DNA from: an uncultured Chloroflexia bacterium
Lineage (GTDB): Bacteria; Chloroflexota; Anaerolineae; Anaerolineales; Anaerolineaceae
Direction of reading: 5' to 3'
Length of the DNA stretch: 32,000 nt
Assembly (NCBI GenBank): GCA_963704755.1
Contig: OY969938.1
Coordinates: forward strand, 2,130,001 to 2,162,000
In this document: positions 1-32,000 of the stretch, in pieces
Layout of the letters: each line of letters opens with the position of its first letter
How positions within the stretch are numbered: position 1 is the first letter of the stretch
The notes under the pieces: model-generated
The model's database searches: none
Told to the model about the DNA's origin: nothing
What the model saw: the letters and a program-made list of their open reading frames with translations, nothing else
Position numbers and translations under genes: made by a program

Positions 1-130
1 CTTCTGGCGGCACGACATAGGGCTCCAATACCTCCCACCGCCGTGGCCATTTACAGCCGGTCAGGACGGCCGAGCCGGTCCCAATCATTGCGATGCGCAA
101 GAATTTGCGTCGGGAAATTTTTATAGTCAC
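1..130 (-). CDS. actB: Alternative Complex III subunit ActB-like protein, N-terminal fragment (continues beyond window start)
   Basis: The reverse strand from GTG (128-130) reads VTIKISRRKFLRIAMIGTGSAVLTGCKWPRRWEVLEPYVVPPE. This is a twin-arginine signal (RRKFL) followed by a hydrophobic stretch, and the frame stays open to the window edge. It lies 77 nt downstream of the pentahaem actA-like gene, matching act operon order A then B. Confidence 0.5.
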   Translation of the reverse strand, partial: MTIKISRRKFLRIAMIGTGSAVLTGCKWPRRWEVLEPYVVPPE

Positions 131-207
131 GTTACCCGCCTATCGATAGGTTTCTGGGGTTGTTCTCGATTACCAATCTTCTCATCATCGCGTCTCCTCC
201 AAAAACC

Positions 208-810
208 CTATTGGTGACATGTGATGCATTCCATTAATTGAGGTGCATTGGCCTGTTTTTCATGACAACTCAGGCACCAGCCCATATCCATCTTGACGAC
301 CGGCTGGGCAATGGCCATGTGTCCCACGTCCCCGTGGCAGTTCGAGCAGTCGAGACCGGCCGCCGTCACATGCACCTCATGGCTGAAATAGACGAACCGC
401 GGGAGTTGATTCACACGCACCCACGGGATCGGCTCGTCATTTTTCCAATACTGGGCTACTTTTTGGATTTCTGCGTTTGTGGGATCGATAACCTGGTGAC
501 AACCCATGCACTTTTGTACGCTGGGCATTCCGGCCGCCATCGACCGGCGGGCGTCCGTATGGCAGAACTGGCAATCGATGCCCATCTGCACCATCACCTC
601 GTGGTTAAACGCGATCGGCTGAACACTGGCCGCCTTGGCCTTGTTGGTCTGCACCACCAGCAAAACCACCACTGCCGCGACGATCACGACCAATCCAGCC
701 GGAATCCACCAACGCTTCCGCAAGAACTCAAAAATTTTTCCGGGGCTGATTTTCAATATTCCCACCCTTTCGGTAAATTTTTTTTTATCGTTGGAACTCG
801 TCCCGGTCAA
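208..810 (-). CDS. actA: Pentahaem cytochrome c, Alternative Complex III subunit ActA-like
   Basis: The 200-aa ORF has an N-terminal TM helix (WWIPAGLVVIVAAVVVLLVV). It has five CxxCH haem-c motifs: CQFCH, CMGCH, CSNCH, CLSCH, CITCH. A Tat-signal ActB-like ORF follows it. The start is TTG at 808-810, and the exact start is uncertain. Confidence 0.8.
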   Translation of the reverse strand: MTGTSSNDKKKFTERVGILKISPGKIFEFLRKRWWIPAGLVVIVAAVVVLLVVQTNKAKAASVQPIAFNHEVMVQMGIDCQFCHTDARRSMAAGMPSVQKCMGCHQVIDPTNAEIQKVAQYWKNDEPIPWVRVNQLPRFVYFSHEVHVTAAGLDCSNCHGDVGHMAIAQPVVKMDMGWCLSCHEKQANAPQLMECITCHQ

Positions 811-1095
811 ACCTTACCGGCCGGGCGAAAATACAAAATCGCCGTACATAAAATGAATTATGCGGACTACTTGATCATCATAAATGGATGCAGTCCATTT
901 TTACTTTACCCTCACCTTAGTCCGACTTAATCTCGACTTAAATGGGGGTGAGCGTTCTCTTCCAACCGTCGGCCTTGCCTGTATTTGCCTGTAAAAACCC
1001 TGAATTTCCCGGTAGCTGGTTTAGCTTCAGGCTCCGGCGGCGGCTCGCTTAACTCGCCATTAAGCCGCCGATATGATGGTTTAAGGCAGTGGGTT

Positions 1096-1126
1096 TTGGT
1101 TACTATTAAGATAATTATAATATAAT
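1096..1126 (+). promoter_or_regulatory. Candidate promoter in the act/cox divergent intergenic region (two overlapping TATAAT boxes)
   Basis: The A/T-rich stretch tactattaagataattataatataatat contains TATAAT at 1116-1121 and again at 1121-1126. TTGGTT sits at 1096-1101. The spacing is not ideal (14 or 19 nt), and promoter rules for this lineage are unknown. Confidence 0.25.
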
Positions 1127-1294
1127 ATCGTGAGTTTTGAGCACACTATATTGGTGAATTCGGGGTTTTTGGTAATCTCCGTAGTGGGGTGGTGAGGTGG
1201 ATGGTGCAAGAACGCTTCTGCACCTTCTCCATACGACCTACGAAACCGGGATTTCTACAAGCCGCAAATTTACCGCCAGGGAAGCAGCTACCTG

Positions 1295-2353
1295 ATGGAA
1301 AAAGACCGCCAGACTTTACCACTACGAAAGCCTTATCGTTTCTTATCCGGCTTCAAAAAGCCCAAAAGGTTTCCTCTTTATTTATTCCTTTTGGTTTTCT
1401 TGTTAGCGGGATGTGCAACCAGCCCAACCTTCCTCCAACCCAACTCGCTCGTTTCCTCCAAGGAAGCCGACCTCTTTCGCATCATCCTCTACATGTCGAT
1501 CGGGGTCTTCGTGTTGGTCTGGGTACTGCTGTTGGTGAACATCATTGCCTTCCGCCAACGCGACCCGGAGGATAAAGTAGAGCCTCGCCAGAAATACGGC
1601 AACTTTCGCCTGGAGATCATCTGGACGGCGATCCCGATCGTGCTGGTGCTGATCTTATTCGTCCTCACCATGCGTACCATGCAGGCCGTCGCCGCCCCGG
1701 CGCCCGCGCAGAGCGATGTAAATATTACGGTCATCGGACACCAGTGGTGGTGGGAGTTTGATTATCCCGACCTGGGCATCGTCACCGCCAACGAAATGCA
1801 CGTTCCGGTCGGCGCCAACGTCAAGATGGTGGTCACCTCGGCGGATGTGATCCACAGTTTCTGGGTGCCTCAATTGGCCAACAAAGTCGATGCCATCCCC
1901 GGCCAGAACAACAACCTCTGGTTCCAGGCCCAAAACCTGGGCACCTTCGATGGCCAGTGCGCCGAGTTCTGCGGCCTCAATCACGCCAACATGCGCGTCA
2001 AGGTGGTCGTCGAATCGGATACCGATTTCCAGGCCTGGGTAGCCAACCAGCAGGCCCCGCTGGTGCAGCCGGCCAATGACCAGCAGCAGCAAGCCTACAA
2101 CCTGATCACCAAGGGCATCTGCTCCACCTGCCACACCCTGGGTGATAACAAAGGCGCCACCAACATCGGCCCGAACCTGACCCACTTGATGTCGCGCAGC
2201 GTATTCGCCGGCGCCATGTACGATATGAATATCACCAACCTGCACGACTGGTTGTCCGATCCGCAGGCCCTGAAGCCTGGCAACAAAATGATCGTAAACC
2301 TGACCCCGGACCAGGTCAACACATTGATGTCCTACCTGACCGAATTGAAATGA
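1295..2353 (+). CDS. ctaC: Cytochrome c oxidase subunit II fused to a C-terminal cytochrome c domain (caa3-type subunit IIc), lipoprotein-type signal
   Basis: CuA motif HSFWVP...CAEFCGLNHANM. N-terminal TM segments with lipobox LLAGC. C-terminal CSTCH haem-c motif. The subunit I gene starts 10 nt downstream. Confidence 0.9.
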   Translation: MEKDRQTLPLRKPYRFLSGFKKPKRFPLYLFLLVFLLAGCATSPTFLQPNSLVSSKEADLFRIILYMSIGVFVLVWVLLLVNIIAFRQRDPEDKVEPRQKYGNFRLEIIWTAIPIVLVLILFVLTMRTMQAVAAPAPAQSDVNITVIGHQWWWEFDYPDLGIVTANEMHVPVGANVKMVVTSADVIHSFWVPQLANKVDAIPGQNNNLWFQAQNLGTFDGQCAEFCGLNHANMRVKVVVESDTDFQAWVANQQAPLVQPANDQQQQAYNLITKGICSTCHTLGDNKGATNIGPNLTHLMSRSVFAGAMYDMNITNLHDWLSDPQALKPGNKMIVNLTPDQVNTLMSYLTELK

Positions 2354-2362
2354 GGCAATAGC

Positions 2363-4598
2363 GTGTCAACCCACCAGCAAGTTTACAATCCGGTGCGCCG
2401 CCGCACCATGGAAGTCCCCCGGGATAGTTTCCTGGGCTGGCTGACCACGGTGGATCACAAACGTATCGGTATCCTTTATATTGTTTCCGCGTCCGTCTAT
2501 TTCCTCATCGCGGGAATCTTCGCTTTGCTGATGCGCATCCAGTTGGCCCAGCCTAACGCACAGTTCCTCAGCAGCAACGCTTACGATGAGTTGTTCACCA
2601 TGCACGGCACCACCATGATTTTCCTGGTGGTTATGCCGCTCTCGATTGGGGTCGGAAACTTCATCATCCCCTTGATGATCGGTGCCCGCGACATGGCCTT
2701 CCCCAAGCTGAACGCGCTCAGCTTTTGGGTTTTCCTGTTCGGCGGCCTGTTTATGTACAGCAGCTTTGCCCTGGGCGGGGCACCCGATAACGGCTGGTTC
2801 AGCTACGCCCCCCTGACCGAGATGAGCTTTTCGCCCGGCCACGGAATGGACTTTTGGGCGCTGGGTATTCTGCTGCTGACCGTCTCCACTACCCTGGGAT
2901 CGCTCAACTTCATCGTTACAGTGCTGCAAATGCGCGCACCGGGCATGTCCCTGGGGCGCCTGCCGGTCTTCGCCTGGATGATGACCGTCACTTCCTTCCT
3001 GGCCATCTTTGCCCTGCCGGCCCTGACCTCGGCTTCGGTGCTGCTGTTATTGGACCGCAATGTGGGGACTCATTTTTATAACGTGGCCGACCGGAGGCAA
3101 CGCCATTCTGTGGCAAAACCTGTTCTGGTTCTTCGGCCACCCGGAGGTTTATATCCTCATCCTGCCGGCCTTTGGCATTTTCTCCGAGATTATCCCGGTC
3201 TTCTCGCGCCAGCCTTTATTCGGCTACAAAGCGGTCGTCTTTTCCGGGGTGGCCATCGGCTTCCTCGGTTTTACCGTTTGGGCGCACCATATGTTTGCCG
3301 TCGGCCTGCCCGACGTGGCCCAATTGTTCTTCTCGGCCAACAGCTTTTTGATCGGCGTGCCGACCGGGATCAAGATCTTCGCCTGGATCGCTACCATGTG
3401 GGGCGGCAAGCTGCGCTTCAAGACCCCCATGTTGTTTGCCGTCGGCGGGATTGCCCTGTTTACCATCGGCGGCCTGGACGGGATCCACCTGGCCGTCATC
3501 CCGGTGGATTGGCAGGTCACCGACACCTATTACGTAGTCTCTCACCTGCACTACGTCCTCTTTGGCGGGGCTATCTTCGGCCTGACCGCAGCGGCCTTTT
3601 ACTGGTTTCCCAAAATGTCCGGCCGCCGGCTGGGCGAGACCCTGGGCAAGTGGCAGTTCTGGCTGATGTTTGTCGGCATGAACCTGGTGTTCATGCCCAT
3701 GCACATTCTCGGCTTGTTGGGCATGCCGCGGCGGGTGTATACCTACGCTTCCGGCAGCGGCTGGGATATCTGGAACCTGATTTCCACGATCGGTTCGTTT
3801 GTACTCGCGGCCGGTTTTATCCTCTTCCTGGTCAACCTGGTGCGCACGTTCTCCCGGCCGGCCGAACATGAAGCCGATCCCTGGGATGGTTTTACCCTGG
3901 AATGGAGCACCAGCTCCCCGCCCCCGGTAGAGAATTTCGACCAGCCGCTGCCGGAAGTGCGCAGCGCCCGCCCGTTGTGGGATAAAAAATATCCCGACCT
4001 GGCCGACTGGAAGCAAACGAGAGGGTTGATCATGCAAACAACTCAAACCCAAGTTAATCCGCGCGGCAAAGCCCTGATCCTGCTCGGTCTGGTGCTGGGC
4101 AGCGAGACCTTATTATTCGGCTTGCTGGCCGTCTCCTATTTGTTCATGCGCGCCCAACAGGGCATCTGGCAGCCAAACACGCTTGCCCAATACCGCTACT
4201 GGCTGCCGGTTTGGAACACGCTGGTTCTTTTGGTCAGTGCGTTGACCGCCTGGCGCAGCCTGGTCGCCATCCGGGCCGGCCGCCGCGACAGTTTATTGAA
4301 CGCCTCACAGATCACCCTGCTGCTGGGCCTGTTGTTCGTGGCCGGCCAGGCGCTCGAATTCAGCCAGGCCGGCATGCCTCTGGATGCGCCCGGCTTCGGC
4401 GGGATCCTGTTTGCCTTGATGAGCTTCCACGCCCTGCATGTACTGGCCGGGGTGGTCGTCGAAGGGCTGGTCGTGGTCCGCGCCCGCCTGGGTGATTTTA
4501 GTCCCGCCAACCACGTGGCTGTAGAGGCCGGGGTCTATTTCTGGTTTTTTGTGACCCTGGTATGGGTCGTATTATTCGTGCTGCTTTACCTGGTATAA
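2363..4598 (+). CDS. ctaD: Cytochrome c oxidase subunit I fused to a subunit III-like C-terminal domain (caa3-type I/III fusion); reading frame broken by a 1-nt shift near 3073-3092
   Basis: Frame A from GTG 2363 reads HKRIGILY...MHGTTMIF...LLLDRNVGTHF. Frame B reads ...GGNAILWQNLFWFFGHPEVYILILPAFG...WAHHMF...VVSHLHYVLFGG, which is canonical haem-copper oxidase subunit I. After about 4030 there are five more TM helices (FHALHVLAGV...YFWFFVTLVWVVLF) resembling subunit III. The Arg/Pro-rich tail of the 502-aa track ORF is an out-of-frame read. Confidence 0.85.
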
Positions 4599-4646
4599 GC
4601 CGGCCACAGCGGTATTCCGCGCAAGAACCCTAAGGAGGTTCACCTT

Positions 4647-4847
4647 ATGGACGAAACCGAAAAAGATCTGGAGACTCCTTCCAGTCTATGGCCCATCTTA
4701 TTGGCGTTCAGCCTGCTGTTGATGGCGGTAGGGGTCATCTACTCGTTGATTATCACCCTGGTGGGCTTACTCGGCCTGTTGGCCTGTATCGCCGGGTGGA
4801 CCCTGGAAAATCGCCTGCCCGTGGAGGAGGAAGAACCCCATGAGTGA
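4647..4847 (+). CDS. Small two-TM membrane protein inside the cox operon (possible accessory oxidase subunit)
   Basis: A strong SD (AAGGAGG) lies 7 nt upstream of the ATG. There are two hydrophobic helices. The stop overlaps the next gene's start (ATGAGTGA), indicating translational coupling. Confidence 0.6.
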   Translation: MDETEKDLETPSSLWPILLAFSLLLMAVGVIYSLIITLVGLLGLLACIAGWTLENRLPVEEEEPHE

Positions 4848-5430
4848 TGCTCATCCCAAATCCGGCTCGAGCAGCTTCCTCCGCCAGCGCGATAACCCCA
4901 AGCTGGCCCTCTGGTTCTTTATCGGCGGCGAAGTCGTTTTCTTCTCTACCCTGATCCTCACTTTTGCCCTGGCCCGCATCGAATACGCCTCACAGTATGC
5001 CGATTTTCGCAGCCACCTGAGCATCCCGCTGATCGCCGGAAACACCTTTGTGCTCATCGCCAGCAGCTTCCTGGTGGTGCGCGGCCTGGAGGCTATCCGT
5101 GAGGGCAACCAGAAGGGCTTGCAAGGCAACCTGCTGGGTGTGCTGATCCTCGGGCTGATATTCCTCGGCGGGCAGGCCTTCGAATGGTCCACCCTTTTTT
5201 CGGCCGGAATTAGCCCTTCCAACCCGTTCGGGACACCCTTTTTCACGGTTACCGGCATCCACGGCACCCACGTGTTTGTGGGCGTTCTTTGGGGAGCCTT
5301 TTTACTGATTTACGCCAGGCGCCACAAGTTTTCCGTACAAGACCACCGCGGGATCGAGAACTTCGGCCTGTACTGGCACTTTGTGGACATCGTCTGGATT
5401 GTTCTATTCACCCTGATCTATCTGATTTAA
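4840..5430 (+). CDS. ctaE: Cytochrome c oxidase subunit III
   Basis: 196 aa with five TM helices. It carries subunit III signatures: GGQAFEW, FFTVTGIHGTHVFVG, YWHFVDIVWIVLF. Confidence 0.85.
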   Translation: MSDAHPKSGSSSFLRQRDNPKLALWFFIGGEVVFFSTLILTFALARIEYASQYADFRSHLSIPLIAGNTFVLIASSFLVVRGLEAIREGNQKGLQGNLLGVLILGLIFLGGQAFEWSTLFSAGISPSNPFGTPFFTVTGIHGTHVFVGVLWGAFLLIYARRHKFSVQDHRGIENFGLYWHFVDIVWIVLFTLIYLI

Positions 5431-5485
5431 GGAGCGGCCATGGAACTCGAACCAAGCCAACCCCACCAGCCCTACGGCTGATAAT

Positions 5486-5770
5486 TTGACCGAACGGCAT
5501 GCCAAACCGCCCTACCTGGCGGTGTTCATTGCCCTGGCCGTACTCACCGCCCTGGAAGTAGCCACCAGCTACCTGCCGGCCGGTACACGCATCCCCATTC
5601 TGGCCGTGTTAGCCACCGCCAAGGTTCTGCTGGTGCTGTTGTTCTTCATGCACCTCAAGTTCGACACCCGCATCTTCACCTTCCCCTTCGTGATCGGCCT
5701 GATCATCGCTCTGCCGATCATCCTGGCGGTCACCCTGGCCATGCCGGCCCTGGTGCCGCTGTTCAAATAA
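5486..5770 (+). CDS. ctaF: Cytochrome c oxidase subunit IV (prokaryotic COX4/CtaF-like); start uncertain
   Basis: 94 aa with three TM helices and the typical YLAVFIALAVLTALEV...FMHLKF pattern. It is the last gene of the cox cluster. The track start is TTG with no SD. See the finding on ATG 5440 for an alternative start. Confidence 0.7.
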   Translation: MTERHAKPPYLAVFIALAVLTALEVATSYLPAGTRIPILAVLATAKVLLVLLFFMHLKFDTRIFTFPFVIGLIIALPIILAVTLAMPALVPLFK

Positions 5771-5819
5771 ACCATTTCCAAACACAATATCCTTAGGGGG
5801 ATCGTGTTTATTTCTAATT

Positions 5820-5853
5820 CCTCCCCTAAAATCCCATGAGATTTTAGGGGAGG
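5820..5853 (+). terminator. Intrinsic terminator-like hairpin after the cox operon
   Basis: A perfect 14-bp stem, cctcccctaaaatc (5820-5833) with gattttaggggagg (5840-5853), and a 6-nt loop. It is followed by TTTGGTTTG. Confidence 0.55.
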
Positions 5854-6089
5854 TTTGGTTTGAGGGATCAGTCAAAGAGGGGACAAGGCCACAAGGGGAA
5901 TCTCCCCTTCCCCCGCTCTGGGGGAAGGGCCCAGGGGATGAGGGCAAAATCCCCCGTTTGGTCGATCCCCTTCATTTGGCAGCCCGAAATTCTCATGATA
6001 TACTAATCTTTAATTATGGGTCTATTTACCATATTTATTACACATTACGCCTGCGTTAGCCGTTATGATCCTCATTAAAGGACACTCCC

Positions 6090-6779
6090 GTGAACATACT
6101 CGTCGTCGATGATGACCCCTTGATCTGCAAGGGGTTGAAATTTAATTTAGAACGCACCGGGTATGAAGTAACTACCGCTACCACCAGTTCGGCTGCCCTC
6201 GATCACATTCACCGGATGAAATTTCAGGCTGTCATCCTGGACGTCGGGCTGCCGGGAGAAGACGGCCTCAGCCTGTGCCGCCACCTGAAGGAACTGTACA
6301 ACCTGCCGGTCATTTTCCTGACGGCCCGCCGACGCGAACTGGACGAGATTGTCGGCCTGGAAATCGGCGCCGATGACTACATCACCAAGCCTTTCAACGT
6401 GGATGTGCTGCTGGCCCACCTCAAAGCGGTCTTGCGCCGGGCCGGGACAGCCTCGTCCCCCCAGACGACGCCTGCCAGTGTCCCGCTTACCTGCGGACCC
6501 TTTTCCGTCGATCCCCAATCGCACCGCGCCAGCCAGGATGGACATCCTCTCAGCCTGGCCCCGCGCGAATTCGACCTGCTCTTCTTCCTGATCGCCCACC
6601 CGGACCAGGTGTTTACCACCGAAGAGATCATCGACAGCGTTTGGGGAGCCGAGTTCATCGGCGAGCCACAGGCACTCTATGTGCAGGTCCGCAGCTTACG
6701 CGAGAAAATCGAGGCTAACCCCTCCAAGCCCAAGCACATCTTGACCATTCGTGGAATCGGTTACAAATTCATGCCATGA
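6090..6779 (+). CDS. OmpR/PhoB-family response regulator (REC + winged-helix DNA-binding domain)
   Basis: REC motifs: ILVVDDD, AVILDVGLPGEDG, DDYITKPF. The C-terminal trans_reg_C pattern is LAPREFDLLFFL...IRGIGYKF. GTG start with AAAGGA upstream. Confidence 0.9.
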   Translation: MNILVVDDDPLICKGLKFNLERTGYEVTTATTSSAALDHIHRMKFQAVILDVGLPGEDGLSLCRHLKELYNLPVIFLTARRRELDEIVGLEIGADDYITKPFNVDVLLAHLKAVLRRAGTASSPQTTPASVPLTCGPFSVDPQSHRASQDGHPLSLAPREFDLLFFLIAHPDQVFTTEEIIDSVWGAEFIGEPQALYVQVRSLREKIEANPSKPKHILTIRGIGYKFMP

Positions 6780-8179
6780 AGGACCGTCTCAGCCTGCGCT
6801 TCTACATGATCGCCGGCCAGATGATTCTGGTCGTATTGATGCTGTCGATTACATTGCTGATCTGGTACAACCGGGAAGAACGCCGGGACGAGTCCCTGTT
6901 CAAGGGATACCTGGAAAGCCAGGCCCAGCTATTGGCCGCCAGCATCCAGGTTGGAGAAGGCGGGCCAACTTTGCCGGCCCGCTGGAGCGCCAGAGATTTT
7001 GACATCCTTTACATTCCAGCCGCTGGCACGCAGATCGAACTGACCCCCGGTTTTCTTTCCGGTTATACGGCCGGCGCCGTCGAAGAGACCAGCAGTCAGG
7101 CCCTCCGCGGGCTGACCACCTCAACCATAGCAGCCGGAACGGATGGTAAAAGCAAGTACCTGTACGCCGCCGCCCCGGCCTGGAATGCCAGCGGGTCCAT
7201 CGCCGGCGCCATTTGCCTGGTTTCACCTATGGAAACTTTCCAGAGCACCCTGGATGAATCGCGGGACGACTTGCTGGCGCTCTTTGTGGTGATCGGCCTG
7301 GCCAGCCTGGCCCTGGGACTGGTTGTGTCGTCCTTTGTGCTCTCACCGCTGCAATCGGCCGGCGAAGCCGCCGCCTGTGTCGCTGAGGGCGATTACGATC
7401 TGGACATCCCTCAAAGCGGCCCGCGCGAAACCCGCCAACTGGCCAAAAGCCTCAACCGTATGGCCAGTGAGCTGCAGAAACAGCAAAAAAGCCGCCAGAT
7501 GATCCTGTCGAACGTGACCCACGAGCTGGCCCGCCCGATCGGGGCCTTGCGCCTGGGGGTGGACAGTTTGCAAGCCGGCGGGCTGAAAGATGCCACCCTG
7601 GCCGAAGACCTGCTCTCGGAAATGAATTACACCCTCAACCACATGGAAGCCCTGGTGGATGACCTGTCGCTGGCGGCCCGGCCGCTGGCCCAGCCGCTCA
7701 GCGTCGAGCGGCGCTGCTTTCCCCTGGAACCGCTGCTCTACGGGCTGCGCTCGCGGTTCTGGCCGCGGGCCGAATCGCGCCACATCGACCTGCACATTTC
7801 TGTCCCGGCTTCGCTGCCGCCCATCCTGGCTGACGAAGTCCGCATGAACCAGATGATATCCAACCTGATCGACAACGCGCTCAAGTACACACCGGTCGGC
7901 ACTCAGGTCCTGATCACGGCCGAGGCGGTGGATGGAATGATCAAGGTTTCAGTTCTGGATTCGGGTCCCGGGGTTGCCCAGGAAGAATTGGAGCGCATCT
8001 CCGAGCCCTTTTTCCAGGGCCGTAACGTCAAAGGCATCAACCAGGGTATGGGCCTGGGCCTTTCAATCGTCCGCCAGTTAGTCGAGGCTCACAAAGGCCA
8101 CATGGTGATCTACAATCGCCCCGAAGGGGGCTTTGGTGTCGAACTTTTCTTCGAAACCTGCCCCTTAACTCAAGGATAA
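6776..8179 (+). CDS. Sensor histidine kinase (TM sensor, HAMP, HisKA, HATPase_c)
   Basis: ATGA overlap with the regulator gene. H-box SNVTHELARPIGAL, N-box NLIDNALKYTP, and G-boxes DSGPGV / GMGLGLSIV. Confidence 0.9.
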   Translation: MKDRLSLRFYMIAGQMILVVLMLSITLLIWYNREERRDESLFKGYLESQAQLLAASIQVGEGGPTLPARWSARDFDILYIPAAGTQIELTPGFLSGYTAGAVEETSSQALRGLTTSTIAAGTDGKSKYLYAAAPAWNASGSIAGAICLVSPMETFQSTLDESRDDLLALFVVIGLASLALGLVVSSFVLSPLQSAGEAAACVAEGDYDLDIPQSGPRETRQLAKSLNRMASELQKQQKSRQMILSNVTHELARPIGALRLGVDSLQAGGLKDATLAEDLLSEMNYTLNHMEALVDDLSLAARPLAQPLSVERRCFPLEPLLYGLRSRFWPRAESRHIDLHISVPASLPPILADEVRMNQMISNLIDNALKYTPVGTQVLITAEAVDGMIKVSVLDSGPGVAQEELERISEPFFQGRNVKGINQGMGLGLSIVRQLVEAHKGHMVIYNRPEGGFGVELFFETCPLTQG

Positions 8180-8365
8180 CTCATCCTTCACTTCAATTAA
8201 AGACATTTTTCCCCTTCGTTGATTTAATGAGACTATAACGATTGGGTTACAGGTTGTTAAACCGAGGCGGAAGCGAACCGCACAAAACCGTATGCCTCAC
8301 CAACCACGGTATTCACCCAATTTATCTTACTGTCCGGGATATCTTTAGAGTTTTCCCACAAAGGA

Positions 8366-9145
8366 TTGCCTTTGCAGGCAGGAGAATTGTTTTCACTCAA
8401 GTCTGGTAATCACAATTGGGATGAATTGGGTAATTTATTGATGGGGCAAATTGCAGTAATACTGGATACACAGGCAAAGGTTCAGCATGCCGTTTATATG
8501 TCTTATGACATCGCTGCCCGCAGCAACGCCAAATTGATCGGGGTTGGTATCCTGGAACGCCAGTCGTTGGAAGAAGCTGAAAAGGCCATGAATGAGTTCA
8601 CCATTGGGGTGCGGGCTGCCAGGACGCGCGCCAGGACGGTGCTGGTCCAGTTCCTGACGATCGAAGCCATCCGGGAGGAGATCCCCGAGGTGGACATGCT
8701 CATTTTGGCCAGCGAAACCCTGGCTCAAAACCCCGCCGGCACCGACTTCCTCGAGAAGAGCCCCTGGCCGGTCTGGCTTATTTCCGGCCAACGCAGCATC
8801 CACCGGGCCCTGGCAGTACTGCAGGGCGACCCGGCCCATTCTGCTGCATTGGCAGCCGCTCTCGATCTCTCCCGCCGCTGGCGCATCGACCTGTACGCTC
8901 AGGCCATCCGCCTGCCCGCCGGAGACGCCGCCACCCTGGCCAGAACCAGTTGGCTGCAATCTCCTGTCTTTCAAGCCGACCAGTTCGATCAGGTTGCGCT
9001 CAATCAGCTCATGGAGGAAAACGATATCGACCTGGTTATGATTGACCGTCCCATCCTGGCCTCAGCCGGGTGGCAAATCTCTTGCTGCGCCCCACGCGTG
9101 ATGGCAATTTACCCACCTTCGACCAATCCACCGGTCGGGGCCTGA
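8366..9145 (+). CDS. Hypothetical protein (weak resemblance to a degenerate tandem universal-stress-protein-like fold); start uncertain (TTG 8366 or ATG 8441)
   Basis: A long ORF in the sense orientation with codon usage like its neighbours. Patterns such as IAVILD..., DMLILASE, PVWLISG, DLVMIDRP recall USP-like alpha/beta domains. I see no diagnostic motif. Confidence 0.4.
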   Translation: MPLQAGELFSLKSGNHNWDELGNLLMGQIAVILDTQAKVQHAVYMSYDIAARSNAKLIGVGILERQSLEEAEKAMNEFTIGVRAARTRARTVLVQFLTIEAIREEIPEVDMLILASETLAQNPAGTDFLEKSPWPVWLISGQRSIHRALAVLQGDPAHSAALAAALDLSRRWRIDLYAQAIRLPAGDAATLARTSWLQSPVFQADQFDQVALNQLMEENDIDLVMIDRPILASAGWQISCCAPRVMAIYPPSTNPPVGA

Positions 9146-9233
9146 ATTTTGTAGCCTGATCGTGGTTACGCTCATCTAATCAATAATTTCATGGAAACGC
9201 CGGCCAAGACCGGCTAGAAGGAAGAAAAAGAGA

Positions 9234-9671
9234 ATGAAGAAAAATCGCTGGATTTACTTGCTCGTAGTCGCCTTATTGGTCCTACCCGTATTAGCCGCTT
9301 GCAGCGGCGGCGGCAGCGGTGGCAGCAGTGGTGGTCAGAGCATCAACGTCACGATGACCACCTACAAATTCACTTTGTCGAAAGACAGCGCATCCGCCGG
9401 GACGGTGGTGTTCCACCTCAAGAATGCCGCCACCGACGTGCCGCACCAGTTCACCATTGTCAAAACCGACCTGGATGCGTCCAAACTGCCCACCGACGCC
9501 AATGGCAACGTGGACATAAGCCAGTTGGATTCCGTCGGCGCTTCCCAGCAAATCCAACCTGGGGACAGTGCAGACCTGTCGGTAGATCTCACCGCCGGCC
9601 ACTACGACATCTTCTGCGACGTTGCCGGCCATTATATGGCGGGTATGTACGCCGACTTTACTGTAAATTAG
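9234..9671 (+). CDS. Type-1 (blue) copper protein, auracyanin/azurin-like cupredoxin, lipoprotein-anchored
   Basis: Signal peptide with lipobox VLAAC and a Gly/Ser linker. The upstream His ligand is in VPHQF. The C-terminal ligand loop is FCDVAGHYMAGM (C-x4-H-x4-M). SD AAGGAAG lies upstream. Confidence 0.8.
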   Translation: MKKNRWIYLLVVALLVLPVLAACSGGGSGGSSGGQSINVTMTTYKFTLSKDSASAGTVVFHLKNAATDVPHQFTIVKTDLDASKLPTDANGNVDISQLDSVGASQQIQPGDSADLSVDLTAGHYDIFCDVAGHYMAGMYADFTVN

Positions 9672-9688
9672 TGGTATAAGGTTACGGT

Positions 9689-9721
9689 CCTCTTTCAGGG
9701 CCGGTATGGCCCTGAAAGAGG
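9689..9721 (+). terminator. Perfect 14-bp hairpin 18 nt after the cupredoxin stop (terminator-like, no clear U-tract)
   Basis: cctctttcagggcc (9689-9702), loop ggtat, ggccctgaaagagg (9708-9721). Confidence 0.4.
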
Positions 9722-10034
9722 AATTGGAAAAGACAGCCCCTGAAGGAAATTTTTACGGAACCTTTATCCTCTCGCCAAACCATCCGTAGTAGAATGTGGT
9801 TATCACAATAGTAACTGCCCATCACCAACCGAACTTCTTGCATAAGCGCGCATAGTTACTCGTGAAGATGAAAGTTACAAGCCAGCCGGGAAACGTGACA
9901 TCCCCGGCTGGCGTTTAATCTACCGCAAGCGCATTGTCGAAATGCCGGTTATTCATAGAGAAGTCTAAAGAATCCTGGCAACGCAAACATGATAAACTGA
10001 TCCCAGGCGTGCGAACCAGGCGACCTACTTTTCA

Positions 10035-11918
10035 ATGCCCTATATCTGGAGGAAAACCCTGAAAAGGCCGGTTGTTCTGCTCATTTTCTGGCTATTTTTT
10101 TGTGGGCTGGTGGCAGCCGCAATTCCGGCCGCCTCGCCTGCCCTGGCCCAGGATGAGCAGCCTCCGGAAGGTTACAAACGCCTGACGACTTTGAACGTTT
10201 CCTACACTGCCTACCAGTGGTGGTTGGTCCGCTGGAAGGGCAATGACATAACCTGCCAGTTTACCGTCGACCATGACGGGCTGCCGATCGCGGATGAGAT
10301 CAAAACCTGGTGCGGACCCAGCCTGTACAACGAATGGAAAGCCACCCAACCTTGCAGCCTGGACAGCCAGAATTGTCCGGGCCTGTATCTGTACCTCTAT
10401 TCCAGCAGCCCGGCTGAAAAAGAAGTCCAGGTGGAGCTGCCGCTGCCCAGCGTATGGGTATCCATCAGCGGCTGTTCGCCCCAGCCGCCTGATAACCGCT
10501 GCGATAGCCCCCCCGAGCTGCAATTGACCGGCGAGGAGCCCTTGCCGAACGAAGTTATTATCAGCATCCAGGGCACTGCCAACGGCGAACCCTTCGTCTG
10601 TAACGGGGATAGCTGCGCGATTCCCCTGGCTCCTACCGGCCAGCAGGGCATCACGGTCGAATTCTGGGCCGAATCCAGCTTTGGCGACGAAAGCCCGCAC
10701 TTTACCGCCCAGGTACGCGTAACCGCCCAGGGTGACTTCATGTCTCCCGAAGGTTCGTCTTCCGACTCACCGGTCTATTATGTGGATGTACTCAGCGACC
10801 AGTGGCGCGGTGCGCCGCTGGCAAGCTGTTCCGATACCTGGCAGGCCTTTCCAGACGTGGGCGGCCCGCCAGCCTGGCTCACCACGCCGCCTACGGCGGA
10901 CAATTTATATTCGGCCAACACCCTTTATTACCTGGCCGGTATGCTGATCAGCAATGGCGATGTGGATGCCAGCGCCTGTGCCGATGGCGGCCTGGACAGC
11001 AGCCGGGTTGCCAGCACCTGCGGCCTGCAAGTCGCTCAAGACCAGGTAACCGCATGGCAAAACAAGTTCGACAACGATATCTTTCAGGCTGCACAGGATA
11101 CCGGTGTGCCGGCCCAACTTCTCAAGAATATTTTCAACCGCGAGAGCCAGTTCTGGCCGGGTATCTACCAGAGCTACAAGGAAGCCGGCCTGGGTCAATT
11201 GACTGAAAATGGCGCCGATACCATCCTGCTCTGGAACCCGGATTTCTTCAACCAGTTCTGCCCGCTGCTGCTCCAGCAGGACCGCTGCGACCTGGGCTTT
11301 GGCAACCTCAGCGTTAATGAACAGGCCTTATTGCGCGGCGGGCTGGTCAGCAAGGTCAACGCCACCTGCGAAGATTGCGCCACCGGCATTGACCTGACCC
11401 AGGCCAGTTTCAGCGTTAAAGTCTTCGCCGAAGGGCTGAAAGGCAACTGCGAACAGGTTGGCCGGATCATCACCAATGTGACCAGCGAATATCCCGGCCA
11501 GCTTTCCACCTATTCCGACCTGTGGAAATTTACCCTGGTTAACTACAATGCCGGGCCAGGCTGTCTGGCCAATGCCATCCAGACCACTTACAGCCAGGGC
11601 AAGCCCCTGGATTGGGACAGCGTGACAGGCAACCTGGAAGAAGCCTGCCAGGGAGCCATCCAGTACGTGGACGATATCAGCTCGATGGTGCCTGAGGTAC
11701 AGCCCACGCCTACCTCGTGGGTCTTCCCGGGGCAAACCCCGGCCTCGCCGGGGGTCAGCCCTACCTCGCCGCCTGGCGTCACGTCTACACCCGGCCCCAC
11801 GGCCACCCCATCCCCCACCAGCCAGGGCTATCCCGCCGTGACCCAGCCGGCCACGCCCACACCGGAAGGCTACCCGGCCGTTCCCACCCTCAGCGAGCCG
11901 ACCTATTCCTACCCATAG
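10035..11918 (+). CDS. Secreted protein with a family-1 lytic transglycosylase (SLT) domain, a Cys-rich N-terminal region and a Pro/Thr-rich C-terminal tail
   Basis: Signal peptide ending ASPALAQ. SLT signature triad: NRESQFWPG (catalytic E-S), GLGQLTE, LVNYNAGPG. The tail is PTSPPGVTSTPGPTATPSPT. Confidence 0.75.
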   Translation: MPYIWRKTLKRPVVLLIFWLFFCGLVAAAIPAASPALAQDEQPPEGYKRLTTLNVSYTAYQWWLVRWKGNDITCQFTVDHDGLPIADEIKTWCGPSLYNEWKATQPCSLDSQNCPGLYLYLYSSSPAEKEVQVELPLPSVWVSISGCSPQPPDNRCDSPPELQLTGEEPLPNEVIISIQGTANGEPFVCNGDSCAIPLAPTGQQGITVEFWAESSFGDESPHFTAQVRVTAQGDFMSPEGSSSDSPVYYVDVLSDQWRGAPLASCSDTWQAFPDVGGPPAWLTTPPTADNLYSANTLYYLAGMLISNGDVDASACADGGLDSSRVASTCGLQVAQDQVTAWQNKFDNDIFQAAQDTGVPAQLLKNIFNRESQFWPGIYQSYKEAGLGQLTENGADTILLWNPDFFNQFCPLLLQQDRCDLGFGNLSVNEQALLRGGLVSKVNATCEDCATGIDLTQASFSVKVFAEGLKGNCEQVGRIITNVTSEYPGQLSTYSDLWKFTLVNYNAGPGCLANAIQTTYSQGKPLDWDSVTGNLEEACQGAIQYVDDISSMVPEVQPTPTSWVFPGQTPASPGVSPTSPPGVTSTPGPTATPSPTSQGYPAVTQPATPTPEGYPAVPTLSEPTYSYP

Positions 11919-13512
11919 CGCCAATCCATGCCGCAGCCTGGCTTTCCAAGCCGGGAAAACGCTTGGCTTGAGTATCTCCGCGGTTGGCCCAACCGGCAGC
12001 TAAAGCTGCACCTACGAATACACAAAGACCCATCTGCGTGGGTCCCCCTTTTGGCGAGGCCTGATTCCGAAGGCCGAATTCTCGCATTGTCGGCATTTTC
12101 TCAGGTTGGAATCCGGCGCTTTGACGTCCGACCTGTTGGGTGCGTTTCCAACGCACCAAAACGCTTGGCAATCATGCCTTCCGGATTGGATGGAAATGCT
12201 GCCAAACGGGTTTTGTTACCCAGAGTTTGCCCTTAATCAAACAAAATGGTGCGTTATCAACGCACCCTACATAAACGCCCATCCGGCCTCGTAGCCCGGC
12301 TTTCCAAGCCGGGAAAACGCTTGGCTTGAGTATCTCCGTGGTTGGCCCAACCGGCAGCTAAAGCTTCACCTACGAATACACAAAGACCCATCTGCGTGGG
12401 TCTCACTCTTGGCGAGGCTTGATTCCGAAGGCCGAATTCTCGCATAGCCGGCATTTTCTAAGGTTGGAATCCGGCGCTTCGACGTCCGACCTGTAGGGTG
12501 CGTTTCCAACGCACCAAAACGCTTGGCAATCATGCCTTCCGGGTTGGATGGAAATGCTGCCAAACGGGTTTTGCTACCCGGAGTTTGCCCTTAATCAAAC
12601 AAAATGGTGCGTTATCAACGCACCCTACATAAACGCCCATCCGGCCTCGTAGCCCGGCTTTCCAAGCCGGGAAAACGCCTGGCATGAGCATCTCCGCGGT
12701 TGGCCCAACCGGCAGCTAAAGCTGCACCTACGAATACACAAAGACCCACCTGCGTGGGTCTCACTTTTGGCGAGGCCTGATTCCGAAGGCCGAATTCTCG
12801 CATAGCCGGAATTTTCTTAGGTTGGAAACCGGCGCTTCGACGTCCGACCTGTAGGGTGCGTTTCCAACGCACCAAAACGCTTGGCAATCATGCCTTCTGG
12901 ATTGGATGGAAATGCTGCCAAACGGGTTTTGCTACCCGGAGTTTGCCCTTAATCAAACAAAATGGTGCGTTATCAACGCACCCTACATAAACGCTCATCC
13001 GGCCTCGTAGCCTGGCTTTCACAGCCGGGAAAACGTTTGGCTTGGGCATCTCCGTGGCCAGCCCAACCGGCAGCTAAAGCTGCACCTACGAATACACAAA
13101 GACCCACCTGCGTGGGTATCCCTTTTGGCGAGGCTTGATTCCGAAGGCCGAATTCTCGCATAGCCGGCATTTTCTAAGGTTGGAATCCGGCGCTTCGACG
13201 TCCGACCTGTAGGGTGCGTTTCCAACGCACCAAAACGCTTGGCAATCATGCCTTCTGGATTGGATGGAAATGCTGCCAAACGGGTTTTGCTACCCGGAGT
13301 TTGCCCTTAATCAAACAAAATGGTGCGTTATCAACGCACCCTACATAAACGCTCATCCGGCCTCGTAGCCTGGCTTTCACAGCCGGGAAAACGCTTGGCT
13401 TGAGTATCTCCGCGGTTGGCCCAACCGGCAGCTAAAGCTGCACCTACGAATACACAAAGACCCACCTGCGTGGGTCTCACTCTTAAGCCAGGCCTGATTC
13501 CGCAGCCAGAAC
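11911..13512. repeat. Tandem array of about 4.5 copies of a 358-bp hairpin-rich non-coding unit
   Basis: The phase marker gctttc(c/a) occurs at 11941, 12299, 12657, 13015 and 13373, exactly 358 bp apart each time. Copies 2 and 3 differ by 15 substitutions and no indels (hand alignment). The left edge overlaps the stop codon of the SLT-domain gene. The fifth copy decays at about 13510. Confidence 0.92.
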
Positions 13513-13527
13513 CTGGCCTGCAAACAA

Positions 13528-13585
13528 CTCCCTCTCCCGGCGGCCAAGGCCGGTTTGGATCAGCGTATCACGCTGGGAGAGGGAG
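13528..13585. other. Long-range hairpin: 11-bp perfect stem enclosing 36 nt with internal mini-hairpins
   Basis: ctccctctccc (13528-13538) pairs with gggagagggag (13575-13585). Inside are ggcc-aa-ggcc and agcgt-atc-acgct. It lies between the repeat array and the 3' end of the minus-strand E2-like gene. Confidence 0.5.
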
Positions 13586-13602
13586 AAGAAATTCAGATGA
13601 GA

Positions 13603-13617
13603 GGGGCCAGAGGCCCC
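13603..13617 (-). terminator. Short GC hairpin just downstream of the E2-like gene stop (weak terminator candidate)
   Basis: ggggcc-aga-ggcccc. On the minus strand it is followed by TCTCATCTGAATTTCTTC. Confidence 0.35.
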
Positions 13618-13629
13618 GTTAAAGCCCGG

Positions 13630-14583
13630 TTACCAGGTTCGAATCACACCCGGTTCTGCGAAAATTTCATCCAGGCGCTTCAAGAATGGAATAAGAACGT
13701 TGAAATCGACGGCCCGGTGATCAAAAGCCAGACACATCGGAATGACTTTACGGATGCCGATCTCTTTTTGACCCCGGTCGTTTACGAATACCCCCGGTTT
13801 TTCCTGGATCGCGCCTAATCCAATCGCGAATATTTGCGGCGGGATAATTTCAAGTATGCCGAAGGCCCCTTTTTGTTCTTTGTACAGCGACCCGATGTTC
13901 GATACGGTCACCGTGCCCTGGGTGAGGTTCTCGGCGGGTAATCGATCTTCCGAGGGTATTCGATAATAGTCCCGTCTGTCCTGGCCCGTCAGCTTTTTTA
14001 TTCGATGAATACCTAATTCGACGGCAAAAACTCTGCGAAGTACATCCAGATGGAATTTCTTGAGTTCATCGAGCGTATCTTTCCGGGCGGCTTGATACAG
14101 CATTTCATCGATGTTGGTATTTTTTATTTTTCCGCCTAACGCTGCGATTGCATTGGAAAGTTCATCGACGGTCATCGCTTCTGTATTGGAAAGCACGGGG
14201 GTAATCAATCTTCCATCCGGTAACAGCCAGGGGATAGAAATGTTGATCTGGGTGCTTATGGTTAGGGTCCCTTCCCCTTTGACGTGGTTATATTGGATCC
14301 GCGAGTTCAATTTCGGGGACGTTTTGAGTCCTTCGATGATCACCCGCAGCATGATGGTGTTGATAGAGATTCTATGGTCTTGCTCGGTTTTAGTCTCGGC
14401 CAGGCCATTGAATTCTTCGATAAATTTGGTCACGTCCGGTTCGTACAAATAAGTCACATGAGGAATGTTCTTCCATGACTCTGAGGTCATATGGGAAACG
14501 ACTCTGCGTTGCAAATCAAAAAAACCGACCGGTTCCGATCGCGTATTTGGCTCGGCCATAATTTTATCCTCGGGTAGTGACAT
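13630..14583 (-). CDS. 2-oxoacid dehydrogenase E2-type acyltransferase, catalytic domain only (no lipoyl or E3-binding domain)
   Basis: The C-terminal active-site motif is LAFDHRAVDF (DHRxxDG-like), with E2/CAT-fold length. ATG at 14583 has GGAAAA upstream. Only about 115 bp lie upstream, so a lipoyl domain does not fit. The composition is visibly more A/T-rich than the neighbours. Confidence 0.75.
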   Translation of the reverse strand: MSLPEDKIMAEPNTRSEPVGFFDLQRRVVSHMTSESWKNIPHVTYLYEPDVTKFIEEFNGLAETKTEQDHRISINTIMLRVIIEGLKTSPKLNSRIQYNHVKGEGTLTISTQINISIPWLLPDGRLITPVLSNTEAMTVDELSNAIAALGGKIKNTNIDEMLYQAARKDTLDELKKFHLDVLRRVFAVELGIHRIKKLTGQDRRDYYRIPSEDRLPAENLTQGTVTVSNIGSLYKEQKGAFGILEIIPPQIFAIGLGAIQEKPGVFVNDRGQKEIGIRKVIPMCLAFDHRAVDFNVLIPFLKRLDEIFAEPGVIRTW

Positions 14584-14698
14584 ATTTTCCTTAGCAGCCC
14601 CTGCAAGAACGCAAAAACCCACCTTCCGGGTCTCTTTTTTCGGCCCGGTACAGGCCAGGTTTCGTGTTTTCGTTGCCTTGCCCCTGGTCGGCCCTTTT

Positions 14699-15244
14699 CT
14701 AGCAGGCCGAATTAGCCGTATACAACTCCGGGTTTTTGAAGGGGATCAGCGCCAGCAGCACGGCCTGCTCGTACAGCCCGGCCCGGTCGAGCGCGTCGCC
14801 GGTCAGCAGGCCGACCGCGCCGTTGGCCTGTTTGGAATTGGAGCGCCCAAAGACGATATCATCCGCTTCGCCCAGCTCGCGGCCATCGCGCACCAGTTGC
14901 GCCACCGGGTGGGGCAGGTAAAAGGCACCGCTGCGCGCCTTGCCGCAGCGCGAGCCATCCAGCACGACTACCCAGGCGAAGGCGCACATTTCGCCATCCA
15001 GGTCGTCGATGCCGCCTTCGATGCCCAGCCAATATTCCGCCTCTGGCATGCGCTCTCGGGCGCCGCAGGCCCGGTTATAGGCCCCCTGCAAGGTCTCATT
15101 ATCGCCGACCGGCTGGTCGGATACCCCAGAAGGTACGGTAGCGGGCTGAACGGTCACGGCTTGCCCGGGAAACATTTTTTCGAAACCGCTGCGCGCGGAC
15201 TGAATTTTAACAGGATTGGTAGATGACACGACAATATTAATCAT
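14699..15244 (-). CDS. yjjX: Inosine/xanthosine triphosphatase (YjjX-family non-canonical purine NTP phosphatase)
   Basis: MINIVVSSTNPVKIQSA...VSDQPVGDNETLQGAYNRA...YWLGIEGGI...LYEQAVLLALIPF aligns along its whole length with my memory of E. coli YjjX. Start taken at ATG 15244, internal to the track ORF. Confidence 0.8.
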   Translation of the reverse strand: MINIVVSSTNPVKIQSARSGFEKMFPGQAVTVQPATVPSGVSDQPVGDNETLQGAYNRACGARERMPEAEYWLGIEGGIDDLDGEMCAFAWVVVLDGSRCGKARSGAFYLPHPVAQLVRDGRELGEADDIVFGRSNSKQANGAVGLLTGDALDRAGLYEQAVLLALIPFKNPELYTANSAC

Positions 15245-15263
15245 AGGGGTCAATTGTACCGCC

Positions 15264-15893
15264 TCAGGCCGCAAAAATAAACACGCCGGCGCAAAAAGAG
15301 ACCCGTACAAATTCTGCCGGCAGGCCGGCCTTGGCCAGCCCGGCCAGAGACTGGTCCACGATCCAGTACTCTTCCTGTTCCCATTCGTCGCCCAGGCTGC
15401 CGGCGAGGGCCTTCTCGCCGGCCTGGTCCGGGAAAGCGATGTCGCCGATCAGCAGGCGCCCACCCGGGTTCAAGTGCTGCCTTATCAATGGTGTGATCAG
15501 GCCAATTTTTTCCGCCAACGAGAAGTGATGGAACACGTAAGCTGAGACGATACAGTCGAAGCGCCGGTCCAGTTCGGGCGGCCAGGCGCCTTGCAGGTCA
15601 GCCTGGACCAGCCGCGCGGACGGTAATTTGGTCCGTGCCCGTGCCAGCATTTCGCCCGAAAAATCCAGTCCCCACAGATCGCAGCCCTGGGCTGCAAAAA
15701 GAAGGGCCAGGTTGCCAGTCCCCACGCCCACATCCAGTACCGCCGACCCCGGCCCGGCGCCGGAGCGGGTGAAAATCTCGCTCAAGACGCGCGCATAGCC
15801 CTCGAACGGGAAACCCGTTCCCGAGCCGACAGTTTTATCATATGTGGCGGCCCACTCATCGAATTCTGCCGCAGGAAAGCGCTTGGACGCCAA
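15264..15893 (-). CDS. Class I SAM-dependent methyltransferase
   Basis: Motif I VLDVGVGTGNLA, post-I GLDFSGEML, and motif II-like DCIVSAYVFHH. TTG start with AAAGGAAA upstream. Confidence 0.85.
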   Translation of the reverse strand: MASKRFPAAEFDEWAATYDKTVGSGTGFPFEGYARVLSEIFTRSGAGPGSAVLDVGVGTGNLALLFAAQGCDLWGLDFSGEMLARARTKLPSARLVQADLQGAWPPELDRRFDCIVSAYVFHHFSLAEKIGLITPLIRQHLNPGGRLLIGDIAFPDQAGEKALAGSLGDEWEQEEYWIVDQSLAGLAKAGLPAEFVRVSFCAGVFIFAA

Positions 15894-16018
15894 TCTTTAA
15901 TTTCCTTTCGTAACTACTCAGGTTAAGGTTAAATAGTCGTCCAATTCGAGGCGTTGTGCGGGTGCGAAGGAACTCGAACTGAAAGTTTTTTCTCACCCGG
16001 CGGAGCAGCTACCTCTCT

Positions 16019-18586
16019 TTAACGTTTAACCTCAGGTAAAAACAGCCAGTCACTGGCCAATACGCAATATGCCCCTGGCGTTACCGTGACGTTATCAACT
16101 CGCCACCAATAGTCATACGTAGCGTGGTAATAGTGGAACCGCAGGCGGACCGAGCTTTTACCTGCTGCCAGGCTGCTCAAGTTCAACGAAACGGTCCCCT
16201 CATAAGGATTGGTCCCCTTGAACTTTTCCCAGACATTGGTCCAGGTCTTACCGTTATCCAGGCTGATATCCACGTCGGCCTTGGCGATCTGGTTATCCGG
16301 GTTGTTGAAATAGTAACGGTATTCGGTATCAAAACTCAAATGAACGCTGGTCGCATCGTATAAATCCATAGTTGGGGTGATTAAGGCAGTATCCTGGCTG
16401 TTTTCGTATTGATACGCGTCACTGTCGACCTGGGCAAAACCACCCGAACTGTTCGCGAAGGAGATTCCGGAATTTGGCGATGTAAAGGTCCACACCTGCT
16501 GGTTTCCCAGGTAATCTACGTTCGACCATAAAGCCGGCAGGCTGGACTGCTCGAACGTCTGGCTTACACCGCCCATGCGGATGTACCCCAACGCCCCGCA
16601 GGTCTCTGGGTTGACCTGCAGGGCATAATCGTGTGTGCTGGCCGTACCGCCGGTCGTCAGGCTTTCCTCATTCAGCAAATAGTCGGAATATTTCGCCGCC
16701 ACTTTGACCTGGTAGGTCGTCTCGACGTACAGGCCGGTGCTGTACGCCCCCTGGAAGTCCGTCGTATCCTGAACGACCACTCCGCCGGATTGGTATGTAA
16801 TTGTCGCTGGCAGCGGGACGCCCCTGCCGGACCCATCCAGAACGTGCCCACTGATTTGCACGGTCGCTTTCGGACCCACGGCGACATTCACGGTGGTGGA
16901 TTCGTTGGTCAATACCTCTACGTTATCCACCAACTCGTCGTAATAGCCGTATTTGCTTACCACCACACTAAATGTGCCATTTGCCACCACCAGGCTGTAG
17001 CTGCCGTCGCTGGCGGTCTTGGTGCTGACAAAAGTGCTGCCACCTTGCTGAGCACTGACGCTGGCGCCTGCCAGGGGGTGATGGCTGCCCGAATCGGTGA
17101 CCACCCCGGTGATCTCCCCCGTATTGCACATCAACTGGCCGGCAGCCAGCACATTCAGGTAGCCGTTGCCAAAGGTGTAATTGCCACTCGTCCCCGCAGC
17201 CGGCGCACCGCAACTGCCCCCATCCGGCGCAGGGTCGGCGCTTTGCTGCAGGATCTGAAAGGTCTCGTCGATATTGCCCTTCAAGTAAGGCGCACACGAC
17301 CATAACAACGCAACCGCCCCCGCCACATGCGGAGACGCCATGGATGTGCCGCTCTCATACCCCCAGGTATTGGTGGGCAAAGATGAATTAATGAACGAAC
17401 CAGGCGCGACCAGGTTCGGTTTTACATAGGGGTCGTCACCAAAGCCACCTGGGCCTTTGCTGGAAAAGGCGGAAATCGCTCCGTCAGAAGAATACGACCC
17501 GGCCGAGAAGGATTCCTGGTAGTCGGAAGGCGAACCCACGCTGCTGCACGTGCCTTCGTTGCCGGCCGAAAAAGCCGGAAAAATACCCGCTGCCCGCCAG
17601 GCCTTTACCGTCGCAAGGAACCAGTCTTCACCCCCGGCTCCCCCCCAGGAGTTATTGACGATTTGGGGCCGGTTATCCGGGTCGCCGCCGGGCGCCAGGA
17701 TCCATTCGGCACAGGCCTGCAAGGTATCATTCGCACAGTTTGTATCAGCACAGCCTTTACAGGCAATCCAGGTCGCCCCTGGCGCCATGCCGACATTGTA
17801 GGCCAGTGACGAGGAGTTGCTGCCCACCATGGTTCCCATCGTGTGGGTGCCATGCCCGTTATTGTCGCAGGGCGTTCCGGCAGGGCAGACGTTGGTAGGG
17901 TCGTACCAGCAGGAAGGGTCACCTGGGTTAGCGCCTGCACACTGGTAGGCGTTTGCCAGCGCCGGATGGTTGTACTGCACCCCTGTATCAATATTGGCCA
18001 CCCGGATGTTCTCGCCGGTGTCGGAAAAGGTGGACCAAAAGTCCGTGGCGTGGGTGGCGGTCAGGCCCCAATCGGTGACCGCCTGGGTGGTCTCCTGCGG
18101 ATCGATTGCTGAATAATTGTTCCAGGTTTCCAGCCCACCGGTATCGATGTGCGCCTCGACGGGGGCGTGTACGCTTTCCACCCCGGGTAAATCGGTGATC
18201 AATTCTAGCGTGTTCCGGGTACCCTGGTACACATATATTTCATTACTGGCGATAAACGATCTGAAACGCAAACCGGATCGCTTTAAAGTAGCGAGCACGT
18301 CTGCCTGGCTTTCCGCCGCGGTTGCTTTCAAGGTATTGTAAACAAAACGGCCGCGCTCGTTCCAATCGGTCATGGCGTAGGCCGGGCTCAAATCAGCCTG
18401 GTCCGCCATGACGATCACAAAATCGGCCTGGCCCTGGGTATCGATCGCTTGAGTGACGGCCTGATCCACCGTGACGCCGGGGGGAGGCTCCTGCGCCGCC
18501 ACTCCTGGCGGGCTCGACAGGGCCAGAAAGATCGCGAAACTGACGGCCAGTAGGGCCAAAATAATAAACCATCGCCGGTGATTCAT
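16019..18586 (-). CDS. Secreted subtilisin-like serine protease (peptidase S8) with an N-terminal propeptide, carboxypeptidase-regulatory-like beta-sandwich repeats and a C-terminal MAM/choice-of-anchor-J-like domain
   Basis: Signal peptide present. Catalytic triad contexts are VANIDTGV, HGTHTMGT and SGTSMASPHVAG. GVVTDSG...PLAGASVSA has a CarboxypepD_reg-like pattern. Strong SD AAGGAGAG. Confidence 0.9.
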   Translation of the reverse strand: MNHRRWFIILALLAVSFAIFLALSSPPGVAAQEPPPGVTVDQAVTQAIDTQGQADFVIVMADQADLSPAYAMTDWNERGRFVYNTLKATAAESQADVLATLKRSGLRFRSFIASNEIYVYQGTRNTLELITDLPGVESVHAPVEAHIDTGGLETWNNYSAIDPQETTQAVTDWGLTATHATDFWSTFSDTGENIRVANIDTGVQYNHPALANAYQCAGANPGDPSCWYDPTNVCPAGTPCDNNGHGTHTMGTMVGSNSSSLAYNVGMAPGATWIACKGCADTNCANDTLQACAEWILAPGGDPDNRPQIVNNSWGGAGGEDWFLATVKAWRAAGIFPAFSAGNEGTCSSVGSPSDYQESFSAGSYSSDGAISAFSSKGPGGFGDDPYVKPNLVAPGSFINSSLPTNTWGYESGTSMASPHVAGAVALLWSCAPYLKGNIDETFQILQQSADPAPDGGSCGAPAAGTSGNYTFGNGYLNVLAAGQLMCNTGEITGVVTDSGSHHPLAGASVSAQQGGSTFVSTKTASDGSYSLVVANGTFSVVVSKYGYYDELVDNVEVLTNESTTVNVAVGPKATVQISGHVLDGSGRGVPLPATITYQSGGVVVQDTTDFQGAYSTGLYVETTYQVKVAAKYSDYLLNEESLTTGGTASTHDYALQVNPETCGALGYIRMGGVSQTFEQSSLPALWSNVDYLGNQQVWTFTSPNSGISFANSSGGFAQVDSDAYQYENSQDTALITPTMDLYDATSVHLSFDTEYRYYFNNPDNQIAKADVDISLDNGKTWTNVWEKFKGTNPYEGTVSLNLSSLAAGKSSVRLRFHYYHATYDYWWRVDNVTVTPGAYCVLASDWLFLPEVKR

Positions 18587-18706
18587 TTCCCTCTCTCCTT
18601 AACCATCACGGCGGAGCGGATGCCGTTCTGTTTCGTCATCGGTCGTGCCGGCCCGGATAGCCTCCGGATTTCCGCCCCCTCAGGTTAAATTCAGGCTGCT
18701 TTCCGG

Positions 18707-19798
18707 TTATTCGTTGCCCGGTGTCAGCCCAAGCTGGTGGGCCTGGTCATAGCTTAGCCCATCCGCTTCGTCAGTTGATTGGGTTTCGCCTTCCAGAGCC
18801 TGCTTCCAAAATTCCTCAACACGTTCCGGTACCAATCTTCTGGATGATTTCGTCAGGGTGGCGGCCAGCTCGTCTAACTTTGGCTCGGCCTCGCCTAACG
18901 CCGCCATTTCCTCGATCTCCTCTGCCTCAGCAGCGGCCGGGTGAACCGGCAGCTTTTCCATGAGGGTCTCCACCGGCGCATAAAAACGCACGTCCATTCC
19001 TTCCAAAACACCGGCCAGGTCTTTCTGGGCCTCGAAAACAACCTCCTGGGCAATTGCCGTTCGCAGCCCGCTATGGTCATTGGAGTGGAAAATCGCCAGG
19101 GCAAATTCCCCCACCGGCGCCAGGGTCAGGTTATAGGGCTCACCGCGAAAGGACAGGCTCGCCTGGGGCAGGCCGGGGTGTACCACCCGCGCCACCTTGG
19201 AAGCGGCGCTTAAAGCTGCCATGACCGGCGGCGACCAGCGATTTTCGAAATCGAGATTCGTCAGTTCGCCCGCCTGGGCCACCACCCGGCCACGGTCATC
19301 GGCCATCAACACCAATTGAGCGCCTAATTCTACGCGCAAACGTCCCAAAATACCGGACAGCCGCTCTCCCGGCAGGCCGGGCGCATCGCTGTCCGTGGAC
19401 TGCGCATCCGCCGGGACCTTCACCGGCTCGAGCGGCTGGTTCAATAATTCTTGGGCAGTTTGTAAGAATTCGCCCACATGGATCGGCTTGCGCATAAACC
19501 GATCCGCCCCGGCTGCTTCCGCATCATGCACCAGCTTGGTATCGGTCATCCCGGTGATCATGATGAAACGGGTTTCCGGGCTGCGCCGGCGCACTTTCTT
19601 GAGCAGTTCGAAGCCCGACATCCCCGGTAAACGAATGTCTGCTACCATCAAGACGGCCGGCTGGCGGGATACTTCCAATAATGCTTCTTCGGCCGAGGGC
19701 ATCACCCGCACATCCAGGCCGGCATTCAAGGTCTCCAATGCCGTTTTCAACATCCGGCCAAGATCCAGGGCATCGTCGACGATCAAGACCCGTTTCAT
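18707..19798 (-). CDS. Response regulator: REC domain plus a non-DNA-binding C-terminal region (possibly roadblock/LC7-like)
   Basis: MKRVLIVDDA...VLMVADIRLPGMSGFELL...FMRKP is the REC domain. The C-terminal pattern LVLMADDRGRVVAQAG...YNLTLAPVGEFALAIF resembles Robl/LC7. Start taken at ATG 19798, which is preceded by GGTGAGGTGA. Confidence 0.75.
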   Translation of the reverse strand: MKRVLIVDDALDLGRMLKTALETLNAGLDVRVMPSAEEALLEVSRQPAVLMVADIRLPGMSGFELLKKVRRRSPETRFIMITGMTDTKLVHDAEAAGADRFMRKPIHVGEFLQTAQELLNQPLEPVKVPADAQSTDSDAPGLPGERLSGILGRLRVELGAQLVLMADDRGRVVAQAGELTNLDFENRWSPPVMAALSAASKVARVVHPGLPQASLSFRGEPYNLTLAPVGEFALAIFHSNDHSGLRTAIAQEVVFEAQKDLAGVLEGMDVRFYAPVETLMEKLPVHPAAAEAEEIEEMAALGEAEPKLDELAATLTKSSRRLVPERVEEFWKQALEGETQSTDEADGLSYDQAHQLGLTPGNE

Positions 19799-19892
19799 TC
19801 TCACCTCACCATCCATCTTTTACCCCATTCTTCAATTAAGGGATTGCCCGGTAAGAAAAGATCCAGGAATAACACAAGAATACTACCCGAAG

Positions 19893-19948
19893 GCTGTTAC
19901 GCCATGTGAAGAACACGTTTAAACATCAACCCCACATGGCGTAACAGC
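19893..19948. repeat. Perfect 16-bp inverted repeat with a 24-nt spacer between the opp operon end and the response-regulator gene
   Basis: gctgttacgccatgtg (19893-19908) pairs with cacatggcgtaacagc (19933-19948). The spacer contains the palindrome gtttaaac. Confidence 0.7.
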
Positions 19949-20073
19949 TTTCTTATTGCTCAGGCAGGTGAAAGAAGTTCCCCAACATAAGGAACCTGCC
20001 CTTTCAGGCTGAACAGTCACCGTCTTCACATTTACGGAATTCTTCTACGAAATCGGCATCCTTGCCGGGCGGA

Positions 20074-20292
20074 CTAATGACGACGTCTAAAACCAGTGTA
20101 CATGACCAGCCCGATTATCGCAAGGATCAAACCAACCATTGATGCCGTAAAAGAAAAAAAGTTCAGGAAATAGGTGCTGGTCAAGACCTGCATCACCATC
20201 AACAGTGGCAGGACAACCCCGAGCAGCATCAAGAATACTCCGAGGGCTATAAAACCCTTGGGACCCATCCGGCTCATTTCAGCAGCCAACAA
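20074..20292 (-). CDS. Small hydrophobic two-TM protein at the distal end of the opp operon
   Basis: 72-aa ORF overlapping the oppF stop by 19 nt, with two long hydrophobic helices. No recognisable family. Confidence 0.4.
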   Translation of the reverse strand: MLAAEMSRMGPKGFIALGVFLMLLGVVLPLLMVMQVLTSTYFLNFFSFTASMVGLILAIIGLVMYTGFRRRH

Positions 20293-21311
20293 GAAGCGTA
20301 ATGTTCAGGTGAAGGGTTGAATTCAGGTGGATCTTCGACGTCACACAGACCCTTCATCATATGGGGACAGCGCGGATTGAAGCGGCAGCCAACCGGCGGA
20401 TTGACCAGGCTGGGCGGTTCACCTGGCGGAATCTCGCGCATGACTTCCGCGTTGTGAGCATCTGGGTCGGAGGTGGCAGCCAGCAAAGCATGGGTGTAGG
20501 GGTGCGCGGCTCTGAAGAGCAAGTCCTCTACCTTGGCTTTTTCGATGATCTGGCCGGCATACATCACGAAGATATACTCGGAAAAATAGCGGACCGTGGA
20601 AAGGTCATGCGTGATGTAGATGACCGCCAGATCGTGTTTTTCTTGCAGGCCGCGCAGCAGTTTGAGGATCTCGACCCGGACGGAAGCATCCAGCATGGAT
20701 ACGGGCTCATCCGCCACCAACAGCTTGGGGTTCAAAATCATCGCCCGCGCGATGACCACCCGCTGCTGCTGCCCGCCCGAGATCATATGGGGAAACTTGG
20801 GCAGATATTCATCGACCGGGGTGAGCTTAACCTCTTCCATGGCAGCACGCACCCGGTCCAGGCGCTCATTCTTATCGCGTACGCCATGGACGATCAATGG
20901 CTCTTCCAGGATACGCTGCACATTCATAAAAGGCGGCAGAGCCCCGTATGGATCCTGCTGCACATAACCGACCTGAGACCGGTACCAGTGCAGCTGCGGG
21001 CCGCTAAAATTGCTGATATCCTGGCCATCGTAGGTGATCTTGCCTTTGATCGGCTTATTGATGCCCAGGATGGTTTTCATCAGGCTGGATTTTCCGCAGC
21101 CGCTTTCGCCTACCACGGCGATCGCCTCACGACGGTTGAGGTCAAACGTGACACCATCCACCGCACGGACGTAGCCGGCGTGCCCAAACCCGAACCTGCG
21201 TAACTCGAACCAAACGTGCAGGTTTTCGATTTTTAGCAGCGGCTCCTCGACGTTCTGGTTGGCCGGGTTGGCCTGGACGGCGGTATTCTCTTTCGTTAGT
21301 TCATTTTCCAT
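20274..21311 (-). CDS. oppF: Oligopeptide/dipeptide ABC transporter ATP-binding protein (OppF/DppF-type)
   Basis: Walker [10 protein letters not shown], signature ISGGQQQRV, Walker B LLVADEPVS. C-terminal oligo_HPY region with CRFNPRCP. Confidence 0.9.
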   Translation of the reverse strand: MENELTKENTAVQANPANQNVEEPLLKIENLHVWFELRRFGFGHAGYVRAVDGVTFDLNRREAIAVVGESGCGKSSLMKTILGINKPIKGKITYDGQDISNFSGPQLHWYRSQVGYVQQDPYGALPPFMNVQRILEEPLIVHGVRDKNERLDRVRAAMEEVKLTPVDEYLPKFPHMISGGQQQRVVIARAMILNPKLLVADEPVSMLDASVRVEILKLLRGLQEKHDLAVIYITHDLSTVRYFSEYIFVMYAGQIIEKAKVEDLLFRAAHPYTHALLAATSDPDAHNAEVMREIPPGEPPSLVNPPVGCRFNPRCPHMMKGLCDVEDPPEFNPSPEHYASCWLLK

Positions 21312-21329
21312 GCTTTTCGCCTCCAGCCA

Positions 21330-22286
21330 CTAATTGTATAACCAGCAGCGTACCTGCCGGCCGTCCTGGTTGATAACCGGGGGTTCTTCGACGCATTTTT
21401 CAAACCGAGACGGGCAGCGAGCTGCAAACCGGCAGCCCGTCGGAGGGTTGATCAGACTGGGGGGCTGGCCTGTAATGAACTCAGGCTCAACAACAGCACG
21501 CATCTTCGGTACACTGGCCATTAATTTTTTCGAATAAGGATGGAGCGGCTCCGAAAAGAATTGGTATGCTTCGCTGACTTCGACGATCTGACCGGCGTAC
21601 ATCACGGCCACCCGGTCCGCCAGCTCACTGGAGGTGGCGATATCGTGCGTAATCAAGATGAAGCTGGTCGCGATTTCTTTCTTGATCCGCTTCAACAAAT
21701 TCATGATGTTGGCCTGGGTCAGCACATCCAGGGCCGAGGTCGGCTCGTCCAAAATGACCAGGTCAGGCGCGGTCACCAGAGACATGGCGATGGCAACCCG
21801 CTGGCGCATACCGCCGCTCAGCTCGAAAGCGTAACGGTTGACAAAATCGGTCGGTACGCCCACTCGCTGGAACATATTCCGGGCCTGGTTGATAGCCTCA
21901 TCTTTGGGAACGCCGTTGTGGACCATCATCGGCTCGGCCACCTGGTCGCCCACCCGCAGAACCGGGTTGAGCGAGTTCATGGCTGCCTGCGGTACCATCG
22001 ACATTTTTACCCAGCGAACCTCCTGGCGGTAGGTTTCATCGTTCATCGCCATCAGGTCCACCCCGTTGAGGTAAACATGGCCATCGTACCGATCCACGTT
22101 TCGGGGCAGCAGCCGTAAAAGAGCCTTCGCCATAGAGCTTTTTCCACAGCCCGACTCGCCAATAATTACGGTGGCCTGGTTATAATCCAACGTAAAATTG
22201 ACTCCATCGACTGCCTGGACGATACCCCGGCTGGCTTTGAAGTAGAGTTTTAAATCTTCTACGCGTAGCAGTGTTTTTTCTGGCAT
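21330..22286 (-). CDS. oppD: Oligopeptide/dipeptide ABC transporter ATP-binding protein (OppD/DppD-type)
   Basis: Walker [10 protein letters not shown], signature LSGGMRQRV, Walker [11 protein letters not shown]-terminal CRFAARCP motif. Confidence 0.9.
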
Positions 22287-22291
22287 AGTGG

Positions 22292-23631
22292 TTACACCGT
22301 CCGTAGTCTTGGGTTGAAAACGCGGTCCAGGGCATATCCTACGACAGAGAACGCCAACCCGGTGATCATCAATAACGCAGAGGGCTCAAGTACCCAATAA
22401 TACCAACCCTGGTAAAGGGCGCCTTGCGATTCGGCATCCTGAATGATTTTTCCCCAGGTTGGCAGGGTCGGATCGCCCAACCCCAAGATTGCCAGAGAGG
22501 CTTCCAGGAACACATACGACGGGATCAAAACAATGAATTGCGGGATTAGAAGTGGGATCAACCGCGGGATCATGTATTGAAAAATAATGCGAGAATCACT
22601 GGCACCGTAAGAGCGTGCCGCCTCGATATACGGCGATTCCTTGATCTGCATCAGCACTGCCCGGAAGGTTTTGATGCCCTGTCCAAAAATACTCAACAAA
22701 ATGACCGCGCCTAAGATCACGAATATACTTCGTGAATAGAACGTACCGATCATAATCAGGATGGGTAAGAAAGGTAACACCAGGTTGATCTCGGTGATCC
22801 GCTGCAGGATCATGTCCACCCAGCCGCCGAACCAGGCGCTGATGGCCGCGATGATCAGTTGCAGCAGCGAAGTACCTACTGCGGCTAACAGGCCAAACAG
22901 CAGGGCGATCGGCGTTCCCCAAAGCAAAGCCACACCCAGGTCGCGGCGCAGGTGATCGGTGCCGGCCCAACCGGCCAACTGGCCGTACACCACCAACTCG
23001 GCCGAAACGTCTGCATTCTTGTCGAACGTGACTGCTTCGATCTTCAGCGTGTACGTGCCTTTGACCATGGTGGTCGAGCCTTTTTCTTAAGGTTGGTGAA
23101 CAGCGCTTTGGAGGCCACCACCCCACCCAACTTGCGGGTTACCTTCTGATCCTGGTCCATCCGGTAAGTGTACTTACGATCGATGGAGAAATTGCCTAAG
23201 CGCGTTTCGGTGCCATCCGGGCTGATCCAGGTCAACCCAACAAATGGCGCCTTCGAATCAAAATTGGAGGTGAAATAAAGGGACATGTCATCCGGGAAAC
23301 CGTCGAAGTCGTAATTGAACGGGATCTCATAGGTGATGGCGTTCCCATCTCCGGCGTCTTTGACTGTCTTGGTGATGGCCGTATCGGTGTCGGTTTTCAG
23401 ATCGAGGGTTTCCGGCAGTTTCTCTGAACGGAACCAGTTGTACCAAACCGGGGCAGCATTCTTTGGATTTTGATACCAATCCGCCTCATTACCCCGCCAC
23501 AATTCAACGGCTCTGCCGTAAGGGATACTGACCACAGCATAAACGGCAACGGCTGCCAGGGCTAAAATAATCACAACGCCGGCGATAACCGAGGGGTAAC
23601 GAAATATCTCTTTAAGGGTCTTCAGATTCAT
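22292..23631 (-). CDS. oppC: OppC/DppC-type ABC permease with a long extracytoplasmic N-terminal loop; frame broken at a homopolymer (23081-23085)
   Basis: The 195-aa ORF (23044-23631) holds a TM anchor plus an extracytoplasmic region. The 258-aa ORF (22292-23068) holds the permease core with the EAA-type loop YIEAARSYGASDSRIIFQYMIPRL. They are contiguous halves in different frames. ATGA overlap with oppB. Confidence 0.85.
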
Positions 23632-24845
23632 GCGCTTACCCCTTGACCACCAATCTTCACCCGTGGATCAACCAAAGCATAGACCAGGTCGAGAATAAAG
23701 ACCGTGATCGTCAGCAGGTATGAAAAGACAACCGTCTCGCCAATAATGACCGGCGTGTCAAATACATTAACCGCCTGGAATAGCGCTCGTCCCAACCCGG
23801 GCCAGTTAAAAATCGTCTCGAAAATAGGCGCACCTAACCAGGCATTGATTACCAGCAGCGCAAAAGTGGTAATAATGGTCGGCAGTGTAGGCCGGAGAAT
23901 GTACCTGTTTTGAATAGCATTACCCGGAAGGCCTTTTGCTTTGGCCATATCCACATAATCTTCACTGGAATAGATCAGGAAGAAGGTACGCCAGGAAAAG
24001 ATGCTCAAGAAAATCTGGCTAATCGTGTAAGCCAAAATTGGCAGCACCAGGTGTTTCCCCAAACTCAGTAAATAACCAATTGCAGTCGGTGGCGGTGGAG
24101 AATCCACCATGCCGCCAAACGGCAAAACTTTCCAGACCGATGCGAAAAGCAAGATCAGGAAAATTCCGTAGAACCAGCCTGGGGCGGATGAGAGGGGAGT
24201 CAGGGCAACACTCAATTTATCCAGGAAGCTGCCATAACTCCGCGAAAGGCCCAAGGCGACAAACAATGCCAGGAAAAAGAGCACAATATCGGCTATACCA
24301 AACAATACCAGAGTCGCGGGTAGCCTTTCCAGGATGATCATCCGGACCTCGTTTGAGCCAGAGTTACTGGCCATATAGAAGGCCCGCCCAAGGTTGAGTG
24401 TGATGGCGTCTTTCAAGAAATTGAAGCTGCGCACCATAAAAGGTTGGTCCAGGCCAATGGCATGTTCCCGGCTCCCGATCATATTGTTAGCCATAGTGGT
24501 ACGCTCATCCGCAGTCAAGTTTCGGTAAGCCGGATTACCTGCCAGAAGCGAATTTACATCCTCCCGGATTTGGGATTTGCGGATGGTATCGACATAACCG
24601 CCCATGTTGGCGATCAGGATAGTCAGGTAAAGACCGATCACGACTGTGATGGCAAGAGTCAGCAGGCGCACGGCGGTGTACCTGGCCACCCGTGTTAGAG
24701 TATCAACCGCCGCGCTCCTTGTTTTGACCTTCCTGCCGGTTGGGGCAGATAGAGGTGAGCTTAACTCAGCCAAAGTTTTTTTCTCGCTTTCATTAAAAAA
24801 TTGTTCGATGGGGGCGGGTTGCCCCGCCCCTATCGATTTATTCAT
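23628..24845 (-). CDS. oppB: OppB/DppB-type ABC permease
   Basis: Multi-TM protein with the EAA loop YVDMAKAKGLPGNAIQNRYILRPTL. It sits between the binding-protein gene and oppC. Confidence 0.85.
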   Translation of the reverse strand: MNKSIGAGQPAPIEQFFNESEKKTLAELSSPLSAPTGRKVKTRSAAVDTLTRVARYTAVRLLTLAITVVIGLYLTILIANMGGYVDTIRKSQIREDVNSLLAGNPAYRNLTADERTTMANNMIGSREHAIGLDQPFMVRSFNFLKDAITLNLGRAFYMASNSGSNEVRMIILERLPATLVLFGIADIVLFFLALFVALGLSRSYGSFLDKLSVALTPLSSAPGWFYGIFLILLFASVWKVLPFGGMVDSPPPPTAIGYLLSLGKHLVLPILAYTISQIFLSIFSWRTFFLIYSSEDYVDMAKAKGLPGNAIQNRYILRPTLPTIITTFALLVINAWLGAPIFETIFNWPGLGRALFQAVNVFDTPVIIGETVVFSYLLTITVFILDLVYALVDPRVKIGGQGVSA

Positions 24846-24873
24846 TGACTTTCTAGGTTATCTCTCGTCTTGC

Positions 24874-27483
24874 TTACTTCGTGACCACAAATTCAGAAGT
24901 CTCGAAGGCGGGGATACTGACAGCTTTAGAAGAAGCAGCTACGGTCAGTTTGGCCGTGCCGGCATCCAGTTTAGCCGTGTCATCACCAGTCAGATTGACC
25001 TGGTATTGGCCTTCGCTAACGAAGTCAGCGGTACCCGACGAAACAATAGAGCCATCCACATTGAAGAGCGTGTAGGACACGGTATCAATGTCTTTGGAAG
25101 GATAGGGTTGATCATTGTAGTCGATCGTGACATCGAAGGAAGTGGCGTCACCAGCATTCACGGTCGTCGGGCCATCAACCGACATCGTCATCAGCTCAGG
25201 CTGGCTGAAGCTGGAGAACTGGTCGGCCGGGAACATGTACTGATCGTAATGCTTTACAGTGATGGTGCCTTCCACCGGGTAGACCTGATCCACATAATAT
25301 GGGCCAGTTCCCAGTACGATGTGCTTGTGGGCAGCATAGAACGTCTTCAGGTTGTTGTAAGCCGTCACTGCGTCGTCAGCGGTGAGGTACTGGCTCATCG
25401 TCGGGGCGTAGGGGATGTAGCTGTCCGCAATATCCTGATCAACGTAAGCCATCTGGACATCCAGGGTCGGGCCAGATACCTGGCTCAAGTAGTCGATGTT
25501 CGCAGCAGTAGCTTTGTCTTTAGAGAAAGCCATCTTGCCATCCGCAACAGCCTGTACGGCTGGGGCCAGGTTATGCCAGGCCAACATACCGCCGGCGAAC
25601 TGAGTAGGCCCATAAATGTTGGGGTACCAGTCCTTGATGTTGTTTTCGGCATCCAGAGCGAAGGTATCGTCGTAGGTCTCGATGGTCAGCGGGTCGGTCG
25701 AAACGATCTTGACGCCCTTGAAGTGGGTCAGGTAAGTGTCGATACCATTGGCCAGGGTTTCGTCGTAGATCGGGCTGTCTTTCTTGCCAGGATCGAAGGT
25801 CATGATCATGTTGAAGACGATGTCGGCAACCGAGAACGGAGTTCCGTCATGCCAGGTTGTCTTGAACAGATCGGGGCTGTATACGACGGTGGCCTTGGTC
25901 TTGGCAGTCGGCTTCCAGGTTGGGTCAGCAGCCTCTTTTTCGGCCGCGGTGACGAACTTCTGGTTGGTTGCATCCCAGTCAACCCAGGCATCATCTGGCA
26001 CCTGGATGTTATCCTGGAATTCGAGGGTCACCCAACTACTCTGTGGTTGTGCAATCGGCAGGCCGGTTTGAGCTACCAGGTCGGCGCTTTGGACCAGCTT
26101 GGGCATTTCGAGTCCGGTATAGGGGTTGAACACGGTACCGTAATCTACGCCCGTGTTACGTACGATCGTGTCGTCAATCCAGTTCGAACCAGCAACTGGG
26201 TTCCAGGCATCAACCAAAATACCCGAGCTCGCGATTTTGAGGGTTCCGCCTGTCTGATCGGTGAAGTGAGCAGTATAGGGGAACAGCGAAGCGCCGGCAA
26301 AACCACCCGCCAGGTCGGAAGCAGCCTGAACCTTGCTGCTGTAAGCTTCGAAAGCGATCGGGTCATTGACCCAAACGCCCCACCAGGATTCGGTCATTGA
26401 ATCATTCAACGCAGTCTGGAACAATTGCTTGCGTTCGTCCATGGTGGAGAAGCTGTTGGTGTACAAACTCTGGGAAGCATCCAACAGTTCCTTCGAGGGT
26501 TTGTAGTCATTCATGACGGAAATGTTCTGAAGCTGGCCGGTGTCATATTCGAGGAAGTCCAGGCCCTCATCGCGATAGATCTGGGGAGAAATCCAGCCAG
26601 CGGTATAAACATGGAACGCGCAGGTGGTTGGGTCACCCTGCCAAATCGGGCTGGCATCGCTGCGGGTTTTTTCCTGGCGATCAACGGTGAAACCGAGGTC
26701 TTCGAGCTGATTGGAGAAGTATTCACCAATTTGCTTGCGCAGATCTTCAGTCCGGATCAGGACAACCAGGGTAACGGGTTTACCGTCGTATTGCCATTTG
26801 CCATCCGAGCCCATCGTTGCGCCCAGGGTAGGCATTTCTTCATTGACGACTGCTTTCGCCTTGTCCATATCATAGGCGTACTTGGTCGAGATCGCGCTGA
26901 ACAGATCGGCATAGCGAGCGTAATCCGGGAAAGCCGTCATGAAGGGGGTGTATTTGGCAGTAGCCAAACCGCTGAAGATCTCCTGTACGACGTAATTGCG
27001 GTCGACAGCCCAGTTCATCGCCTCGCGGATTTTCTGATCCGTGAAAGGATTGAGTTGGGTGGTGTCGGAGCATTGCGATGTATTGAAGAGCAACTGGTTT
27101 TCGGAACCATAGGTATTGGCATAGCTCAAGGTCGGGTCATTTTTGACCGTGTTGAACACATCAGCTTTATCAATGGTTGCGGAGTACAGATCAATCGTGC
27201 CCGCCTGGATCTGAGCAACCGCCGGCTCAGGATCAGCAACGGCCGAGAAAACCATTCCATCCAGCCAACTGGCTGTAGTACTGGGGGTGGTGGCTGCTTC
27301 AGTCGGAGCGGTTGTAGCTTCGGCTGTCGTAGGGGCCTCGGTAGGTTGTTCAACGGTGGTAGCTTGTGCTTCCGTTGGCGCAGTTGTCGGCGCCGTGGTG
27401 GCTGTGGCTGCAGGCTGGCAAGCCGTCAGGACTGTAGCTACGACCAAAATCACACCTACAATCAAACTTAACTTTTTATTCAT
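24874..27483 (-). CDS. Very large (869 aa) family-5 ABC substrate-binding lipoprotein (peptide/nickel/oligosaccharide class)
   Basis: Lipobox VLTAC, an Ala/Thr/Pro-rich linker, and family-5-type patterns (e.g. LGTGPYYVDQ). SD GGAGGAG upstream. First gene of the opp-like operon. Confidence 0.85.
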   Translation of the reverse strand: MNKKLSLIVGVILVVATVLTACQPAATATTAPTTAPTEAQATTVEQPTEAPTTAEATTAPTEAATTPSTTASWLDGMVFSAVADPEPAVAQIQAGTIDLYSATIDKADVFNTVKNDPTLSYANTYGSENQLLFNTSQCSDTTQLNPFTDQKIREAMNWAVDRNYVVQEIFSGLATAKYTPFMTAFPDYARYADLFSAISTKYAYDMDKAKAVVNEEMPTLGATMGSDGKWQYDGKPVTLVVLIRTEDLRKQIGEYFSNQLEDLGFTVDRQEKTRSDASPIWQGDPTTCAFHVYTAGWISPQIYRDEGLDFLEYDTGQLQNISVMNDYKPSKELLDASQSLYTNSFSTMDERKQLFQTALNDSMTESWWGVWVNDPIAFEAYSSKVQAASDLAGGFAGASLFPYTAHFTDQTGGTLKIASSGILVDAWNPVAGSNWIDDTIVRNTGVDYGTVFNPYTGLEMPKLVQSADLVAQTGLPIAQPQSSWVTLEFQDNIQVPDDAWVDWDATNQKFVTAAEKEAADPTWKPTAKTKATVVYSPDLFKTTWHDGTPFSVADIVFNMIMTFDPGKKDSPIYDETLANGIDTYLTHFKGVKIVSTDPLTIETYDDTFALDAENNIKDWYPNIYGPTQFAGGMLAWHNLAPAVQAVADGKMAFSKDKATAANIDYLSQVSGPTLDVQMAYVDQDIADSYIPYAPTMSQYLTADDAVTAYNNLKTFYAAHKHIVLGTGPYYVDQVYPVEGTITVKHYDQYMFPADQFSSFSQPELMTMSVDGPTTVNAGDATSFDVTIDYNDQPYPSKDIDTVSYTLFNVDGSIVSSGTADFVSEGQYQVNLTGDDTAKLDAGTAKLTVAASSKAVSIPAFETSEFVVTK

Positions 27484-27905
27484 CTTTCTCCTCCGAAAAG
27501 TACGTGGATAGTGAACTATTCAGACACTTAAGGTCGCTCATTTTCGATAGATGAAGTTGCAACGACAGGTATCGTAAGCTGTCAGGACCACGCAGCCTAG
27601 ACCAGCATGCTGATAACCAGAAGTGCAGTTCGCTTCATTACTTCTCCTCCTTTTATTGGACTTTATGGTGGGACTGAAATGGGATTGGCGAACGATGCCA
27701 CCTGTTACCGACGTATATCTATTCGGTTAACAAGTGGCAGTATATACAAGTATACTAAACGACTTGCCGCCAAGTTGCAAGCAATATAGCATACTATTTT
27801 TTGTAAGTCAAGAGATCGTAATTACGACCAAATTAGTCACAATTAATTATTATAATCCTGATTAATGGGCTTTCGCGACTACTCAACCGAACGGGAAAGA
27901 ATGGC

Positions 27906-29867
27906 CTAACTCCCGCTGCAAGCCTCCCCGGTATCGAAAGACTCCAGGTTCCATAATTCGCTGGTCGCACTCACATCCTGGCTGAACCCGCACAGATCCG
28001 GGCGGGCCACATCGATTTTAAGCGGGTAATACAGCGGTACTACCGGCATATCCTCGGCAAACAGCTCCTGGACGGACTGGTTGGCCTGCTGGTAAGCGTC
28101 CGCCTGGCCCGGGTTCGTTTTCATCGCGGCTGCACAGGCGGCATCGTAAGTCGAATCGCTGAACCCGGTCACATTGACGCCCAGCCAGTTGTTCTCTGCA
28201 CTCGGGATCTGGCTGCTGGTGTACAAGAAGCATGGCGACCCACTGCCCGACTGCCAGGAGAACTCGGCCAGGTCGAAATTACGGCCAAACAAAGGCCCGT
28301 CCGGGCCGGGTGCGTACAAATCGCCGGTATCCATGAACTTAACGTTCACCTGGATGCCGCAGGCGCTCATCGATTCGGTCAGGATATTTGCTGCCATCTC
28401 GTGCAGGCGCGAATCGGCCAGGATCAGGTTGACCGATAAGGGCGTGCCGCTCAATACAGTGGCTACGTTGACGGCCTGCCGCGGTGTCGAAGGATCGTTA
28501 TCCTGGTCCACCCAGCCGGCTTCATCCAGCAACTGCCCTCCTTTCTGCGGATCGTACGGCAGAGGCGTCAGATCCTTGTCGTAAAGCGGGTTGGTCGGCG
28601 AGAAAAAGCTGGCCGGCACCTGCGACAACCCGTACAGCAGCTTATCGATAATCGACTGGCGGTCCATGCAGTAGGCAAAGGCCTGGCGTACGCGCACGTC
28701 GCTGAAGATATCGCTGCGGTAATTGCCATAAGGGGTATAGCCATTGTCATAAGCAGCCAGTTTAATTCCGAAATCGACGTGTTCCCATTCGGGGCCCATT
28801 CCGCTGTAGATTTTAAGGTCACCTTTTTGCTGCAGGTCGGTCAGGGTAGAAAGCTGCCCATCCCAATCGATGGTCTGATCGAGCAGGTCGCATTGGCCGC
28901 TGGTTAGCGCAGCCAGGTTGTTATCGGGCGGCTCGCCCAGGAAGCGGAAGGTCAACTGATCGAATTTCGGCAGGCCCTCGGAGGCACGGAAATAATTGGG
29001 GTTCTTGACCAGGTCGATATGATCGCCCTGGACCCAATCTTTTATAATGTAGGGACCCCACCCCATAGGCGTACGGTTGACCTCGTCGGCGGTCAGCAGT
29101 TGGGCGGTTGTGTACTTACTCCAGGCATGCTGAGGAAATGGCAGCCAGAAATAAGCCGCCATATCGGTGGGGATAAAACCGGGCACGCCGGTCCAGACGA
29201 CGGTCTGGTCATCGGTAGCCTGGTAGCTGGCGGTCTGGTCGATCTGTTGCTTGGAGGTCGGCGTCTGCGGATCGGCCGCTACCTGGTAGGCATAGACCGA
29301 ATCCCCCGCGGTCAGCGGCTGGCCATCCGACCACAACAGGCCCGGCAGCAGCCGGTAGGTCAGGCTGAGCTGGTCCATCTGCAGCGGTGAAGTTCCATCC
29401 CAGGGCACCGCGCAGCTCGCATCCGTACAGCCCGCGGGCAGCACGCTCACACCGGTATCCAGGTAAGCCAGGTTCCCATTCGCATCCATAATCTCCTGGC
29501 CGCGTTGAACCGCCACACTGGAAACTACCGCGTCGCCATTGGCCTGGCTGGGTAAATCTTTTAGGATGACCGGCTGATTCTGGAAATCGCGGATATCGAT
29601 CGGTCCATCATAGATGGCCTGCAGGACACTCCAGGTAGCGTGGGTGCTGCTGACGTTTACGTACAGAGATTGGGGTTCTTGCCCCTGGCAAATCGTCAAC
29701 TCTCGCGGGGGAACAGGCGTAGCGGTTGGGGTGGCGGGCAACGATGTTGGAGCGGACGTGGTGCTGGTTGGGGTAACGGCGGGTGGGTTTGCAGTGGTAC
29801 AGGCCGAGAGGGCCAGACTTATCAAGATGATCACCGCTGCGCAAACTTGCGATCGGCGAGAGTGCAT
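27906..29867 (-). CDS. Family-5 ABC substrate-binding lipoprotein (second, paralogous binding protein)
   Basis: Lipobox LALSAC and a Thr/Pro linker. Family-5 patterns: GWGPYIIKDWVQGDHIDLVKNPNYF, YCMDRQSII. Start taken at ATG 29867 (GGAG upstream) rather than the track's TTG 29888. Confidence 0.85.
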   Translation of the reverse strand: MHSRRSQVCAAVIILISLALSACTTANPPAVTPTSTTSAPTSLPATPTATPVPPRELTICQGQEPQSLYVNVSSTHATWSVLQAIYDGPIDIRDFQNQPVILKDLPSQANGDAVVSSVAVQRGQEIMDANGNLAYLDTGVSVLPAGCTDASCAVPWDGTSPLQMDQLSLTYRLLPGLLWSDGQPLTAGDSVYAYQVAADPQTPTSKQQIDQTASYQATDDQTVVWTGVPGFIPTDMAAYFWLPFPQHAWSKYTTAQLLTADEVNRTPMGWGPYIIKDWVQGDHIDLVKNPNYFRASEGLPKFDQLTFRFLGEPPDNNLAALTSGQCDLLDQTIDWDGQLSTLTDLQQKGDLKIYSGMGPEWEHVDFGIKLAAYDNGYTPYGNYRSDIFSDVRVRQAFAYCMDRQSIIDKLLYGLSQVPASFFSPTNPLYDKDLTPLPYDPQKGGQLLDEAGWVDQDNDPSTPRQAVNVATVLSGTPLSVNLILADSRLHEMAANILTESMSACGIQVNVKFMDTGDLYAPGPDGPLFGRNFDLAEFSWQSGSGSPCFLYTSSQIPSAENNWLGVNVTGFSDSTYDAACAAAMKTNPGQADAYQQANQSVQELFAEDMPVVPLYYPLKIDVARPDLCGFSQDVSATSELWNLESFDTGEACSGS

Positions 29868-30087
29868 TTTATCGGTTCTCCGTGTCAAAATGTTTTCATC
29901 AGCGGCGCGGTGAATTGCTCGGCTCGCGCCACCTACGAAAGCGGTTCACAAATCAGTCGAATTTTCCGGGTCTGGAAAAGGGCAAACTTTTGTGTGCCGG
30001 CAATGAGCCGGCTGTTCTTGATTATATCCAATAAGTGCTTTCTCGCAGAAATATGGATGTTTTTCGACACCCTTCCTGAATCGAAAG

Positions 30088-30133
30088 GTAGGGATATGGG
30101 ATGGCGCGGCGAAGCCGCGCCATCCCATATCCC
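30088..30133. repeat. GTAG-prefixed perfect 20-bp-stem palindrome (43 nt) in the divergent SBP/fur intergenic region
   Basis: gggatatgggatggcgcggc (30091-30110), loop gaa, gccgcgccatcccatatccc (30114-30133). GTAG at 30088-30091 overlaps the first stem base. Confidence 0.85.
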
Positions 30134-30260
30134 CCATATTTCTTCAAGTGAAGGCGTTTTTCAACACCCTGTTCTTTTTTACTTGATTAGTTCAATCGAA
30201 CCGGGGTAGAATCGATTCACTTGCCAATCAGGGCAACGTTTTGCGTGAAGGACAGGAACC

Positions 30261-30677
30261 ATGAGGGCCTCATCGGTCACCAGCGCAATCAAAGAATTGC
30301 TGGATCAAAACGGACCTACCCACTACTCGGCGGGTGAAATATACGAACGCATCCGCGACCGGCTTCCGGCTGTGAATCAGTCTACGGTATACCGTGCCCT
30401 GGAGCGAATGGCAAAGGCAGGAGAAATTTCGGTATCCGATATGGGGACCGGATCAGCCGTGTATGAAGGGTTGGCCAACGGCATCCACCATCACCTGGTT
30501 TGCCAGGTGTGTGGGCGGGTGATGACCATTGGCCACGAAGAAGTCGATACGTTTTTTTCTGCGGTGGAGCAGCGTCATAGCTTTCACGTCCTCACCAACC
30601 ACCTGGTTCTTTTTGGGGTCTGTTCGAGCTGTCTGGCAGAAAACGGCCAAACCATCGACGAGGATGAATCCGAATAA
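30261..30677 (+). CDS. Fur-family metalloregulator (Fur/Zur/Nur/PerR class)
   Basis: Winged-helix segment STVYRALERMAKAGEI. Metal-site pattern HHHLVCQVCGRV...GVCSSC (two CxxC). Confidence 0.85.
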   Translation: MRASSVTSAIKELLDQNGPTHYSAGEIYERIRDRLPAVNQSTVYRALERMAKAGEISVSDMGTGSAVYEGLANGIHHHLVCQVCGRVMTIGHEEVDTFFSAVEQRHSFHVLTNHLVLFGVCSSCLAENGQTIDEDESE

Positions 30678-30815
30678 AGGTTTTGTTGCAATGCAGTTGC
30701 AACAAAAAATGCAGATCGCAAGCCCTTTCTATTCGGCCTATAACCAGCGGATCTCTTCTGATTTCCCGGGTCTTCGACCACGGCGGTCATAATATTGGGA
30801 GGATAGCAACATATA

Positions 30816-31358
30816 ATGGAGAGGCTCACGTTGATCCAACTCTCACCCGATTGGCGGCTGGCCTTGCTGGACATGGCCAGAGATTACCAGGCAGCCGGTG
30901 AAGAGCGCTGCCAGTCTATCCTGGCCATGAACGACGAAGTTTTTTTCGCCTACCTGCGCGGCCTGGAAGACGAATTTAAAGAAGAAAATTTACCAGTCGA
31001 CATCGCTCCTCAAACCACTTACTGGCTGACCAGGGATGACCTGCTGGTTGGCTACGTGAACATCCGCCACCGGCTGACTCCGGCGCTGGAACAAGAAGGC
31101 GGCAACATCAACTACACTATACGCCCGTCCGAACGCGGCAAGGGTTATGGCAAGCAGCTATTAGCCCTGGCCATCCAACAGGCCGCCAGCCTGGGCCTGG
31201 AAACGGCCCTGGTCACCTGCGAAGAAGATAATCCTTCGGCAATCAGCGTGATCGAAGGCAACGGCGGTGAATTAATCGATACGGCCCCATCCAGGAAAAG
31301 CGGGAAAAACATCCGCCGTTATCGAATTTCCATCAATCCCTCAGCCAAGGGCGAGTAA
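30816..31358 (+). CDS. GNAT-family N-acetyltransferase
   Basis: Acetyl-CoA-binding motif A-like RPSERGKGYGKQLLALAIQQA. The length and layout are typical of GNAT. SD GGGAGGA upstream. Confidence 0.75.
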   Translation: MERLTLIQLSPDWRLALLDMARDYQAAGEERCQSILAMNDEVFFAYLRGLEDEFKEENLPVDIAPQTTYWLTRDDLLVGYVNIRHRLTPALEQEGGNINYTIRPSERGKGYGKQLLALAIQQAASLGLETALVTCEEDNPSAISVIEGNGGELIDTAPSRKSGKNIRRYRISINPSAKGE

Positions 31359-32000
31359 GCCGGCAGGTTTTCCCAGCCGGCCGCGTACCAGCGCAGGTAG
31401 GTTTGAACGTTGCTGCTCCAATATTCCGCGTCGTGCTCCCCGGGCAGGAGATGAAATTCGTGCGCAACGTTTAGTTTGGTCAACAGCGCATCGTATTCAC
31501 CGGCATTCTTCTTGGTCGGGTCCCGGTCGCCCACGTCGATCCAGATGCGCGGGCGCTCGTCCAGGGGTATATCCGCCAACCAGCGCGATGTGCTGGTATC
31601 GGTGCCATAAAAGGTCGGCAGCGAGTGGGCGCCGATCTCCCCGAAAAGCTGCCAGTGGGTAAGCCCCAGGTAAACCGCCCACGAGGCTCCGCGCGAAAGC
31701 CCACCCACTGCCCGGCATTGGCGCAACGAGCAGGTTGGAAAGGTCCTATCCACCAAAGGGATCACGCTATCGATCAAAGCTTCTTCATAGCCCGAGGTAA
31801 ACGGGTTGCCGGCTGAATTATTTTCCAGCGGCATCACGACCATAAACGGCTTGACCTCGCCGTGGGAGATCAGGTAGTCGGCCCAATCGGGAACGCCTAA
31901 ATCGACCCACTGGTCCTGGGTGAATAATTGCCCGTGCAGCAGGTACAATACCGGGTATCGCACTGCGCCATCCGCCTGAAAACAGGGCGGCAGGTATACG
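31319..32000 (-). CDS. Putative esterase (esterase D / enterochelin-esterase-like alpha/beta hydrolase), 5' end beyond the window
   Basis: RYPVLYLLHG oxyanion-region motif. Nucleophile elbow GGLSRGASWA (G-x-S-x-G). The frame stays open upstream of the track's GTG (…VYLPPCFQADGAV…) to the window edge. Confidence 0.75.
   Translation of the reverse strand, partial: VYLPPCFQADGAVRYPVLYLLHGQLFTQDQWVDLGVPDWADYLISHGEVKPFMVVMPLENNSAGNPFTSGYEEALIDSVIPLVDRTFPTCSLRQCRAVGGLSRGASWAVYLGLTHWQLFGEIGAHSLPTFYGTDTSTSRWLADIPLDERPRIWIDVGDRDPTKKNAGEYDALLTKLNVAHEFHLLPGEHDAEYWSSNVQTYLRWYAAGWENLPAYSPLAEGLMEIR

Follow-up and report, generated by a model that had tools for sequence, protein, structure and literature searches.

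The tandem repeat that lies between two convergent genes in this Anaerolineae-type chromosome is very probably a BIME-like cluster of GTAG-tagged REP elements, as judged from its GTAG-tagged hairpins, from the inverted pair that two of them form, and from the presence of the same motif on both sides of RAYT genes in relatives. Bacterial repeat clusters of this kind are known, and the array stands out among them by its unusually long period of 358 bp. On this reading, an apparently unclassifiable hairpin-dense satellite turns into an instance of the system made of REPs and their tyrosine transposase, and the array opens no new category. A preliminary description of this DNA had named a BIME-like REP cluster among its candidates, together with an array of small-RNA genes and a multimer of a small replicon, and it is the first of these that our results favour.

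The 358-bp repeat and its surroundings

The analysed window is a stretch of 32,000 nucleotides, in which Tandem Repeats Finder (TRF) detected a repeat at 11935-13502 with a period of 358, 4.4 copies, 95% matches, 0% indels and a score of 2812. In a base-by-base self-comparison at offset 358 the repeat was visible from 11932 to about 13485, and the unit was also compared with the window by blastn. The array, which has no assigned strand, spans 11932-13511 and consists of 4.4 head-to-tail copies of a 358-bp unit with 95% matches. The TRF run proposed in the preliminary description thus confirmed the period and came close to the copy number given there (about 4.5). Four units are complete (starting at 11932, 12290, 12648 and 13006) and a fifth is partial (13364-13511); its last ~25 nt, the diverged tail that reaches 13511, contain one 1-nt insertion. 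The strict absence of indels claimed before holds for the four full copies (0% by TRF) and fails in this tail.

Adjacent full copies are 95.3-96.1% identical, so that the earlier estimate of about 96% stands, and between copies 2 and 3 there are 14 differing sites instead of the 15 counted before. The copies have diverged by 4-6%, and neighbouring ones are more similar than distant ones. Among the four full copies 32 columns are variable, 24 of them in unit positions 1-179 and 8 in positions 180-358. This uneven density (Fisher p = 0.005) means that the clustering of substitutions in the first half of the unit, noticed previously, is real, though moderate.

The array lies downstream of a gene for an SLT-domain protein (10035..11918, plus strand; Pfam PF01464; 627 aa with a Pro/Thr-rich tail), for which we found a 100% identical protein (P0001) encoded on a contig of 4,871,623 bp. 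The stop codon of this ORF is the TAG at 11916-11918 and the repeat begins 14 nt later, at 11932; the array does not, as had been thought, start inside the last codons of the gene. On the other side stands a convergent gene with a 2-oxoacid dehydrogenase acyltransferase catalytic domain (13630..14622, minus strand; Pfam PF00198, E = 7e-35), whose likely start, by reading the sequence, is the ATG at 14583. The distance from the array end to the stop of this gene at 13630 is 118-128 nt, which agrees with the value of about 120 bp given earlier. The array is therefore extragenic, as REPs are, being placed between the stops of two convergent ORFs at 11918 and 13630. We also looked at three genes related to the SLT-domain gene at 64-65% identity: other genes lie downstream of them, neither a tagged hairpin nor a homologue of the unit is present, and no ancestral state can be inferred from them.

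An exact-protein look-up with the cupredoxin gene of the window led to L001, a contig assembled from the short reads of a second sample (Logan ERR11571143), which matches 6050 nt of the window at 99.95% identity. This contig stops 38 nt into the first unit, as is expected at a repeat, and it reproduces the left array junction in an independent sample.

Other identities were looked for as well. A coding array was rejected because every unit has stops in all six frames, in line with the non-coding nature proposed at the outset, and a CRISPR array, which had also been discounted, was rejected because the segments between the hairpins are themselves repeated at 95% identity and there are no unique spacers. 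No tRNA or tmRNA was found.

GTAG-tagged hairpins within the unit

According to PMC3733652 and PMC8266576, a REP (repetitive extragenic palindrome) is a short palindrome (about 20-50 nt) that can form a stem-loop, with an unpaired and conserved tetranucleotide, usually GTAG, on one side. A scan for GTAG hairpins found three such elements per unit, each a GTAG tag followed by a perfect 8-bp stem and a 3-nt loop, and none outside the array in the 32-kb window, where shuffled sequences give 0.3. Two of the three have the form GGTGCGTT-NNN-AACGCACC, occur in every unit and carry the GTAG/CTAC tag outward, while the third has the same tag. The two hairpins had already been recognised; they are 90 nt apart, and not about 100 nt as reported.

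The first of them, REP-b, reads GTAG-GGTGCGTT-TCC-AACGCACC followed by AAAACGCTTGGC on the plus strand (12493..12515, also 12851-12873 and 13209-13231); in copy 1 (12135-12157) its tag is mutated to GTTG. Its inverted partner REP-c, located by the hairpin and terminator-like scans, reads GTAG-GGTGCGTT-GAT-AACGCACC followed by ATTTTGTTTG on the minus strand (12606..12628, also 12248-12270, 12964-12986 and 13322-13344), resembles a terminator and is invariant in four of four copies. This pair, with REP-b on the plus and REP-c on the minus strand, is present four times at a 358-nt period, an arrangement typical of a BIME. The 90-nt spacer between the two (12516..12605, and at +/-358 nt in the other three units; no assigned strand) was delimited by folding and by the variability count; it has variable columns at 4 of its 90 positions and holds three small hairpins of its own. 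As single-stranded DNA, REP-b, spacer and REP-c are predicted to fold into one long hairpin (dG -38.3 kcal/mol, z = -6.4), and this module is the best-conserved part of the unit.

The third hairpin, REP-a, was found by the GTAG-hairpin scan and by blastn of the unit and reads GTAG-CCCGGCTT-TCC-AAGCCGGG, then AAAACGCTTGGC, on the plus strand (12291..12313, also 12649-12671). It has tag, stem length, loop and 3' tail in common with REP-b, and the stems differ at five of eight positions, each change being matched by a compensating one in the opposite arm. Copy 1 (11933-11955) has a GCAG tag, and in copies 4 and 5 (13007-13029 and 13365-13387) the stem is weakened. This variant was absent from all genome loci that we fetched except the contig from the second sample.

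The list of GTAG/CTAC sites also yielded a degenerate candidate, REP-d, with GTAG-GT-GCAGCT-TT-AGCTGC and thus a 6-bp stem on the minus strand (12354..12373, also 11996-12015, 12712-12731, 13070-13089 and 13428-13447). The fold of 12287-12380 pairs CGTAG with CTACG, if weakly (z = -2.2). REP-a and this putative element would form a second outward-tagged pair. A further hairpin, GACCCAY-CTGC-GTGGGTC, is untagged and came from the terminator-like scan (12385..12402, also 12027-12044, 12743-12760, 13101-13118 and 13459-13476; no assigned strand). Being bordered by T-rich sequence on both sides, it is terminator-like in either direction, and on the plus strand alone its T/C variant still allows a G-U pair. 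The segment from REP-c to the next REP-b measures 222 nt and contains no known motif.

The motif and RAYT genes in other genomes

The 20-nt motif GTAGGGTGCGTT-N3-AACGCACC matched more than 118 stretches, a lower bound, from about six phyla, against about one match calculated by chance for a motif of 20 fixed bases when both strands of 596 Gb are counted. Among the matches listed, the sources are Anaerolineae/Chloroflexota, Cyanobacteria, Proteobacteria and other phyla. The flanks of the matches are mutually unrelated, many of the matches are outward-tagged inverted pairs or full palindromes, and in 8 of the 118 loci listed the motif is part of a tandem repeat with a period of 26-367. Prochloron has more than 25 stretches with the exact motif, and single Anaerolineae and Chloroflexota MAGs have several dispersed exact copies each.

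In six loci selected by the motif, a Y1 transposase gene or its remnant stands 0-217 nt from it. With the NCBIfam model NF047646, 'REP-associated tyrosine transposase', the intact transposase reaches 192 bits (cut-off 80), and it also matches Pfam PF01797. To avoid bias, we further took three RAYT genes on the strength of protein similarity only; inverted tagged hairpins border each of them, at a distance of 17-30 nt from the start and from the stop. The exact motif occurs at two of the three, and the third has stem-compensated variants. Across the loci, the exact motif stands at the flanks of the RAYT genes of L130, L131 and L027 and adjoins RAYT genes or remnants in L041, L048, L049, L108 and L119, while L132 has compensated variants of it. 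Related genomes thus show this class of REP flanking a RAYT gene in inverted orientation, and REPs of this sequence are, in those genomes, the cognate sites of a RAYT clade. This extends the REP-RAYT system to Anaerolineae-type Chloroflexota with direct evidence of REP-flanked RAYT genes, and the 20-nt motif can serve in searches as a marker of the system across many phyla. On a more doubtful reading, an identical 20-nt REP together with its RAYT clade in about six phyla would imply horizontal spread of REP and RAYT; the published view is that these systems are mostly inherited vertically.

No RAYT gene was detected in the 32-kb window by tblastn, and the source contig was absent among the 120 candidates listed of 8000 in a RAYT profile search. 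Three RAYT loci of 18-20 kb contain only the two flanking motif copies each, so the density of REPs can be low.

Searches with the remaining parts of the unit gave no relatives. The 358-bp unit had no blastn match in plasmids and phages, and a metagenome scan with a 20-mer of the spacer gave seven matches, none of which extended past 21-27 nt and which are therefore at chance level. Outside the array we found no further REP-b/REP-c doublet having this spacer, and a literature search with the sequence strings brought up unrelated primers only. Viral-contig scans gave no REP-b match and two REP-a matches, which by reading the sequence lie apparently in a GC-rich coding-like context and were taken as chance. 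For the non-REP remainder of the unit there was no homologue in any collection searched. The view that the unit belongs to no described family is correct for the 358-bp unit as a whole, and not for its hairpins, which belong to the GTAG-REP class.

Known repeat clusters and competing readings

Like the BIMEs (bacterial interspersed mosaic elements) of Enterobacteria, the array consists of GTAG-tagged palindromes in inverted pairs with a linker, reiterated head to tail at an extragenic site at the 3' ends of genes, and its REP class is tied to a RAYT (also TnpA-REP) gene flanked by the same REPs. BIMEs in E. coli have short conserved linker motifs and bind the host factors IHF, gyrase and Pol I. 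The array differs from them in several points: it belongs to an Anaerolineae-type Chloroflexota, its unit of 358 bp compares with roughly 100 bp or less in BIMEs, REP sequence makes up only about a fifth to a quarter of that unit, other, untagged hairpins are included, and the 222-nt segment between REP-c and REP-b far exceeds E. coli BIME linkers. Moreover, the REPs here have a perfectly palindromic 8-bp stem closed by a 3-nt loop, whereas the stem of E. coli REPs is bulged, and this bulged stem is needed for activity (PMC8266576).

A second known system is the superfamily of GTAG-tagged REPs. Di Nocera et al. 2013 describe 24 families of it, Chloroflexi included, with GTAG-23 of the Chloroflexi Thermomicrobium roseum mostly clustered, a preference for sites between convergent ORFs, and clusters that reiterate dimers together with flanking DNA (PMC3733652). 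Our elements share with the superfamily the tag, a stem length within 6-13 bp, a short loop, G-T pairs in stems, outward-tagged ('HH') dimers with a conserved spacer of 20-100 nt, and clusters of dimers plus flanking DNA between convergent ORFs. The species set given there excludes Anaerolineae, and GTAG-GGTGCGTT-N3-AACGCACC is absent from the text and supplements of that paper, whose 24 consensus sequences stand in a figure.

The Pseudomonas REPINs of Bertels and Rainey 2011 reportedly consist of two inverted REPs and a spacer, mobilised as a unit by a single-copy RAYT. REP-b, spacer and REP-c resemble them as an inverted doublet that forms one long hairpin and is the best-conserved part of the unit. 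They differ in the 90-nt spacer with its three small hairpins and in that no same-spacer doublet was found outside the array.

The most likely sequence of events is as follows. The element reiterated in tandem is the inverted REP pair with further tagged hairpins and flanking DNA, in which REP-b, spacer and REP-c form a REPIN-like module predicted to fold as one long hairpin. A clade of RAYT proteins, which are HUH/Y1 enzymes, would act on these REPs as cognate sites; RAYT enzymes bind the folded hairpin and the GTAG tag on single-stranded DNA and cut at nearby CT or CA sites (PMC8266576). Head-to-tail reiteration probably proceeded by unequal recombination or replication slippage between REPs, or by RAYT cleavage and strand transfer, after which the copies have diverged by 4-6%. 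Since the array lies between two convergent genes, the hairpins with their T-runs probably act, judging by what is published on REPs, as transcription stops or as stabilisers of RNA 3' ends in both directions. With its unusually long unit and its conserved inverted-pair module, the locus is a usable test case for the amplification of REP clusters.

Several observations weigh against the REP-cluster reading. REPs account for only about 70-90 of the 358 nt in each unit, about 200 nt being other DNA, and the remainder lacks a homologue in the collections searched. In length the unit far exceeds the classical BIME units, there is no RAYT in the window or from the source contig among the 120 of 8000 candidates listed, REP-a was seen in no other genome locus, and the right array edge is not at a REP. 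Finally, that indels are absent and that half of the unit is conserved could be due to selection on a non-REP function.

A doubtful proposal is that the array is more than a passive REP cluster. Its left junction falls exactly at a GTAG tag, and for this reason the array could preserve a record of RAYT-driven tandem amplification and show how BIME-type clusters grow. Alternatively, the conserved and indel-free module of REP-b, spacer and REP-c may have taken on another role as a repeated element of structured RNA or DNA, e.g., as a multi-stop bidirectional terminator or a protein-binding platform in the space between the convergent genes.

Unlikely, too, is a neutral and functionless local minisatellite, that is, a REP-containing intergenic segment in whose making and keeping REPs and RAYT took no part. 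The unit is unique to this locus in the collections searched, relatives at about 64% protein identity lack the array and have other neighbour genes, the similarity of copies falls with distance, and the right edge lies outside any REP. However, the left edge coincides with the REP-a tag, REP families are prone to tandem reiteration (seen for this motif in the 8 of 118 listed loci), and substitutions are unevenly spread over the unit (p = 0.005) with no indels. The minisatellite and the REP cluster agree on the identity of the hairpins; what separates them is solely the function and the cause given for the amplification.

We consider it quite improbable that the units are tandem structured small-RNA genes, each a transcription unit with the REP-like hairpins as terminators or processing sites. 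On either strand the unit does fold much better than shuffled sequence (z = -4.4 and -5.1), the minus strand of every unit carries terminator-like hairpins that have T-runs, two T/C variants retain G-U pairs on the plus strand only, the four full copies are free of indels and half of the unit is conserved. However, the strong folding is accounted for by the REP palindromes, and a scan of the array with the sigma-70 consensus gave no promoter-like site. Rfam, another check proposed earlier, yielded no family at gathering score in the whole window, and on the array at E < 10 only noise, from eukaryotic or viral families that are implausible here and score no more than a third of their cut-offs. 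The non-REP part, as the suggested similarity search of the unit also made clear, has no match elsewhere in anything searched, and hence there is no covariation support for an RNA. For annotation, a hairpin-rich tandem repeat of long period that lies between convergent genes should be examined for GTAG-tagged palindromes before it is proposed as a new RNA gene.

That a small replicon, rolling-circle or viroid-like, has integrated as a multimer, or that the array is an assembly artefact, finds support only in the head-to-tail order and the strictly constant unit length, and is highly improbable given that there is no ribozyme or other Rfam match, that no ORF is kept in frame from one unit to the next, that phages, plasmids and viral contigs gave no match, that copies differing by 4-6% are unlike a recent multimer and, being individually distinguishable, unlike a collapse or expansion artefact, and that the left junction recurs in the independent sample.

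A diverged 358-bp array between convergent genes

In the window, Tandem Repeats Finder detected a single strong array, at 11935-13502 (period 358, 4.4 copies, 95% matches, 0% indels, score 2812), which confirms the head-to-tail 358-bp repeat reported in the preliminary description. When each base was compared with the base 358 nt downstream, identity was near-continuous from 11932 to about 13485, and in blastn the partial last copy reached 13511 with one 1-nt insertion. The four full copies carry no indels, as had been noted. Identity is 95.3-96.1% between adjacent full copies and 93.6% for copies 1 and 4, a divergence since reiteration of 4-6%. Copies 2 and 3 lie in the range of about 96% identity, as had been noted, but we counted 14 differing sites instead of 15. 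Unit positions 1-179 hold 24 of the 32 columns that vary among the four full copies, and positions 180-358 the other 8 (Fisher p = 0.005), so the described concentration of substitutions in the first part of the unit is borne out, though it is moderate. Each unit has stops in all six frames, in agreement with its presumed non-coding nature, and no tRNA or tmRNA was found.

The array is approached by two convergent genes, one for an SLT-domain protein (10035-11918, plus strand; nearest named relatives in Bellilinea, Thermanaerothrix and Longilinea) and one for a 2-oxoacid dehydrogenase acyltransferase catalytic-domain protein (13630-14622, minus strand). A protein identical to the former is encoded on a 4,871,623-bp contig, and those relatives indicate that the array sits in a chromosome of an Anaerolineae-type Chloroflexota. 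It was previously placed as starting within the last codons of the SLT gene; its start is in fact 14 nt past the stop codon. The left edge coincides with the tag of the first hairpin of the unit (REP-a), while no REP is found at the right edge. A short-read contig of an independent sample (Logan ERR11571143) matches the window with 99.95% identity across 6050 nt and stops 38 nt inside the first unit, which is the expected effect of a real repeat on short-read assembly. The left junction of the array is thus independently confirmed.

The acyltransferase gene product consists of the catalytic domain of 2-oxoacid dehydrogenase E2 alone (PF00198), with no lipoyl or E3-binding domain found by Pfam. 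No E1 or E3 gene adjoins it, the neighbours being genes for an NTPase (DUF84) and a methyltransferase.

GTAG-tagged hairpins of the unit

The two hairpins described earlier are present in each unit, not as bare palindromes but with GTAG tags. The left one, REP-b, reads GTAG-GGTGCGTT-TCC-AACGCACC; the right one, REP-c, has CTAC behind it and reads GTAG-GGTGCGTT-GAT-AACGCACC on the minus strand, so that the tags of the pair point outward, with 90 nt between the hairpins. REP-a, which opens the unit, is of the same design (GTAG-CCCGGCTT-TCC-AAGCCGGG) and matches REP-b in its tag, in stem length (8 bp), in its TCC loop and in the 12 nt that follow (AAAACGCTTGGC). The stems of the two differ at 5 of 8 positions, every change being compensated on the other arm. 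A systematic search for a GTAG tag with a perfect stem of 7 bp or more behind it gave three hairpins per unit and none in the other 30 kb of the window (0.3 in shuffles). A weaker hairpin with a 6-bp stem, the candidate REP-d, follows a fourth GTAG on the minus strand; it could form a second outward-tagged pair with REP-a, the fold support being weak (z = -2.2).

A fold of the single-stranded DNA predicts one long hairpin for REP-b, spacer and REP-c together, with a base stem of 13 + 9 pairs and three small hairpins at its tip (dG -38.3 kcal/mol, z = -6.4; shuffles, -18.8 kcal/mol). The conserved half of the unit is made up of this module: variable columns number 0 of 23 in REP-c, 1 of 23 in REP-b and 4 of 90 in the spacer.

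A terminator-like scan found a hairpin and T-run for either reading direction in each unit, namely REP-c followed by ATTTTGTTTG (minus strand) and, flanked by T-rich tails on either strand, GACCCAY-CTGC-GTGGGTC. It is therefore plausible, and in line with the REP literature, that the array ends transcription in both directions or stabilises the 3' ends of transcripts from the two converging genes. Two more inverted repeats, neither GTAG-tagged, are found in the interval that separates the array from the acyltransferase gene. The first (13528-13585) is an 11-bp repeat, CTCCCTCTCCC / GGGAGAGGGAG, whose 36-nt loop holds a small palindrome of its own. The second, GGGGCC-AGA-GGCCCC (13603-13617), lies 13 nt beyond the acyltransferase stop, with a T-rich stretch after it on the minus strand; it probably terminates that gene.

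The motif and its transposase in other genomes

Since REP elements are marked by a palindrome with a tag, we scanned other genomes (one per species, 596 Gb, both strands) for GTAGGGTGCGTTNNNAACGCACC. About one match to its 20 specified bases would be expected by chance, assuming even base composition; more than 118 stretches matched. Among the matches listed were many Anaerolineae and other Chloroflexota MAGs, many Cyanobacteria (Prochloron alone with more than 25 stretches), Alpha-, Beta- and Gammaproteobacteria, Campylobacterota, one Planctomycetota MAG and one Zixibacteria MAG. The flanks are unrelated, and only a 23-27-nt hairpin is common to these loci and our unit. The matches include many outward-tagged inverted pairs (spacers of 2-90 nt) or full 12-bp palindromes (GTAGGGTGCGTT-N3-AACGCACCCTAC), and in 8 of 118 loci among the matches listed the motif lies within a tandem repeat of period 26-367. 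The identical 20-nt REP (GTAG-GGTGCGTT-N3-AACGCACC) had no match in viral contigs. Its occurrence across phyla suggests that a REP-transposase pair has spread horizontally or been conserved to an extreme degree; published abstracts describe such systems as mostly vertically inherited.

Of the fetched loci, the one with a repeat nearest in size to our array comes from Scytonema sp. PCC 10023 (L063:5501-6226), where two tandem copies of period 367 (92% matches) hold the same REP. In four cyanobacterial loci (L014, L038, L047 and L054, from Prochloron and Oscillatoria) the REP lies mid-way in a longer inverted repeat with ends CAGGACTTACGCA ... TGCGTAAGTCCTG, and looks nested in a MITE-like element.

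Clustering of all ORFs in the motif-selected loci placed one protein family 0-217 nt from the motif in five of them (L027, L041, L048, L049 and L108); tblastn with the L041 protein returned the same five and a fragment in L119. The intact L041 protein matches Pfam Y1_Tnp and scores 192 bits on NCBIfam NF047646, 'REP-associated tyrosine transposase' (RAYT; equivalog, cut-off 80). Because these loci had been selected by the motif, we also ran a profile search with the RAYT proteins and picked three homologues on long contigs by protein similarity only. In all three (L130, L131 and L132), inverted GTAG hairpins bracket the RAYT gene, 27-30 nt upstream of its start and 17-23 nt downstream of its stop. 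L130 and L131 carry exact GTAGGGTGCGTT-N3-AACGCACC on either side; L132 carries GTAGGGTGCGGT-TTT-ACCGCACC and GTAGGGTGTGGTC-ACA-GACCACACC, variants whose stem changes have compensating changes on the opposite arm. REP-RAYT systems are defined by just this arrangement, the 'REPtron' (PMC3733652; PMC8266576).

No RAYT was found in the window by tblastn, and the 4,871,623-bp source contig is absent from the 120 RAYT homologues listed. The three RAYT loci (18-20 kb) themselves contain no further tagged hairpin save one unrelated 6-bp-stem match in L132, so little can be read into the absence of further copies from the 32-kb window. Many of the homologues listed are on contigs of only 0.7-2 kb, as expected if flanking REPs break short-read assemblies. 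The RAYT genes of L041, L049, L130, L131 and L132 are intact; those of L027:132-638 (internal stop), L048:1813-2361 and L108:3785-4307 (frameshifts) are broken.

The array as a probable REP cluster

Of the three explanations first proposed for the array, the evidence supports a BIME-like cluster, that is, a tandem cluster of REP/inverted-REP pairs, given its GTAG-tagged hairpins and the motif flanking RAYT genes elsewhere. The hairpins fall into a class of GTAG-REPs that serves as the cognate flank of a RAYT clade common in Anaerolineae and is prone to tandem reiteration. Di Nocera et al. 2013 (PMC3733652) divided the GTAG-tagged REPs of Proteobacteria, Cyanobacteria, Chloroflexi and the PVC group into 24 families. 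By their account, stems are of 6-13 bp and include G-T pairs, many loops have 2-3 nt, dimers with outward tags ('HH') are frequent, their 20-100-nt spacers tending to be conserved, and sites flanked by unidirectional or convergent ORFs are preferred. According to Corneloup et al. 2021 (PMC8266576), REPs often occur as BIMEs, and RAYTs bind the folded single-stranded hairpin and tag and cut at CT or CA sites close by. Our array fits every one of these descriptors. The stem string does not occur in the text or supplements of PMC3733652, where the 24 consensus sequences are given in a figure. The kind of cluster is known; the long period and the host lineage are what is notable here.

We propose that a 358-bp module, made of an inverted REP pair, one or two more tagged hairpins and other DNA, was reiterated 4.4 times and then diverged by 4-6%. 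The amplification may have proceeded by unequal exchange or slippage between repeated REPs, or by cleavage and strand transfer through RAYT. For some three quarters of the unit, no homologue was found in a metagenome 20-mer scan (chance-level matches), plasmids, phages or the loci of three relatives.

A purely neutral minisatellite that merely contains REPs would differ from the BIME-like reading in cause and function only, and we consider it unlikely. We give slightly less credence still to a set of small-RNA genes, also among the initial candidates: the strong folding scores that favour it are accounted for by the REP palindromes, a sigma-70 consensus scan found no promoter-like site within the array, and neither Rfam support nor homologues were found. 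An integrated replicon multimer, the remaining candidate, or an assembly artefact is disfavoured by the diverged copies and the confirmed left junction, and the former also by the lack of a ribozyme, a conserved ORF or any viral, plasmid or phage match.

Elsewhere in the window, a 15-nt tandem repeat (AGAAGGAAGAAAAAG, 1.9 copies, 9216-9244) overlaps the ribosome-binding region and start of a cupredoxin-like gene at 9234.

Follow-up and report, generated by a model that had tools for sequence, protein, structure and literature searches.

At the locus described here, hairpins with compensated changes in their stems are reiterated in tandem, a striking pattern that seemingly announces a new structured RNA. 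The question is whether such an RNA is present, or whether the pattern is explained by a class of repeats that is already known, namely the REPs, which RAYT/TnpA-REP enzymes bind and cleave in the form of folded ssDNA (PMC8266576, PMC3479197). In the following, the window is the whole 32-kb stretch of DNA that was analyzed.

The array, its unit and its neighbours

A 358-bp unit was found in tandem at positions 11935-13502, in 4.4 copies with 95% matches (Tandem Repeats Finder), and degenerate homology probably extends the array to about 11905 on one side and about 13515 on the other. Two converging genes flank the array, which takes up most of the space between their 3' ends. The upstream gene (10035..11918, + strand), whose stop codon is separated from the array by 12-17 nt, encodes an SLT-domain (transglycosylase) protein of 627 aa; the converging gene (13630..14622, - strand) encodes a 2-oxoacid dehydrogenase E2 acyltransferase. 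Homologues of the SLT-domain protein were identified in Bellilinea, Longilinea and Thermanaerothrix (55-69% identity), pointing to the Anaerolineaceae lineage. In the closest relatives (64-69% identity) the loci orthologous to the SLT gene showed neither the array nor a conserved neighbourhood, and no match to the unit was obtained by blastn in collections of plasmids and phages.

Each unit harbors four related elements in alternating orientation, with the layout [A> <A'][B> <C]. These form two head-to-head dimers with GTAG facing outward, in which the inverted copy of A is decayed (A') and that of B is well kept (C). Hairpin C and the decayed A' had not been listed in the original prediction. 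When the two halves of the unit were compared, the module was their sole similarity, with a local alignment score of 26 against 15.6 +/- 2.0 (maximum 23) for shuffled sequences. An ancient duplication of a half-unit was therefore rejected, as the halves are dissimilar beyond the 44-nt module. A protein-coding array was also rejected, because the unit length (358 = 3 x 119 + 1) is not divisible by 3 and the open reading frames across the array are all short. Integron attC sites, CRISPR, iterons and partition sites were considered as well, and were set aside since the unit length and the identical "cassettes" are at odds with them.

Hairpin modules and their inverted partners

Both modules recur through the array as originally predicted, A in five copies and B in four, and a covariance model built from these nine copies recovered the same nine and nothing else in the 32-kb window. 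All copies of module A are on the + strand. The first (11924..11967) carries GCAG in place of GTAG, has a diverged 5' flank and contains the stem CCTGGCTT/AAGCCGGG, while the second (12282..12325) reads TCCGGCCTC-GTAG-CCCGGCTT-TCC-AAGCCGGG-AAAACGCTTGGC. In the third copy (12640..12683) GTAG lies at 12649-12652 and the hairpin at 12653-12671. Its 3' flank is AAAACGCCTGGC, so that the 3' end originally quoted for this copy needs correction; AAAACGCTTGGC is the consensus. The fourth and fifth copies (12998..13041 and 13356..13399) are T.G wobble variants with the loop TTCAC, which is thus present in two of the five A copies.

Module B is likewise found on the + strand. Its first copy (12127..12169) has the canonical REP stem with GTTG replacing GTAG. 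The second (12485..12527) contains the 23-nt REP GTAG-GGTGCGTT-TCC-AACGCACC at 12493-12515 with local flanks on both sides, and the canonical REP of the third (12843..12885) and fourth (13201..13243) copies is located at 12851-12873 and 13209-13231, respectively. On the 5' side of the hairpin, GTAG is thus present in four of five A copies and in three of four B copies, the remaining B copy being the one with GTTG, and it also precedes hairpin C on the - strand (4/4).

Hairpin C, with the sequence GGTGCGT-TATCA-ACGCACC followed by CTAC, pairs perfectly and corresponds to the B stem plus GTAG on the opposite strand. Its first copy (12248..12270, - strand) reads GTAG-GGTGCGTT-GAT-AACGCACC on that strand and is the inverted partner of B. 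The second copy (12606..12628, - strand) forms a head-to-head dimer with the second B copy that spans 12493-12628 with a 90-nt gap, and the third (12964..12986, - strand) forms one with the third B copy that spans 12851-12986; the fourth lies at 13322..13344, again on the - strand. Over 25 nt the arms of B and C are 88% complementary and stand 88 nt apart. The decayed inverted copy of module A, A', is located upstream of B (12440..12484, - strand, for the second copy), with equivalents at 12082-12126, 12798-12842 and 13156-13200. It carries GAAG, has kept TTCCAA and GAAAATGCCGGC, and its arms are unable to pair. The linkers inside the dimers measure 90 nt (B..C) and about 130-145 nt (the other dimer), which is above classical BIME lengths.

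The hairpin in modules A and B had been described as a 7-bp stem with a TTCCA loop. The hairpin itself is real, but it is best read as an 8-bp stem closed by the 3-nt loop TCC, with an ssDNA free energy of -9.5 kcal/mol for A and -9.0 kcal/mol for B. Identity of flanks and loop, which had also been proposed, applies between A and B to eight of nine positions in the 5' flank and to all 12 in the 3' flank, but the A copies vary among themselves in the tetranucleotide (GCAG), the loop (TTCAC) and the 5' flank. A and B differ at five stem pairs, each of them with Watson-Crick compensation, so that pairing is preserved between the two modules just as had been stated; as covariation, this amounts to one comparison between two lineages, for which a formal test is almost powerless despite clean shuffle controls. 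Three of the five A copies have the sequence CCTGGCT, in which a T.G wobble arises on the + strand while the - strand is mismatched at this pair. This pairing on the + strand only hints that the GTAG strand, as ssDNA or RNA, might be the relevant one.

The compensated changes and the strand-specific wobble would both be expected if A and B were paralogous small-RNA or cis-regulatory hairpins, with pairing under selection and the array consisting of RNA genes. In addition, the whole unit folds more stably than shuffled sequences on both strands (z ~ -5), with A pairing to A' and B to C. This strong fold is, however, explained by the inverted REP copies A/A' and B/C. Terminator-like hairpins on the - strand could also be taken in favor of an RNA; they are confined to C and a GACCCAC hairpin, and on that strand only. 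Modules A and B lack the U-run of an intrinsic terminator: the sequence after them is AAAA when read on the + strand and CTAC when read on the - strand. A search of Rfam 15 gave no family at the gathering score, and up to an E-value of 10 only chance-level matches were obtained, the best with 23 bits against a threshold of 75. A scan for tRNA and tmRNA was negative, and no promoter-like sites were found. The absence of the array from the orthologous loci of relatives and the single comparison behind the covariation also speak against RNA genes.

The REP family of B and C and the stem of module A

B and C have in common the 23-nt core GTAG-GGTGCGTT-NNN-AACGCACC. The 23-mer GTAGGGTGCGTTNNNAACGCACC matched at least 120 metagenome contigs, with 143 instances. 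Among the 143 instances listed there are more than 30 different loops, and the flanks are unrelated; the GC content of the contigs listed ranges from 29 to 68%. The original prediction held that structure rather than primary sequence is selected. For B this fails, as the stem GGTGCGTT/AACGCACC is conserved across these contigs whereas the loop is variable. Open stretches of 150 codons or more cover 81% of all bases and yet contain only 28% of the instance centres, so that in these contigs the core lies mostly outside genes.

A homologue of RAYT adjoins the core in nine of the 120 loci listed. Two of the nine adjacent proteins match NCBIfam NF047646 (REP-associated tyrosine transposase) with E-values of 6e-53 and 2e-55, one of these two also matches Pfam Y1_Tnp, and at two loci (L009 and L074) the RAYT gene is flanked by inverted copies of the core. 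The named members of this RAYT clade are from Chloroflexi, Anaerolineales and Anaerolineaceae, the lineage to which the window belongs by its SLT-domain protein. Beside the Anaerolineaceae-type RAYT genes, GTAG-GGTGCGGTC...GACCGCACC or GTAG-GGTGCGT...ACGCACC was found. Neighbouring cores in the metagenome loci are arranged head-to-head in 15 of 24 pairs, with gaps of 11-38 or 85-115 nt, and the 90-nt gap between B and C in the window falls in the latter class. Judged by sequence, B and C are canonical REPs of a RAYT-linked family, in a typical dimer geometry. In this family, tandem reiteration of a REP along with adjacent DNA is recurrent, having been observed at five further loci (periods of 41-447 bp, about two copies). 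The window contains no RAYT gene and, outside the array, no REP, and none of the 120 RAYT homologues listed is from the source contig.

The assignment of B and C to a RAYT-linked REP bears directly on the two readings that do without REPs. The structured RNA is now very unlikely. Of the proposal that the hairpins act as RNA or as ssDNA, the second half fits a REP, and it is probably as ssDNA that the hairpin is of importance, whereas a dedicated RNA is left without support from Rfam, promoters or relatives. The array could also have arisen from a pair of MITEs with terminal inverted repeats that a DDE transposase had mobilized and that subsequently underwent tandem duplication. The 25-nt inverted ends of B..C begin with TG and end with CA, and A..A' is a second inverted pair, as such a reading would have it. 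However, the sequence on either side of B..C showed no target-site duplication, and the RAYT-linked REP itself makes up the inverted ends. Moreover, equivalent dimers elsewhere have unrelated spacers, which indicates that the whole doublet is not a conserved mobile unit. A MITE origin is thus extremely improbable. The best explanation is that the array is a BIME-like tandem cluster of GTAG-tagged REP dimers between converging genes, which we regard as highly probable. It would then belong to an already described type of repeat, selfish or domesticated, and would not be a new RNA.

Module A fits this explanation less readily than B. Differences between A and B are distributed as a mosaic: ten of the 12 nucleotides in the six outer pairs differ, compared to two of the 32 other positions (p = 1.6e-6). 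G-C has flipped to C-G in four of the five changed pairs, a change with no wobble intermediate. Compensated change had been taken as the classic signature of selection on structure, and in view of this mosaic and of these flips the signature is not a clean one. Gradual compensatory evolution of A from B would not be the simplest account. Replacement of the arms, or a second REP type, would suit the pattern better than gradual covariation, and the alternatives for A are accordingly a second REP family, or a one-step arm replacement followed by palindrome correction.

Within the family, 176 elements with fixed GGTGCG/CGCACC were retrieved; since the search itself fixed these GTAG-proximal pairs, it is no test of their constancy. 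At both inner pairs T-A is present in 151 of them, and among the other 25 the changes are mostly compensated. The GTAG-proximal pairs are also shared by 33 elements from this search with inner pairs other than T-A/T-A. Independently of this search, the REPs beside Anaerolineaceae-type RAYT genes keep GGTGCG. It is exactly in the GTAG-proximal pairs GGTGCG/CGCACC that A departs from B. A may therefore not be a substrate of the same enzyme as B and C.

Module A might belong to a second REP family with its own RAYT, its likeness to B (GTAG, TT-TCC-AA) reflecting a general format and not descent. Module A shares with B the order of GTAG, perfect 8-bp stem and 3-nt loop, and among the loops of the family TTCCA ranks second in frequency (11 of the 143 instances listed). 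That a genome carries several REP families, each with its own REPtron, is known (PMC3733652), and the mosaic of differences fits replacement better than drift. Such an origin would, however, leave the flank identity between A and B unexplained, and the A-type stem was not found in 622 kb of REP-bearing loci. We consider a second family a possible origin of A, though one with a clear minority of the probability. Two matches to the A-type stem in a scan of viral contigs look like coding sequence or chance. We infer that module A is a REP-derived variant.

The flanks that A shares with B were searched for on their own account. In species-representative genomes the motif GTAG-N6-8-TTCCA-N6-8-AAAACGCTTGGC gave two matches, without a stem and in unrelated phyla, where by a rough estimate about two were expected by chance. 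With fixed spacing, the flank motif had no match in metagenomes, and 13 viral matches to a shorter flank motif were taken as chance. The shared 12-nt flank was not found beyond the array in these searches, nor was an empty site, with the two flanks joined and no hairpin between them, present in the data searched. It is conceivable, if unlikely, that A, in which GTAG, loop, closing pairs and 12-nt flank are those of B but five of the six GTAG-proximal pairs are altered with compensation throughout, is a REP changing identity in place, either acquiring a new specificity that co-evolves with a second or altered RAYT, or becoming a hairpin selected by the host. If the host-selected case were true, the function of the A hairpin, as RNA or ssDNA, would lie in the flanks and not in the stem, and the amplified array could serve, for example, as a decoy or sponge for a hairpin-binding protein.

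Proposed mechanism and related systems

In the mechanism that we propose for the cluster of REP dimers, the working part of the REP would be the 23 nt made up of the unpaired GTAG, the 8-bp perfect stem and the 3-nt loop. When the DNA is single-stranded, the hairpin would fold, and a RAYT/TnpA-REP enzyme, an HUH Y1 nuclease whose gene would lie elsewhere in the genome, would bind it along with GTAG. By analogy with the systems below, a RAYT is presumably present and active in the source genome. The enzyme would cut at a nearby CT or CA dinucleotide and could transfer strands, and it is proposed that this cutting and strand transfer account for the spread of the family and for the maintained pairing of the arms. 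In the simplest account, unequal recombination or slippage between REPs would then have reiterated the dimer pair and the DNA between its members 4.4 times. The hairpins would also lie in the 3' untranslated regions of both converging genes and might act there as barriers at RNA 3' ends, so that an effect at the RNA level is plausible.

With the compensated stems explained by a known class of repeat, a false lead towards a new structured RNA is removed. The core GTAG-GGTGCGTT-NNN-AACGCACC, linked to a RAYT of the Chloroflexi/Anaerolineae type, could be used as a seed for the annotation of REP and RAYT outside Proteobacteria, and the A variant would be a small natural case for the co-evolution of REP stems and enzymes.

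Among known systems, the subterminal hairpins of IS200/IS605 resemble the hairpins of the array in combining an ssDNA hairpin with a 5' guide tetranucleotide and a Y1 HUH enzyme, the latter being assumed here by analogy. Unlike IS200/IS605, the hairpins of the array enclose neither a transposase nor tnpB, and they are short and numerous and not the ends of an insertion sequence. The BIMEs of Escherichia coli, especially BIME-2 (PMC2817692, PMC3333891), share with the array the alternating REPs in tandem, the intergenic location and the two REP types. Their unit is far shorter than the 358 bp found here, and the stems of the array are perfect, lacking the bulge of E. coli. Tandem reiteration of REP dimers with flanking DNA is itself known from the literature.

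In REPINs (Bertels and Rainey 2011, PMC3116915) inverted REPs and a spacer fold as a long hairpin, and in the same way the minimum-free-energy fold of the unit uses the pairing of B with C. A REPIN is, however, a replicating unit that recurs as a whole, whereas the spacer of the array was not found elsewhere and the spacers of equivalent dimers in other contigs are unrelated; other loci match the unit in its REP parts only. The format of the single element is that of the REP of Stenotrophomonas maltophilia (REPtron Sm, group 3 TnpA-REP), in which GTAG, a perfect palindrome of 8 bp and a loop of 3 nt add up to 23 nt, and which is cleaved as ssDNA by its RAYT (PMC8266576). In that system a change to GTTG, the tetranucleotide also seen in one B copy, abolishes cleavage (PMC8266576). 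The S. maltophilia element differs in the sequences of stem and loop and in its host phylum.

The closest parallel is given by the GTAG-tagged REPs described in several phyla including Chloroflexi (Di Nocera et al. 2013, PMC3733652). Figures aside, neither the text nor the supplements of that study mention the stem GGTGCGTT/AACGCACC. The features shared with the array are an unpaired 5' GTAG next to a GC-rich stem of 6-13 bp, an extragenic location, the occurrence in Chloroflexi and, for the B/C core at the metagenome loci, a link to RAYT. Dimers of these REPs are mainly head-to-head and 20-100 bp apart, and sites downstream of genes and between converging genes are favored (PMC3733652). Their sub-families carry alternative complementary residues in the stem, and G.T pairs are frequent (PMC3733652), as in the compensated stems and wobble variants of modules A and B.

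The REP core in metagenome contigs

Contigs carrying the single 23-nt core GTAGGGTGCGTTNNNAACGCACC of the GTAG-tagged hairpin repeat (REP) ranged in GC content from 29 to 68% among the matches listed (loci L007-L126), and cyanobacterial-type GCGATCGC motifs were present in some of them. For this core, one pair of REP and REP-associated tyrosine transposase (RAYT) is either phylogenetically very broad or moving horizontally. The same REP was included in tandem duplications in contigs other than that of the window, for example at 12679-13611 of L093 (447-bp unit, 2.1 copies, 99% identical) and at 2868-3173 of L007 (154-bp unit, 2 copies), where the duplication overlaps the 5' end of a RAYT gene.

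Features distant from the array

The reading frame of cytochrome c oxidase subunit I was found in two pieces at window 2363-4598: an ORF at 2363-3871 with positions 1-198 of Pfam COX1, and a second ORF at 3060-4598 with COX1 positions 196-436 plus COX3. The frame switches near 3085-3092, at a site without a homopolymer. The split could mean that the gene is a pseudogene, that it is genuinely frameshifted or fused, or that the assembly is wrong here. In the intergenic region 5430-6090, three perfect hairpins unrelated to the REP cluster at 5826-5927 (CTAAAATC...GATTTTAG, AAGGGGA...TCCCCTT and CTTCCCCC...GGGGGAAG).

Array edges and the first B copy

At window 11905-11935, the final codons and stop of the SLT-domain gene look like the terminal part of the repeat unit (TACCCATAGCGCCAATCC versus CCTACATAAACGCCCATCC), and thus, judged from this sequence likeness, the array homology may start within the 3' end of the gene. 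Two hairpins (13528-13617) lie in the interval that separates the array from the stop codon of the 2-oxoacid dehydrogenase E2 acyltransferase gene: CTCCCTCTCCC...GGGAGAGGGAG (58 nt, 13528-13585) and GGGGCC-AGA-GGCCCC (13603-13617), the latter possibly being the minus-strand terminator of the E2 gene.

The first copy of array module B carries GTTG in place of GTAG at 12135-12138. By analogy this copy may be inert, since the identical third-position change in the S. maltophilia REP led to loss of cleavage in vitro (PMC8266576).
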